Source: Candidatus Curtissbacteria bacterium RIFCSPLOWO2_01_FULL_41_18 (GTDB lineage Bacteria > Patescibacteriota > Microgenomatia > Curtissbacterales > GWA2-41-24). Taken from it: DNA of 41,554 nucleotides. The stretch spans positions 1 to 41,554 of the forward strand of contig MFBQ01000025.1 of NCBI GenBank assembly GCA_001776475.1, given 5' to 3'. A model generated the notes under the pieces. The model did not search any database. It saw only the letters and a list, made by a program, of their open reading frames with translations, and was not told the DNA's origin. This document shows positions 1-41,554 of this stretch, piece after piece; the first letter of the stretch is position 1; each line of letters starts with the position of its first letter. Both the position numbers and the translations under genes were made by a program.

Positions 1-1018
1 CCTTTTCTTGTAAATCTAAATCAAGTGAAGTCGTTACTTTAAGACCACCTTGTTCTACAAACTTATCGCCATATTTTTGAGATAAAATATCTTTGACATA
101 GAAAACAAAATGGGGGGCGCGAATACCCTGATTGTTGGGAGAAAAGTGAACACCTGAGATTTCCTCTTTTAATTTTTCCTCTTGCTCACGGGTAATATAA
201 CCGTCTTCACGCATACGTCTGGCAACCTGATCGGCGCGTTCAATGTAGGCTTTCGGATTTGCCCCATATGGTGAATAATAACTAGGACGCTGCGGCAGCC
301 CGGCTAAAACCACTGCCTCAGTCAAGGTTAAGTCTTTGGCTTCTTTACTAAAATAAGTCTGGGCAGCAGCCTCAATTCCCCAAGCTGTTCCTCCATAAGG
401 AACCTCATTTAGATAAATCTGCAGAATTTCATCCTTGGTGTATTTGCGCTCAACCTGAATGGCTAAAATAAACTCTTTGATTTTGCGTGTGACAGTGCGC
501 TCTGGTGAAAGCAAAGTGTTTTTTACAACCTGCTGGGTAATAGTCGATCCGCCCTGCAGGTTTCTAAAAAAGACTGTGTTAAAAATCGCCCTAAAAATAC
601 CAATAGCTGAAAACCCTTGGTGCTTGTAAAAATCTTTATCCTCGACAGAAATTGTCGCCTGTTTTACATAAATGGGCAAAACATTCCAATTTACCAGCGC
701 TCTATTTTTGTCTCCGTAAATATCATATAGAAGCTTGCCGTTTCTATCAAAAATCTTGGTCGAAAGTGAGGAGTCCCTCGCCGTCAATTTATACGGAGAA
801 GGCAAGTCTTTAGCAAAGATAATAAAAGAAAAAAATGTCAAAATGATTAATGCAATCAGCGAAAAAAAGACTAGCGTCGAAACAAGACCAAAAAAGCGTA
901 TCCAGAATCTGCGTTTGTTAAAACCCGACTGCTGCAGGAATGGGTGATATCTTGAAGAAACTTTAGCAACCCGTGACGAAAATTTTCTTGCTTTTGGTCT
1001 ATAAGACGAAAAATCCAT
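1..1018 (-). CDS. Class A penicillin-binding protein (GT51 transglycosylase N-terminal part); the 3' end runs off the window
   Basis: Absent from the ORF track because it is open at the window edge. My minus-strand translation from the ATG at 1018-1016 gives MDFSSYRPKARKF, then a TM anchor (FFGLVSTLVFFSLIALIILTFFSFIIF). GT51 motifs follow: SVEDKDFYKHQGFS, GGSTITQQVVKN, RKIKEFILAIQVERKYTKDEILQIYLNEVPYG, AGLPQRPSYYSPYG. There is no stop codon down to position 1. Confidence 0.85.
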   Translation of the reverse strand, partial: MDFSSYRPKARKFSSRVAKVSSRYHPFLQQSGFNKRRFWIRFFGLVSTLVFFSLIALIILTFFSFIIFAKDLPSPYKLTARDSSLSTKIFDRNGKLLYDIYGDKNRALVNWNVLPIYVKQATISVEDKDFYKHQGFSAIGIFRAIFNTVFFRNLQGGSTITQQVVKNTLLSPERTVTRKIKEFILAIQVERKYTKDEILQIYLNEVPYGGTAWGIEAAAQTYFSKEAKDLTLTEAVVLAGLPQRPSYYSPYGANPKAYIERADQVARRMREDGYITREQEEKLKEEISGVHFSPNNQGIRAPHFVFYVKDILSQKYGDKFVEQGGLKVTTSLDLDLQEK

Positions 1019-1060
1019 AGAAGATCAATAACTTTATAATTATAGCCCACATCCAAGACG

Positions 1061-1089
1061 TTGACAAAATATCCACTGAATGATACTAT
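1061..1089 (+). promoter_or_regulatory. Sigma70-like promoter for the 1104 gene
   Basis: TTGACA (1061-1066), a 17-nt spacer, then TACTAT (1084-1089). The -10 box ends 14 nt before the ATG, which implies a very short leader. Confidence 0.45.
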
Positions 1090-1103
1090 AAGCCAATTTT
1101 AAT

Positions 1104-2198
1104 ATGCCAGAACGAATTGCTATTTTCGGTGGAGCAGGCAACATGGGCAGACGAACCGAAGCCGAAGCCCGCAAACAAGGCCATCAAATCCAAATCGTGG
1201 ATCCTCGCGCAGAAATTCAAGTCGATCCCGAAGAAGCAATTGCTTGGGCCACAGTCCTTTACTTTTCTTTGTTTGCTAAAGATCTTATTCCGGTTTTAGA
1301 CCAATATGGTAGATCAATTAGGCTCGATCAAATTGTCCTCGAGAACACTTCGACGAAAAATCCCATTATAAACACCCTAAAAGGATTGGATGAGATGGGA
1401 ATCAGCGTGTGCTCTGTGCATCCATTTGCCAAACACGATCAGCCACCAGGAGGCCAAAAGGTCGTAATTTTACCAATTGGAACAAACTTCAATAAGGCTC
1501 AAATTTTTGCGCAGGAATTCTATGGAAACATGGGGATGATTATAATTCGACATAGTATCGAGGATCATGATGCTCTTATGGTACCCGAACAACTTCCCTG
1601 GCATACAGCCAATCGTGCTCATCTATTAACCTTCATACGGCTTGGATACAGATTTTCTCAATTATGGAACCTCGCACCTGCTAACACAGAATTAGGATTA
1701 GCAAGCACTGCAAGAACTGGAATCCAAAATCCCACAATTTCTGCAACAATCATCTTCAATTATTTGAAAACCGCAGAAGGCCAAGCATGGAAAGCAACTT
1801 ATCCGCGAAGCTTAGAAGAAATCTTTAAAGCTGCCGAAAAAGGAGAAGAAACACTCGCCGCTCTGCTTGCTCAAACCAATGAATATCTGAAAGAAGATGG
1901 CATGGACCAACAGATGAACGAGGCAACAACTATAATCTTGGAGAGTAATGCTAATTTGAGATTGCACTCGTTAACTGTCCATTCACTAGACAATAAGCCA
2001 GGTGTTCTAGCTGCAATTGCGACTATATTTGCTGAAAATGGCATAAACTTAAATGCAGTGGGCAATCGTCCCCCAGATGGAGGAGTAGATATAAGGTTCG
2101 GAATCGACAAAGGCACTGACGAAGCTTCAATAAATCAGGCAGTTATAGCTCTAAGAGAACTGGGCTTTGAGGTTATAGAACGCCATAAGGAAAAATAG
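1104..2198 (+). CDS. Prephenate/arogenate dehydrogenase-like NAD(P)-binding protein with a C-terminal ACT domain
   Basis: N-terminal Rossmann motif IAIFGGAGNMG, an HP motif (SVHPFAKHDQPPGG) like the TyrA HPMFGP motif, and a C-terminal ACT-like segment (LTVHSLDNKPGVLAAIATIFAENGINLNAV). Family assignment is by motif only. Confidence 0.55.
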   Translation: MPERIAIFGGAGNMGRRTEAEARKQGHQIQIVDPRAEIQVDPEEAIAWATVLYFSLFAKDLIPVLDQYGRSIRLDQIVLENTSTKNPIINTLKGLDEMGISVCSVHPFAKHDQPPGGQKVVILPIGTNFNKAQIFAQEFYGNMGMIIIRHSIEDHDALMVPEQLPWHTANRAHLLTFIRLGYRFSQLWNLAPANTELGLASTARTGIQNPTISATIIFNYLKTAEGQAWKATYPRSLEEIFKAAEKGEETLAALLAQTNEYLKEDGMDQQMNEATTIILESNANLRLHSLTVHSLDNKPGVLAAIATIFAENGINLNAVGNRPPDGGVDIRFGIDKGTDEASINQAVIALRELGFEVIERHKEK

Positions 2199-2229
2199 TT
2201 TCGATTGCCTAACTTTGTCTTCAATGCTA

Positions 2230-2258
2230 TTGACAAAACACCTATAGTAGCTTATTAT
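2230..2258 (+). promoter_or_regulatory. Sigma70-like promoter
   Basis: TTGACA (2230-2235), a 17-nt spacer, then TATTAT (2253-2258), in the spacer after the 1104-2198 gene. Confidence 0.45.
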
Positions 2259-2264
2259 TGCCCT

Positions 2265-2396
2265 CATGGACATGCGATCTTTCGCATATTGGTATTACAA
2301 CAACCGCTAACTTAGTTGGCAGTTTTGTGATGCGTAAGTCCATTTAACTTTTTTAAAAAACAAAAAACACAAGACTCGCCAACAGGCGAGTTTTTT
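2265..2396 (+). ncRNA. Candidate ~130-nt structured RNA, either an sRNA or a cis-regulatory leader; class unknown
   Basis: Bounded by the predicted promoter and an intrinsic terminator. Internal hairpins include ATGCGA-tctt-TCGCAT and an outer pairing of ATGGAC with GTCCAT. No ORF is present. Confidence 0.3.
2374..2396 (+). terminator. Rho-independent terminator or attenuator hairpin
   Basis: ACTCGCC-aaca-GGCGAGT followed by TTTTTT. It ends 1 nt before the GTG at 2398 and 10 nt before the ATG at 2407. Confidence 0.6.
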
Positions 2397-2397
2397 A

Positions 2398-3546
2398 GTG
2401 GAAAAAATGACAATAGAAAAGCAAGTAAGAACAAGACTAACCATAGAAGCATTCGGTAATCCGTTCCCCTTACAACAAGCAAGGGAGGACTTTGTGGCGT
2501 GTCATATTGAACCTTGCTTTGAAAGAAATATCCTTGGATATGAAAGGTTTCGAAAACTGATGCACCACTTATCTTACAAAACTGTCCGAAATTTCATTCA
2601 GATGTTGGATGACGACCCTCAAATTAGCGGGGTAAAAACTAACCAAATTAGAAGAAAGGGGAAGGAGGTGAAAGTATTCGTGGTTGACGAAAAAACAAGA
2701 AAAACATTCGATACAGTAGGCAGATTTTTGATAGATCTTATTGAAATAGATCACAACATTATTTTTCCAGAAACGGAAGATGAGATGACATGTCTTCTAG
2801 CAATGGTCACTCGTGCCATCGCAACAGGGAAACCTATTACACTTTGCACGCCTATTTGTCCAGATTGGTCACGAGATGAAAAAGGCAGATACGATTTTAA
2901 ATCCCTTGGCGGCAGCGAAAGTTTTATCGCCAATAAATTCTTTAATTACGGGCAAGAGTTGTTGAGCCTTTTTGCAAAACACAAAATTCCATTTCAAGGG
3001 GTAATCCTTTTTGCCAATTGGGGTCTGGAAACTGAAATTGATGCTAAAGATACATACGGACGAAAATTGTTGCCTGATGATGTTCGCATGTGCTTTGCGT
3101 CAACCTTTGCAAGAACAGATGAAAAACTTTCAGAATTACAGAAATCACAGGAGACAACAAGCATCTTTGGAGATTTTAGAGTTGTTTCGATGAAAGGATT
3201 TCTTGAAGAAAGACTCGATATTCCAGAAGTTCAAAGGCGGCTCTATGATTTTTTTACCACCGACAAAAAGGGTAAACGTTTAGTCGATGTTTTGGCAACG
3301 CAAAGTCTAAAGATCAACAAAGACCGACTAAGCGTGGACGATCAAACAAATCGAGAACTGGCATTAAGAAATGTCGTGGAATATGCAACAGTGGGTCAAT
3401 CACTAGATGGACACAGTATTCTTATTGTCTGCGAATCAAGAACAACTTCACGGGCTTACAACTTGCCAAGAAAAAGGGATGATAACGTCCCGGTTTTTTA
3501 TCTAAAGGGTCAAGAAAGTCTCGAATCGGGAGTTAATATCTTATGA
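2398..3546 (+). CDS. Hypothetical protein with no family recognised
   Basis: Long ORF of 382 aa. Its stop overlaps the start of the next gene (ATGA at 3543-3546). The start could be the ATG at 2407. I saw no diagnostic motif; there is a Cys-containing segment LCTPICPDWSRD. Confidence 0.65.
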   Translation: MEKMTIEKQVRTRLTIEAFGNPFPLQQAREDFVACHIEPCFERNILGYERFRKLMHHLSYKTVRNFIQMLDDDPQISGVKTNQIRRKGKEVKVFVVDEKTRKTFDTVGRFLIDLIEIDHNIIFPETEDEMTCLLAMVTRAIATGKPITLCTPICPDWSRDEKGRYDFKSLGGSESFIANKFFNYGQELLSLFAKHKIPFQGVILFANWGLETEIDAKDTYGRKLLPDDVRMCFASTFARTDEKLSELQKSQETTSIFGDFRVVSMKGFLEERLDIPEVQRRLYDFFTTDKKGKRLVDVLATQSLKINKDRLSVDDQTNRELALRNVVEYATVGQSLDGHSILIVCESRTTSRAYNLPRKRDDNVPVFYLKGQESLESGVNIL

Positions 3547-4010
3547 CATTGAACAATCAGACGCTTGTTGTCAGTGAAGCTGGCCAAAAAGGACTTGGAG
3601 TGTTCGCAAAAGCTCCTTTTAAAATAGGAGTTCTTGTAGCTAGTGGCAAGCCATTAAGTTTCAGTCACCTAAAATCTGCTCATTCTTTTCAGATTGACGT
3701 GGACTTACACGCAGAATTTGATGAGCCTGCCAGACTAATCAATCATTCCTGCGATCCCAACCTCGGTATAATCAATAACCAATTCAGAGGTTATGATTTC
3801 ATTGCTTTAAGAGATATTAAACGAGGAGAAGAATTGGGGTGGGATTACTGCACGACAGAATTCATTTCTATTGCTATTAGAGATAAATGTTTGTGTGAAA
3901 GCAAAATTTGCCGAGTCAAAATCAGCGGTTTTTGCGATCTACCCGAATTCCTCAAGAAGAAATATGAACCCTTTATAGCTTCTTATTTAAGACAATTGCA
4001 CCAAACTTAA
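3543..4010 (+). CDS. Minimal SET-domain protein (putative protein-lysine methyltransferase) with a post-SET Cys motif
   Basis: SET motifs are present: GLGVFA, RLINHSCDPN, EELGWDY. A post-SET C-x-C-x4-C motif (CLCESKIC) follows. The protein is 155 aa. Confidence 0.85.
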   Translation: MTLNNQTLVVSEAGQKGLGVFAKAPFKIGVLVASGKPLSFSHLKSAHSFQIDVDLHAEFDEPARLINHSCDPNLGIINNQFRGYDFIALRDIKRGEELGWDYCTTEFISIAIRDKCLCESKICRVKISGFCDLPEFLKKKYEPFIASYLRQLHQT

Positions 4011-4035
4011 AAAACATTTAAGATTCTAATAAAGC

Positions 4036-5223
4036 ATGGACAAAATAGATGAACTGTTAACAAGAGCAGTAGACAATGTTATTCCTTCAAAAAAAGAGCT
4101 TGAAGATGTACTAAGGAGCGGCAAGAAACTGCGCGTATATCAGGGTTTTGATCCATCAACTGCCCAACTGCACATTGGCCATATGATAGGCCTTAGGAAA
4201 CTACGCCAGTGGCAAGAATTAGGCCATGAAGTAATTTTCTTAATCGGGGATTTTACCGGAATGATTGGTGACCCTACAGGAAAAGAAGAAACGAGACCAC
4301 TTCTTGAGAAAGAAGTCGTCGAAGAAAACGCCAAAACTTACAAGCAACAAGCCGCCAAAATTCTAAATTTTGATGGCAAAAACCCGGTAAAAATAAAGTT
4401 CAACAGCCAGTGGCTCGGGCAATTGTCCTCACAGGAATTTTTAAATTTGGCATCCCTTGTCACATATCAACAGGTCATCAAAAGAGATATGTACAGAAAA
4501 AGGATAAAAGCAGATAAAGACATTTCAATAAATGAAATTATGTACCCGATAATGCAGGGTTACGATTCAGTTGCGATGGATATAGATGTTGAAGTTGGCG
4601 GCCGGGACCAGCTTTTCAATATGATGATGGGCCGGGATCTTATGCACAAACTAAAGCGCAAAAATAAATTTGTGATGACTACGGCACTTTTGACCGATCC
4701 CCAAGGCAACAAAATCGGCAAAACAGGCGGCAATGCAATCAACTTTTCAGACTCTGCAAACTCCATGTATGGGGCTATTATGAATTTTCCGGACGATGTG
4801 ATTGTAAAAGGCCTTGAGTATCTGGCAGATGTTCCCATGGAAAAAATAAAAAAAGCCAAACAAGCATTGGAAACTTTCAAAAACCCGATTGAATATAAAA
4901 AACTTTTAGCATTGGCAGTAGTCAAACAGCTTCATAGCGAAAAGGAGGCTCAAGCCGCACAAAGCGAATTTGAAAAAACGTTCCAAAAAAGGAGTGCACC
5001 AGATTCAATCCCAACAGTAATAATTGATGAACCCAGTGTCGAGCTTGCAGATTTTCTAGTTGAAAACAGTTTAGCTGCCAGCAAATCGGATGCAAAAAGA
5101 TTACTACACCAAAAAGCCATAGAAATCGATGGACAAATAGTAGAAAATGATGAAGTCGAGTTTGAGGACAATCAAGTTTTAAAAGTCGGCAAAAAGAAAT
5201 TTGCTCGCATAAAGGTACAATAG
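4036..5223 (+). CDS. tyrS: Tyrosine--tRNA ligase
   Basis: Class I HIGH motif (AQLHIGHMIG), a KMSKS-like motif (KIGKTGG), and a C-terminal S4-like domain (SKSDAKRLLHQKAIEIDGQIV). Confidence 0.95.
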   Translation: MDKIDELLTRAVDNVIPSKKELEDVLRSGKKLRVYQGFDPSTAQLHIGHMIGLRKLRQWQELGHEVIFLIGDFTGMIGDPTGKEETRPLLEKEVVEENAKTYKQQAAKILNFDGKNPVKIKFNSQWLGQLSSQEFLNLASLVTYQQVIKRDMYRKRIKADKDISINEIMYPIMQGYDSVAMDIDVEVGGRDQLFNMMMGRDLMHKLKRKNKFVMTTALLTDPQGNKIGKTGGNAINFSDSANSMYGAIMNFPDDVIVKGLEYLADVPMEKIKKAKQALETFKNPIEYKKLLALAVVKQLHSEKEAQAAQSEFEKTFQKRSAPDSIPTVIIDEPSVELADFLVENSLAASKSDAKRLLHQKAIEIDGQIVENDEVEFEDNQVLKVGKKKFARIKVQ

Positions 5224-5251
5224 GTACGAAAAGTATGAGAGGTACGAAACG
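5214..5251. repeat. Upstream GTAC-word array, the left arm of an inverted repeat flanking the four-helix-bundle gene
   Basis: GGTACaataGGTACgaaaaGTAtgagaGGTACgaaacg with a period of about 9-10 nt. It overlaps the tyrS stop codon and abuts the GTG start at 5251. Confidence 0.7.
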
Positions 5252-5610
5252 TGGGTGAAAGTAGAGGTTTCCGAAACTTAATAGTTTGGAAACGCATGCA
5301 AGAGTTAGTAGCTTTAGTCTACAAACTCTGCAAAAGTTTACCCGAAGACGAAAAATATGGCCTAATTTCTCAAATGAAACGAGCAGCCGTTTCGGTCCTT
5401 TCGAATTTTGTAGAAGGCTATCTTAAAAGTAGTAAAAAAGAAAAACTATTGTATTTAGAACGATCTGCCACATCACTGTTGGAACTTGAAGCTCAAGTTG
5501 AAGTTTGTTTGGTTCTAGGTTATCTTAATGAAAGCGATAGCCAAATATTTAGTCAAAAGAAATCAGAAGTCGGTTATCTTTTACATCGGTACAAAAGCAA
5601 AATTATTTAG
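5251..5610 (+). CDS. Four-helix-bundle protein (23S rRNA intervening-sequence protein / S23p, Avd-like family)
   Basis: Characteristic N-terminus FRNLIVWKRMQELVALVYKLCKSLPEDEKYGLISQMKRAAVSVLSNFVEGY. The protein is 119 aa with a GTG start. Confidence 0.85.
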   Translation: MGESRGFRNLIVWKRMQELVALVYKLCKSLPEDEKYGLISQMKRAAVSVLSNFVEGYLKSSKKEKLLYLERSATSLLELEAQVEVCLVLGYLNESDSQIFSQKKSEVGYLLHRYKSKII

Positions 5611-5650
5611 CGTTTCGTACATTTCGTACCTTTTGTACTTCTCGTACTTT
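5611..5650. repeat. Downstream GTAC-word array, the right arm of the inverted repeat
   Basis: cgtttcGTACatttcGTACcttttGTACttctcGTACtttt. The first 10 nt, cgtttcgtac, are the exact reverse complement of gtacgaaacg at 5242-5251. Confidence 0.7.
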
Positions 5651-5651
5651 T

Positions 5652-5768
5652 ATGAGGCTTTTCAAACGTTCTTATCTTAAAAAAATTTGGATTGCAATTA
5701 TCATCTTGGCAGGCCTCAGCTTTATTATCGGCCAATTTGCCCTCTACCTCTTTTACGGCCTCCGATAG
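5652..5768 (+). CDS. Possible small membrane protein (38 aa)
   Basis: My translation is MRLFKRSYLKKIWIAIIILAGLSFIIGQFALYLFYGLR*, which contains one hydrophobic helix. It falls below the length cutoff of the ORF track and has no other support. Confidence 0.3.
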   Translation: MRLFKRSYLKKIWIAIIILAGLSFIIGQFALYLFYGLR

Positions 5769-5819
5769 TACTCTAAATTTGACATCGATACGTCAAGAAG
5801 AGTATATTTCGTCGAGTAC

Positions 5820-6383
5820 ATGACTGAGCACAAAGGCATTAGGACCTCTAAAGAATATGGTATAACCGAGTACAAAATCGGCCTACAAGATTCCGATGCA
5901 ATGATTACCATTCGACTTAGTAGGAAAGGTGACAGTTATGTTGTCACTTGGCTAAACCCAGACATCAGTACAAACGATTTCTTTTCAAAAGCACAAACAT
6001 TAGTCAACAGCATTAAAGAAGCCGGCAACAATTTTCCCTTAAAAAGAAAGATGTTCAGCGGTTTAGATTATTCGTTAGATGCAGATGGTAAAGATTTACA
6101 TGAGATCGATATAGAAGTCTTCGAGCCAATTGAAGAATTGGGAGACGCTTCTTTTGCCCGTTTTAACACGCCTTACGGCGATTTTACCTGGGAAAACTGG
6201 CCAGGAAACAAAGTACTAGGAGTAATAACACACGTAAATTCTCCTGATGAGCTATTCCAATTCATTATGGATAACTCTCACCCAAGCGCTAAAGACGGCC
6301 TTCGAGAAATTTTAGAAGACGTGGGGCAAAAAGCTTCTCAAAAAATGGCCGAGTCCGAAAAATCAGGTCAGAAAGCCTCTTGA
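5820..6383 (+). CDS. Hypothetical protein
   Basis: ORF of 187 aa, preceded by TTGACA, 18 nt, then TATATT at about 5781-5810. No recognisable motif. Confidence 0.6.
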   Translation: MTEHKGIRTSKEYGITEYKIGLQDSDAMITIRLSRKGDSYVVTWLNPDISTNDFFSKAQTLVNSIKEAGNNFPLKRKMFSGLDYSLDADGKDLHEIDIEVFEPIEELGDASFARFNTPYGDFTWENWPGNKVLGVITHVNSPDELFQFIMDNSHPSAKDGLREILEDVGQKASQKMAESEKSGQKAS

Positions 6384-6412
6384 GCAATTAACTTTTTTCA
6401 TCCCACTTAAAA

Positions 6413-6433
6413 CTCTGCTAAAATCTAGCAGAG
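6413..6433 (+). promoter_or_regulatory. Perfect 8-bp hairpin 3 nt upstream of the recG start codon
   Basis: CTCTGCTA-aaatc-TAGCAGAG, followed by atc and then ATG. Confidence 0.3.
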
Positions 6434-6436
6434 ATC

Positions 6437-8701
6437 ATGAATCCACAAACGCCAATCGAAAATCTTCCCGGCATTGGCAGTTATTATGGCCGCAAACTTA
6501 AAAAGCTGGAGATAAATACTTTAGAGGATTTGATCTACCACTTTCCATTTCGTTACGACGATTTCTCCAAAATCGCCCAAATCCAAAATTTAACACCCGG
6601 CGAAAAAATTAGTATTCAAGGTGTTATCTGGCAAATCCGAAACATAAGAACCAGACGCGGCAAATTCGTGACTACCGCTACTATTGCTGATCAATCAGGC
6701 ACCATCGAGGTCATCTGGTTTAACCAGCCTTATTTAACCAAAACTCTTAAAGCGGGACTTCAAGTTTCACTATCGGGAAAAGTTCAGCAAGACGGCAATA
6801 AAATTAAATTGGTCTCACCTTCATACGAAATCCTGCGCAGTCAGCAAACTCAAGTCAATCAACCCAATCGTCATCCTGGAGTGGCAACGACCACGATAGG
6901 ATCTAGAGATTCTGTCGTGAAGTTTACCCCGAATCAAAGAGAGATCCTTCGCTCCGCTCAGGATGACAGAAATGAGGGGCTCCAGAATGACAAGGTAGAT
7001 GGGCCGTCAACTCTCCATACGGGCCGCCTCGTACCTATTTACCCCGAGACTGAAGGCCTTTCATCCAAATGGCTAAGAGGGAAAATTGCCGCAATCCTGC
7101 CTGCTTATCTTAAAACACAAAAGGACTTCCTCCCCCAAAAAATTTTAGAAAGCCAAAAAATGATTCCGCTTGATTCGGCCTTGACCAAAGTTCATTTTCC
7201 CCGGAATTATCAAGATGTTGAGACGTCCAGACGCAGGCTGGCGTTTGACGAACTTTTCTTAACCCAGCTGATGTCACAAATGAGAAAACGTCAGTGGGCA
7301 GAAGAAAGGTCGGCCCCCAAAATGCACATCCCGAAAGTTAAGCTGGCAAGTTTTATAAAAAGTCTGCCTTTCGCGCTAACAGGCGCTCAAAATAAAGCCA
7401 TTGCGCAAATAATTGAAGATCTCAAAAAGCCAAAACCAGCTAACCGACTTTTGGAAGGTGACGTTGGCTCGGGCAAAACCGTGGTCGCTGCCTGCGCCGC
7501 TCTTGTGGCTCATACAAACAACTTCGACACCCTCCTGGCTGCTCCCACCGAAATCCTAGCCTTTCAGCATCACCAAACTCTCACCAAAATCCTTAAACCT
7601 TTTGCAACCAGTGTTGGCATCTGGACTGGATCTAAAAAACAAAAGGGCAACATCGTCTGTGGTACCCATGCTCTTTTGACAACTTTCAAAGCCGAAAGAG
7701 AAGTCGGCTTAGTGGTAGTTGATGAGCAACATCGCTTTGGAGTTGCCCAAAGAGCTAAATTATTTTTGGATCAATCAGAAGAGTTTACTCCCCATCTTTT
7801 GACCATGACTGCAACTCCTATTCCTCGAACTTTAGCCCTGACCCTTTATGGCGATTTAGACCTTTCCGTTCTTGACGAAATGCCAGCTGGCCGCCAAAAA
7901 ATTGCCACTTTCGTTGTACCTAATCACAAACGTACTGAGGCCTACAAATTCATCGAAAAACAAATTGAAGAGGGCAGGCAAGCTTTCATCATCACGCCTT
8001 TCGTTGAGCCTTCCGAAAGCATGAACACTGTCAAAGCGGCTATCGACGAGTTTGAAAAGTTGAAAAAAATTTTCAGTGACATTTTGTCATCGCGAGCGCA
8101 GCGAAGTGATCCAACACGCAAGATTGCTTCGTCTGTGACTCCTCACAATGACAGAAACAATGCTCCAATAAAACTCGGGCTACTTCATGGCCGACTCAAA
8201 TCAAAAGAAAAAGAATTGGTTATTGATAAGTTTAGGTCAAATAAAATTCACATCCTAGTCGCAACTCCTGTTGTGGAAGTTGGAATCGACGTTCCCAACG
8301 CCACCATAATGCTCATTGAATCGGCTGAGCGTTTTGGCTTAGCCCAACTTCATCAGCTACGAGGCAGAGTCGGCAGGGGAAAGCATAAATCATACTGTTT
8401 CCTATTTACAGATTCACAAGCCGAAAATTCTATCAAAAGGCTTAAAAGCATGGAAAAAATCGCCGTCGGATTCAAGCTCGCCGAAATAGATCTTAAAATG
8501 CGCGGAGCGGGCGAAATATTTGGCCTTAAACAATCCGGATTTTTAAATTTTAAAGTTGCCGACCTTTCCGATCGAGTCACAATCGTTGCAGCCCAAAATC
8601 AAGCCCACAATATCTTGATAGCTGACCATACCCTTAAAAAATTTCCTGCTCTTCACGCGAAACTCGAAACCCTCAAAAACCAATACTCTCAGCCAAATTA
8701 A
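6437..8701 (+). CDS. recG: ATP-dependent DNA helicase RecG carrying two in-frame repeat insertions
   Basis: Walker A (GDVGSGKTVVA), DEQH box (VVDEQHRFG), TATPIPRTLA, LLHGRLKSKEKE, and motif VI (QLRGRVGRG), with an N-terminal OB/wedge region. The 754-aa length exceeds my recollection of typical RecG length by roughly the size of the two inserts. Confidence 0.93.
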   Translation: MNPQTPIENLPGIGSYYGRKLKKLEINTLEDLIYHFPFRYDDFSKIAQIQNLTPGEKISIQGVIWQIRNIRTRRGKFVTTATIADQSGTIEVIWFNQPYLTKTLKAGLQVSLSGKVQQDGNKIKLVSPSYEILRSQQTQVNQPNRHPGVATTTIGSRDSVVKFTPNQREILRSAQDDRNEGLQNDKVDGPSTLHTGRLVPIYPETEGLSSKWLRGKIAAILPAYLKTQKDFLPQKILESQKMIPLDSALTKVHFPRNYQDVETSRRRLAFDELFLTQLMSQMRKRQWAEERSAPKMHIPKVKLASFIKSLPFALTGAQNKAIAQIIEDLKKPKPANRLLEGDVGSGKTVVAACAALVAHTNNFDTLLAAPTEILAFQHHQTLTKILKPFATSVGIWTGSKKQKGNIVCGTHALLTTFKAEREVGLVVVDEQHRFGVAQRAKLFLDQSEEFTPHLLTMTATPIPRTLALTLYGDLDLSVLDEMPAGRQKIATFVVPNHKRTEAYKFIEKQIEEGRQAFIITPFVEPSESMNTVKAAIDEFEKLKKIFSDILSSRAQRSDPTRKIASSVTPHNDRNNAPIKLGLLHGRLKSKEKELVIDKFRSNKIHILVATPVVEVGIDVPNATIMLIESAERFGLAQLHQLRGRVGRGKHKSYCFLFTDSQAENSIKRLKSMEKIAVGFKLAEIDLKMRGAGEIFGLKQSGFLNFKVADLSDRVTIVAAQNQAHNILIADHTLKKFPALHAKLETLKNQYSQPN
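6869..6994. mobile_element. Family-A palindromic repeat element (126 nt), in-frame inside recG
   Basis: Near-identical to 37300-37434 in carA. It has nested inverted repeats: gtcatcctg (6870-6878) with caggatgac (6959-6967), aggatct with agatcct, and terminal cctggag with ctccag. It translates as RHPGVATTTIGSRDSVVKFTPNQREILRSAQDDRNEGLQNDK. Confidence 0.75.
8085..8153. mobile_element. Family-B palindromic repeat element (69 nt), in-frame inside recG
   Basis: Termini tgtcatcgcgagc and ctcacaatgaca are imperfect inverted repeats. The termini and the aagattgcttcgtc core match the intergenic copy at 24850-24945. It translates within ILSSRAQRSDPTRKIASSVTPHNDRNN. Confidence 0.65.
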
Positions 8702-8745
8702 TTCACTGATTGACATCTTTGCACAAAGCACGTTATCATTGTATC

Positions 8746-9130
8746 GAAAACTGCATAGCTAAGCGCTGGCAGGTTTTTTGTTGGTAAAATGGGCAGCGAA
8801 AGAATTCCTCAACGCAGCAGAGTCTATCCGCGTGACGGTAGAGACACACAGCCATATAGAGGACCCTCTGCAGACGTTCCTCGAGTTCCTCGACCCCGTC
8901 GAAGAAAACTTGGCTCGCTTAGCATTGAAGCTCCACTAGGAGTACCAATTACCCCGAATAACGACTATCAACGCAGACGAACAAAGGACCACCAGATATT
9001 AACACCACTTACACGTGAACCAATCAGGCAAGTGCAGCAAAGCGGCAAGGGGTCTTTATTTGGCGGAACAAGCTCCGATTCAATACTAAGGGCAAGAAGA
9101 CGTTTCAGGTAATAGAGAGCAACAAGCCGC
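8746..9130 (+). ncRNA. Candidate structured non-coding RNA or long leader; class unknown
   Basis: This spacer is about 49 percent GC by my count over 8781-9130, against 24 percent for 9181-9250. An upstream promoter-like site has TTGACA (8710-8715), 18 nt, then TATCAT (8734-8739). A long-range pairing links 8758-8765 to 8916-8923 and 8768-8779 to 8903-8914. The only ORF here (8789-9112) is Arg/Pro-rich, has no RBS and is not protein-like. Confidence 0.3.
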
Positions 9131-9132
9131 TC

Positions 9133-9161
9133 TTGACGAGTAGTCTCTACCACACTATAAT
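9133..9161 (+). promoter_or_regulatory. Sigma70-like promoter of the rpmF operon
   Basis: TTGACG (9133-9138), a 17-nt spacer, then consensus TATAAT (9156-9161). Confidence 0.55.
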
Positions 9162-9257
9162 CCCCCCTAACCTCTTGATACGACAAAGCGATTTGTAGTT
9201 TCATAGACATAGGTATCTAAATTTTTATTTTTGATGTTTAATATTTGATTTTTAATC

Positions 9258-9449
9258 ATGGGTGCACTTCCTAAGAAAAAACACGCAAAATCAAGGACTA
9301 GAAGGCGAAAATCGACAATTAAGCTTAAGGTGCCAAATCTGGTTACCTGCCCTAAATGCCAAAGTCTGAAATATCCGCATCGCACATGTCCAAACTGTGG
9401 CTTCTACAAGGAACCACGTGCATCCAGATCAGCGGATAAAAAGGCTTAA
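9258..9449 (+). CDS. rpmF: 50S ribosomal protein L32
   Basis: MGALPKKKHAKSRTRRRKS N-terminus and a zinc ribbon, CPKC...CPNCGFYK. Confidence 0.93.
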   Translation: MGALPKKKHAKSRTRRRKSTIKLKVPNLVTCPKCQSLKYPHRTCPNCGFYKEPRASRSADKKA

Positions 9450-9496
9450 ACCACAACCCTATAGTAGGGTTGCATCTTTGATGGGTTGATAGAATA

Positions 9497-9880
9497 ATGA
9501 AAACAAAAAGTGATCCTAGACACTTGAATCGCGTTAAAGATGTCAAATACTTATTTGAAAAAGTTTTCAGAAACGGCTTTCAACCTCCAAAAAACTCACA
9601 AGCAGGCAGAGTGCTTGAGCATCAAAAGGCGATTGACAAATTAATTATCCAGAATGCCCCTGCTTGGCCAATTTCCCAAATCGCACCAGTTGATCTGGCT
9701 ACCTTAAGACTTGCGATCTGGGAACTCTTATTTAATACTAAAAAAGAGCCCCACAAGGTAGTTGTTGACGAGGCCGTTGAAATAGCCAAGGAATTCGGAT
9801 CGGAGTCATCGCCTAAATTCATTAACGGCGTTTTGGGTTCTATAATAAGTTCAAAGTTGAAAGGTCAAATATCAAAATGA
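9497..9880 (+). CDS. nusB: Transcription antitermination factor NusB
   Basis: Conserved C-terminal block VVVDEAVEIAKEFGSESSPKFINGVLGSI. The protein is 127 aa. Confidence 0.85.
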   Translation: MKTKSDPRHLNRVKDVKYLFEKVFRNGFQPPKNSQAGRVLEHQKAIDKLIIQNAPAWPISQIAPVDLATLRLAIWELLFNTKKEPHKVVVDEAVEIAKEFGSESSPKFINGVLGSIISSKLKGQISK

Positions 9881-9923
9881 CAATTGGAAATCTAAAATTA
9901 AGGCTAAATACTTTAGCTACCGC

Positions 9924-9961
9924 AATTTTGACTTTTGATTTTTAAATTTTGAATTTTGATT
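9924..9961. repeat. AT-rich tandem word array (ATTTTGA-like words) abutting the ACP-like start codon
   Basis: aATTTTGActTTTGAtttttaaATTTTGAATTTTGAt. A similar array lies before rpmF at 9219-9255. Confidence 0.5.
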
Positions 9962-10213
9962 ATGACCGATACAGAAATCTTAGAAGATCTCAAAAAAATC
10001 ATCCATAAACAATTTGACATTCCCGAGGAAGACATAGAAGAAAACTCCTACTTTGACCAGGATTTAAATATTTCAGAATTAGAAATTGAAGATCTGATTA
10101 GTCAGGTTGAAGAAAAATATAACATTAAAATTCCGCAAGAGGTGATTCCTCCCTTTGAAAAAATTTCCGATCTGGTTGACTACCTCTATGAAAATACCGA
10201 AATCTCAGTCTAA
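9962..10213 (+). CDS. Acyl carrier protein-like protein
   Basis: It aligns by eye to E. coli ACP: FDQDLNISELEIEDLISQVEEKYNIKIPQE against [30 protein letters not shown]. The phosphopantetheine Ser is retained in an ISE context. It lies directly upstream of rnc, as I recall for the Bacillus subtilis ACP gene. The track ORF begins at a TTG at 9956; the ATG at 9962 is more likely. Confidence 0.65.
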   Translation: MTDTEILEDLKKIIHKQFDIPEEDIEENSYFDQDLNISELEIEDLISQVEEKYNIKIPQEVIPPFEKISDLVDYLYENTEISV

Positions 10214-10973
10214 AAAAAGTCAAAAAACAGCTTCTGCCAATTTAGCACAAGATCAGAACCTAAAGGATCTGCAAATTAAAATTGGTTTAACCTTCAGTGA
10301 CCAAACTCTACTAAAAAATGCCTTCATTCACCGATCATATCTCAATGAACATAAAAACTTCAGGGGTACATCAAACGAAAGGCTCGAATTTTTAGGCGAT
10401 TCTGTTATTTCCGTAATCGTCTCGCGATATCTTTTTGAAAAACTTCGCCAAAGCCCCGAAGGGGAATTAACTCAGCTAAGAGCTGCTCTTGTTAGAACCG
10501 AAACGCTGGCAAAAATCGCAAGGAAATTAAACCTCGGTAATTACCTGCTCCTTTCAAAAGGGGAGGAAGATTCCGAAGGCCGGCACAACAGCTCTATTCT
10601 GGCCAATACGTTCGAAGCACTTATCGGGGCTATTTATCTTGACAAAGGCTTTGAGCACACAGAGAAATTCTTGGCAAAAATGATCTTAGGCAACTGGCAA
10701 ACTCTGGCAAAAAGTGCGGTCTCTGACAATAAATCAAAACTCCAGGAAATTCTGCAGAGAAAATACCACCAATCACCTACATATAAACTTATCTCAACCT
10801 GGGGACCAGACCATGATAAAAAATTCCAAATTGGAGTTTATTTAAGCGATAAGCTTCTCGGCAAGGGCCTTGGTAGAAATAAACAACAAGCTGCCCAAAA
10901 AGCAGCCGAGAATGTTTTGGCAAAAATCGCAGTGGATCAAGACACAACAACAAACTTGAAGTTAGATAGCTAA
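10188..10973 (+). CDS. rnc: Ribonuclease III
   Basis: RNase III signature NERLEFLGDSV, a second catalytic block NTFEALIGAIYLD, and a C-terminal dsRBD (KSKLQEILQ...GLGRNKQQAAQKAAENVL). The track ORF starts at 10155; the ATG at 10188 gives a shorter overlap with the upstream gene. Confidence 0.9.
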   Translation: MKIPKSQSKKSQKTASANLAQDQNLKDLQIKIGLTFSDQTLLKNAFIHRSYLNEHKNFRGTSNERLEFLGDSVISVIVSRYLFEKLRQSPEGELTQLRAALVRTETLAKIARKLNLGNYLLLSKGEEDSEGRHNSSILANTFEALIGAIYLDKGFEHTEKFLAKMILGNWQTLAKSAVSDNKSKLQEILQRKYHQSPTYKLISTWGPDHDKKFQIGVYLSDKLLGKGLGRNKQQAAQKAAENVLAKIAVDQDTTTNLKLDS

Positions 10974-11031
10974 CTCTGAGATAATTATAAATCAACGCTG
11001 AACACAAAACGCCTAAAGCAAAATAATTTTC

Positions 11032-11066
11032 TTAAGCATTAGACGTTAAGCATTTAGCGTTAAGCA
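11032..11066. repeat. Tandem 14-nt word array upstream of rpsP
   Basis: TTAAGCATTAGACG, TTAAGCATTTAGCG, then TTAAGCA, ending 9 nt before the rpsP ATG. Confidence 0.65.
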
Positions 11067-11075
11067 AAATTAACT

Positions 11076-11363
11076 ATGAGCGTTAAAATTAGACTTTCAA
11101 AAACCGGTAAAAAACATCAGATTTCGTACAGGATAGTAGCTCAAGACTCAAAAAGTAAAAGGGACGGCAAATTTTTGGAATTGCTTGGTTACCATCTTCC
11201 TTATCGTGAAGACAAGAAAAGCACAAACATAAAGAAAGACAGGTTAGATTACTGGCTTTCCAAAGGAGCACAATTAACTGCGGGGGTGGCCAAATTAATT
11301 AGGCAATCAGGTAGTCAGGCTCTCGGGCCATCAGGGAAAAATCCTGAAAACCCAGTAACCTAA
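11076..11363 (+). CDS. rpsP: 30S ribosomal protein S16
   Basis: MSVKIRLSKTGKKHQISYRIVAQDSKSKRDGKFLELLGY is a typical S16 N-terminus. Confidence 0.93.
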   Translation: MSVKIRLSKTGKKHQISYRIVAQDSKSKRDGKFLELLGYHLPYREDKKSTNIKKDRLDYWLSKGAQLTAGVAKLIRQSGSQALGPSGKNPENPVT

Positions 11364-11381
11364 CAGCCTGCCGACCAAATC

Positions 11382-11615
11382 ATGGAAGACCTCCTAAAAT
11401 TTTTAATCGGGCCTTTAGTCACTGATGTTAAAAAAGTGAAAATAGAAAAATTTCAGGAAGATAAAAACATTAGATTCGTTGTTTCGGTACCTAAAGAAGA
11501 TATCGCCAAGGTAATCGGCAAAAACGGCAAAATGATAAAATCTATTAAAAACTTGCTCAAGGTAAGAGCCATTAAAGAAAACGTCTTTGCTTTCGTTGAG
11601 GTTATCGAAGTGTGA
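11382..11615 (+). CDS. KH-domain RNA-binding protein (UPF0109/YlqC-like)
   Basis: KH GXXG motif VIGKNGKMIKSI, 77 aa, in the conserved position between rpsP and trmD. Confidence 0.8.
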   Translation: MEDLLKFLIGPLVTDVKKVKIEKFQEDKNIRFVVSVPKEDIAKVIGKNGKMIKSIKNLLKVRAIKENVFAFVEVIEV

Positions 11616-12301
11616 AGATTGCAATCCTAACTCTTTTCCCCCTAGCCTTTGAGAACGTTTTTTCCGAAAGCATAATTAAAAAAGCTCAAGATAAAAAACT
11701 GCTCAAAATTACGCTTGTTGACATCAGAAATTTTGCTCATGATAAACACCAGAAAGTGGACGATAAACCTTACGGAGGCGGCAAAGGCATGCTTTTAAAG
11801 GTGGACGTGCTCGTTGAAGCCATAGAATCTATCAAAGAAAAACCGTATATAATCCTTCTAAGTCCAAGCGGTAAAACGTTTAACCAAAAGAAAGCACTTG
11901 GGCTTTCCCAAAAAAAATCATTGGCAATAATCTGTGGTCACTACGAAGGAATAGACTCCAGAATTGAGGAGTTTGTTGATGAAGTCATTTCCATCGGAGA
12001 TTTTGTGCTTACCGGAGGTGAAATCGCCGCAATGATAATTGTTGATTCAGTAGCCCGTCTAATACCAGGCGTCATTCACCCAGAGTCACTTGAAACAGAA
12101 TCTTTTTCACCAAAATACGCAAAAGAAAAGTCTGGGGGCTTCAGACTTGAGCACCCCCAGTATACCCGGCCTGAAAATTTTCGGGGTCATAAAGTTCCCA
12201 AAATACTTCTTTCAGGCAATCACCAAAAAATAGACCAGTGGCAAAAAAAAGAATCTGTTAAAAAGACAAGAAAAACTCGACCGGAGCTTTTGAAAAATTG
12301 A
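11612..12301 (+). CDS. trmD: tRNA (guanine37-N1)-methyltransferase
   Basis: Motifs ILTLFP, DDKPYGGGKGMLLKV, ICGHYEGIDSRI, IGDFVLTGGE and YTRPENFRG. The GTG start overlaps the upstream stop (GTGA). Confidence 0.93.
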   Translation: MKIAILTLFPLAFENVFSESIIKKAQDKKLLKITLVDIRNFAHDKHQKVDDKPYGGGKGMLLKVDVLVEAIESIKEKPYIILLSPSGKTFNQKKALGLSQKKSLAIICGHYEGIDSRIEEFVDEVISIGDFVLTGGEIAAMIIVDSVARLIPGVIHPESLETESFSPKYAKEKSGGFRLEHPQYTRPENFRGHKVPKILLSGNHQKIDQWQKKESVKKTRKTRPELLKN

Positions 12302-12331
12302 AGATAGGAATTTAAGGGTTTCTGTCTTTTT

Positions 12332-13102
12332 CTAAAAGGGTGCAAACAAATCATTCCTACCAAGCGGTACACTCGGCACTTGAGGTTGAGACGTGGCTGC
12401 AGTTTCTATAGCCTTAAGTCTTGCTACTTCTTCAGTTGTCAAATCTTCAATGGGGGTTTCAATAAGACCTAGATCTGAAGGCAACGACTTCCAAAAAGCA
12501 TCAACAGTCAAAGCGCTTCTCACCTGCAAACCACCCTCTGATGAAACCGCCGATAGCGTTAAGTTTTCAACACTAACTACACGTGACGAAGAATATAGAC
12601 TAGCCAAAAACTGCAAGAAAGAAGCGTAACTGCTGGTAGTCGACAACTCGAGTTGAATATTTGGTGCCAAACTTGAGGTAGCAGAATCGGTGGTTAAAGT
12701 AGTAGGCGGCGGCGCACCGGCTTTATTAATCGTTCCGGCAACTGCGTCAACCTTGTTTAAAAGAATTCCAGATGCTGAAGCCGTGATTTCAACTTGCCTG
12801 AGTAAGGAGAAAACCTCCTTGTCAGACGGTAAAAGCTGTTCAGCAGCCGCCAATTGCTTTTCTAAGGTGTCTTTATCCAGACTAGCTAACTTCTGGGCCT
12901 TTGTCTCCAAATTTTGAGCTCGCGTGGTGAGTTCAGCATTAGAAGACCTTAACCTTAATACTTCATGAAATTTTGGCCATACTACAAAAGTTAAAACTAC
13001 CAATGAAATTAAAATACCGACAGCAGACGGCGCAAGACTCAAACCTTTTGAAACTTCAAGGCTTTCTTGTTGCTTTGACAGTGATATAGTAGGCAGGTTC
13101 AT
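12332..13102 (-). CDS. pilO: Type IV pilus assembly protein PilO-like
   Basis: Position after pilM and pilN, a single N-terminal TM helix, and a coiled-coil segment (ELTTRAQNLETKAQKLASLDKDTLEKQLAAAEQLLP). The call rests on context and architecture. Confidence 0.55.
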   Translation of the reverse strand: MNLPTISLSKQQESLEVSKGLSLAPSAVGILISLVVLTFVVWPKFHEVLRLRSSNAELTTRAQNLETKAQKLASLDKDTLEKQLAAAEQLLPSDKEVFSLLRQVEITASASGILLNKVDAVAGTINKAGAPPPTTLTTDSATSSLAPNIQLELSTTSSYASFLQFLASLYSSSRVVSVENLTLSAVSSEGGLQVRSALTVDAFWKSLPSDLGLIETPIEDLTTEEVARLKAIETAATSQPQVPSVPLGRNDLFAPF

Positions 13103-13106
13103 TATC

Positions 13107-13646
13107 TTACTTTACAACTAACTTTCCAGACACGGAAAATGTATAAATGCCAGACTCACTTGAGCTTAAGGAATCTATAGTTACATCCGAGATAATTTCC
13201 GATCCCTTTGATAAAACCAGCGCCGAAATGAATCCGGCCACATCCGCGGAAGTTCTGGCTTTTCCAGAAAAAACAGCTTTACCGCCGGAAAATTTAATGT
13301 CAGTAAAATAGACACTTTGAGGAATTATTTCGGATAATGTATTTAATGCTTTAAGCTGATTGCCTCTGGCAGCAATAATTTTGGAAGCAGTAGATACCTT
13401 ATTCTTTGTTACAACCGCCAATTCCTCCTGAAGCTTGTAGCTGTCTATTGCCAGCGAACTTTGCGCAACTTTCGAATCCAACTTTTGCTTTGCAGAAGCC
13501 AGAGAGGCAAAAAAGGCTAATACGGCTACTGCCGAAATTGACGTAAACACCAAAAGCAAAACCGAAAGTAAACTGAGTTTCCTTCGAATACTTTCGAAAG
13601 TTTCCGTCTTTTTCTCGTCTACCGGTAAAAGATTTATCTCAGCCAT
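13107..13646 (-). CDS. pilN: Type IV pilus assembly protein PilN-like
   Basis: N-terminal INLLP motif, one TM helix, and position directly after pilM. Confidence 0.7.
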   Translation of the reverse strand: MAEINLLPVDEKKTETFESIRRKLSLLSVLLLVFTSISAVAVLAFFASLASAKQKLDSKVAQSSLAIDSYKLQEELAVVTKNKVSTASKIIAARGNQLKALNTLSEIIPQSVYFTDIKFSGGKAVFSGKARTSADVAGFISALVLSKGSEIISDVTIDSLSSSESGIYTFSVSGKLVVK

Positions 13647-13708
13647 CTAACTCTAGCGTAACAAAACTCAGACTTTTCGACAAGATTACTTAAATCCAAA
13701 ATCTTACC

Positions 13709-14734
13709 TCACATCCATGTTCTTAAAGCAAGTCCAGTCGCAATACAATAAAAACTGCCTTGACCCACCAATTTAAGTACCAGCCCTTCTTTTGCAAAAT
13801 CCTGCCAAGGATCGCCCAGCGAAACCTCAAGACCCGTCCGCTCCGTTAAAAACTCCGATAACCCCGGCAAATAAGCCCCGCCTCCACAAACTACGATATT
13901 GGCAAACTGATAATCCTTCATATGACTCTTTGTAAATTCAATCGCCTTAAGAATTTCATTAATTAACACCTCTAAAATTGGTCTCAAAACGGAAGAAACT
14001 TTACCTGAAAGCTTATCTTTGAGAATCCCATAGGCCTTTTTATACTCTTCGGCTTGATTTTGAGGTAGGCCAAACTCCGCAACTATAGCTCGTGTTAGAG
14101 CTAAACCACCGGTTGCGATTGACCTTGTAAATATCGGGCCCCCATTTTGAACAATCACAAGCTCCGTAGAATATGCACCCAATGTGGCAATCAATATGGG
14201 CGAATCTTCAGCTTTCGTAAGGGCTCTAGCCAATGCCGTCGATTCTGTCTCGACAGCACTAAGAGTCAAACCTGCATCTTTGACAATCTTTGAATATTTT
14301 TTTATCACTCTCAAGGGCGCAGCTACCAAAAGAACCTGCATCTTATTGTCCGAGTCGCGCTGTGGCCTAGAAACAATTTTATATTGAAGATTCACCTCTT
14401 TTAGCGGAAGCGGGATATATTGGTCTGCCTCGTAATTAATCGCCGAAGCCAGTTCCTTATCAGTCAAATCCGGCATTTCAATCAGTCTTGTTACCGCTTG
14501 TGATTCGACTAAAGAAACGGTACATTTTTCTCCTTCGACCTTTGCATTTTCGACACAAACCTTAACCGCCTCCGAAACTTTTTTAAGCTCAATAGGTGAT
14601 TCCTGCTGGATTCCCCCGGAAGGTATAGGCAAACTTGCCGCAGCAGTTAATATTTTTTTACTACCCAAACTCTTAACTTGAACCACTTTGACAAAAGATC
14701 TGCCTATATCAAGACCAAAAGTTTGATCAGTCAT
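13709..14734 (-). CDS. pilM: Type IV pilus assembly protein PilM (actin-like ATPase fold)
   Basis: FGLDIGRSFVKVVQV N-terminus, a VVCGGGAYLPGLSEFL phosphate-binding block, 341 aa. Confidence 0.85.
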   Translation of the reverse strand: MTDQTFGLDIGRSFVKVVQVKSLGSKKILTAAASLPIPSGGIQQESPIELKKVSEAVKVCVENAKVEGEKCTVSLVESQAVTRLIEMPDLTDKELASAINYEADQYIPLPLKEVNLQYKIVSRPQRDSDNKMQVLLVAAPLRVIKKYSKIVKDAGLTLSAVETESTALARALTKAEDSPILIATLGAYSTELVIVQNGGPIFTRSIATGGLALTRAIVAEFGLPQNQAEEYKKAYGILKDKLSGKVSSVLRPILEVLINEILKAIEFTKSHMKDYQFANIVVCGGGAYLPGLSEFLTERTGLEVSLGDPWQDFAKEGLVLKLVGQGSFYCIATGLALRTWM

Positions 14735-14741
14735 ATTCCAA

Positions 14742-14999
14742 TTATTGTGACGAGGGACTACTTTCCAAGATTGGCTGGGCAGATGAAGTCGCAGGACTGG
14801 GCGAAGAAGAGGTCTGAATCTGGTTTGGTGGAGGCAATTTTTTTACTGCATCATCAATAACCTTAGAATCAATTTGTCTTCCGGCAGGTGTCAAAGATTC
14901 ATTTTTTGTCTTAGATGCAAAAAAGATTAAAAGAAGCGCCGGCACAATAACAGCACTAAGTCCAACTATAGAAAGTATTACTTTACCTTTTTTCTCCAT
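14742..14999 (-). CDS. Small membrane-anchored Ser/Pro-rich protein, hypothetical
   Basis: ORF of 85 aa with one TM helix (VILSIVGLSAVIVPALLLIFF), packed between the PilX-like gene and pilM. Confidence 0.5.
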   Translation of the reverse strand: MEKKGKVILSIVGLSAVIVPALLLIFFASKTKNESLTPAGRQIDSKVIDDAVKKLPPPNQIQTSSSPSPATSSAQPILESSPSSQ

Positions 15000-15003
15000 G
15001 GCT

Positions 15004-15795
15004 TTACTTAATTATATTCCCTTCAGAATAAAGAACGTAGTCAAAGATAGCCGGCAGCTGTGGTAGTGCCGTACGACTTACTTGAACCTTTCTGGTAATT
15101 CCTGCCTGCGTATGGACTTCAGATATGATGTCATATGTTTGCACCGGTAAATTCGGCCCAGACACCCGCACAGTTGTTGATGCAAAAAAAGGCTTTATCC
15201 TCAAGATCTTAGCATTGGCTTTGGCATCAATTAATACACATTTGGCAAATCCCGATGCCGGCGAACAGCCTAACGAAAAGCCACTTGGATTAGAGTTAAT
15301 AACTTCATTGCCGCCTCTCGTTCCAGGCTGACCTTGTAAATACCACCTTTCCTGATTTAATGGATTCCCGTAAAATTGGGCAACTTCAATCGAGGCCGGT
15401 CCGTCGCCTGTTATCTCAGCGCTACCTCTAGCCCAGTCTATTTGAACACTGCCAGAGTTAACTCCAGCCAAATCAATTTGAGCTACGTTACCTAAATCTA
15501 TTGTGCTTTCATAAATGGTAAAACCTTGGACATTGACATTAGCGCTTAAATCGCCAACAGGCACATTAGCGGCAATACCGCTAGTTATATTTGGATTGCT
15601 GGCATAACTTCCAAAATTTGAAAGTACGTTCTCAACACCGCCTTCTGCCGCAGTAAACGCTCTCTGAGACTGATCAGTTTGAGTTGCTGTCCTCAAATTT
15701 GTGATGTTCCTTGATGCAACTGAAAGCCCTACAGCTAAGGCCACTACCACTATTAAAAGAACCAGAATTAAAATTTGTCCGCTTTTTAAATACAT
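15004..15795 (-). CDS. PilX-like pilus-associated protein
   Basis: N-terminal hydrophobic helix followed by QSQRAFTAAEGGVENVL, which resembles the PilX N-terminal pattern. It lies after three prepilin-type genes. Confidence 0.5.
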   Translation of the reverse strand: MYLKSGQILILVLLIVVVALAVGLSVASRNITNLRTATQTDQSQRAFTAAEGGVENVLSNFGSYASNPNITSGIAANVPVGDLSANVNVQGFTIYESTIDLGNVAQIDLAGVNSGSVQIDWARGSAEITGDGPASIEVAQFYGNPLNQERWYLQGQPGTRGGNEVINSNPSGFSLGCSPASGFAKCVLIDAKANAKILRIKPFFASTTVRVSGPNLPVQTYDIISEVHTQAGITRKVQVSRTALPQLPAIFDYVLYSEGNIIK

Positions 15796-15876
15796 CAGCC
15801 CTTACCTCCAGTCTAGCGAGCATGCTATTAACGTGTCAATATAAGATAAGTTCGCAAATCATTTTTGCACCCTGCC

Positions 15877-16527
15877 TTAATACCTTCTCAACGAAATTGT
15901 TGTTTGCAGGGACACACTGGCCACATAATCTTGTCTTGAAGGCGCTTCTAGCCCCTGAGAGACGATAAATTTAATTGAAACCACAGCCGGCATTGCTTGC
16001 CCTTCGGCAGAAAATCCGGCAGGAAACGCCCTAAAATCACAGTTTGTAATATTGGCACCATTTATTTTGTCGGTATTGGTCAGATCGACATACTGACTAT
16101 CAGGTGGGCTATCTCCAGTAGCCGTAGCAATTCGCCCGTTTTTACTAGAGGTGGGCGAAAAACATTTAATATGCAGGGGCGCATCGGGATCAACACGAAC
16201 CAATTTTATATGGTTATAAGGCGGTGGCGGACAAGGCGCGCTAAAACAGGTTGTTGCATCTTTTGCACCTCTAATCTGTCGCTCGACAGAGTCTAAAACT
16301 ACCTGGCCGTTCTGCTTTACCTCAGCCGTTATCGTCGACTGATTAGATCCCTTCAAAACCGAGTTCAAGAAAAGAACGGTTGAAGAAACAGTCACGGCCA
16401 AAATTCCTAAAACAACCAAAAACTCAATAAGCGTAAAGCCTGCTTTGTAAACGGCAAACGGCAAACTGCAAACTGCCTTTTCAGTCCTACCAGCTGTAAG
16501 CTGCAAGCTGTAAGCGGAGTTGGGCAT
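15877..16527 (-). CDS. Prepilin-type minor pilin (PilW-like by position)
   Basis: Class III signal motif KAG|FTLIEFLVVLGILAV. The 28-aa leader of the longest ORF is made of tandem 7-mers. A TTG at 16464 would give the short leader MPFAVYKAG. Confidence 0.8.
   Translation of the reverse strand: MPNSAYSLQLTAGRTEKAVCSLPFAVYKAGFTLIEFLVVLGILAVTVSSTVLFLNSVLKGSNQSTITAEVKQNGQVVLDSVERQIRGAKDATTCFSAPCPPPPYNHIKLVRVDPDAPLHIKCFSPTSSKNGRIATATGDSPPDSQYVDLTNTDKINGANITNCDFRAFPAGFSAEGQAMPAVVSIKFIVSQGLEAPSRQDYVASVSLQTTISLRRY
16450..16519. repeat. Tandem 7-mer arrays at the 5' end of the minor pilin gene
   Basis: On the plus strand: AAACGGC AAACGGC AAACTGC AAACTGC (16450-16477) and AGCTGTA AGCTGCA AGCTGTA AGCGGAG (16492-16519). 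Confidence 0.75.
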
Positions 16528-16570
16528 TAATTAAACTATAACAAAGAGAAAACTCAAAAAACAGCGGCTT

Positions 16571-17044
16571 CTACGGCGATGGCGACGACATCTCCCACTT
16601 ACTCAAAAATGTTTGGTCTTTAACAGTCTGAATCCCTCCGGGTTCACTCCAAGTAACCGTAACGATCACTAATTTCAAACTACCTCCATTGTCATCAATT
16701 TCTATTTTCCTATTGAAACTAGTGTTATTTAATTCGATAGCCTCACCTTCAGCACCTGCAGCACAATCATTCAATTTCCACTTAACAGGGTCAACATCGC
16801 TACTATCGAGAGTCAGACACAACCTAGTTCGTAGAGCGCTAAAACCCTGGCGATCACGAAATACCCTAATCTTTTCGATACTCTCTTGAGTAAGTTTTGT
16901 TGCCGCATTATTATTTTTTGCAGTTCTGGCTGTCTTTTGAGTTATTAGACTTGTTGAAATTAAAGACACAGCCAATACTACAATAACACCCAAACTAACC
17001 ACTACTTCAATTAAAGATTGACCCCGCTTAAATCTTTTTCTCAT
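16571..17044 (-). CDS. Prepilin-type minor pilin (PilV-like by position)
   Basis: N-terminal MRKRFKRG|QSLIEVVVSLGVIVVLAV methylation motif. It overlaps the upstream gene by 17 nt. Confidence 0.8.
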   Translation of the reverse strand: MRKRFKRGQSLIEVVVSLGVIVVLAVSLISTSLITQKTARTAKNNNAATKLTQESIEKIRVFRDRQGFSALRTRLCLTLDSSDVDPVKWKLNDCAAGAEGEAIELNNTSFNRKIEIDDNGGSLKLVIVTVTWSEPGGIQTVKDQTFLSKWEMSSPSP

Positions 17045-17705
17045 TTACTTCACCGGAAGGTTTAACAATAACTTGATATCTTGCCATGCCGGAACTTGTT
17101 AGCTCTATTATCAAATCATTGGAACTTGTTATCGGCGAGTTAAGAATCTCCGGATTTGTATTATCAATGAAATCTACGGAACCCATTATTCCAAAAAACT
17201 CAACGCCTTGTGCCAAGGGCCTAAAAAGAATATTAACTTCGCTTCTGTCGCTTCCGTAATTTAGTCTGGTAATTCTGATACCGTCAGGCAAATTAACAGG
17301 CTTGGAATTAAAATCAGCCTCAGCCGCGCCGCTCAGACAGTCGCCGGCGTATCGATAACTTGTATTGCTGCCCGTGCTGAACTCAAGATACCACCCTCCA
17401 AGAATTGAAGGAGAAACACAGCCACCCGCGCCAGGAACTCCTTTGTCACCGGAAAGTGCTTTATTTTGAACATAGCGGACATCGTTTTTGAGGGTTAGTG
17501 CAGCATTTTTAAGCCTTTGACCACGCTCAAAAGTCAGATAATAGGTGGTTACCAGTGACCCTGCCAATCCCATGAGAGATATGACAATCAAAAGTTCAAT
17601 GAGAGTAAAGCCAAAACTTAATTGTTGAATTGTTAAATTGTTGAATTGTCTTTTTTGTTTTGCCAATTTAGCTATGTAGCAATTTAGCAATATAGCAATT
17701 GTCAC
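17028..17705 (-). CDS. Prepilin-type minor pilin (FimT/GspH-like by position)
   Basis: SFG|FTLIELLIVISLMGLAG motif. The long leader is built of tandem 8-mers. A TTG at 17666 would give the leader MAKQKRQFNNLTIQQLSFG. Confidence 0.8.
   Translation of the reverse strand: MTIAILLNCYIAKLAKQKRQFNNLTIQQLSFGFTLIELLIVISLMGLAGSLVTTYYLTFERGQRLKNAALTLKNDVRYVQNKALSGDKGVPGAGGCVSPSILGGWYLEFSTGSNTSYRYAGDCLSGAAEADFNSKPVNLPDGIRITRLNYGSDRSEVNILFRPLAQGVEFFGIMGSVDFIDNTNPEILNSPITSSNDLIIELTSSGMARYQVIVKPSGEVNEKKI
17630..17704. repeat. Tandem 8-mer arrays at the 5' end of the minor pilin gene
   Basis: On the plus strand: AATTGTTG AATTGTTA AATTGTTG AATTGTCT (17630-17661) and CAATTTAG...CAATTTAG CAATATAG CAATTGTC (17664-17704). 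Confidence 0.75.
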
Positions 17706-17710
17706 TAATT

Positions 17711-18496
17711 CTAATATAGCATTAATAAATACCAGTTAATAATTGGTGTTGCCCAAAAAAGACTTATCAAAAATCCAAATACCAGAAAAGGTGCAAAAGG
17801 CACCGTTTGGCCAAAGCGCTTTCTGCCCAAGGCAATAAGTAACACGGAAATCAAAGCACCACCTAAGAATGCTAAAAAAACCGCCAGTATCGTTGCCTTA
17901 ATCCCCAATGTTATCCCTATCAAAAAAGCAAGACTTATATCTCCCTGGCCCATACCACGCCCAAAAGTAACCAAAACTATCATCAAAAAAAATAGGCTTG
18001 CGAAAAATCCGGCAAAAACATGCTCGACAAAGAGATTTGATGGGAGAGAGAAGTAGTTATAGAACAAAGATACAAAAGAGCAAGCAAACACCAATGTTGT
18101 TGGTATAAGCGAGAATTTAAGATCGATTACGAAAACCACTATCATTGCCGAAACTAAGAAAAGGTAGTAAAGGACTAAACCCAATGAGAATGTAGCCGAA
18201 GAAATTAGGATCCACAAAGTAAGGCTGAAAAGCAGGCCGGTAGAAAGCTCAACAATAGGATACTGCCATGAAAGAGGCTTCTTGCAATAACGGCACCTTG
18301 CAGAAAGCAGTATAAAACTCAAGATTGGGATTAAGTCGAAAGTTCTAAGAGTAGCCTTGCAGTGATCACAATAAGACCTGTTTATGGCCAAAATATTCTC
18401 GCGCCTTATACTCCTGTCTATTACAACATTCAAAAAACTTCCAATTGCAGAGCCAACGATAAAACCAGCTAGCAGATAGAGAAACACTAAAATCAA
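17711..18496 (-). CDS. pilD: Prepilin peptidase (A24 family)
   Basis: Zinc-binding CDHC...CRYC pairs, multiple TM helices, and a GQGDISLAF catalytic Asp block. Confidence 0.9.
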   Translation of the reverse strand: MILVFLYLLAGFIVGSAIGSFLNVVIDRSIRRENILAINRSYCDHCKATLRTFDLIPILSFILLSARCRYCKKPLSWQYPIVELSTGLLFSLTLWILISSATFSLGLVLYYLFLVSAMIVVFVIDLKFSLIPTTLVFACSFVSLFYNYFSLPSNLFVEHVFAGFFASLFFLMIVLVTFGRGMGQGDISLAFLIGITLGIKATILAVFLAFLGGALISVLLIALGRKRFGQTVPFAPFLVFGFLISLFWATPIINWYLLMLY

Positions 18497-18573
18497 GGAT
18501 AGCCAAAGTGAGTTGCCTTTTACAAGTATTAGAAAGAGAAACCAAAAGGTGATTTTTGGTAAACTAGCTTAAA

Positions 18574-20757
18574 GTGATGGGAGAAAAGTTAATTAAGTTC
18601 TGGCCATTTTTAACAATAACTTTTGTAATTTTTGCCTTTTTCTTTAAACTTTTTTGGCCTCTTTCAATTTTTATAACCCCGGATTATGGCCGCAGCGACA
18701 GCTGGCATTTATCAATTGCCAATAAATATTATTTGCAGGAAGAGCTCAAAAAAAATCGCATTCCGATTTGGAATCCTTCAATCGGCACAGGATTCCCTAC
18801 ATTAGCAGAAGGTCAGACTGGAATATTTTTTCTCCCAAATATCGTATTGTTTCGGCTTTTCCCGTTTGTGTTTGCCTATAATTTGGATCTGGCCCTCACC
18901 TTTCTAATTGCATCTTTGGGAACGTATCTCTTTGCAAGATCAGTAAATTTATCTAAACTACCGTCAACTTATGCAGCTCTAGTCTTTGCATTAAGCGGCT
19001 TCTTAGTCGTTCATGTCCAACATTTACACCTTGCACAAACTGCATCGCTGATGCCTTTATTATTTTGGGCTGTCAATGAGTTTTCCAAAAAAAAACAGTT
19101 CTTCTATTTGTTGATACTTTCTTTAGTAATCTCCCAACAGTTATTTGCCGGTTTTCCTCAACTCGTCTTCTATGGCTTAGTAGCTCTGTTGATCTACTCA
19201 ATATCTATATCCTTTTCTATATTTAAAAGGGCATCAGTTCAAATTAAATTTCTTATCTTGATAGCCTCGGCAGTAATCCTTGGTTTTTTAATTTCGGCAG
19301 TACAAGTCTTACCAACCGCCGAACTTTTGAAATTGTCATCAAGACAAGGCAATCCCCGCCAAGTTCTCTCGCAATTTCCTTATAAAGGGGCTAATCTACT
19401 CCAATTTCTTAACCCCTTTATATTAGGTTCTCCCAAAGACGCTACTTACCCACGATGGGTTCCCGGCAAATGGGGAATATTTTGGGAAAATACTGCCTAC
19501 GTCGGGATTTTGCCCTTGGCTCTGGCATTAACAGTTATTGTCAGATCTTTGCTAAAACGCACTAAAAAATTTTATATAAGCTATTCACTGTCACTAATAA
19601 CACTCGTATCAGTTCTTTTTGCCCTAGGAGAGTTATCACCGCTTCATCCAGTTTTCTCATTCCCGCCTTTTTCTATATTTCGAGTACCGTCAAGATTCTT
19701 GCTGGTAACTCAATTTGGCCTTGTTGTTCTTTCAGCAATTTGTCTTCAAAAGATAACCAATAAAAAAATTGCCAACAGAAAAATTATCGCAGCAATTATC
19801 TTAGCGTTATCTGTTATAAATTTATTCTGGCTCTTTTTCTCCTATAATCCGGTGGGTAAGGCCCAAGATTGGTTCGCAAACCCCAAAACCGCCTCATTTC
19901 TGAAAGAAACAGCTCATCAAAGAATTTATTCTACGGGCCATCCAATTCCGTGGAATAAACATTTCCTATCTGGTGGCTGGCATGATACATCCTATTATTT
20001 TTTTGCCAGAAATAGCCTAGACCAGAACTCAAATTTAATTTATGCAATAGACCAATTTGGCGCCTATGAAAGCCTGCCTACTCAAAGAGAAGATGTAACA
20101 GACACGATAATATTAAACGGAATCGGTATGGGAGAAGGCCAACAAACAGTTCCCAAAAATACCGCACGACTGCTTGCCTCTCTCAATGTCAGCCATATCA
20201 TCACCCCCTATGAAATAAAAAGTGCCTTCTTCGAAAAAAAGTTCGAAACAAAAGATGATAATGACAACAAGTTTAAAGTTTTTGAAAACACCATAAAGCC
20301 GCAAAGAGTACTAATTACCAATAAATACCAAATTGCCCAAACCGTTCCCGAAATAACCCAAAAAATAACCCAATTCAGTTTCGATCCTTTCTCTCAAACT
20401 GTCCTGGAGGAAGATCCTCATCTTGACAGTAAAGATCCACTCGTCTCTTCTTCGGCAATTGTCCAAGAAACCTCAACCCAGGTTGAAATTAACGCAAGCT
20501 CAAGCGCTGAAGCACTTCTAGTTCTGGCAGATAGCTATTACCCCGGTTGGCAGGCTTATGTCAATAACCAGCCAACGCCAATTTTTGCGGCCAATATTAA
20601 TACCAGGGCAGTAAAAATCCCCAGCGGCCAAAGTACTGTGATTTTTAAATACCAACCAAAAAGTCTGCAGCTGGGCCTGTTAATTTCCGTACTTTCAACC
20701 GTACTACTTTGTTTTTTATTTTTAAAATGGAGAACCAAAACAATTAGCGGAATTTAG
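18574..20757 (+). CDS. YfhO-like polytopic membrane glycosyltransferase
   Basis: About 12 or more TM helices and a C-terminal block ADSYYPGWQAYVNNQPTPIFAANINTRAVKIPSGQSTVIFKYQP, typical of the YfhO family, followed by a final TM helix. Confidence 0.7.
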   Translation: MMGEKLIKFWPFLTITFVIFAFFFKLFWPLSIFITPDYGRSDSWHLSIANKYYLQEELKKNRIPIWNPSIGTGFPTLAEGQTGIFFLPNIVLFRLFPFVFAYNLDLALTFLIASLGTYLFARSVNLSKLPSTYAALVFALSGFLVVHVQHLHLAQTASLMPLLFWAVNEFSKKKQFFYLLILSLVISQQLFAGFPQLVFYGLVALLIYSISISFSIFKRASVQIKFLILIASAVILGFLISAVQVLPTAELLKLSSRQGNPRQVLSQFPYKGANLLQFLNPFILGSPKDATYPRWVPGKWGIFWENTAYVGILPLALALTVIVRSLLKRTKKFYISYSLSLITLVSVLFALGELSPLHPVFSFPPFSIFRVPSRFLLVTQFGLVVLSAICLQKITNKKIANRKIIAAIILALSVINLFWLFFSYNPVGKAQDWFANPKTASFLKETAHQRIYSTGHPIPWNKHFLSGGWHDTSYYFFARNSLDQNSNLIYAIDQFGAYESLPTQREDVTDTIILNGIGMGEGQQTVPKNTARLLASLNVSHIITPYEIKSAFFEKKFETKDDNDNKFKVFENTIKPQRVLITNKYQIAQTVPEITQKITQFSFDPFSQTVLEEDPHLDSKDPLVSSSAIVQETSTQVEINASSSAEALLVLADSYYPGWQAYVNNQPTPIFAANINTRAVKIPSGQSTVIFKYQPKSLQLGLLISVLSTVLLCFLFLKWRTKTISGI

Positions 20758-22774
20758 ATTCACCCTTGCGTTTTTCGCTATCTAATTTATCTTGCCAGAC
20801 TTTGACGGCATTTTTATCACAATCTTGCGAGAACCTAACAAGGCTTTGCAACACATCAATGCTATGTGAATTGACGACATATGCCTGTATATAGGCGCTT
20901 TTGGCACCTTCACAATCCGAAAGTTTCATGTAAGCGTCGCCCGAACCTATTAATGCTCCCGTTTTATCGGAAAGTAATTCGGAAAGTAATAGGGAAGCAT
21001 TCCTGAAATACGCTTGAGATTCACGGACAAAACCGCGAGCTAGCATTTCATTACCGACCCCAACAAGCGAAAAATAATACAATTCTTTGATATGCTCGGG
21101 AATAAAATGCGTATAGCCAAAATTGGCCCCGAAGTCTTTAAGATTAAATTGCGAGTAGGCTTTAGTGTTAAGATTAAGTACAGTTTCAGAATCCACATCA
21201 TCTTTTTCCAGCTTGTTCAAAAGACCTACGGGCAGCCAAACGTACCCCTTTTTTATAGGCGGTTGAAAACCTAGAGAATAAATCGCAAGCTTACCTAGAT
21301 TAGATTTAATAAGTTCAGTCATAAAGTAGGCACTCTCTGCGTCAGTAAACTCTGCAAAATTATCAGGGAAAGTAAGATCCGGGTATTCTCGCATCAATTG
21401 TTGTCGATAATCCAAGTGTCGCAGCAGCCCTCCAGCAATCACTTTGCGGTCGCCAAAGTCGCTGCTTGTATAAAAAACGTACTGCGTATTAAATACCAGC
21501 GTGTCATCAAACAGAAAAAGCATTGAGCCCGGTTCGCTTGAAACAAGCGCATCATGCCCCAGCCAATCTCCCAGTTTAAAACCGGACAAATCAGTTTTAG
21601 GGTAGTTAACCAATAAAAGGGTTAAGGGAAATGCCAAAAATGACAAGCCAAAGATTAAAAATACCACCTCGCGTTTTATAAAACTCAACCTTATCTTCTT
21701 CAAAAATTTATCGACAATAAATTCAAAGACTGCCACAACGCCAAATGCCAAAAAAATCGCCAGGAAAAAGTAGCTTAAAAGCAAAAACCTTTCCCATATT
21801 CCAAAGAGGAAACTGCCGCTAAGAGCAAAACTGGCATAAGCCAAAAAAAACGGCCCGCTAAAAAAAGCGGCCAAAAAAAGAAACCAAAAAAGAACCTTTT
21901 CCCGCTTTATAAGATAAACTGCTCCTAAAATCATAAGCAATATTCCAAAAAGTGTGAAATCCGATTTTACGAAACCAAAATAGGATAAAACCTGCCAGAC
22001 TCTCTCGCCAGCTCGCGCCCCAACAAAGCTCTTTGAAGCGATAAAAGACCCATAGTCTGCGCGAGTTACCAATCTTGCGAAATGGTCTAAATTTGAAGCA
22101 TCGGTCCAATTTATAGGCGTTTTTCGCAAAGCCGCAAAAGGCACATAAATGTAGGGGGTAAATCCCAAAAGGAAAAAGCCGAAAAGTTTAAGTAAAGATT
22201 TAAGTTTGCCAAATATCTTTTTATCGGTTTTATAAATCAAGAAAAAATATGCCGGTGCCAGAAGAACCGATGTCTGATGGTGAAAAACGGCAAGACCCCA
22301 AAAAAGAAATGCTAAATAGAGGAATTTTATCTCGCCCCTTTTTTTGCTAAAAGACTGTCGCCATAAAATTAGAAAATAACAACTAATACTTACAAGCAGC
22401 AAATTAAGCTGAAAAACTTCGGCAACGTGAGCATACAACCAGAAAAGGGGAGTAAAGGCTAAAATGAAGACAGCGGAAAGAGATGCAAAAATGTTTTTGG
22501 TGAGTTTATAAAGTGTCAAAAAAACAACTCCAACAACCAAACTTTGAACAATTGCCATCATCAAATTAGCCTTGTAGGCGACACTTATCCCAACCGGTAG
22601 GTGGGTGAAAATCCAGCCAATCATGGTATTGAGAGGATATCCCGGAGGATGGGCAACACCGCCAAAATAAGCAGCTAAAATAATATCGCCGGAATCTCCT
22701 CCATAAACTGAGGGAGATACACCCAAGATATAAATCGAAAATGTAAAAAATGAAATTAATAAGAAAATCAGCAT
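20744..22774 (-). CDS. DUF2723/TMEM260-like GT-C membrane protein with a C-terminal TPR-like region
   Basis: N-terminal signature SVYGGDSGDIILAAYFGGVAHPPGYPL, many TM helices, and a soluble helical C-terminus. Its 3' end overlaps the convergent YfhO-like gene by 14 nt. Confidence 0.7.
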   Translation of the reverse strand: MLIFLLISFFTFSIYILGVSPSVYGGDSGDIILAAYFGGVAHPPGYPLNTMIGWIFTHLPVGISVAYKANLMMAIVQSLVVGVVFLTLYKLTKNIFASLSAVFILAFTPLFWLYAHVAEVFQLNLLLVSISCYFLILWRQSFSKKRGEIKFLYLAFLFWGLAVFHHQTSVLLAPAYFFLIYKTDKKIFGKLKSLLKLFGFFLLGFTPYIYVPFAALRKTPINWTDASNLDHFARLVTRADYGSFIASKSFVGARAGERVWQVLSYFGFVKSDFTLFGILLMILGAVYLIKREKVLFWFLFLAAFFSGPFFLAYASFALSGSFLFGIWERFLLLSYFFLAIFLAFGVVAVFEFIVDKFLKKIRLSFIKREVVFLIFGLSFLAFPLTLLLVNYPKTDLSGFKLGDWLGHDALVSSEPGSMLFLFDDTLVFNTQYVFYTSSDFGDRKVIAGGLLRHLDYRQQLMREYPDLTFPDNFAEFTDAESAYFMTELIKSNLGKLAIYSLGFQPPIKKGYVWLPVGLLNKLEKDDVDSETVLNLNTKAYSQFNLKDFGANFGYTHFIPEHIKELYYFSLVGVGNEMLARGFVRESQAYFRNASLLLSELLSDKTGALIGSGDAYMKLSDCEGAKSAYIQAYVVNSHSIDVLQSLVRFSQDCDKNAVKVWQDKLDSEKRKGESKFR

Positions 22775-24082
22775 TTACTCAGCAAATGAAGACTTTTCGT
22801 CAACCAAGCCAATTATACTGGCAAAAAGTATGAGCAGTGAAATAAAAAAGTAATGATTAACAAAAGCAAGTTTATTGAAAAAAGAGAGGGCAAAAAGTAA
22901 GAGTGCAATTGCTAGTAAAAGTTTGTGCCAATTATCCGGCCTTTTAATTAAAACTAAAGCTAAAGGCAAAAGCCCCAAAATATTCATCAAGGTCTTTGGT
23001 AAATCCTTGCCAAAAGTAAAGAAAATAAAGGAGTTTAATGTAATGCTATCGTGCCTTACTGGATAAGTTACATAGAACTTTACCAAATCGTCCCAAAAAT
23101 CGCCAAAATTCCACAACGCAAATGGCAAAAAAGCAAGAAAGATAGCTCCCAAAGATAAAAAGACCGTTTTTCTTGCAATTTTCTTAAATAAAAAGAAAAC
23201 AGGGGAGATGATTAACATTGTATGCCTCATACCAAGGAAAAATGCCAAAGGTATAAACGAGAATTTTTTAAGTTCTTTTGAACACCGCTCAAAATAAACA
23301 AAAAGCACAAGCATCATAAAAATAAGAGGGTCCATCCAAGATTGCTCTAAAATTATCGACTCAGAAGGGTGATACAAAAATAAAAGAGGCAACAGATATT
23401 TTGCCCGACTGGACAGATTCTTAGCTTTACTTAAAATTTTATATAAAAGAAAAACTACAACTAGATCACTCACCAAATAAGTGTATCTTGGGTCGTTAAA
23501 CAAAATGTCAGCAGGCAAAAATAAATAAAGAGTCAGTGGAGAATACGAATAATAATCGGCAGTAACACCTCTGTAAAGTTGAGGGTAACTCTGAGAATAA
23601 GGATTTTTACCCTCTATTAAATACTTTGGGCCCAGCTTAAAAAGATCAAAGGTGTCTATTCTTGGAGCAGACGACGCTAGAATTAACAAAAATCGCGAGA
23701 CAAGAGCGATACAGACAAGAAGAGCAAAAGACAGCGGGAAAACACGTTTTCTAAAATTTGGGGTATCAATTGTGAATATGAAAGACAAAACAATAACTAA
23801 AGGCAAAAAGTATTCAAGAGCTGTTTTTGGAAAGCCTGGCTGAAAATAAATTCCACCGTATAAAAGCACATACAAAAGAGCATTAAAAATAAAGATGAAA
23901 AGTACCAGACTATTTATATCCAAATTCGCGAAGAAAACTTTGGCTTTTTTCGCAAAAAATAAAATTGATAGAAAAACCAAGCTAAAAGCAAGTATCCAGA
24001 AAAGCCGTGGATTGTACTGCCCTCTAGTAAAAACGTAGCCAAAATTAAATAGAAAATACAAAACTAAAGTTGCCCGAAGCAT
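22775..24082 (-). CDS. Polytopic membrane protein, possibly a GT-C/DUF2029-like glycosyltransferase
   Basis: A 435-aa protein that is hydrophobic throughout, with a loop GKNPYSQSYPQLYRGVTADYYSYSPLTLY reminiscent of mannosyltransferase-like families. Its stop abuts the next gene's start with zero spacer. Confidence 0.4.
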   Translation of the reverse strand: MLRATLVLYFLFNFGYVFTRGQYNPRLFWILAFSLVFLSILFFAKKAKVFFANLDINSLVLFIFIFNALLYVLLYGGIYFQPGFPKTALEYFLPLVIVLSFIFTIDTPNFRKRVFPLSFALLVCIALVSRFLLILASSAPRIDTFDLFKLGPKYLIEGKNPYSQSYPQLYRGVTADYYSYSPLTLYLFLPADILFNDPRYTYLVSDLVVVFLLYKILSKAKNLSSRAKYLLPLLFLYHPSESIILEQSWMDPLIFMMLVLFVYFERCSKELKKFSFIPLAFFLGMRHTMLIISPVFFLFKKIARKTVFLSLGAIFLAFLPFALWNFGDFWDDLVKFYVTYPVRHDSITLNSFIFFTFGKDLPKTLMNILGLLPLALVLIKRPDNWHKLLLAIALLLFALSFFNKLAFVNHYFFISLLILFASIIGLVDEKSSFAE

Positions 24083-24149
24083 TCCATTCTAGATTAAACG
24101 TAACTTAAATTAAAAACAAGATAAGGCAAGAAGTTTTTCACTCGGAAAT

Positions 24150-24192
24150 AACAACAAAATGAGTACGACAACCCATATGCCCATTGTCGTGC
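24150..24192 (-). terminator. Putative intrinsic terminator after the major pilin gene
   Basis: Minus strand GAGCACGACAA, a 12-nt loop, then TTGTCGTACTC, giving 10 of 11 bp paired, followed by ATTTTGTTGTTATTT. Confidence 0.5.
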
Positions 24193-24220
24193 TCAAAGGT
24201 TTATTGTTTTAAGACCTCAC

Positions 24221-24724
24221 CTATGGCGTACAAGCTCCTGTGGTAATTTCGTAAGCTTTTCCGCTTGTCGATGTCCAGCACCAAACATAAGTACCGGGTG
24301 AACTCGTCGGCTGCTCCAAGGTTATATATGTCGCTGATTCAGAAGTAGCACCATTGGTTGAATAACAGTAGTAGGCACTCTTCGGATCCGTTGGTACCTG
24401 TTTCAAATCACCCTGGGAGGTTAACGTCGTTAGTCCACTGTCGGCACCACACTCTGAAGCACCGTTCACCGGATATAATCCCTGACCGGGTGTAGTGTAA
24501 TATGCTTGCAGTGCCGTTGAGATTGAACCAATGTCACTCATTCTGGCACTGTCTCGTGCTTGTTTAGTTCTCTTGCCGGGATTTGCGGCAACCAATACCG
24601 CTGCTGCCAAAATACCAAGAATTGCAATAACGATTAGAAGCTCAATAAGGGTAAAACCACGAAATATCTTCTTTCGGGCAGGTAAAAACACTTCTTTTAA
24701 ATCACCCCCTCTCAAAAATCTCAC
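24221..24724 (-). CDS. pilA: Type IV major pilin (PilA-like)
   Basis: FRG|FTLIELLIVIAILGILAAAVLVA class III signal and four C-terminal Cys residues. The longest ORF starts at the GTG at 24724. A GTG at 24691, preceded by GAGGGGGTGA, gives the typical 12-aa leader MFLPARKKIFRG and is my preferred start. Confidence 0.88.
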   Translation of the reverse strand: MRFLRGGDLKEVFLPARKKIFRGFTLIELLIVIAILGILAAAVLVAANPGKRTKQARDSARMSDIGSISTALQAYYTTPGQGLYPVNGASECGADSGLTTLTSQGDLKQVPTDPKSAYYCYSTNGATSESATYITLEQPTSSPGTYVWCWTSTSGKAYEITTGACTP

Positions 24725-24743
24725 TTATTGTTTCCTAACTCAA

Positions 24744-24771
24744 GTATTATCAACATACGCTTCTTTGTCAA
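24744..24771 (-). promoter_or_regulatory. Putative pilin promoter
   Basis: On the minus strand: TTGACA (24771-24766), a 16-nt spacer ending in TGA, then TAATAC (24749-24744). Confidence 0.4.
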
Positions 24772-24849
24772 GCACATAGACTTTAGGTTGTTGAAAACCA
24801 ACTAGCTTTGGCGTTCATGGGAAAAGATTGCTGCGACAAACGAACTTTT

Positions 24850-24945
24850 TGTCATTGCGAGCACTTCGACTACGCTCAGTGTAAACTTTAGCGTGGCAAT
24901 CTGTTTTAGTCTAAGATTGCTTCGTCGCTGACTCCTCGCAATGAC
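24850..24945. mobile_element. Family-B palindromic repeat element, intergenic copy (96 nt)
   Basis: tgtcattgcgagc ... gcgtggcaatctg ... aagattgcttcgtcgctgactcctcgcaatgac. The terminal inverted repeats are GTCATTGCGAG and CTCGCAATGAC. It shares its termini and the gattgcttcg core with 8085-8153. Confidence 0.7.
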
Positions 24946-25056
24946 TTAGGAAGAGGTTTTCAGCAAGCTCAGACTTTTTAAAACTGCGATGTAAGATTTA
25001 GGCCCGCAGTCCTGAGTCTAACGAAGGACGAGAACCGCAATCTCACTTCCATAAAG

Positions 25057-26268
25057 TTAGAATTGACTAGTGAGATTATATATTGGCAGAATAATCGAAA
25101 GAACCAAAACACCTACACCCACACCCAAAATGACCAAAACTACCGGCTCAAGCGCCGTGGTCAGGTTTCTGATCAAGTTTTCACTCTCTCCCTCAAAATA
25201 AACAGCCAGCCTTGCCAAAACCTCATCCATTTTACCGGTTTCCTCACCTACCCTAACCATTTGCCCGACAATTGGCGGGAAAGCTGGATTTGAAGTTAAT
25301 GGTTGATACAGAGGTGAACCTCTTTCAACTCTGGCGATTGCCTGATCAATCCCTGCTTTATAGGCAGCACTTGTTAAGATATCCCGAACAACTCTTAACG
25401 CTGTAATAATTGGAATACCTGTGCCGACAAGCAGTCCAAGAGTTCTGGTAAATTCCGCCAAAACCAGAGTCTTTCTAATTTTGCCCCAAACAGGCAACTT
25501 TAAAACTATTACAGACATTGCCTGAGCTCCGCTTGGAGTTTTAGAAAAAACTCTTAAGCCCCATATGCCGCCAACAATCGCGATTAGTATAAGCCACCAG
25601 AAATTTCTCATGATATTGGAGATTAGAATCAAGATTTTTGTCGGCAAAGGCAGTTGGGTACCAAGTTCTGTATAAAGACTCGTAAGCTTGGGGATCACAA
25701 ATACCATCATCAAAAACATCACGATAATCATTACACAGACAACTATAGCGGGATAAATAAAAGCCCCACGGGTTTTACCCTTAAACTCCCTGTCTTTTTC
25801 CAAAGATTGCGCCAGCTTATTAAGAACCTTATCCAAAACACCTCCAGTTTCACCGGCCTCAATAAGCTTTATATAAATTACGTCAAAAACCTTTGAGTGT
25901 CTTGAGAAAGCCTGGGAAAGCGACATGCCGCCCTCAATATCCGTCACAATTTCGCCCAAGACTTTAGGAAAAGCACCGCTGGTTTGCCTTTGCAAAATTA
26001 CCAAAGCATCTATAAGAGGGAGGCCTGCCGAAATCATTGTCGAGAGCTGTCTTGTAAAAGTAACGATATCCGAAGTCGAAACCCCACCACCCGGTCTCCA
26101 GACAGAAATCTTGGCCAAAAACCCTTCACTGCTGGCACTTTTTATTTGTATCGGAACCAGCTTTTCTTTTCGCAGCATCGACACCACTGACTTTTCGTCT
26201 AGGGATTCAACCTCGCCTGTAAATTGTTTGCCGTTTTGATCTTTAGCTACAAATTTGTAGACTGGCAT
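25057..26268 (-). CDS. pilC: Type IV pilus platform protein PilC (GspF family)
   Basis: Two GspF repeats (FTRQLSTMISAGLPLIDAL and FTRTLGLLVGTGIPIITAL) and three TM segments. 403 aa. Confidence 0.92.
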   Translation of the reverse strand: MPVYKFVAKDQNGKQFTGEVESLDEKSVVSMLRKEKLVPIQIKSASSEGFLAKISVWRPGGGVSTSDIVTFTRQLSTMISAGLPLIDALVILQRQTSGAFPKVLGEIVTDIEGGMSLSQAFSRHSKVFDVIYIKLIEAGETGGVLDKVLNKLAQSLEKDREFKGKTRGAFIYPAIVVCVMIIVMFLMMVFVIPKLTSLYTELGTQLPLPTKILILISNIMRNFWWLILIAIVGGIWGLRVFSKTPSGAQAMSVIVLKLPVWGKIRKTLVLAEFTRTLGLLVGTGIPIITALRVVRDILTSAAYKAGIDQAIARVERGSPLYQPLTSNPAFPPIVGQMVRVGEETGKMDEVLARLAVYFEGESENLIRNLTTALEPVVLVILGVGVGVLVLSIILPIYNLTSQF

Positions 26269-26304
26269 GATTGCCTAAATTCCTTGCTCTGGCAAGTATC
26301 AGCT

Positions 26305-27369
26305 TTAAGCATTAACTTTACTTTGAACTAAACGTTCAAGTTCTTTCGGCCGAATTGAATAAGCCCGGGCAGTTTCCAAAGATATGCTGCCGGTTTTAAC
26401 AAGGTATGCCAGTGAAACATCCATCAGCACCATACCAACCTCACCTGAAGTCTGAATAATATTGTCAATCTGATGCGTTTTACCATCGCGGATTGCAGTC
26501 TGAACGGCCGGTGATGAAAGAAGAATTTCGCACGCGGGCATACGACCGCCGCCAATTGCCGGCAGCAGTCTCATCGAGATAATACCAGCCATTGTCGCAG
26601 CTAACTGTAATCTAACCTGGTCTTGCTGGTTTTCCGGAAAAACATCAATTATTCTGTCAATCGATTGGGCTGCGGAATTGGTATGCAATGTTGCAAAAAC
26701 CAAATGTCCGGTCTCAGCAACGGTAATCGCCGAGGAAATAGTCTCAAAATCTCTCATTTCACCAACCAAAACAACGTCAGGATCTTCGCGCAAAGCAGAG
26801 CGCAGTGACACTCCCCATGAATGGGTATCAAGATGCATTTCTCGTTGGGAAACAAGAGCCTTGCCTTTTGGGTAAACATATTCAATCGGATCCTCTATAG
26901 TTAAAATATGCAGAGGCCTTGTCTGATTAATCTCATTAATAATTGAGGCAATTGTCGTCGATTTTCCGTGTCCAGTAGGCCCAGTTACCAAAATAAATCC
27001 CTGCCTAAGTTTGGCAAAATTATGACAGATTCTGGGCAGGTGAAGTTCCTCGATGGTCTTTATGTAAGAGGGGATCAAGCGCAGTGCTGCCGACAGATAG
27101 CCCTTCTGATAATAGGCATTTACCCGGAATCTGGCAATCTCACCCAAAGCAAAAGAAAAATCGAGTTCTTTGTTAACTATTAACATTTCTTTTTGCTCGG
27201 TCGAAAGAAGCTCAAAAATAAGCGACTCTGCTTCATCTGGCGAAAGAGGCGCCGCAGAAATTGGCATTAGCTGCCCATCAATCCTGATAACAACGGGAGA
27301 ACCTACAACCAAATGTAGATCCGAAGCTTCTTTTTTAACAACTATTTCCAAAAAATCCTGAATGCTCAT
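26305..27369 (-). CDS. pilT: Type IV pilus retraction ATPase PilT
   Basis: ASDLHL motif, Walker A GPTGHGKSTT, Asp box LTIEDPIEYV, Walker B VVLVGEMRD, and His box TGHLVFATLHTNSA. 354 aa. Confidence 0.92.
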   Translation of the reverse strand: MSIQDFLEIVVKKEASDLHLVVGSPVVIRIDGQLMPISAAPLSPDEAESLIFELLSTEQKEMLIVNKELDFSFALGEIARFRVNAYYQKGYLSAALRLIPSYIKTIEELHLPRICHNFAKLRQGFILVTGPTGHGKSTTIASIINEINQTRPLHILTIEDPIEYVYPKGKALVSQREMHLDTHSWGVSLRSALREDPDVVLVGEMRDFETISSAITVAETGHLVFATLHTNSAAQSIDRIIDVFPENQQDQVRLQLAATMAGIISMRLLPAIGGGRMPACEILLSSPAVQTAIRDGKTHQIDNIIQTSGEVGMVLMDVSLAYLVKTGSISLETARAYSIRPKELERLVQSKVNA

Positions 27370-29111
27370 TCTTCTGCCACCCTCAACACTTCCTCAATTG
27401 TCGTTAATCCCTCAATAACTTTCATAAATCCGTCTTGTTTCATTGTAATCATTCCCTCACTAACTGTTTGTCGTTCAATATCTCCCGCTGGTTGACGAGT
27501 AAGAATCATTTTTGAAACCTTATCGGAAACAACCAGAACTTCGAAAATACCAACTCGGCCCAAATAAGCAGTGTTGTTGCATTCCGAGCAACCTTTACCA
27601 AAATAAACTTCAAATTTCTTTTTCTCAAAATCATAAATATCATCCAAGACTTTCTTCATTTGGTCTAAAATTTCGCGGCTCGCAGGTTTTGATACCTTAC
27701 AACTTGGACAAATTGTACGTACAACTCGCTGGCCAACAACACAGGTTACGGTCGATGCGATCAGATAAGGTTCCGCATGCATGTCAAGAAGTCTTGGCAA
27801 AGCCCCGGAGGCATTATTAGTATGCAGTGTTGAAAAAACCAAGTGGCCAGTCAAAGCTGCCTGAATAGCAAGCTCTGTAGTTTCGCTGTCTCGAACTTCT
27901 CCTACCATAATAATATTGGGATCTTGTCTCAAAAACGATCTTAAACCCGATGCAAAAGTTAAACCTGCCTGAGGATTAACTTGCACTTGGTTAACTCCGG
28001 GAATCTCATATTCGATAGGATCCTCAAGTGTGATAATATTTACTTTCGTTGAATTTAATTTCGAGAGGATAGAGTAGAGAGTCGTAGTCTTTCCGGAACC
28101 GGTCGGTCCCGTAATTAAAATTATGCCGTGTGGTCTGGCAATATTCTCCTGCAGGTTAGTCAAAGCTTTGCCGCGAAGACCAAGTTCGGCTAGGCTGGGT
28201 ACTCCACCCGTTTTTTTAAGAAGCCTCATTACTACTTTTTCTCCATGAGCAGTCGGCAGGGTCGAAAGCCTCAAATCAAGCTCCTCCTGGCCGACTTTAA
28301 AGTTAAACCGGGCATCTTGAGGAACTCTTTTTTCGTCGATTTTCATACTGCCTAAAATCTTTATTCGCGAAACTATCGCATCATGAATTTTCCTGGGCAA
28401 GATTAGCTTTTCATGCAAGATGCCATCAATTCGATAACGCACTCGTGTTTCGTTTTCCAGAGGCTCAATATGAATATCGGATGCCCTGACCTTGATTCCA
28501 TATTCCAAAAGCGTTGAAACAATTCGAGCAACTGGAGCTTCACCTAAAACTGCCGTGGCCTCCACATTTTGAAGATATGTTTTACCCACACCTCCCGTTG
28601 CCTCTTTTAAGGCCGCGGTAACCTCTGAAGAAAGTCCTCTGGTATATTGCTCAGAGATCGCCTTATTTATTGCTTTGGCTGTAGCAAGATAAGGTTTAAT
28701 GGCAAGTCCCGATTTTTTCTCAATAAACTCAAGGACCTGAAGATCCAGAGGATCAATCATAGCAACCGACAACGTATCTTTATTTTTGGCAATCGGGATA
28801 ACCGCAAATCGCTTGGCCACATCTTCGGGTATATAACTTAAAACTTCAGGGGAAATTGGCTGCTCCTCGGGCTCAAAATAGGCAACGCCGATTGACTCAG
28901 CCTTAGCTTTTGCCAGGTCTTTTTCACTAATCCAGCCCATTTGTTCCAAAATTTTCTCAGAACTTACTTGCCTTCTCTTTGCCTCAGTCTTAACAAATGC
29001 AAGTTGCTGGCTTGAAATTAAACCATGGGAAGCTAAAATGTTCTCAATATTGGTATCTCCCTTATTTGAACCAAGGGGCAAAGAAGCTCTCGTCTGGGCA
29101 GTATTGGCCAT
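27366..29111 (-). CDS. pilB: Type IV pilus assembly ATPase PilB (GspE family)
   Basis: N-terminal GSPII_E-N-like domain, Walker A GPTGSGKTTT, IMVGEVRD, TGHLVFSTLHTNNA, and a tetracysteine motif CPSC...CSEC. Confidence 0.92.
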   Translation of the reverse strand: MANTAQTRASLPLGSNKGDTNIENILASHGLISSQQLAFVKTEAKRRQVSSEKILEQMGWISEKDLAKAKAESIGVAYFEPEEQPISPEVLSYIPEDVAKRFAVIPIAKNKDTLSVAMIDPLDLQVLEFIEKKSGLAIKPYLATAKAINKAISEQYTRGLSSEVTAALKEATGGVGKTYLQNVEATAVLGEAPVARIVSTLLEYGIKVRASDIHIEPLENETRVRYRIDGILHEKLILPRKIHDAIVSRIKILGSMKIDEKRVPQDARFNFKVGQEELDLRLSTLPTAHGEKVVMRLLKKTGGVPSLAELGLRGKALTNLQENIARPHGIILITGPTGSGKTTTLYSILSKLNSTKVNIITLEDPIEYEIPGVNQVQVNPQAGLTFASGLRSFLRQDPNIIMVGEVRDSETTELAIQAALTGHLVFSTLHTNNASGALPRLLDMHAEPYLIASTVTCVVGQRVVRTICPSCKVSKPASREILDQMKKVLDDIYDFEKKKFEVYFGKGCSECNNTAYLGRVGIFEVLVVSDKVSKMILTRQPAGDIERQTVSEGMITMKQDGFMKVIEGLTTIEEVLRVAEE

Positions 29112-29113
29112 GA

Positions 29114-29149
29114 GTTAGTTACTAGGTTACTAGGTTACTAGGTTATTAG
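29114..29149. repeat. Tandem 9-mer array in the pilB 5' leader
   Basis: gttaGTTACTAGGTTACTAGGTTACTAGGTTATTAG starts 3 nt from the pilB start codon. An inverted copy, AGTAACCTAG, lies at 29194-29203. Confidence 0.75.
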
Positions 29150-29305
29150 ACTACCGGGTTAGGTCAAAACCAAGAATTCAGGTTTTTATACCCAGTAACC
29201 TAGAAGCCCAAAAACCCAGACACCTATATATATTGATCATAACAAATTAAAGGCATGAATTGAAAACAACAATCATCAAGAGATAAAATCACAAAAGGAA
29301 TCACC

Positions 29306-29995
29306 ATGGCAAAATCAAGTACACTATTTCAGTCTTACCTTCTCTTGGGTAAACCGGAAGATACCAGACGACACACTCAAAAACTGGCCGACTCGGCAGG
29401 TATTAGGCTTTACCAATCCTCACCCGATGTCTTTATAATCAGCCCTCAAAAGGGGACTAACTCTCATATTTCAATCGATCAAATTCGAGAGCTAAAAAAA
29501 CATATCTGGCAAAAACCTTTCGCCAACAAATTTAAATTTTTAGTTATAGAAGAAGCCGATAAATTAACAACCGAAGCCCAAAATGCTCTTTTAAAAATCT
29601 TAGAGGAGCCGCCATCCCATGCGATTCTAATCTTGGAAGCCAAAAACAAAGCCTCAATCCTGCCTACTGTCAGGTCCAGAGTTGTTGAACAACAAATCAT
29701 CCAAAAAGAAACGGATGGCAATATTCAATCCAGTCTCTTGAAAGAAGATGACACTACCAAACTTTTAGAAGAAGTCGCAGACATCGAAGACCCTGTTACC
29801 TGGCTTGATAGGCAAGTCCTGGCGCTTCATAACCTTCTTAAAAAAAACGCTGGCGCTACCAAACCCTCCATTTCTCTGACAAAAATCACCGATATCATCG
29901 AAGAATGTATAAGAACCAAAAAAATGATAGAGGCTAACGTTAATCCCAAATTCGCGCTAATAAATCTAATCTTCAGTTTGAAACTTAAAACCTAA
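29306..29995 (+). CDS. holB: DNA polymerase III delta-prime subunit-like clamp-loader protein
   Basis: FLVIEEADKLTTEAQNALLKILEEPPSHAILILEAKNKASILPTVRSRV (AAA+ box with an SRC-like motif). It is short at 229 aa. Confidence 0.75.
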   Translation: MAKSSTLFQSYLLLGKPEDTRRHTQKLADSAGIRLYQSSPDVFIISPQKGTNSHISIDQIRELKKHIWQKPFANKFKFLVIEEADKLTTEAQNALLKILEEPPSHAILILEAKNKASILPTVRSRVVEQQIIQKETDGNIQSSLLKEDDTTKLLEEVADIEDPVTWLDRQVLALHNLLKKNAGATKPSISLTKITDIIEECIRTKKMIEANVNPKFALINLIFSLKLKT

Positions 29996-30039
29996 GTACT
30001 TCTTGTTGCGATTTTGTTTGGCTTCTATAATGCTTGTAG

Positions 30040-31410
30040 GTGAACAGGCTAAGCATCTCATATAAAATCTTAATTCTGCTCCTTACCTTTATTCCTATAA
30101 TCTACTTAATTTACATGGTCGCAAGGTATACGGTAGATATTCTCAGTTTTGATGAATGGTATTTAGTTCCTTTCTTCGAAAAAATGTTCAACCATTCATT
30201 AACTATCAAAGATTTATGGAACCAATTTAATGAACACAGGTTAGTTTTTCCAATTGCAACCACATTGCTGATGGGTCGGCTTACAGGTTGGAATTTGCAA
30301 TATGAGACAGCCTTGGGTGTTCTATTCGGACTAGGTATTTTTATTTCTCTAATCTACTTGCTCAAAGGAGAGAATAAGTATTTTAAAAAATATTCAATCT
30401 ATTTAATATTTCCCACTATTTCTTTTCTAGTTTTTTCTTTTAATCAATTTGAAAATTGGCTTTGGGGCATTCAAAAACTAATTTTTATGAATCTACTTTC
30501 TGTAACTCTTGGAATTATATTACTAACTAGATTCTCGATCACTTGGCGATCAGTTTTATTAGCGGCTATTTTTGGCATTGTTGCAACTTATTCATTTGCC
30601 AGTGGCCTACTTTACTGGCCTATTGCACTTGCACTTTTTTATTTGCATCCCAAAATTGCTAAAGGTTTAAAAATTAAATGGGTAACACTCTGGATAACAA
30701 TCTCACTGTTAGCTTTATTATCTTACTTTATCGGTTATTCAAAACCCCCATACGATCCTCCTATACCAATGACACTTGCCCTCAAGCACCCTGTTGAATA
30801 TACAAAATACGCCCTGATGCTTTTAGGGTCGCCCTTGGAAATAATACACAGAGACCGGGCAGTTATAATTGCTACCCTTGGATTGATAACCTACTTCTAT
30901 TTAGTCTATAGATTGTTTAAAGCAAAGCTTGCCAACACAACCCTTGTTTTATCCCAACTGGCTCTAAGTTCTTACGCTATAGCAAATTGCCTAGTTACAG
31001 CAGCGGGCCGCATAGGGCTTGGCCTGCCTTCAAGGCCTGCATCACGCTACGTTACTATCCCCGAAGTATTTTGGACTGCTACCGTAGTACTCTTATTCCT
31101 GAATATAAATATGTCGGCAAAAAACAAAATCGTGACAATATTTACAACATGCGCAATAGCTTTAATTACGGTTCTATCAATTAACAGTTCAATTCAAGGA
31201 ACCAAAGTTGCCTTAAATCGATATACTTTTTTGTCAGATGTCAGAAGCGGCTTATTGCAAAGCAATTCTCTCGACAATCAGCTTAGACTTTGGGGCTATA
31301 TTTATCCGCGCGCAAATGCGAATGGACTAAAACAAGTAACCAACATTACTCAGCTAAACAAAGATCTATATACACTTGTCAAACACCGTCTCTCAATTTT
31401 CAGAAATTGA
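30040..31410 (+). CDS. Polytopic membrane protein, possibly a GT-C-type glycosyltransferase
   Basis: 456 aa with a GTG start and about 10 or more TM helices, plus an early loop motif WNQFNEHRLVFP. I have no firm family assignment. Confidence 0.45.
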   Translation: MNRLSISYKILILLLTFIPIIYLIYMVARYTVDILSFDEWYLVPFFEKMFNHSLTIKDLWNQFNEHRLVFPIATTLLMGRLTGWNLQYETALGVLFGLGIFISLIYLLKGENKYFKKYSIYLIFPTISFLVFSFNQFENWLWGIQKLIFMNLLSVTLGIILLTRFSITWRSVLLAAIFGIVATYSFASGLLYWPIALALFYLHPKIAKGLKIKWVTLWITISLLALLSYFIGYSKPPYDPPIPMTLALKHPVEYTKYALMLLGSPLEIIHRDRAVIIATLGLITYFYLVYRLFKAKLANTTLVLSQLALSSYAIANCLVTAAGRIGLGLPSRPASRYVTIPEVFWTATVVLLFLNINMSAKNKIVTIFTTCAIALITVLSINSSIQGTKVALNRYTFLSDVRSGLLQSNSLDNQLRLWGYIYPRANANGLKQVTNITQLNKDLYTLVKHRLSIFRN

Positions 31411-31446
31411 AGGTTAAAAGCAGTCAATATTCAGCCTCAAAATAGC

Positions 31447-31476
31447 TTGCAACAGACCCCGAAATTCTGGTACAAT
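31447..31476 (+). promoter_or_regulatory. gyrB promoter with an extended -10
   Basis: TTGCAA (31447-31452), an 18-nt spacer ending in TGG, then TACAAT (31471-31476). Confidence 0.5.
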
Positions 31477-31522
31477 CAACTAATGGATTTCTACGCTTTG
31501 CAAGCTACAGAATACAGACTAA

Positions 31523-33463
<1,941 letters not shown>

Positions 33464-33466
33464 AAA

Positions 33467-33970
33467 ATGGAGAATAGAGTCGAACAGCAGAAAGAAAGCC
33501 TTAACCTAAGAGAAAAGATCTCCCCATTCAAAAACCTTGAGGAAACTAGAAAAGGTAACGGTCTTTACGAATTTTCACTCCCGCTCTTTGGAATAGGAAA
33601 CGTAACCTTTACCGCAGAAGCAGGCGCACTGGGAAATCCAACTAAATTTTTAGTCTCATGCTCACTAAGATTGGCAGCTAGACTAAAGCCAGGTGAAGAG
33701 GAAAGATGGAAAAAATTTATTGAACTGGCAGTAAAAACTCCTCAGAACAAAATGTTGTTTGCCAGTCCCCGGTTGGAAAATTACGATAATGAAACGATGA
33801 TCAGATTTAACAGTTTCAGCTCAGCAGCACAGCAGGCTGAACATTCAAGAACTAAGACACCAGGAACAGCCCCCAATTCTTATATAGCTCATATCAATGA
33901 GCTTCCAGAACTTACTTTCGTATTCGATTCAAAAGCACAAGGCCAAGAAATTCTCATGACTCAAAACTAA
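33467..33970 (+). CDS. Hypothetical protein wedged between gyrB and gyrA
   Basis: ORF of 167 aa starting 3 nt after the gyrB stop and ending 2 nt before the gyrA ATG. No recognisable motif. Confidence 0.6.
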
Positions 33971-33972
33971 CC

Positions 33973-36615
33973 ATGGCAGATATCGGCAAAATCCAACAAG
34001 TTGAAATTACAGAAGAAATGCAAAAGTCCTATTTGGACTATGCAATGTCTGTCATCGTTGCACGCGCTCTTCCGGATGTGCGCGATGGCCTAAAGCCGGT
34101 GCATCGACGAATTATTTATGCAATGCATCGCATGGGCCTATCCCACGCAGCCCATTACACGAAAAGCGCCAAAGTCGTCGGTGAAGTTCTGGGCAAATAC
34201 CACCCTCATGGTGATACCCCAGTTTATGAGGCAATGGTACGCATGGCCCAGGACTTTGCTATGCGCTATCCTTTAGTTGACGGCCAAGGTAACTTTGGCT
34301 CAGTTGATGGAGATTCTCCAGCCGCCATGCGCTATACAGAGGCAAGGCTGGCGGCAATTTCAGAAGCCCTTCTTTACGATTTGGATAAAAACACTGTTGA
34401 TTTTGCAGACAATTTCGATGGAAGCCTAAAAGAACCTGTTTTTTTACCGGCAGTACTACCGAACCTTTTAATAAATGGTGCCTCGGGCATCGCTGTTGGT
34501 ATGGCCACCAATATCCCTCCACATAACTTAGGCGAAATCGTCGATGCAACCATGCACTTAATTGATAAACCAGATGCTTCGGTCGAAGAACTGATGGAAT
34601 TTGTTAAAGGCCCCGACTTTCCAACAGGCGCCCAAATTTATGACATCTCAGAAATCACCGCCGCCTATGCCACCGGGCGAGGTAAAATCATGATGCGCGC
34701 TAAAGCCGACATTGAAGAAACAAAAGGCGGACGTTTCCAAGTTGTAGTTACCGAAATTCCGTATCAGGTCAACAAGGCTAATCTTGTGACCCGCATCGCT
34801 GAACTTGTTAAAGAAAAAAAATTAGATGGCATTGCCGATCTTCGTGATGAATCCGACCGCAAGGGAATGCGTGTTGTTGTCGAACTTAAAAGAGATGCAA
34901 GGCCAAAATCTGTATTGAATAATCTTTACAAACATACCGCTCTGCAACAATCCTTCCCTGTTAACGTTGTCGCCCTAGTCGAAGGCACTCCTCAAACACT
35001 AACCCTCAAAATGATTCTTGAACGGTTTATTTTCCATCGCCAAAATGTCATTACCAGACGCAGTCAGTTTGAACTCGACGAAGCCAAAAAGCGGGCCCAT
35101 ATTTTGGAAGGTCTCAAAATTGCCGTTGACAGTATCGATGCAGTTATCGAAACCATCAAGAAAAGCCAGGATGCGGCGGCGGCCAAAGTTAACCTGATGC
35201 AAAAGTTTAAGTTAACCGAAGTCCAGGCGTTGGCAATTTTGGACATGCAGCTCAAAAGATTGGCTGCCCTTGAGCGCCAAAAGATCGAAGACGAACTGGC
35301 CATGGTTCGTGAGGAAATTGCTTATCTTGAAGACTTGCTTGCCCACCCGGAAAAAATCTTAACAGTCTCCAAAAAAGAACTTTTAAAACTTAAAGAGCGT
35401 TTTGGTGACGAAAGAAGAACCAAAGTTTACAAACAAAAAATTGGTGAGTTTTCAGAAGAAGATTTGATCTCCAACGAACCGACGATCGTTACTATTACCG
35501 TCGGTGGGTACGTTAAAAGGCAAGATATTACCTCCTTCAGAACCCAAAGACGGGGGGGTAAAGGTATCGCCGGCATCACAACTAAAGAAGAGGACACTGT
35601 CGCCCAGTTAATAGCTGCTCAAACACACGATAATCTACTTTTCTTTACCGACCGAGGGCGCGTCTTTCAGCTTAAAGTTTATGATCTTCCGGAATCCTCT
35701 AGAATTTCCAAAGGTGTAGCAATAGTAAATCTTTTGGAACTTCAGCCAAACGAAAAAGTGTTATCCATCTTAAGAGTTAAGAAACAGAAAGATGGCGACA
35801 AAAAAGGCAAATACGTTCTCATGGCCACCAAAAATGGCGTCATTAAAAAGACAAAGATTGCTGCCTATGAGTCAATCAGAAGATCAGGCATTATTGCCAT
35901 TAAACTATCGGGCGGGGATTACCTTCGGTGGGCTAAACTAACAGAAGGAGACGATGTCGTCTTTCTAGTGTCTAAAAAAGGAATGTCTATTAAATTTTCC
36001 GAAAAGGATGTCCGGCCGATGGCCAGAGACACAATGGGAGTTCGCGGTATTAAAATCAAAGCTGGAGATGAGCTTATCGGCATGGATGTAATCGCTAAAG
36101 ACGATGCCAAAGCAGACCTCTTGGTCATAACCGAAAAAGGTATCGGCAAAAAGACCAACATTGTCGCCTGGCCAAATCAGTTGCGAGGCGGCGTTGGCGT
36201 CAAAGCAGCTAGTTTAGCCGAAAAGACTGGCGATATCGTCAACGCTCAAATCTTAACTAAAGAAGATGAAGCATTAATTCTCACTTCGCAAAAAGGCCAA
36301 GTCATGAGAACTACACTCAAATCCGTACCTCGCTTAACCCGTGACACCCAAGGAGTCATTATCATGCGCTTATCCGGTGAAGACAAGGTTGCTGCAGCTA
36401 CCGTTATTCAGAAAAAAAAGGATGAGGAAGAAATTGAAGAAGAAGTGGAAAAAACCGAAACTAGATTGCAAACTCCAAAAACCGCAAGTTTTAAAGTTGC
36501 CAAAAAACCCGTCACCAAAGTAGTTAAAAGAAAAGCATCCAAAGCTATAAAACCTAATGTGCAAAAAAAGCCTAAAGCAAAACAAACTAAAAAACCTGCT
36601 AAGAAAAAGAAATAG
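33973..36615 (+). CDS. gyrA: DNA gyrase subunit A with a Lys-rich C-terminal extension
   Basis: [10 protein letters not shown], active-site region [14 protein letters not shown]-like [17 protein letters not shown], a GyrA-box-like [10 protein letters not shown], and beta-pinwheel repeats. The last 68 aa are acidic and then strongly basic. Confidence 0.97.
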
Positions 36616-36640
36616 CATGCAATTTTGCCTGAAGTTAACC

Positions 36641-36668
36641 AAAAGAAGCCGTTGGCTTCTTTTTTTTG
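36641..36668 (+). terminator. Rho-independent terminator after gyrA
   Basis: AGAAGCC-gtt-GGCTTCT followed by TTTTTTTT. Confidence 0.75.
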
Positions 36669-36812
36669 AAACCACGGTTGGCCGTGGAAGAGATCCTGAC
36701 CCCACCGCGCTTCGTTTCGAAGGGCACAGCAGCGCTACTACTTTTACTGGCGGGGCCTGCCCGTCGAAGCTTCAGCGTAGACGGGAAGGAAACTGGCGAC
36801 AGGACCCGCGGG
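36669..36812. repeat. Cluster of GC-rich palindromic units in the gyrA-carA spacer
   Basis: Hairpins CCACGG-ttgg-CCGTGG, CTTCG-ttt-CGAAG and CCCGTC-(14 nt)-GACGGG. The segment gacaggacccg resembles the right end of the carB insert at 39911-39921. Confidence 0.5.
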
Positions 36813-36819
36813 TATATTT

Positions 36820-38019
36820 ATGGATGCCAAATTAATTCTTGAGGACGGAACTGTTTTTGCAGGAAAAGCTGCCGGCTATCCTAAGTCTATTTCCGGCGAA
36901 GTTGTATTTGCAACCGGCATGACCGGCTACGATCTTTCACTAACTGACCCTTCATACACAGGCCAAATTCTTACATTTACTTATCCTTTAATTGGCAATT
37001 GGGGAGTCTCACCAAAACAATTTTGGGAATCAGAAAAAATCCAAGTCGCCGGTGTGGTAATAAGTGATTTAACAACTCACCCCAGCCACTGGCAATCGCA
37101 AAAAACTTTAAACGATTGGTTAATAGAAGAAAAAATTCCGGCAATTGTCGGCATAGACACGCGCGCCCTAACCCAAAAACTGAGGGAAAAAGGAGTAATG
37201 CTTGGCAAAATCGTGATAGGCGATCAAGACGTAAAATTCAACGATCCAAACACCAGAAACCTGGTCGCCGAAGTGTCAATAAAAAAAGTGACGGTTCACC
37301 GTCATCCTGGAGTGGCAACAACCACGATAGGATCTAGAAAAGGAAAAGATTCTATCGCGGAGTTTACCCCGAACAAAAAAGAGATCCTTCGCTCCGCTCA
37401 GGATGACAGAAATGAGAGGCTCCAGAATGACAAAGGAAAGATCCACATCGCTCTTCTCAACTGCGGTGCGAAAAACAATATTCTGCGCAATCTCCTTGCG
37501 CAAGGCGTTACGGTTTACGAACTTCCGTGGAATTTTGATCCTTTTGAAAACAATCTACCAATCGACGCTCTTGTAATTTCCAATGGCCCCGGGAATCCTA
37601 AAATAGCTAAAGAGTCAATCGCTATTATCAGAAAAGCACTGAATAGGAAACTTCCAACTTTCGGTATTTGCCTTGGCAACCAGCTCTTGGCGCTTGCTGC
37701 CGGCGGCAACACGTACAAATTAAAATTCGGCCACCGGGCGCAAAACCAGCCGACAATCCAAGTCGAAGACCCTGAGGGAACTCGAAGGGTCAACTCAAAA
37801 AGATGCTACATTACTACCCAAAATCACGGGTTTGCAGTTGATGATAAAAAATTGCCCAAAGGTTTTAAGCGCTGGTTTTACAACGCCAACGACAACACAA
37901 ATGAGGGAATAATCCACGAAAAATTGCCATTTCTTGGCGTCCAATTTCATCCCGAAGCTACCCCTGGCCCCACAGACACCGCCTGGCTCTTCGACTACTT
38001 TTTGCAAAAAATAAAATGA
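36820..38019 (+). CDS. carA: Carbamoyl-phosphate synthase small (glutaminase) subunit with an in-frame repeat insertion
   Basis: N-terminal GEVVFATGMTGYDLSLTDPSYTGQILTFTYPLIGNWGV, and a GATase triad region (FGICLGNQLLALA, VQFHPEA). Confidence 0.93.
   Translation: MDAKLILEDGTVFAGKAAGYPKSISGEVVFATGMTGYDLSLTDPSYTGQILTFTYPLIGNWGVSPKQFWESEKIQVAGVVISDLTTHPSHWQSQKTLNDWLIEEKIPAIVGIDTRALTQKLREKGVMLGKIVIGDQDVKFNDPNTRNLVAEVSIKKVTVHRHPGVATTTIGSRKGKDSIAEFTPNKKEILRSAQDDRNERLQNDKGKIHIALLNCGAKNNILRNLLAQGVTVYELPWNFDPFENNLPIDALVISNGPGNPKIAKESIAIIRKALNRKLPTFGICLGNQLLALAAGGNTYKLKFGHRAQNQPTIQVEDPEGTRRVNSKRCYITTQNHGFAVDDKKLPKGFKRWFYNANDNTNEGIIHEKLPFLGVQFHPEATPGPTDTAWLFDYFLQKIK
37300..37434. mobile_element. Family-A palindromic repeat element (135 nt), in-frame inside carA
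   Basis: Second copy of the 6869-6994 element. By eye it differs by about 8 substitutions and one 9-nt indel. It is read in the same element frame: RHPGVATTTIGSRKGKDSIAEFTPNKKEILRSAQDDRNERLQNDK. Confidence 0.75.
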
Positions 38020-38951
38020 AAAATATCATTATCGCCGGCAGTATAAACATGGACATAGTTGCCCAAATGGATAAGCACCCCGAAAATGGCGAAACAGTAT
38101 TCGGCAAAAAAATATCATTTATTCCAGGTGGCAAGGGAGCAAATCAAGCAAGAGCAATATCAAGACTCGAAGGTAAAGTTGCCCTCGTCGGCAAGGTCGG
38201 CAAAGACCAATTTGGCAAAAGTCTGCTTAGGTCTTTGAATACAGACGGCATTAACACTGGCAACATCAAAATTTCTCAAAATAATACAACAGGTGTGGCT
38301 CTAATCGGGGTTGATAGACAAGCTGAAAATAGGATTATAATAGTTTCCGGCGCAAACTTCGATCTTTCCCCCAAAGATATATCAAAAATAGATCTGCAGA
38401 AGAATACGATTGCGATCTCGCAATTTGAAGTTCCGCAAAATACAATAAAAGCATTTTTCAAAAAAGCGAAAAAGGCGAAGGCGCAAACAATTCTCAATCC
38501 GTCTCCCACAGGAAAAATTCCACCCGACCTTCTTGAACTTGTTGACTACTTAATTGTCAATGAACATGAATTCGCGTACCTATCAAACACTAAAAAGCTT
38601 CAAATAGATTCAGCAAGTCTAGCCAAGAATGCAAACAGAATTGTCGCAATAGACCAAGTAATTATCACCACATTTGGGGCCAAAGGTTCAGTCGCGATTA
38701 AAGGCTCAAAAGTTATAAAAGCTCCGGGATTCAAAGTTAAAGCAGTTGACACCACTGGTGCGGGAGATAGTTTCCTCGGATCCTTCTCTCAAGCTTTAGC
38801 TGAAGGCAGGGATCTTAAAGATGCTTTAACATTTGCAAACGCTGCAGCAGCCCTAAAAGTGACAAAACTTGGTGCATCATCGATGCCGTATCGAAGCGAA
38901 GTAGACAAATTCATCCAGGACAAGATGAGACAAAAAAATCATGGATTCTAA
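38016..38951 (+). CDS. rbsK: Ribokinase (PfkB family)
   Basis: GGKGANQA motif, NxxE-like VNEHE, and DTTGAGDSF anion-hole motif. Its start overlaps the carA stop (ATGA) and its stop overlaps the carB start. Confidence 0.85.
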   Translation: MKNIIIAGSINMDIVAQMDKHPENGETVFGKKISFIPGGKGANQARAISRLEGKVALVGKVGKDQFGKSLLRSLNTDGINTGNIKISQNNTTGVALIGVDRQAENRIIIVSGANFDLSPKDISKIDLQKNTIAISQFEVPQNTIKAFFKKAKKAKAQTILNPSPTGKIPPDLLELVDYLIVNEHEFAYLSNTKKLQIDSASLAKNANRIVAIDQVIITTFGAKGSVAIKGSKVIKAPGFKVKAVDTTGAGDSFLGSFSQALAEGRDLKDALTFANAAAALKVTKLGASSMPYRSEVDKFIQDKMRQKNHGF

Positions 38952-41554
38952 AATCAAAAAGGTTTTGCTTCTTGGTTCCGGCGCCCTGCAAATCGGCCAA
39001 GCAGGTGAATTTGATTACTCCGGCTCGCAGGCAATCAAGGCACTCAAAGAGAAAAACATAGAGGTCGTCCTCATCAATCCCAACATCGCAACTATCCAAA
39101 CATCCCAAAATTTTGCGGACAAAGTCTATTTTTTGCCAATAGACCCCCATTTTGTAGAAGAAGTGATAAAAGCCGAAAAGCCGGACGGCATACTTCTTTC
39201 CTTTGGAGGCCAAACAGCCCTAAACTGCGGGCTTACTTTAAATAAAGCAAAGATTTTGGCAAAACACGGCGTCGAGATTCTCGGAACACCAATTGCAGCA
39301 ATAGAAAAAACCGAAGACAGGAATCTTTTTGCAAAAAGCCTAAAAGAAATTAGCTTATCTATTCCCAAAAGCGTGGCCGTAAACACTTTGCAAAAAGCAA
39401 AAGACGCAGCTAAACAAATCGGCTATCCGGTAATGATCCGCGGCGGCTTTTCACTAGGCGGCCAAGATTCCGGAGTTGCCAGAAACGAGATAGAGCTCGT
39501 AGAAATTGCATCTCGCGCTCTTTCAAAAGTTAAACAGATTTTAATAGAGGAATATCTCTCCGGTTGGAAGGAAATCGAATACGAAGTCGTTCGCGATAAA
39601 TTTGATAACTGCATTACCGTTTGCAATATGGAAAATATTGACCCAATGGGAATCCATACGGGAGAATCCATAGTCGTTGCACCATCCCAAACCCTTAACA
39701 ATTTTGAGTATCATGGCCTTCGCCAAATCGCAATCAAAGTCATTAGATATTTAGGGATAGTCGGGGAGTGCAACATCCAGTTTGCCCTGAACCCACAACC
39801 AAAATCGGGTGGTGTCGACAGAAGGGCTCCCGACAGCGCGCAGTCGACACATCAAAATCAAAATACAGTGCGAAATATCAGTCGACGAGCACTGGCGGGA
39901 GGGAAGTCGACAACAGGACCCGATTTTGACCTGCTCGATTATAGAATAATCGAGGTCAATGCCCGTTTGTCACGCTCCTCCGCACTAGCCTCAAAAGCCA
40001 CAGGCTATCCCTTGGCCTACGTTGCCACCAAACTTGCACTCGGCCAAAGCTTAACTGAAATCAAAAACTCCGTTACCGGCAAGACCATTGCCTGCTTTGA
40101 ACCGGCTCTAGATTATCTGGTCGTCAAAATTCCCAGATGGGATCTGGCTAAATTTGTCAAAAGCGACAGCCTTATCGGCTCCTCCATGCAATCGGTAGGC
40201 GAGGTGATGGCAATCGGGCGCAAATTCGAAGAAGCCTTACAAAAGGCTATTCGCATGCTCGATATCAACATGGAAACTCCCTTGGATGAAAAAGCTCTGC
40301 ATCCCGACTACACAAAGCCAACTCCGTGGCGAATCTTCGCAATAGCACAAGCTCTTAAAAAAGGTGATACTGTTTCAAAAATCGCCAAAACTACCGCAAT
40401 CGACCCATTTTTCCTTTACAAAATTAAAAATATTGCAGATTTTGAAAAAGAACTTAAAAAAGTAAAAGGCATCGATAAAAATCTGCTGATAGAAGCTAAG
40501 CAGCTCGGCTTTTCCGACAAACGACTTGCAACACTTATAAAAACAACCGAAGAGGCAATTAGAGACCTTCGCCAAAAGTTCGACCTCCATCCCGCCATCA
40601 AACAGATCGACACGTTGGCAGCAGAATACCCAGCAGAAACGAATTACCTGTACCTAACATACAACGGGTCATCTGATGATATTGATAAAAAGTCAAATGT
40701 CCCGCCAAAGACGAGGCTCGCTTCTGGCGGCAAAAGTCAAATGTCAAAAGTGATTGTTTTAGGCTCCGGTCCTTACCGCATCGGCTCATCAGTTGAATTC
40801 GACTGGTGCGCAGTAAACGCCGCTCAAACTGCTGCCAAATCGCACCTTTCGCCGATTATCATAAACTGCAATCCGGAAACAGTTTCAACCGATTACGACA
40901 TGGCCGACAAACTCTATTTTGAAGAATTAACCGAAGAAACAATTGCCGAAATTTATCAAAAAGAAAAGCCAGATGGGATCATTGTCTCAATGGGAGGCCA
41001 AACACCCAATAATCTTACTCCACAACTTGCCAAATTAGGTTTAAACATTTTAGGGACAGACCCCGCATCCATCGACAGAGCAGAGGACAGAAGCAAATTT
41101 TCCGACCTTTGCGACGAGTTGAAAATTAACCAGCCTCCCTGGGCAAAACTGTCAAACATAAAAGACGCTGTAGCATTTGCCCGAAAAATCGGCTATCCGG
41201 TTTTGGTCAGACCCTCCTATGTACTCTCGGGAGCGGCCATGAATGTGGCATTTAACTCAGCTGATCTAAAAGAATACCTACAAGCCGCCTCCCAAGTTTC
41301 CAGTGAGTATCCGGTGGTCATCTCTAAGTTTTATCAGGATGCCAAAGAGTTTGAAATAGATGCGGTTGCAAAAAGTGGCCAAATTCTAACTTTTGCCATC
41401 ACCGAGCACATCGAAAATGCCGGGGTACATAGCGGGGATTCCCATGTAGTTTTACCGACGCAAAAACTCAACAAAAAGACAAAAGAAGAAGTCGAAAAAG
41501 TCGCAGCAAAAATTGCCAACGAGCTTAAAATCACCGGCCCGTTTAATATCCAGT
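38941..41554 (+). CDS. carB: Carbamoyl-phosphate synthase large subunit, open at the window end, with two in-frame repeat insertions
   Basis: Absent from the track because the 3' end is open. My translation begins MDSKIKKVLLLGSGALQIGQAGEFDYSGSQAIKALKE. Later blocks include IIEVNARLSRSSALASKATGYPLAYVA, and the second half begins KVIVLGSGPYRIGSSVEFDWC. I checked the frame by hand at 39781-40020 and 40561-40810. Confidence 0.93.
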   Translation, partial: MDSKIKKVLLLGSGALQIGQAGEFDYSGSQAIKALKEKNIEVVLINPNIATIQTSQNFADKVYFLPIDPHFVEEVIKAEKPDGILLSFGGQTALNCGLTLNKAKILAKHGVEILGTPIAAIEKTEDRNLFAKSLKEISLSIPKSVAVNTLQKAKDAAKQIGYPVMIRGGFSLGGQDSGVARNEIELVEIASRALSKVKQILIEEYLSGWKEIEYEVVRDKFDNCITVCNMENIDPMGIHTGESIVVAPSQTLNNFEYHGLRQIAIKVIRYLGIVGECNIQFALNPQPKSGGVDRRAPDSAQSTHQNQNTVRNISRRALAGGKSTTGPDFDLLDYRIIEVNARLSRSSALASKATGYPLAYVATKLALGQSLTEIKNSVTGKTIACFEPALDYLVVKIPRWDLAKFVKSDSLIGSSMQSVGEVMAIGRKFEEALQKAIRMLDINMETPLDEKALHPDYTKPTPWRIFAIAQALKKGDTVSKIAKTTAIDPFFLYKIKNIADFEKELKKVKGIDKNLLIEAKQLGFSDKRLATLIKTTEEAIRDLRQKFDLHPAIKQIDTLAAEYPAETNYLYLTYNGSSDDIDKKSNVPPKTRLASGGKSQMSKVIVLGSGPYRIGSSVEFDWCAVNAAQTAAKSHLSPIIINCNPETVSTDYDMADKLYFEELTEETIAEIYQKEKPDGIIVSMGGQTPNNLTPQLAKLGLNILGTDPASIDRAEDRSKFSDLCDELKINQPPWAKLSNIKDAVAFARKIGYPVLVRPSYVLSGAAMNVAFNSADLKEYLQAASQVSSEYPVVISKFYQDAKEFEIDAVAKSGQILTFAITEHIENAGVHSGDSHVVLPTQKLNKKTKEEVEKVAAKIANELKITGPFNIQ
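39801..39927. mobile_element. Family-C palindromic insert inside carB
   Basis: Terminal inverted repeats are AAAATCGGGT...GTCGAC and GTCGAC...ACCCGATTTT. There are four GTCGAC palindromes inside. It encodes about 40 extra residues (GGVDRRAPDSAQSTHQNQNTVRNISRRALAGGKSTTGPDF) between the conserved FALNP and IIEVNARLSRSS blocks. Confidence 0.65.
40688..40745. repeat. 29-nt hairpin flanked by a 14-nt direct repeat inside carB
   Basis: AAAAGTCAAATGTC (40688-40701), then the hairpin CCGCCAaagacgaggctcgcttcTGGCGG (40702-40730), then c and AAAAGTCAAATGTC (40732-40745). Confidence 0.6.

Follow-up and report, generated by a model that had tools for sequence, protein, structure and literature searches.

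An IVS-like cassette of a PF05635 gene and inverted GTAC-word arms between tyrS and a small peptide gene of Candidatus Curtissbacteria

Genes of the S23p family, named after 23S rRNA intervening sequences (23S IVSs), are among the commonest small genes without an assigned function; the role of the family has been debated since the 1990s, and it has been an orphan for 30 years. To our knowledge, the interior of rRNA is the sole published setting of the family, and we found no paper that ties PF05635 genes outside rRNA to repeat arms. What, then, is such a gene doing between two protein-coding genes, enclosed by inverted arrays of a short word? The locus that raises this question belongs to an uncultured groundwater bacterium, Candidatus Curtissbacteria bacterium RIFCSPLOWO2_01_FULL_41_18 (GCA_001776475.1; a genome assembly of 634 kb, 81% complete). 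The window, by which we mean the whole stretch of DNA analyzed, comprises 41,554 nt of contig MFBQ01000025.1; coordinates are those of the + strand, on which all of the features described below are encoded.

The gene itself (5251..5610) starts with GTG and encodes a four-helix-bundle protein of 119 aa. A first-pass annotation, made from the letters of the window, had assigned it to the protein family of 23S rRNA IVSs, and profile searches agree with this assignment, since both PF05635 (E 1.1e-27; 96.7 bits vs a cut-off of 33.8) and TIGR02436 (85.7 bits vs a cut-off of 24) are matched above the curated cut-offs. The AlphaFold2 model of the monomer (pLDDT 95.9) has four long helices, and in Foldseek it aligned best with 2GSC (XCC0516; TM 0.91-0.93), with 2RLD (BT_0352; TM about 0.8) and Avd (4DWL; TM about 0.79) also being matched. 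The closest solved structures, 2GSC and 2RLD, have five chains in each deposited entry, and the cassette protein is probably pentameric. Its pI of 9.2 is close to the family median of 9.3. Avd is likewise a small basic protein with a four-helix-bundle fold, and its presence in the DGR ribonucleoprotein (8UB7) provides a precedent for nucleic-acid contact by this fold; however, no template or variable repeats occur here, and a search of the 81%-complete assembly for a reverse transcriptase (RVT_1) gave no match. The possibility that the gene encodes the DGR accessory protein Avd itself was rejected, the specific profile NF033474 scoring only 36.8 bits vs a cut-off of 80 and no reverse transcriptase having been found in the assembly. 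A role as an anti-phage defence gene was also considered and rejected, as no PADLOC family was matched at E <= 0.01.

The arrays of GTAC-containing words that had been described as inverted about the gene proved to be a single 44-nt inverted repeat of 9-nt words (5208-5251 and 5611-5654), which is 80% complementary and whose arms lie 359 nt apart; by our own count, 35 positions of the stem form Watson-Crick pairs, 5 form G-U pairs and 4 are mismatched. The left arm (5208..5251) is purine-rich and carries four GTAC/GTAT words, GTACAATAG, GTACGAAAA, GTATGAGAG and GTACGAAAC. The right arm (5611..5654) is pyrimidine-rich and carries the words in reverse complement, in which orientation they read GTACGAGAA, GTACAAAAG, GTACGAAAT and again GTACGAAAC; TRF reports it as 4.3 copies of period 9 at 5613-5651. 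The word of this cassette can be written as GTAC plus 5 variable bases, repeated with a 9-nt period. The innermost 10 nt, gtacgaaacg (5242-5251) and cgtttcgtac (5611-5620), are perfectly complementary, as had been claimed, and adjoin the start and stop codons. The left arm does run across the tyrS stop codon (TAG, 5221-5223), so that the last 16 nt of tyrS lie within it, and reaches the GTG start, holding on the way a Shine-Dalgarno-like GAGAGG (5236-5241) as well as the first base of the start codon. The right arm begins directly after the TAG stop of the cassette ORF and ends on the ATG (5652-5654) of the next gene; this last contact had been overlooked in the first-pass annotation, every sequence claim of which about the cassette otherwise stood.

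Both the MFE and the centroid folds of 5200-5670 close the stem (z -5.0, with none of 100 shuffles as stable), and when only the two arms are folded, with a GAAA loop between them, they reach -52.6 kcal/mol (z -9.1, with none of 200 shuffles as stable). The stem is therefore far more stable than the shuffled controls against which the first-pass annotation had proposed to check it. When the 608 crude genes of the genome are scored for complementarity between their start and stop flanks, the cassette gene ranks first with a score of 57 (median 17; 95th percentile 24), and the 44-nt repeat is the strongest gene-bracketing repeat in the 634-kb genome. An Rfam scan of the window returned no RNA family.

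The genes on either side show that the cassette is an insertion. Upstream lies tyrS (4036..5223; PF00579, E 1.7e-65), and downstream lies pep38 (5652..5768), a conserved gene for a 38-aa hydrophobic peptide, MRLFKRSYLKKIWIAIIILAGLSFIIGQFALYLFYGLR. In the 27 relatives for which sufficient sequence is available, tyrS is always followed by recG with pep38 in between, and each of the 12 relatives inspected has a pep38 homologue, an ORF of 37-49 aa, at this position. Between the stop codon of tyrS and the ATG of pep38, the window contains an extra segment of 428 nt (5224..5651), vs spacers of 10, 19, 20 and -4 nt at the empty sites of the relatives L038, L051, L042 and L047, respectively. The earlier suggestion that the module was inserted as a unit is thus supported by the empty site, and also by close relatives that carry GTAC arms at five other junctions. 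The identical cassette, arms included, occupies tyrS|pep38 in five contigs of this species, 99% identical, that come from metagenomes. On these sequence comparisons, the cassette is a single block that entered the otherwise conserved tyrS-pep38-recG row. No target-site duplication was seen by eye when the tyrS|pep38 junctions were set against the empty sites, and within the cassette, in which the sole ORF is that of the four-helix bundle, we identified no recombinase, transposase or nuclease. A transposon or MITE was accordingly rejected as a candidate, there being no transposase and no visible target-site duplication, and the arms of five paralogues being unalike.

These arms, which share no sequence from one paralogue to another, are nonetheless arms of the same kind: the presence of own inverted arrays on paralogues, which had been set as a check, was found in all four that could be assessed, with words that differ from paralogue to paralogue. 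The paralogue at C1:4441-4806, for instance, has GTATT words. Across the class, our arm score was reached by 93 of 122 family genes (76%) vs 18 of 608 control genes (3%). In the armed genes, the arms stay close to the ORF, with medians of 7 nt from the end of the upstream arm to the start codon and of 0 nt from the stop codon to the downstream arm; the G-rich arm is the upstream one in 83 of the 93, and arms of 4-5 units are commonest (58 of 93). The identity between arms is 0.79 in register, a value inflated by the choice of the best register, vs 0.71 when one arm is shifted by one period; the complementarity thus exists largely because both arms carry one word, and the small, register-biased difference does not demonstrate position-specific pairing. 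The family occurs in at least 102 of 151 genomes of the class, with up to at least 16 copies in about 1 Mb. The 634-kb assembly contains no 23S gene, and the comparison with 23S copies was made in relatives: among the best 150 family copies listed, none lies inside a 23S gene in the 20 relatives that have one. A pseudogene-like family copy (G021:C27:19780-20091) is located about 770 nt upstream of a 23S gene.

The clade to which the cassette gene belongs can be followed beyond tyrS. Relatives with 68-78% protein identity reside at pilC|pilin, Na/H-exchanger|ACR_tran, pilin|pilin, frr|rseP and tsf|frr, and all of them have arms of 9-nt GTAC words at these five junctions; in other bacteria, the clade is found at no fewer than five junctions, all co-directional. 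These distributions suggest that gene and arms of the same clade move as a unit between junctions. The 9-nt period is present in all six nearest relatives of an independent sample (46-65% identity) vs 10 of the 93 armed genes. Four-fold synonymous sites have reached saturation (36 of 134, or 27%, identical), and the retention of word core and period despite this saturation indicates that the word is under selection. The variable positions of the word, moreover, change together in the left and right arms of a cassette, with a spacer-position match of 0.63 within cassettes vs 0.48 between cassettes (permutation p < 0.0002). Shared descent together with concerted repeat evolution could yield part of the covariation signal.

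No promoter-like or terminator-like site was found between tyrS and the cassette ORF, and an intrinsic terminator or a promoter of the cassette's own at the arms was rejected on the same grounds. In 40 of 44 cases, the cassette has the same orientation as the gene before it, vs a baseline of 77%. We are highly confident in describing a promoter-less armed cassette that was inserted as a block, that recurs at five other junctions and whose words co-vary. We read it as an IVS-like, operon-dwelling cassette in which the arm words co-evolve with the protein. The best explanation of the whole, to which we assign a probability of about 0.5, combines the insertion of an armed cassette with read-through, excision by RNase III and recognition of the arms by the encoded protein. 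Read-through from tyrS would transcribe the cassette; in the RNA, the arms would form a duplex of some 44 bp, masking the ribosome-binding site and start codon of the cassette, and RNase III would cut this duplex as it does in the 23S IVS, parting the cassette RNA from the host message. The rnc gene reported in the window (10188..10973) is a genuine one, matching TIGR02191 with 251 bits vs a cut-off of 166, and its product is the candidate trans-acting enzyme for the stem, an action that we infer. Cleavage of the stem by RNase III has, by analogy, a chance only slightly short of even, and the recognition of its own arms by the protein, suggested by the covariation, is somewhat more tentative still. 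Such recognition would be the simplest account of a clade-specific word, and it could serve autoregulation, protection or the spread of arrays.

The 23S IVSs with an ORF (Coxiella burnetii helix 45, Leptospira; PMC4990558) share the protein family with the cassette, and in both, inverted repeats at the ends form a long stem that has the ORF in its loop. In Coxiella, a stem of 28 bp is cut internally by RNase III, and tandem heptamers precede the S23p start (PMC4990558); here too, short tandem repeats lie directly 5' of the start, and the genome has a gene for RNase III. Both inserts measure 428 nt, by coincidence. The long terminal stem that encloses an IVS is present in our cassette, with arms of 44 nt, but the location excludes membership among the 23S IVSs, since the cassette lies in an operon of protein genes, between tyrS and the gene for the 38-aa peptide, rather than in an rRNA helix. 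Unlike the stem of Coxiella, that of the cassette consists wholly of 9-nt GTAC words, and RNase III cleavage, established there, is only inferred here. The Coxiella ORF is decaying, and its protein is apparently not produced in vivo (PMC4990558), a point against the reading that we favor; by contrast, the cassette ORF is intact and conserved.

A different explanation would have the arms act as DNA, through hairpins or recombination, in the manner of REP/RAYT elements or integron attC sites; the arrays would be the substrate, the four-helix protein an accessory factor, the pairing of the transcript a by-product, and gene-less inverted arrays landing pads or relics. Short arrays are numerous in the 634-kb genome: TRF reports 261 with a period of 6-11, and 144 with a period of 7-10 remain after filtering. 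In keeping with action as DNA, arrays that carry the words of a resident cassette and lack a gene occur in 1-7 other places for each of the five resident cassettes (5/5), whereas decoy words from other genomes match an array in only 39% of cases. The genomes G018, G017 and G023 each have a cassette whose words match their own gene-less arrays, and gene-less inverted word arrays sit at the tyrS|pep38 site itself in the relatives L041, L045, L052 and L063. In single-linkage clustering of the array words, the heptamers chained into one cluster and the 9-nt GTAC family stayed separate. GTAC arrays also occur within coding sequences of the 634-kb genome, lying in frame in a Nudix gene and in an HExxH gene. 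The dispersal of gene-less copies and of hairpin-forming repeats that flank a gene recalls REP/RAYT, although here the gene encodes no recognizable enzyme and each cassette has a word of its own; heptamer repeats (GGGNATC, Xanthomonas and Nostoc; PMC4692102) likewise favor co-directional gene gaps, but heptamer studies such as this one name no linked gene family, which our cassettes have. The occurrence of the clade at many different junctions would also suit a DNA element, as would the mismatches between arms: a sense-strand RNA helix under strong selection would be expected to favor G-U clearly, and the near balance of 215 G-U-type vs 176 A-C-type mismatches in the 93 armed genes (p = 0.054; 110 vs 99 in the first 47 loci) does not demonstrate selection for RNA pairing. 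We nevertheless consider action as DNA unlikely, if a serious competitor. The cassette offers neither an enzyme for such mobility nor a visible target duplication, a single enzyme could not recognize paralogue arms that are so unalike, and arms that hug start and stop codons, with the G-rich one upstream, are better suited to a role in expression.

Less probable again is that the arrays are tandem binding sites, as a DNA operator or in single-stranded RNA, for the oligomer that the cassette encodes, which would be a domesticated regulator of both itself and the dispersed arrays; the inversion would then be the mere symmetry of sites about a gene, with neither hairpin nor RNase III involved. 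The tracking of the protein clade by word core and period under synonymous saturation would fit this explanation well, as would the basic protein, the same-word arrays elsewhere in the genome and the correspondence between the commonest arm size of 4-5 units and the five chains of 2GSC and 2RLD. A protein that purely reads the core, however, would not need spacer positions to co-vary from arm to arm, most of the roughly 144 arrays match the words of no resident cassette, and six junctions for one clade look selfish rather than regulatory. That the arms are functionless short tandem repeats that happen to surround a gene is very improbable: such arrays abound in the genome, yet 76% of family genes have arms vs 3% of controls, the cassette locus ranks first among 608 genes, and elsewhere, at other junctions and in other organisms, the gene is accompanied by this same type of word. 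The inserted, transcribed and excised cassette whose protein recognizes its arms remains our preferred explanation.

A broader possibility, which we regard as doubtful, is that PF05635 proteins are oligomeric readers of words whose sequence and period are specific to each clade (GTAC-N5 with 9 nt here), joined with the inverted arrays in a self-propagating partnership, and that the rRNA IVSs are copies that landed in rRNA. Armed genes would then be the autonomous members, and gene-less arrays or hairpins the non-autonomous members or landing pads, a set that would include the tyrS|pep38 arrays of sister genera and the in-frame Nudix and HExxH arrays. If true, this partnership would give an orphan family a function and might explain part of the heptamer excess in bacteria. 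At the tyrS|pep38 locus, a conserved row of genes has received an insertion that is clean and can be dated, and the arms of the cassette's clade hold to a single word type at six unrelated junctions. If these arms are bound by the protein, the stem is cut and the host operon is split or silenced, then the rRNA IVSs would be a special case of an operon-dwelling element.

The 119-amino-acid ORF that follows tyrS (5251-5610, forward strand, GTG start) matched PF05635 (23S_rRNA_IVP) in profile searches with an E value of 1.1e-27 and 96.7 bits against a cut-off of 33.8, and TIGR02436 ("four helix bundle protein") with 85.7 bits against a cut-off of 24. AlphaFold2 modelled this basic protein (pI 9.2) as a confident four-helix bundle (pLDDT 95.9), for which the top structural match was XCC0516 (2GSC; TM 0.91-0.93), with further matches to BT_0352 (2RLD) and, more distantly, to Avd (4DWL, 8UB7), the accessory protein of diversity-generating retroelements. 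Identification of the protein as Avd was rejected; it fell below the Avd cut-off, and no reverse transcriptase was found in the 81%-complete assembly. The ORF is bracketed by a 44-nt inverted repeat (5208-5251 and 5611-5654), 80% complementary, in which we counted 35 Watson-Crick pairs, 5 G-U pairs and 4 mismatches, and both arms consist of 9-nt words in tandem, built on a GTAC or GTAT core. The left arm holds the tyrS stop codon (TAG, 5221-5223, forward strand), a GAGAGG resembling a Shine-Dalgarno sequence (5236-5241) and the first nucleotide of the GTG start codon; the right arm extends from just after the TAG stop of the ORF to the ATG (5652-5654) of the peptide gene pep38. Neither a promoter-like nor a terminator-like site was found between tyrS and the ORF. 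The first-pass annotation had described an ORF of the 23S rRNA intervening sequence (IVS) family inside inverted GTAC-word arrays, which the profile matches and the 44-nt repeat bear out; the proposed stem also holds up in folding, being closed in both the MFE and the centroid fold of 5200-5670 (z = -5.0), and the arms folded alone reach -52.6 kcal/mol (z = -9.1).

In all 27 same-class relatives with enough sequence, recG follows tyrS, and in each of the 12 inspected by translation a gene for a hydrophobic peptide of 37-49 amino acids lies between them. Its counterpart here, pep38 (38 amino acids, MRLFKRSYLKKIWIAIIILAGLSFIIGQFALYLFYGLR; 5652-5768, forward strand), matched no Pfam or NCBIfam family and is probably a conserved small membrane protein of the tyrS-pep38-recG row. 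Between the tyrS stop and the peptide ATG lie 10, 19 and 20 nt in relatives L038, L051 and L042, respectively, and in L047 the two overlap by 4 nt; in the window the distance is 428 nt (5224-5651), which marks the cassette as an insertion. This empty site, together with the presence of the same armed gene at six junctions, supports the earlier suggestion of a portable module. No target-site duplication was seen at the window cassette. In relative L043, the native end of tyrS (AAGGTAGAATAG) is almost the same as the outermost left word, AAGGTACAATAG; going by this observation, the insertion may have used, or made, a word-like target. In five metagenome contigs, the same tyrS...recG setting contains a gene whose protein is 99% identical, and their arms are letter-for-letter those of the window despite substitutions in nearby tyrS codons. 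Between pep38 and recG lies a 187-amino-acid ORF (5820-6383, forward strand) with no family match, preceded by a near-consensus promoter-like site (TTGACA-18-TATATT, 5779-5808); because it is missing at that position in 27 of 27 relatives, it represents a second, unrelated insertion in the row, and it is present in same-species metagenome contigs. An ORF of ~136 amino acids is inserted between pep38 and recG in L063 (genome G017), a further independent insertion.

Since the genome assembly (G000; 634 kb, 47 contigs, 81% complete, 40% G+C) is full of short tandem word arrays, 261 of period 6-11 by TRF, the possibility of chance needed testing. When the flanks of start and stop codons were scored against each other with the same scheme throughout (match +2, transition -1, transversion -3), the window gene ranked first among 608 crude genes (57; median 17; 95th percentile 24). 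The genome has five PF05635 genes, and the idea that each paralogue is bracketed by its own inverted word arrays proved correct for all four with readable flanks (the window's included), whose words differ: GTATT, GTGA(A/T)AA, AAGGATA and GTAC-N5. A CAGTTGA-type array precedes the fifth, the downstream side of which reads N. Under a simpler score, the four assessable genes ranked 2nd, 4th, 7th and 8th of 632. Also scoring high were IS200-like Y1 transposase (RAYT-type) genes, a GIY-YIG gene, three Trp-repressor-like genes and a PaaX-like gene. The Trp-repressor-like genes (~150 amino acids) and the PaaX-like gene (Cas2-like domain), at C20:8509-8946, C6:348-818, C20:3584-4042 and C30:13644-14237, each lie within inverted repeats of 26-36 nt that are not tandem words and could be operators or another cassette type.

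Across the class, 102 of the 151 genomes sampled contain the PF05635 family, at up to 16 copies in a genome of ~1 Mb. At an arm score threshold of 27, 93 of 122 assessable family genes (76%; from the 151-genome sample plus 31 loci from other phyla) are armed, as against 18 of 608 control genes (3%), which include three of G000's own four-helix-bundle genes. The word period is 7 nt in 66 of the 93 armed genes, 8 in 11 and 9 in 10; the arms sit close to the ORF, at a median distance of 7 nt between the upstream arm and the start codon and of 0 nt between the stop and the downstream arm. In 83 of 93, the upstream arm is rich in G and poor in C, a polarity relative to the gene that would survive inversion between the arms. 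Of 44 cassettes, 40 share the orientation of the upstream gene (genome baseline 77%), and 35 that of both neighbours (62%). Sharing of 5-mers between arms grows with protein identity (0.155 above 60%, 0.065 at 50-60%, ~0.04 at baseline), and a common period is found in 92%, 78% and ~50% of such pairs, respectively. Not being in rRNA, the window cassette lies outside the strict rRNA IVS class, and that assignment was rejected. A PF05635 copy with an internal TAG in relative G021 (C27:19780-20091) is located ~770 nt upstream of the 23S rRNA gene (20858-23651), and thus possibly inside the rRNA operon. A 2024 survey (PMC11270868) placed ORFs of the family within 16S and 23S insertions in CPR bacteria; we found no publication describing such armed cassettes outside rRNA.

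Inverted word arrays also occur without a gene, at the identical tyrS|pep38 site in the spacers of relatives: ATTGTT/AACAAT hairpins in L045 (G018), L052 (G023) and L063 (G017), words thus common to three different genera, and a TTCTAAT/TTAGAAA hairpin in L041 (G011). In L043, L044, L052 and L063, solo 9-nt arrays of the GATAC or GGTAC type are found upstream of recG. G018 holds, besides its ATTGTT hairpin, a family gene with ATTGTT arms (L191), and in G017 and G023 the solo GATAC arrays correspond to the arms of cassettes resident in the same genome (L177 and L187; L178). Each of the five resident cassettes of G000 has words that turn up elsewhere in the genome in gene-less arrays (in 1, 3, 7, 1 and 4 places); decoy words from other genomes' cassettes match in 39% of cases (mean 0.79 places), and by our calculation the chance probability of five matches in five is ~0.01. 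Because most of the ~144 arrays in G000 match no resident cassette, a one-to-one partnership between cassettes and arrays is not established. Two solo GTAC-family arrays of G000, both outside the window, are in frame inside genes, with the purine-rich orientation on the sense strand: one precedes the Nudix fold of a Nudix gene (C39:422-464, reading ...KSTKGTRSMRGIKG...), and the other lies in a gene for a 159-amino-acid HExxH protein (C6:6339-6372, reading ...KSTKGTGGTKG...).

A helix selected in sense RNA is expected to tolerate G-U and purge A-C. Mismatches in the 93 cassettes comprise 215 of G-U type versus 176 of A-C type (p = 0.054), and those of the window cassette 5 versus 2, at best a weak lean, which does not demonstrate selection on RNA pairing. 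Arm identity is 0.79 in the chosen register versus 0.71 when shifted by one period, a comparison that favours the chosen register by construction; hence, it is mostly because the two arms share one word that they are complementary. RNase III, whose gene was identified by profile match at 10188-10970, could plausibly act on a 44-bp duplex with small internal loops, and the predicted processing of the stem is likewise plausible, although the mismatch statistics add little to it.

The rare 9-nt period, with a GTAC or GTATC core, is common to all six of the closest relatives in the first sample (46-65% identity), whose sources are Woesebacteria, Levyibacteriota, two Gammaproteobacteria-labelled MAGs and two genomes of the class. 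The two contigs labelled uncultured Gammaproteobacteria (L006, 65%; L008, 54%), with GTAC/GTATC 9-nt arms, reflect either horizontal spread across phyla or mis-binning. Relatives of 68-78% identity from a large protein collection occupy five further junctions (pilC|pilin, Na/H exchanger|ACR_tran, T4SS-pilin|pilin, frr|rseP and tsf|frr), all with inverted arms of 9-nt GTAC words, and the window's innermost word, CGTTTCGTAC, is found again in L162. Four-fold synonymous sites of the window gene and the 46-65% relatives are identical at only 36 of 134 (27%), which indicates saturation; flanks free of constraint would then be expected to be random, yet both the GTA(C/T) core and the spacing of 9 nt are retained. 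At the five variable unit positions, agreement within the GTAC clade is 0.63 between arms of one cassette versus 0.48 between cassettes (permutation p < 0.0002); the arms therefore co-evolve, whether by selection for pairing, by concerted evolution or through a word-reading factor that itself shifts alongside them.

Follow-up and report, generated by a model that had tools for sequence, protein, structure and literature searches.

A dispersed palindromic repeat lies in frame in recG and carA of a Curtissbacteria genome and probably belongs to the CGTC-tagged REP superfamily

Introduction

Genomes of the Patescibacteria (CPR) are about 1 Mb in size and are usually described as streamlined. Palindromic repeats that have colonised housekeeping genes in frame are known above all from Rickettsia. 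The locus studied here, from an uncultured groundwater bacterium, raises the question of how two unrelated essential genes, recG and carA, came to carry nearly the same stretch of DNA inside their reading frames.

An earlier note on this locus, made from the letters alone, had read the shared stretch as a hairpin-forming mobile or recombining DNA element and not a protein domain, with the Rickettsia palindromic elements (RPEs) as its closest precedent. The same note had named three outcomes that would speak against this reading: residues native to distant orthologues, two copies without significant similarity, and an element that occurs nowhere else combined with chimeric read support at the junctions. 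We analysed the whole stretch of DNA in question (41,554 nucleotides, hereafter “the window”) together with related contigs, orthologous proteins and the published descriptions of tagged palindromic repeats.

Results

Two copies of one element in the window

The shared stretch, which we call the family-A element, was found twice in the window, both times on the forward strand. The first copy (positions 6869-6994) lies in recG (6437-8701, forward strand, 754 aa; assigned by Pfam, NCBIfam, PDB alignments and 120 orthologues) and corresponds to RecG residues 145-186, between the wedge and helicase domains. The second (37300-37434) lies in carA (36820-38019, forward strand, 399 aa; assigned by Pfam, NCBIfam and comparison with solved homologues) and corresponds to CarA residues 161-205. 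The copies measure 126 and 135 nt, each divisible by three, and both are translated within the long open reading frames of their hosts in one common element frame (RHPGVATTTIGSR...EILRSAQDDRNE.LQNDK). Alignment with MAFFT and BLASTN gave eight mismatches and one 9-nt gap over the 126/135 nt, or 93.6% identity in aligned bases, while the flanks are unrelated. A 19-mer from the left arm occurred exactly twice in the window and was expected zero times according to 100 dinucleotide-preserving shuffles. The two copies are therefore significantly similar, and the positions, the lengths, the common frame and the differences counted by eye in the earlier note (about eight substitutions and one 9-nt indel) all agree with our alignment.

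Eleven contigs encode the exact CarA protein and four the exact RecG protein, and they come from independent assemblies (NCBI, ENA and JGI). The contigs that we fetched (six for CarA and four for RecG) were all >99% identical to the window and contained the element without an indel. No presence/absence polymorphism of either copy was observed among these 10 overlapping contigs, and there is thus no sign of current element activity in the population that they sample.

Both copies lie in interdomain linkers

When the two inserts were mapped onto structures, as had been proposed, both fell in interdomain linkers that are short in the solved homologues: between residues 230 and 247 of Thermotoga RecG (137 and 147 of the E. 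coli protein) and between residues 201 and 209 of human CPS1. The inserted residues are therefore not native to distant orthologues. Most Curtissbacteria orthologues of RecG and CarA have a short linker at these positions, and the proteins of relatives are mostly ~680 aa (RecG) and ~350 aa (CarA) in length. The insert is also missing from the closest relatives, P0001 for RecG (89% core identity) and P0135 for CarA. Both of the RecG linkers checked (2/2) and one CarA linker are hot spots, in which the repeat families differ by lineage.

Comparison with solved homologues identified two inserts in RecG, one in CarA and two in CarB, which upholds the earlier count of five in-frame inserts in three genes. 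One of the RecG inserts is a second kind of element, family B (8086-8152, forward strand; GTCATCGCGAG...CTCACAATGAC), which is in frame at residues ~551-572; 88 of 121 RecG sequences have no insert at this site. An intergenic family-B element is present at 24851-24945 (GTCATTGCGAG...CTCGCAATGAC), with terminal complementarity of 11/11. The tag superfamily described below covers three of the five in-frame inserts (two family A and one family B), and the carB pair is unclassified.

Family A is a pair of tagged hairpin units

The family-A element is built from two distinct hairpin units in head-to-head arrangement, with a short variable spacer between them. Each unit has an unpaired, outward-facing (C/T)GTC tag, a stem that opens with A-T and T-A pairs, and a C directly after the stem. 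The basal stem of 5-6 bp is followed by an internal loop and an apical sub-hairpin of 2-6 bp, and the tail is the C followed by variable bases. Family-B units are built in the same way, with an internal loop and an apical sub-hairpin on top of a basal stem of 5-6 bp.

In copy 1, the left unit (6870-6903, forward strand) is made up of the GTC tag, ATCCT-GGA-[GTGG CAACGA CCAC]-GAT-AGGAT and then C. It folds with the tag unpaired and is unchanged in 13 of 14 aligned copies; together with the next base it is identical at 35/35 nt to the copies in related contigs L024 and L026. The right unit is on the reverse strand. Its inner half, defined by alignment of the copies, is at 6907-6917 (AGATTCTGTCG; reverse strand ..CGACAGAATCT), and its outer terminus is at 6980-6991 (CTCCAGAATGAC; reverse strand GTCATTCTGGAG) and is invariant in all 14 aligned copies. 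The apex of this unit is occupied by an extra piece of ~60 nt (6918-6979), found only in the long variant, which holds a third, nested unit (6943-6967; GTCATCCTGAGCGGAGCGAAGGATC on the reverse strand). In copy 2 the left unit (37301-37334, forward strand) has one substitution relative to copy 1, the nested unit (37383-37407, reverse strand) is identical, and the alignment places the outer terminus of the right unit at 37420-37431 (reverse strand). The ~60-nt piece is missing from 12 short copies, is present in both window copies, and occurs in a variant form in the carA copy of contig L047. Relative to the basic element of 66-95 nt, the window copies represent a long variant, in which the right unit encloses a third unit at its apex.

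The nested inverted repeats listed in the earlier note (gtcatcctg with caggatgac, and others) are all real, but the element is organised as two, and here three, small tagged hairpins and not as one long hairpin. Each unit pairs perfectly within its own stem (ATCCT/AGGAT in the left and nested units, ATTCT/AGAAT in the right), whereas pairing between the left and right units is mismatched at these same positions. We therefore rejected one long hairpin as the selected structure. RNA folding z-scores of the window copies were -3.4 and -3.9 (forward strand), and the DNA folding z-score of the recG copy, the sole copy folded as DNA, was about -2 on either strand. Single-unit hairpins were weak as DNA, and z-scores for the smallest units were not significant.

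When genome collections were scanned with a 20-mer that covers the nested unit together with its tail, this unit type turned up in other phyla, across which it is widespread. The exact 25-mer is present in 11 IMG/VR contigs, and units of this type form head-to-head dimers in Opitutus, Reyranella and Hymenobacter.

Family A is dispersed over related genomes

A 26-nt family-A probe matched 18 metagenome loci. Related contigs contained 16 distinct copies or sites, with conserved arms and variable spacers, which shows that family A occupies many scattered sites in the genomes of Curtissbacteria-like (CPR/Patescibacteria) bacteria. Most are intergenic. Those in coding sequence lie in RecG, CarA, LepA and GatB and are all read in a single, consistently open frame. 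In seven of the eight coding copies (the two window copies and those in L024, L026, L031, L035 and L047) the length from GTCAT to ATGAC is 2 modulo 3, so that whole codons are added once the tag base is counted; the eighth (L048) is 72 nt, itself a multiple of three. Intergenic copies occur in every length class, frame-breaking ones included.

No target-site duplication was detected: a direct repeat of at least 3 bp at the ends was present in 0 of 16 copies. Of the 16 copies, 14 have T (10) or C (4) as the tag base at -1, with CGTC in both window copies, and 13 have A at +1. The GTC and the C after the stem are invariant in the 14 aligned copies.

Third codon positions of the host gene are only ~40% identical among the recG carriers, while the elements of L024 and L026 are 97% identical overall and 100% identical at third codon positions. 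Family-A DNA thus displays constraint or recency at the nucleotide level, far above that of host-gene synonymous sites. The RecG carriers are not mutual nearest relatives and are scattered among non-carriers, and a single ancestral insertion into RecG is therefore unlikely unless multiple losses followed. Family-A or A-like elements are found at the same RecG linker in L024, L026 and P0021, and at the same CarA linker in L048 and L047.

Tagged head-to-head dimers are common in these genomes, with ~35, of several families, in ~244 kb of related contigs and four in the window compared to 0.4 expected. Textbook CGTC-1 and CGTC-2 units share contigs with family A and occupy the RecG and CarA hot spots.

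Sixteen sites, most of them intergenic and the others in four different proteins, are as expected of the mobile or recombining DNA that the earlier note had proposed, and the mostly empty orthologues and the conservation beyond host synonymous sites support the same conclusion.

Family-A units flank a GIY-YIG nuclease gene

In three related contigs (L029, L039/L043 and L048) a left and a right family-A unit flank a gene of ~95 aa, and in L054 family-B units do the same. The flanked ORFs matched Pfam PF01541 (E 1e-11 to 1e-19) and are predicted to encode single-domain, cd10448-like GIY-YIG proteins. Over 92 aa, the L039 ORF shares 45% identity with a gonococcal ORF that has dRS3/NTS-type repeats on its flanks, the kind of site at which Chenal et al. 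2025 place ssnA (PMC11893778). Homologues in Rhizobium, Sinorhizobium, Novosphingobium, Azospirillum, Neisseria, Planktothrix and Spirosoma and on an IMG/VR contig are each flanked by tagged units of their own family, in agreement with that study; in Planktothrix the units are of the nested type. The gene between the units was always GIY-YIG, at 10 independent loci from five phyla and one unclassified IMG/VR contig. We do not claim the GIY-YIG link as novel, since it was already made in PMC11893778. The same authors found that the GTC before the stem and the C after it are critical for cleavage and binding by SsnA.

Since the same units enclose a GIY-YIG gene in three contigs, the short form looks like a gene-less derivative. 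Domain scans of the window ORFs detected no GIY-YIG gene or transposase of any kind in the 41.5 kb, and no Y1 transposase domain in any of them.

Searches for other identities

A HMMER profile of the insert peptide, run against 1.84 billion representative proteins, returned only short EILR[SCF]AQDD repeats in apparently spurious ORFs; the full-length composite is therefore not a common protein segment. A word-indexed set of 5.8 billion proteins gave two candidates, neither of which was scored, the 45-aa query being too short to inform. NCBIfam, which presumably holds models of RPE domains, gave no match at E<=10, RPE-type or other, to the insert peptides in either open frame. Rfam searches, with gathering and E-value thresholds, and a tRNA scan found nothing, leaving an origin from a ribozyme, intron or tRNA unsupported. 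An intein is excluded by the size of 42-45 aa. A literature search with sequence strings retrieved only unrelated primers.

Discussion

The most likely explanation, and one that we hold with considerable confidence, is that both window copies are non-autonomous palindromic elements belonging to the CGTC/TGTC-tagged REP superfamily, the members of which correspond to the Ssn-related motifs (SRMs). How such elements move we can only infer. The short elements would be gene-less derivatives of a ~390-bp GIY-YIG element, a reading suggested by the same asymmetric pair of units, which is found either around the gene or with no more than a spacer of 2-20 nt between its members. Their copying, present or past, may have been aided in trans by the GIY-YIG single-strand nuclease, acting on tagged hairpins in single-stranded DNA. 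Copies within genes would have survived only where they added whole codons without a stop in tolerant surface linkers, and would then simply be translated as a hydrophilic loop of 42-45 aa. For the long variant to reach recG and carA, it could have inserted anew or replaced an older, short copy through gene conversion. Because the tagged hairpins of a head-to-head dimer lie on opposite strands, simple single-strand excision in the style of IS200/IS605 is not obviously applicable. To our knowledge, no study has demonstrated that Ssn/REP elements move, and Chenal et al. go no further than to remark on an IS-like layout (PMC11893778).

It could be speculated further, with less than even confidence, that CGTC-REP/SRM dimers in general, and by extension RPE-type inserts, are gene-less derivatives of a minimal mobile element of ~390 bp with the GIY-YIG single-strand nuclease as its sole gene, and that family A is the clearest structural evidence for this to date. 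Ssn would then be the long-sought “transposase” of the CGTC REPs, and would define a class of prokaryotic transposon that uses a GIY-YIG enzyme.

One possibility for the presence of the long variant in both genes is gene conversion: the two linkers held older short copies, and the long form was copied across, or from a third copy, by means of the arms. The occupation of the same linkers in other lineages is consistent with this, as are the near-perfect identity of the arms (12-35 nt), the similar long right end in the carA of L047 and the homogenisation of the element far beyond that of the host gene. However, the carriers are scattered among non-carriers, and neither site holds family A in the relatives closest to the window, so that a pre-existing short copy is not documented in the window lineage. 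The arms are also short for conversion of the RecA type. We regard this explanation as unlikely.

Another possibility is that a tyrosine HUH transposase (RAYT or the TnpA of IS200/IS605) mobilises the elements, in which case the GIY-YIG gene would only be carried along, or would encode a nuclease of host defence directed against them. REPINs, too, are marked by tagged hairpins, by head-to-head dimers and by the lack of a target-site duplication (PMC3116915, PMC3333891). On the other hand, the tag is (C/T)GTC and not GTAG, Di Nocera et al. report no RAYT flanked by CGTC units (PMC3733652), the window has no Y1 transposase, and the gene flanked by the units was GIY-YIG at every locus. This makes a role for an HUH enzyme quite improbable.

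It is more improbable still that the insert is a native lineage-specific linker, or a selected peptide module of both proteins, with the likeness in DNA as a by-product. Both inserts do lie at domain boundaries, and residues 186-202 of CarA were modelled as a helix. The confidence of the insert model was nevertheless low to moderate (means of 62, 40, 55, 56 and 65 for successive 10-residue blocks in CarA, with values <50 at residues 172-184 and 202-205). Identical DNA is also found in intergenic regions and with frame-breaking lengths, third codon positions are conserved as much as the others, and no full-length homologue of the peptide was found among the representative proteins. Finally, although metagenomes are classically prone to misassembly at repeats, collapse or chimeric joining of a repeat into recG and carA, or its misbinning, can be dismissed, as the exact proteins were recovered by different assemblers from different samples, the junctions were identical in 10/10 fetched contigs, and both reading frames are open across them.

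On the more speculative reading given above, such elements in CPR bacteria colonise the same permissive linkers of essential proteins repeatedly and independently, and would keep supplying supposedly streamlined genomes with new protein segments. The Patescibacteria are a second phylum in which repeats have frequently colonised housekeeping genes in frame. Inserts of this kind make proteins longer, give unrelated proteins spurious “motifs” in common, and can lead homology searches and binning astray. Whether Ssn nucleases move CGTC REPs was left open in PMC3733652 and only raised in PMC11893778. With two distinguishable units that occur either around a gene or without one, family A offers a convenient test.

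Comparison with known systems

The CGTC REPs were described by Di Nocera, De Gregorio and Rocco (2013, BMC Genomics; PMC3733652) and include dRS3 of Neisseria. Family A has their unpaired CGTC/TGTC tag at one end of the hairpin (the published variants being TGTC and CCTC) and the A-T and T-A pairs at the start of the stem. Like them, it is present in many dispersed, mostly intergenic copies, mainly as head-to-head dimers that are often heterodimers. It also shares in-frame intragenic copies of 20-45 aa, which among CGTC REPs are found in replication and repair genes in particular, and the lack of target-site duplications. In contrast, families CGTC-1 to -4 have a stem of 8-9 bp, a loop of 4-5 nt and a CCA-like tail. 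Family-A and -B units do not, which places family A outside the four described families, and their spacers (2-20 nt) are shorter. Patescibacteria are not among the five phyla listed in that paper, and the peptides VILS.. and ..AQDD are missing from its list of intragenic REPs.

The Ssn system (PMC11893778) resembles family A in layout, with units on both sides of a small GIY-YIG gene (NTS-ssnA-NTS), and the positions that govern SsnA cleavage and binding are those that are invariant in family A. The published SRM pattern, HGTCWYN(0-2)YYVSBRHN(0-5)WNVSBRGN(0-2)RNCYNB, had no match on either strand of the window; family-A, family-B and nested units all fail it, whereas control units from Rhizobium and Neisseria match. 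That paper mentions no CPR example and deals with the limiting of transformation in Neisseria, not with in-frame insertions, and the window has no ssn gene.

REPINs (Bertels and Rainey 2011, PMC3116915) are likewise non-autonomous doublets of two inverted REP units and a spacer, with a lone flanked gene for the presumed mobilising enzyme and no target-site duplication. They differ in their GTAG tag, in their use of a tyrosine HUH transposase where family A is associated with a GIY-YIG nuclease, and in being essentially extragenic. MITEs (Correia/NEMIS, ERIC, Coxiella QMITE; PMC10969869) are also small gene-less derivatives with terminal inverted repeats, some copies of which form in-frame fusions. 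Those mobilised by DDE enzymes make target-site duplications (0/16 in family A), and their full-length partners encode a DDE transposase.

RPEs (Ogata et al. 2000, Science 290:347, summarised in PMC10969869) are palindromic repeats of 100-150 bp that lie in frame in unrelated housekeeping genes, have one stop-free frame and are tolerated as an added peptide. In the same way, a single frame of family A is read in RecG, CarA, LepA and GatB. RPE hosts are obligate intracellular alphaproteobacteria, unlike the free-living or epibiotic CPR studied here, and it is in family A that construction from tagged units is explicit. The likeness to RPEs drawn in the earlier note turns out to be better than an analogy, since RPE-6 and RPE-4 of Rickettsia conorii are CGTC-1 and CGTC-4, respectively (PMC3733652). 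As judged from sequence, the kinship between family A and RPEs is at the superfamily level only, through these two families. Family A thus adds a new family to a known superfamily and extends it to a phylum in which it is new.

Two copies of a repeat inside recG and carA

The earlier note had read two near-identical strings, one inside recG and one inside carA, as copies of a mobile or recombining DNA element that inserts in frame, like the Rickettsia palindromic elements (RPEs). Both strings were present, at 6869-6994 and 37300-37434, and alignment with MAFFT and BLASTN recovered 8 substitutions and one 9-nt gap between them over 126/135 nt, with the similarity ending sharply at both borders. 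The window contains exactly two occurrences of a 19-mer from the left arm, versus 0 expected. The host genes are long ORFs identified by Pfam and NCBIfam as recG (6437-8701) and carA (36820-38019), and the best-named relatives belong to Candidatus Curtissbacteria (CPR/Patescibacteria). Of the element's six reading frames, only two are open, and translation confirmed that the two copies share a common one.

The exact RecG protein was found on 4 contigs and the exact CarA protein on 11, in independent assemblies (NCBI GCA_001774815.1, ENA and JGI), and the 10 contigs that we fetched (4 for RecG, 6 for CarA) were all >99% identical to the window, none of them with an indel at an element. These findings exclude an assembly artefact. 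Among these 10 contigs we saw no presence/absence polymorphism of the copies.

Inserts in RecG, CarA and CarB

Compared to solved structures, the RecG insert lies between Thermotoga RecG residues 230 and 247 (E. coli 137/147), past the wedge domain and ahead of the helicase. The CarA insert lies between human CPS1 residues 201 and 209, in the stretch joining the N-terminal domain to the amidotransferase domain. These linkers were mostly short when we aligned 120 RecG and 120 CarA relatives, and the same insert was found only in a cluster of identical CarA proteins. The closest RecG (P0001, 89% core identity) and the closest CarA (P0135) both have other sequence at the insert site. The insert peptides are hydrophilic (GRAVY -1.2 and -1.4), and an AlphaFold2 model of CarA gave the insert low to moderate confidence (10-residue block means of 62, 40, 55, 56 and 65), with residues 172-184 and 202-205 below 50. 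Judged from these alignments, the family A segment is not native to RecG or CarA.

The proposed total of five in-frame inserts in the window (two in RecG, one in CarA and two in CarB) also held against homologues, because the second RecG insert and both CarB inserts were confirmed. The second RecG insert (8086-8152, aa ~551-572) is missing in 88 of 121 sequences and is an in-frame copy of a second repeat family, family B, with the termini GTCATYGCGAG / CTCRCAATGAC. Another family B copy with these termini (24851-24945) is intergenic, with a pilin-like gene on one side and a T2SS-F gene on the other. In carB, the first insert (39799-39933) adds 45 aa in frame relative to human CPS1, has the outer inverted repeat AAAATCGGGT/ACCCGATTTT and contains four GTCGAC sites. 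The second (~40693-40740) adds 16 aa, again in frame relative to CPS1, and comprises the hairpin CCGCCAAAGACGAGGCTCGCTTCTGGCGG with flanking direct repeats AAAAGTCAAATGTC. The GTCAT/ATGAC ends are absent from both carB inserts.

Two further features of the window were recorded. Between tyrS and the next gene, a 119-aa ORF (5251-5610) encodes a "23S rRNA intervening sequence protein" or bAvd-like protein (Pfam PF05635, E 1e-27); 44-nt inverted repeats (5208-5251 and 5611-5654), 80% complementary and rich in GGTACGAAA-like motifs, stand on either side of it. The stretch 5208-5654 resembles a small inserted cassette and lies outside any rRNA gene. The T2SS-E ATPase gene, on the minus strand (27366-29111), has a short tandem heptamer run (GTTACTAG x3.5, 29118-29143) immediately beyond its start-codon end, on the upstream side, with a partial inverted copy at 29190-29215.

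Anatomy of family A

Scanning metagenomes with a 26-nt probe returned 18 loci, or 16 distinct copies once duplicates were removed. Their arms are invariant (the left unit in 13 of 14 aligned copies) while spacers and apices vary. A short form, GTCATCCTGGAGTGGCAACGACCACGATAGGATC(T) - spacer - AGATTCTATCGCTTCG[variable]CTCCAGAATGAC, occupies the same RecG linker in two related contigs (L024 and L026). Family A is built of two different hairpin units placed head-to-head: a left unit, GTC-ATCCT-GGA-[GTGG..CCAC]-GAT-AGGAT-C, and on the opposite strand a right unit, GTC-ATTCT-GGA-[GC GAA GC]-GAT-AGAAT-C. Because the stem within each unit is perfectly self-complementary, and pairing of left with right would mismatch at exactly the positions where they differ, the conserved objects appear to be small tagged hairpins and not one long hairpin. 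When folded, each unit leaves its tag unpaired, and the hairpins are weak as DNA. The base preceding GTC is T or C in 14 of 16 copies and the base following GAC is A in 13 of 16; target-site duplications are absent from all 16.

Both window copies carry an extra piece of ~60 nt in the right-unit apex, holding a third unit, GTCATCCTGAGCGGAGCGAAGGATC (minus strand). As the piece is common to both, the composite was copied as a single piece, by insertion or conversion. The carA gene of another lineage (L047) has a similar long right end.

"Stuttered" right termini (..CAGGATGAC-A-10 to 15 nt-..CAGRATGAC) were seen in the window (6955-6991 and 37395-37431) and at 9787-9933 of L024, where up to three stand in a row, and they recur across families and lineages. 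Nested insertion beside an existing terminus, or slippage, may have produced them.

Distribution, frame and selection

Most family A copies are intergenic. Copies in frame were found in RecG (3 lineages), CarA (3 lineages including A-like variants), LepA and GatB, all read in the frame HPGVATTTIGS...SLQND. Coding copies add whole codons: the GTCAT-to-ATGAC length is 2 mod 3 in seven of eight, and a multiple of three in the eighth. Intergenic copies come in every length class, with frequent stops. Purifying selection acting on random insertions would leave such a pattern.

Third codon positions of recG are ~40% identical between carriers (saturated), and the L024 and L026 elements are 97% identical, with 100% identity at third positions. 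Family A carriers are not mutual nearest relatives. Passive inheritance does not fit this combination of conservation and scatter, which suggests either repeated gain at a site that is tolerant or preferred, or homogenisation through conversion.

The linkers are not reserved for one family. Different families occupy the RecG and CarA hot spots in different lineages, and peptides there include VIPAKAGIQ, DSRFRGNDK and RHPELVSGS, typical of described CGTC-tagged REPs. The RecG and CarA linkers are general sinks for repeat insertions, unspecific to family A. The window holds 4 tagged head-to-head dimers versus 0.4 expected, three of them in genes, and ~244 kb of related contigs hold ~35 from several families, ~40% inside long ORFs.

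Across Curtissbacteria, alignments are hypervariable at RecG aa ~135-190 and ~547-577 and at CarA aa ~160-208; these three linkers hold peptides from many different repeat families (for example NPKSEIRNPKQYQN..., PESRSMNQESR..., VTRDQ...TGDWRLAT, VILSEAKNL...RPQDDK and VIPAKAGIQ...DQVGNDK). In one LepA/EF4 gene (L031, OBEQ012868881.1), two distinct tagged repeats are inserted in frame: family A at aa 69-96 and a stuttered CGTC-2-type dimer (NRHPELPNRHPELVSGSNSQILNQVQNDK) at ~aa 213-241.

A GIY-YIG partner gene

Domain scans of the window ORFs found no ssn/GIY-YIG gene within the 41.5 kb. Directly upstream of carA in a related contig (L048), right-type and left-type family A units enclose a truncated GIY-YIG ORF. 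Complete versions (L029 and L039/L043) have a ~95-aa ORF exactly at the spacer position of the short elements, and the flanking left-type unit in L029 is identical to the left arm in the window. These ORFs match Pfam PF01541 (E 1e-11 to 1e-19), and the nearest solved structures of the CPR protein are UPF0213 proteins. A homologue in an IMG/VR contig (L054) is flanked by family B-type units. PLSDB homologues from Rhizobium, Sinorhizobium, Novosphingobium, Azospirillum, Neisseria, Planktothrix and Spirosoma all have flanking tagged units of their own, of CGTC-1, -2, -3, dRS3 or GTCATTCTGAG type. Between sufB and sufC, in an Fe-S cluster assembly operon, one Ssn-type GIY-YIG gene was seen with head-to-head CGTC-1 dimers on either side.

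Family A is a dispersed family of tagged-hairpin doublets that leave no target-site duplication, whose unit pair occurs with and without a GIY-YIG gene, and which survives in frame only in a stop-free, whole-codon form in tolerant linkers. The dispersed copies and the non-native segments support the mobile, RPE-like reading of the earlier note. The doublets are most likely gene-less derivatives relying on the nuclease in trans, which would act on the hairpins while the DNA is single-stranded; the inserts would be translated as hydrophilic loops. The two cleavable hairpins of a head-to-head dimer lie on opposite strands, so IS200/IS605-style excision is not simply applicable.

Comparison with known systems

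Ssn proteins are a GIY-YIG family of site-specific single-strand DNA nucleases whose genes are flanked by NTS/SRM repeats (PMC11893778). Over 92 aa, the CPR protein shares 45% identity with a gonococcal ORF that has dRS3/NTS-type repeats on its flanks; Chenal et al. 2025 placed ssnA in this context (PMC11893778). Ssn cleavage depends on the three bases preceding the palindrome and binding on the C following it (PMC11893778); the same positions do not vary in family A. The association of repeats with GIY-YIG genes is known from earlier work (Chenal et al. 2025, PMC11893778), and the same authors called the NTS-ssnA-NTS layout IS-like, with mobility not demonstrated there. None of the window units matched their degenerate SRM pattern (PMC11893778), while control units did.

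CGTC-tagged REPs have an unpaired CGTC/TGTC tag and a stem starting A-T and T-A, form mostly head-to-head dimers, and are present in five phyla (Di Nocera et al., PMC3733652). Intragenic copies encode 20-45 aa, often in replication/repair genes, RPE-6 and RPE-4 of R. conorii are members, and the repeats have "no dedicated transposase" (PMC3733652). Family A, family B and the nested third unit match them in tag, AT-first stem and dimer layout but lack the 8-9 bp stem with a 4-5 nt loop, and are therefore new families within the superfamily.

The nested unit is found more widely. Its exact 25-mer occurs in 11 IMG/VR contigs, and dimers of its type occur in Opitutus, Reyranella and Hymenobacter. 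In the viral contigs (L013-L023, e.g. L022 5023-5350) lone 25-nt units lie in apparent viral coding sequence and share a reading frame (..DEILRSAQDDKEK..), two of them in one coiled-coil-like ORF.

We found no literature description of such repeats in the CPR/Patescibacteria phylum. Family A adds a new family to a known superfamily, that of CGTC-tagged REPs, Ssn-related motifs and RPE-like in-frame inserts; what is new is its setting in CPR bacteria, the fact that the same linkers were colonised repeatedly, and a unit pair that ties gene-less doublets directly to an Ssn-type gene.

Follow-up and report, generated by a model that had tools for sequence, protein, structure and literature searches.

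Why does a conserved helicase gene, recG, carry a palindromic segment within its reading frame, and how is that segment related to a similar palindrome lying between genes on the same DNA? Both are found in the 41,554-nt stretch analyzed here (the window), from Candidatus Curtissbacteria bacterium RIFCSPLOWO2_01_FULL_41_18. A sequence-only reading had assigned positions 8085-8153 and 24850-24945 to one family, found untranslated at one site and, at the other, in frame in recG, where it adds a repeat-derived peptide to the C-terminal helicase domain. Our analyses upheld both proposals: a single repeat family is represented at 8086-8152, inside the recG ORF, and at 24851-24945, between genes. 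The two copies share their termini, and over a length of 33 nt their right arms (8120-8152 and 24913-24945) reach 91% identity. The motif GTCATTGCGAG, at no more than one mismatch, occurs four times in the window, solely at the ends of the two elements, compared to 0.46 occurrences expected (none of 100 shuffles reached four), and AAGATTGCTTCGTC is exact in both copies. In each copy two hairpin units stand head to head, and the whole folds as one long hairpin (RecG copy, −26.5 kcal/mol, z −3.5; intergenic copy, −36.6 kcal/mol, z −4.5). An HMM built from 177 units outside the window recovered exactly these four units when run on it, with E values of 3.6e-8 to 2.9e-5. The features are as follows:

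8078 to 8161, plus strand: net in-frame insertion in RecG, 84 nt or 28 codons, DILSSRAQRSDPTRKIASSVTPHNDRNN; a gap in the closest orthologue (L001)
8086 to 8111, plus strand: left hairpin unit of the RecG copy, GTCATCGCGAGCGCAGCGAAGTGATC; unit finder and nhmmer (E = 3.3e-6)
8112 to 8121, plus strand: spacer between the two inverted units of the RecG copy, the loop of the long hairpin; from fold and sequence
8122 to 8152, minus strand: right hairpin unit of the RecG copy, GTCATTGTGAGGAGTCACAGACGAAGCAATC; unit finder and nhmmer (E = 2.4e-6)
24784 to 24971, no strand assigned: full intergenic sibling, about 188 nt, with the outer inverted repeat TTG(T/C)TGAAAACC / GGTTTTCAGCAA
24851 to 24901, plus strand: left unit of the intergenic copy, with a long inner hairpin; unit finder and nhmmer (E = 2.9e-5)
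24915 to 24945, minus strand: right unit of the intergenic copy, GTCATTGCGAGGAGTCAGCGACGAAGCAATC; unit finder and nhmmer (E = 3.6e-8)

The family extends well beyond these two copies. The outcome that would have refuted the sequence-only reading, namely no further copies and a likeness confined to the roughly 12-nt termini, is thus not what is seen. Metagenome contigs contain 46 exact matches to the RecG-type right-hand unit, and the general unit architecture has at least 120 matches across many phyla, including in Rickettsiales MAGs (L025, L070, L087, L092). Within the window, a generic unit finder returned 12 matches compared to 2.1 ± 1.4 in shuffles, and 10 of the 12 fall in four composite elements. 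No Rfam family reached its gathering score over the whole window, and searches of 24700-25060 (E ≤ 10) and 8650-9550 (E ≤ 1) yielded no family either; the window also contains no tRNAs.

The unit has a defined architecture, which reads in order YGTC, ATTGC, GAG, a variable inner hairpin, GAA/GTG/GCG, GCAAT and C. The YGTC tag is unpaired, the 5-bp outer stem begins with AT, the final C is invariant, and the inner segment (about 6-34 nt) is variable and often self-pairing. In the set of 177 related units, GTC is preceded by C in 54% and by T in 37% (C or T, 91%) and by G in 2%, while the base following ...ATC is C or T in 98%. Three of the four window units carry the tag TGTC and one carries AGTC; their outer stems are ATCGC/GTGAT, ATTGT/GCAAT and, twice, ATTGC/GCAAT, and their tails are CCA, CTT, CTG and CTT. 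The left unit in RecG is the one with the CCA tail; a T precedes its GTC, and its outer stem, ATCGC/GTGAT, is paired despite a change on both sides relative to ATTGC/GCAAT. In all four window units, GTC lies directly 5′ and C directly 3′ of the palindrome, and the 177-unit logo concurs. The pairing was not imposed by the search: 348 of 352 ATTGC left arms had GCAATC after them, and 6 of 6 ATCGC left arms had GCGATC. The inner cores are diverse (155 of the 168 extracted are distinct), and 72 of the 132 distinct cores of at least 7 nt fold with a hairpin of at least 3 bp, where shuffles predict 40.6. Both window copies and most siblings share the layout of a plus-strand unit, a spacer and a minus-strand unit.

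The RecG copy lies in frame within ORF 6437..8701, immediately upstream of IKLGLLHGRLKSKEKE, confirming that the insert directly precedes a conserved block. It had been taken as 69 nt, or 23 codons; the in-frame insertion is real, but the palindrome proper spans 67 nt (8086-8152) and the net insertion 84 nt, or 28 residues. The insertion is lineage-specific: the closest orthologue (L001, 87% nucleotide identity) has an empty site, and about 75% of 120 RecG homologues, the nearest one included, lack the insert. The insert occupies a loop: in the Thermotoga maritima RecG structure (1GM5), 2 residues correspond to 31 window residues, solved RecG structures are without the insert, and AlphaFold pLDDT values are 60/46/67 at residues 551-580 compared to at least 83 in the flanks. 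Four independent assemblies, drawn from ENA and JGI, give an identical insert-bearing protein. Relative to L001, dN/dS is 0.20 for the whole of recG and 0.33 downstream of the insert. Since recG downstream of the insert is under purifying selection, translation of the 28-residue insert is almost certain. Only the frame actually used is open in the RecG copy, and the right unit of this copy, read on the plus strand, encodes IASSVTPHND. Decay of the termini has begun: the 11-bp outer stem contains 2 mismatches. An intein, intron or bypass reading of the insert was rejected by its size (28 residues), an open frame and the absence of such motifs.

The intergenic sibling sits between pilC (25057..26268, minus strand) and a prepilin gene (24221..24724, minus strand). 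The 96-nt element recognized previously is real but represents only the core of the approximately 188-nt repeat at 24784-24971. The flanks of this longer repeat are 83-98% conserved in other loci (L162, L133/136/165, L145/167, L147, L129, L144/169, L166/168, L152) and are kept in at least seven other gene contexts, with unrelated neighboring genes, and partner units are freely shuffled between sibling copies. The central difference noted between the two window copies corresponds to the longer inner hairpin in the intergenic left unit (51 nt, compared to 26 nt for the left unit in RecG). A terminator role for the intergenic copy was rejected, as no terminator-like site is present. The suggestion that copies embedded in coding sequences are the short, stop-free variants is weakly supported: the RecG copy is open in the frame used, the intergenic copy is closed in all three plus-strand frames, and median lengths are 76 nt for CDS-embedded siblings and 87.5 nt for the others, in a small sample.

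Two further composites in the window had been set apart as a "family A," distinct from the "family B" of the elements above:

6870 to 6991, plus strand: "family A" composite, located in frame in the RecG linker that follows the wedge domain; GTCATCCTG.../GTCATTCTG... units of the same superfamily
37301 to 37431, plus strand: second "family A" composite, in frame in carA, where it separates the CPSase_sm domain from the GATase domain

This separation did not survive: A and B are one superfamily of GTC-tagged hairpin units, already described and linked to a GIY-YIG nuclease gene, a connection the sequence-only reading missed. Around the RecG linker insert, pLDDT values are below 50 for residues 136-211, and the CarA protein has 399 residues compared to a 361-position model. 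Siblings of the RecG right unit are read as IASS[ML]TPRND in MurT, GatD, a PHP-like protein and a surface protein. In-frame insertion is seen in RecG (at two sites, both low-pLDDT loops), CarA, MurT, GatD and others. Three of the four window composites, and about 12-15% of pattern-selected siblings, are in frame in genes, whereas 2% of Neisseria NTS repeats are reported to lie in genes (PMC11893778).

Judged by sequence, the unit architecture matches that of two related groups already in the literature, the (C/T)GTC-tagged REPs and the NTS/"Ssn-related motifs" (SRM). The former (Di Nocera, De Gregorio and Rocco 2013, PMC3733652) include Neisseria dRS3 and Rickettsia RPE-4 and RPE-6; CGTC-tagged REPs form head-to-head dimers that also occur inside genes, where they encode 20-30 residues. 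The window units have in common with them an unpaired CGTC/TGTC tag, a stem opening with A-T and T-A pairs, a predominance of head-to-head dimers (often heterodimers), a spread over many phyla and the location of some dimers inside real genes, notably replication and repair genes. The short unpaired tail of the CGTC-tagged REPs has the consensus CCA, which is seen in the RecG left unit; the other three window units have its first C. The families CGTC-1 to -4, which we compared by their descriptions, have one stem of 8-9 bp and a 4-5 nt loop, whereas the window units have a bipartite stem, with a 5-bp outer part, a GAG/GAA internal loop and a variable inner hairpin; some CGTC-tagged REP members do have other loop lengths (PMC3733652). 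The units may belong to CGTC-3, which is abundant in Bradyrhizobium. The present host belongs to the CPR (Patescibacteria), a phylum outside that survey, and RecG is not among the genes named in the text of that paper (PMC3733652).

With the NTS/dRS3 and SRM repeats, the window units share a GTC abutting the hairpin and an AT-initial stem followed by C and then a pyrimidine. As in Neisseria, the repeats lie on both sides of a single-domain GIY-YIG gene (about 94-95 residues in that system; Chenal et al. 2025, PMC11893778) and occur in hundreds of gene-less copies elsewhere in the genome (PMC11893778). Filing the window units as SRM by the published definition was rejected: no stretch of the window matches the pattern HGTCWYN(0-2)YYVSBRHN(0-5)WNVSBRGN(0-2)RNCYNB (0.11 matches expected). 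The loop that holds the insert contains, in a sister RecG (L179), the sequence TGTCATTCCCGCGAAAGCGGGAATCCAG, which fits the SRM pattern and, except for the first base, the NTS consensus; a further SRM pattern match lies near a GIY-YIG gene in L175. The Rickettsia palindromic elements (Ogata et al. 2000, 2002), of which RPE-4 and RPE-6 are CGTC-tagged REPs, are in-frame palindromes in unrelated housekeeping genes (PMC10969869, PMC3733652). They too are translated as extra, fold-compatible peptide segments, but occur in another host phylum, and the classic RPE-1 is longer, at about 150 bp; the likeness is one of architecture. The REP/BIME-RAYT systems likewise consist of small hairpin repeats, often in inverted pairs, that flank a putative mobilizing gene without target-site duplication, but combine a GTAG tag with a tyrosine transposase (IS200/IS605-like), where here we find YGTC and a GIY-YIG nuclease. 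In our comparisons of empty and filled sites (L001 with the window, L180 with L179, L182 with L181), in which the junctions have diverged, neither a target-site duplication nor a clean junction was visible. The window elements have inverted ends, a MITE-like trait.

The link to a nuclease gene comes from loci outside the window, which itself contains no GIY-YIG gene in its 41.5 kb. Units lie on both sides of GIY-YIG ORFs of about 97 residues in five independent loci. The unit-flanked ORF in L118 matches Pfam PF01541 with E = 7e-18, and those in L157, L149 and L132 with E ≤ 4e-27 each. The latter three loci were retrieved solely by matching the window's own unit subtype, and their GIY-YIG genes were found by phmmer; a looser regular expression found only L118. 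A unit-flanked GIY-YIG gene is also present in L175-178, from a source named "Patescibacteria group bacterium" (MAG). The bracketing is precise, with one unit 14 nt before the ATG and another directly after the stop codon. The best solved relative of the flanked proteins is the UPF0213 protein 1ZG2 (E = 0.0012). For SsnA, the three bases upstream of the NTS palindrome (GTC) govern cutting and the C just after it is crucial for binding (PMC11893778).

These observations suggest an explanation for the RecG segment, to which, as a whole, we assign a probability of roughly 0.7: a miniature head-to-head GTC-tagged repeat of a nuclease-linked family, carried as a neutral translated loop. The segment would be a slightly decayed head-to-head dimer of the (C/T)GTC-tagged REP/Ssn-related-motif superfamily. 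The larger form of the element would comprise two inverted units around the gene for the single-domain nuclease of about 97 residues; by analogy with SsnA, which it resembles, this enzyme may bind such hairpins as single-stranded DNA and cut just upstream of GTC. Two inverted units with a short spacer would then constitute a miniature, gene-less derivative. Once this lineage had separated from its closest sequenced relative, an 84-nt miniature of this kind probably inserted into the surface loop with which the second RecA-like domain of RecG begins, kept the frame and became fixed in the population. RecG would tolerate its product as a disordered 28-residue loop, and for the protein the insert is most likely neutral selfish DNA.

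The RecG loop appears to be a recurrent site. About one-quarter of 120 Curtissbacteria RecGs carry different unit families in this same loop of 3 codons, which has been entered independently by at least six different GTC-tagged unit families; insertions also recur in a second RecG linker. Of 121 Curtissbacteria RecGs, 43 have lineage-specific inserts that are 8 residues or longer, compared to 4 of 118 GyrBs; the four in GyrB are three N-terminal extensions and one insert near the N-terminus, with no internal inserts. The sequence CAAGCTC(A/G) occurs at the right edge of several RecG inserts and of the 188-nt element, and is too short to interpret. That the loop is a true integration hotspot or selected target, and not merely a permissive site, we regard as doubtful. 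Targeting could reflect insertion at a T-run/A-run junction exposed as single-stranded DNA; alternatively, it could reflect an interplay of hairpin- or cruciform-forming selfish DNA with a branch-migration helicase that processes such structures, and a repair-gene interplay with such repeats has been a speculation of Di Nocera et al. (PMC3733652). This recurrence is the sole moderately surprising part of our findings, the rest being a known phenomenon in a new lineage.

Other explanations were weighed against this one. Chance palindromes or an assembly artefact have a negligible probability: the shared termini are short, but nothing else favors such a reading, and the shuffle controls for GTCATTGCGAG, AAGATTGCTTCGTC and the unit finder, the long common arm, the exact unit matches elsewhere and the agreement of the independent assemblies all argue against it. 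It is unlikely, with somewhat more in its favor, that the family spreads without the GIY-YIG nuclease, by a RAYT or IS200/IS605-type tyrosine transposase, by another transposase acting in trans, or by recombination or gene conversion, so that the nuclease gene would be a frequent passenger or target. No transposase dedicated to CGTC REPs emerged from the work of Di Nocera et al. (PMC3733652). The activities shown for SsnA are cleavage of single-stranded DNA and a lowering of transformation; transposition is not among them, and mobilization by Ssn is presented there only as a hypothesis (PMC11893778). The lack of a visible target-site duplication parallels REP/RAYT systems, and the free shuffling of partner units fits recombination. 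However, the tag is YGTC and not the GTAG of RAYT-associated REPs, no transposase-like ORF lies beside the elements in the loci inspected, and the nuclease gene is precisely bracketed in each of the five loci.

Two further alternatives grant the insert a function. The hairpin might be retained for a nucleic-acid role in recG, either as mRNA structure affecting translation or stability or as a single-stranded DNA mark for Ssn-type cutting that limits recombination of incoming recG. The strength of the hairpin, the compensatory change that keeps the left-unit stem paired and the type IV pilus and competence-type genes encoded in the window are consistent with such a role, as is the finding that NTS repeats lower integration of transforming DNA in Neisseria (PMC11893778). 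Nevertheless, it is improbable given the decay of the outer stem, the presence at this site in related RecGs of unrelated unit families or nothing, and the absence of a terminator-like or Rfam feature. Still less probable is co-option of the 28-residue peptide as a functional loop, or a favorable change in RecG activity along the lines of the "repair genes are targeted" proposal of Di Nocera et al. Intragenic CGTC-tagged REPs are indeed reported to be enriched in replication and repair genes (PMC3733652), and the excess of inserts over GyrB and the number of unit families at the one loop point the same way. Yet the insert peptides are mutually unrelated, their sequences being set by the repeat DNA, disorder is predicted for the insert, most homologues do without it, and RecG is simply less constrained than GyrB (identity among matches, approximately 62% compared to 82%).

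The preferred reading, a miniature GTC-tagged repeat tolerated as a neutral loop, bears on both annotation and biology. IASS.TPRND, VIASEAKQS and ILRSAQDDR in CPR proteins are to be annotated as repeat-derived loops and not as domains, frameshifts or assembly errors. The known range of the combination of GTC-tagged hairpin repeat and GIY-YIG gene now includes the Candidate Phyla Radiation, where the stem is of a variant type that escapes the published search pattern. The tiny CPR genomes tolerate in-frame repeats in core genes (RecG, CarA, MurT, GatD) far above the level reported for Neisseria. Finally, the recurrent RecG loop provides a natural experiment, with many independent insertions, that is usable for studying target choice and mobility.

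The repeat is real. On inspection, the stretches 8085–8153 and 24850–24945 match their description in the sequence-only reading, and its interpretation, that one repeat family occurs both as non-coding DNA and as an in-frame insert in RecG, is supported. With at most one mismatch, the 11-mer GTCATTGCGAG had four matches in the 41.5 kb, located solely at both ends of both elements (0.46 expected by chance; four were reached in 0 of 100 shuffles). The core AAGATTGCTTCGTC is identical in the RecG and intergenic copies, their right arms share 91% identity over 33 nt, and folding predicted a long hairpin for both (z −3.5 and z −4.5, respectively). No Rfam family and no tRNA was matched in the window. 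Through the RecG copy, just the frame in use is open; through the intergenic copy, none of the three plus-strand frames is. Further copies, on which the sequence-only reading had made the family depend, were found: the right-hand unit subtype, GTCATTGYGAGGAGTCANNGACGAAGCAATC, had exact matches at 46 loci, on metagenome contigs mostly of low GC.

Each copy joins two smaller hairpin units head to head rather than forming one palindrome. In the matches, a unit consists of YGTC, ATTGC, GAG, a variable segment, GAA/GTG/GCG, GCAAT and C, and is followed by a spacer and then a second unit as reverse complement. A generic unit finder (GTC, 5-bp stem, loop, stem complement, C) returned 12 matches in the window compared to 2.1 ± 1.4 in shuffles, and 10 of the 12 fall within four composites:

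6870–6991, family A composite, inside RecG
8086–8152, B-type composite, inside RecG
24851–24945, B-type composite, intergenic
37301–37431, family A composite, inside carA

As these composites span both types, A and B are branches of one superfamily. The family A composites are 92–97% identical to each other (units GTCATCCTG.../GTCATTCTG...) and lie in frame, at RecG residues ∼145–185 and between the CPSase_sm and GATase domains of carA; similar peptides (HPGVATTTIGS...SLQNDN) occupy this RecG linker in three proteins from the comparison searches (P0012, P0060 and P0021). Trained on 177 distinct B-type units, all from loci outside the window, an HMM recovered the four B units of the window and nothing else. 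Among the 177, a pyrimidine (C or T) precedes GTC in 91% and follows ...ATC in 98%. With no pairing imposed, an ATTGC left arm was answered by GCAATC in 348 of 352 cases and the variant ATCGC by GCGATC in 6 of 6, a co-variation indicating that the hairpin is maintained, beyond sequence alone; the RecG left unit (ATCGC/GTGAT) is itself a stem variant with pairing retained. From 168 extracted inner cores, 155 were distinct, and a hairpin of at least 3 bp was present in 72 of the 132 distinct cores of at least 7 nt, compared to 40.6 expected from shuffles. Scanning a single genome for each species gave at least 120 matches to the general architecture; hosts among the matches listed include Alpha-, Gamma- and Deltaproteobacteria, Bacteroidota, Cyanobacteria, Chloroflexota, Planctomycetota, Margulisiibacteriota, Rickettsiales and Patescibacteria.

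The partner of the right-hand unit varies by locus. Thirteen loci aligned to the intergenic copy far past its 96-nt core, over 24784–24971, which includes an outer inverted repeat (TTGCTGAAAACC/GGTTTTCAGCAA), and their neighbors are unrelated (pseudopilins, PIN toxins, antitoxins, a zinc-ribbon gene). Thus, the intergenic sibling is a dispersed ∼188-nt element. Some 4–5 of ∼33 distinct, pattern-selected composites lie inside long ORFs, the hosts being MurT (PF08353), two GatD-like amidotransferases (PF07685), a PHP-like protein and a large surface protein. The unit peptide in each embedded sibling is IASS[ML]TPRND, the RecG counterpart being IASSVTPHND. The suggestion that CDS copies are the short, stop-free variants was weakly borne out, with a median of 76 nt for embedded copies versus 87.5 nt for the others. 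The left end of the 188-nt element has, 13 nt away and upstream of a prepilin gene, a promoter-like site (24743–24771, minus strand; TTGACA, 17 nt, AATACT; 10 of 12 matches), and TGTCAA stands at the same distance beside sibling elements in other gene contexts (comparison loci L133 and L147); the element may bring along, or attract, a −35 box that faces outward. Also intergenic is a short tandem array, (GTTACTAG)x3, at 29118–29143 upstream of a holB-like gene, with a partial inverted copy at 29190–29215.

By the names of its RecG and GyrB relatives, the window belongs to a Candidatus Curtissbacteria (CPR/Patescibacteria) genome. RecG is encoded by ORF 6437..8701 (plus strand) and has 754 residues, its homologs having ∼680. 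In its closest homolog, L001 (87% nucleotide identity, syntenic neighbors), the site is empty and reads KFS-SQ-VKLGLLHG, giving the orthologue comparison called for by the sequence-only reading its outcome: the window gene carries 28 additional codons (8078–8161). Residues 612–613 of the Thermotoga maritima RecG structure (1GM5) align to 31 window residues. The protein with both inserts is identical in four independent assemblies (three ENA, one JGI) and is thus neither an artefact nor a rare variant. The dN/dS against L001 is 0.20 for the whole recG and 0.33 downstream of the insert, indicating that the reading frame through the insert is in use; judged from this frame use, the insert is almost certainly translated. 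An AlphaFold2 model (mean pLDDT 73; helicase core 85–95) gave pLDDT values of 60/46/67 across residues 551–580 and below 50 across residues 136–211, the site of the family A insert. The insertion is in frame, within a RecG loop predicted to be disordered.

Near recG, ORF 5251..5610 encodes a PF05635 23S_rRNA_IVP/bAvd-like four-helix protein bracketed by 44-nt inverted repeats (5208–5251 and 5611–5654, 80% complementary), and 5208–5654 looks like a small inserted cassette. This ORF and ORF 5820..6383 are located between tyrS and recG, a position held in L001 by an 81-nt GTCAT-unit pair alone (L001 3073–3153). Between recG and the small rpmF (L32, ∼9257–9448), 8702–9256 is 91% identical to L001, exceeding recG, and yielded neither an Rfam match nor a convincing ORF; a gene or RNA missed by annotation may lie there.

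We aligned 120 RecG homologs at the loop. Most have three residues at the insert site (SKK, SPK and similar), and ∼26–32 carry 14–52 extra residues, with peptides of different unit families (VIPAKAGIQ, VIPDLIGNP, VILSEAKN, VIASETKQS, RHSGESRI and HPELVSGS). The DNA of five filled genes confirmed different GTCAT units at the same place; the unit in one, L179, fits the published pattern of the Ssn-related motif (SRM) and, except for its first base, the consensus of NTS, the related Neisseria repeat. Filled sites are scattered among empty ones in a neighbor-joining tree, and empty relatives at 84–90% identity exist for several filled genes, which points to repeated independent insertions. Such recurrence may reflect a target preference, and filled sites sit between T-rich and A-rich runs. 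In GyrB of the same lineage, used as a control, lineage-specific inserts of at least 8 aa occur in 4 of 118 proteins (three N-terminal extensions and one near the N-terminus), compared to 43 of 121 for RecG. RecG is less conserved than GyrB, so permissiveness of the loop is the simpler explanation. Two Curtissbacteria GyrB proteins (P0321 and P0332, ∼1,077 aa) contain an intein domain (PF14890), and GyrB thus tolerates a different kind of selfish insert. Several RecG inserts (P0025, P0040, P0046, P0074; L179, L181) are marked at their right edge by a short motif, CAAGCTC(A/G)AAC, read SSRQA(Q/R)T, which resembles the right end of the 188-nt element (CAGCAAGCTCA; 24955–24971).

An Ssn-like GIY-YIG gene is linked to the element. 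With the GIY-YIG protein that adjoins B units in Lacinutrix locus L118 (PF01541, E = 7e-18) as query, a search of every ORF in the comparison loci identified GIY-YIG genes in L157, L149 and L132 (each E ≤ 4e-27), loci selected solely by their match to the window's unit subtype, and B-type units bracket all three genes. The family is very large (E ≤ 1e-5 for all but 2 of 8,000 scored candidates), its members among the matches listed being ∼96 aa. One comes from a source named as a Patescibacteria-group MAG, with a unit 14 nt ahead of the ATG, an inverted one directly following the stop codon, and NTS-like ATTCCCGCGAAAGCGGGAAT units nearby. The window contains no GIY-YIG gene. The form that carries the gene (unit, nuclease gene, inverted unit) thus relates to the miniature one (unit, spacer, inverted unit) as an insertion sequence does to a MITE, movement by the nuclease being hypothetical. 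A more distant GIY-YIG ORF (L136 8522–8878; E = 2e-5) lies immediately after a tRNA gene, and the tRNA 3′ end is repeated beyond it, an arrangement suggesting a small integrated element of another kind.

CGTC-tagged REPs, defined by Di Nocera et al. 2013 (PMC3733652), have an unpaired CGTC/TGTC tag, AT-first stems and CCA-like tails, form predominantly head-to-head dimers, include Neisseria dRS3 and Rickettsia RPE-4/-6, and have no known transposase; intragenic dimers encode 20–30 aa, many in replication and repair genes. Neisseria NTS (CGTCATTCCCGCGMAVGCGGGAATCYRG) and the related SRMs flank ssnA, a 94-aa GIY-YIG gene (Chenal et al. 2025, PMC11893778). The hairpin is bound by SsnA exclusively in single-stranded form, and cleavage falls a few nucleotides upstream; GTC controls cleavage, and the C that follows the palindrome controls binding. 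Intragenic copies make up just 2% of NTS (PMC11893778). The window units share GTC, the AT-first stem and C with these repeats but lack the simple 8–9 bp stem of CGTC REPs, and the published degenerate SRM pattern had no match in the window. The element is thus a head-to-head dimer of GTC-tagged hairpin repeats related to CGTC REPs, RPE-4/-6 and NTS/SRM. This kind of element, including its in-frame residence in repair genes, was already known; new are the host phylum, the bipartite-stem variant missed by the published pattern, the high in-frame share and the recurrent RecG loop.
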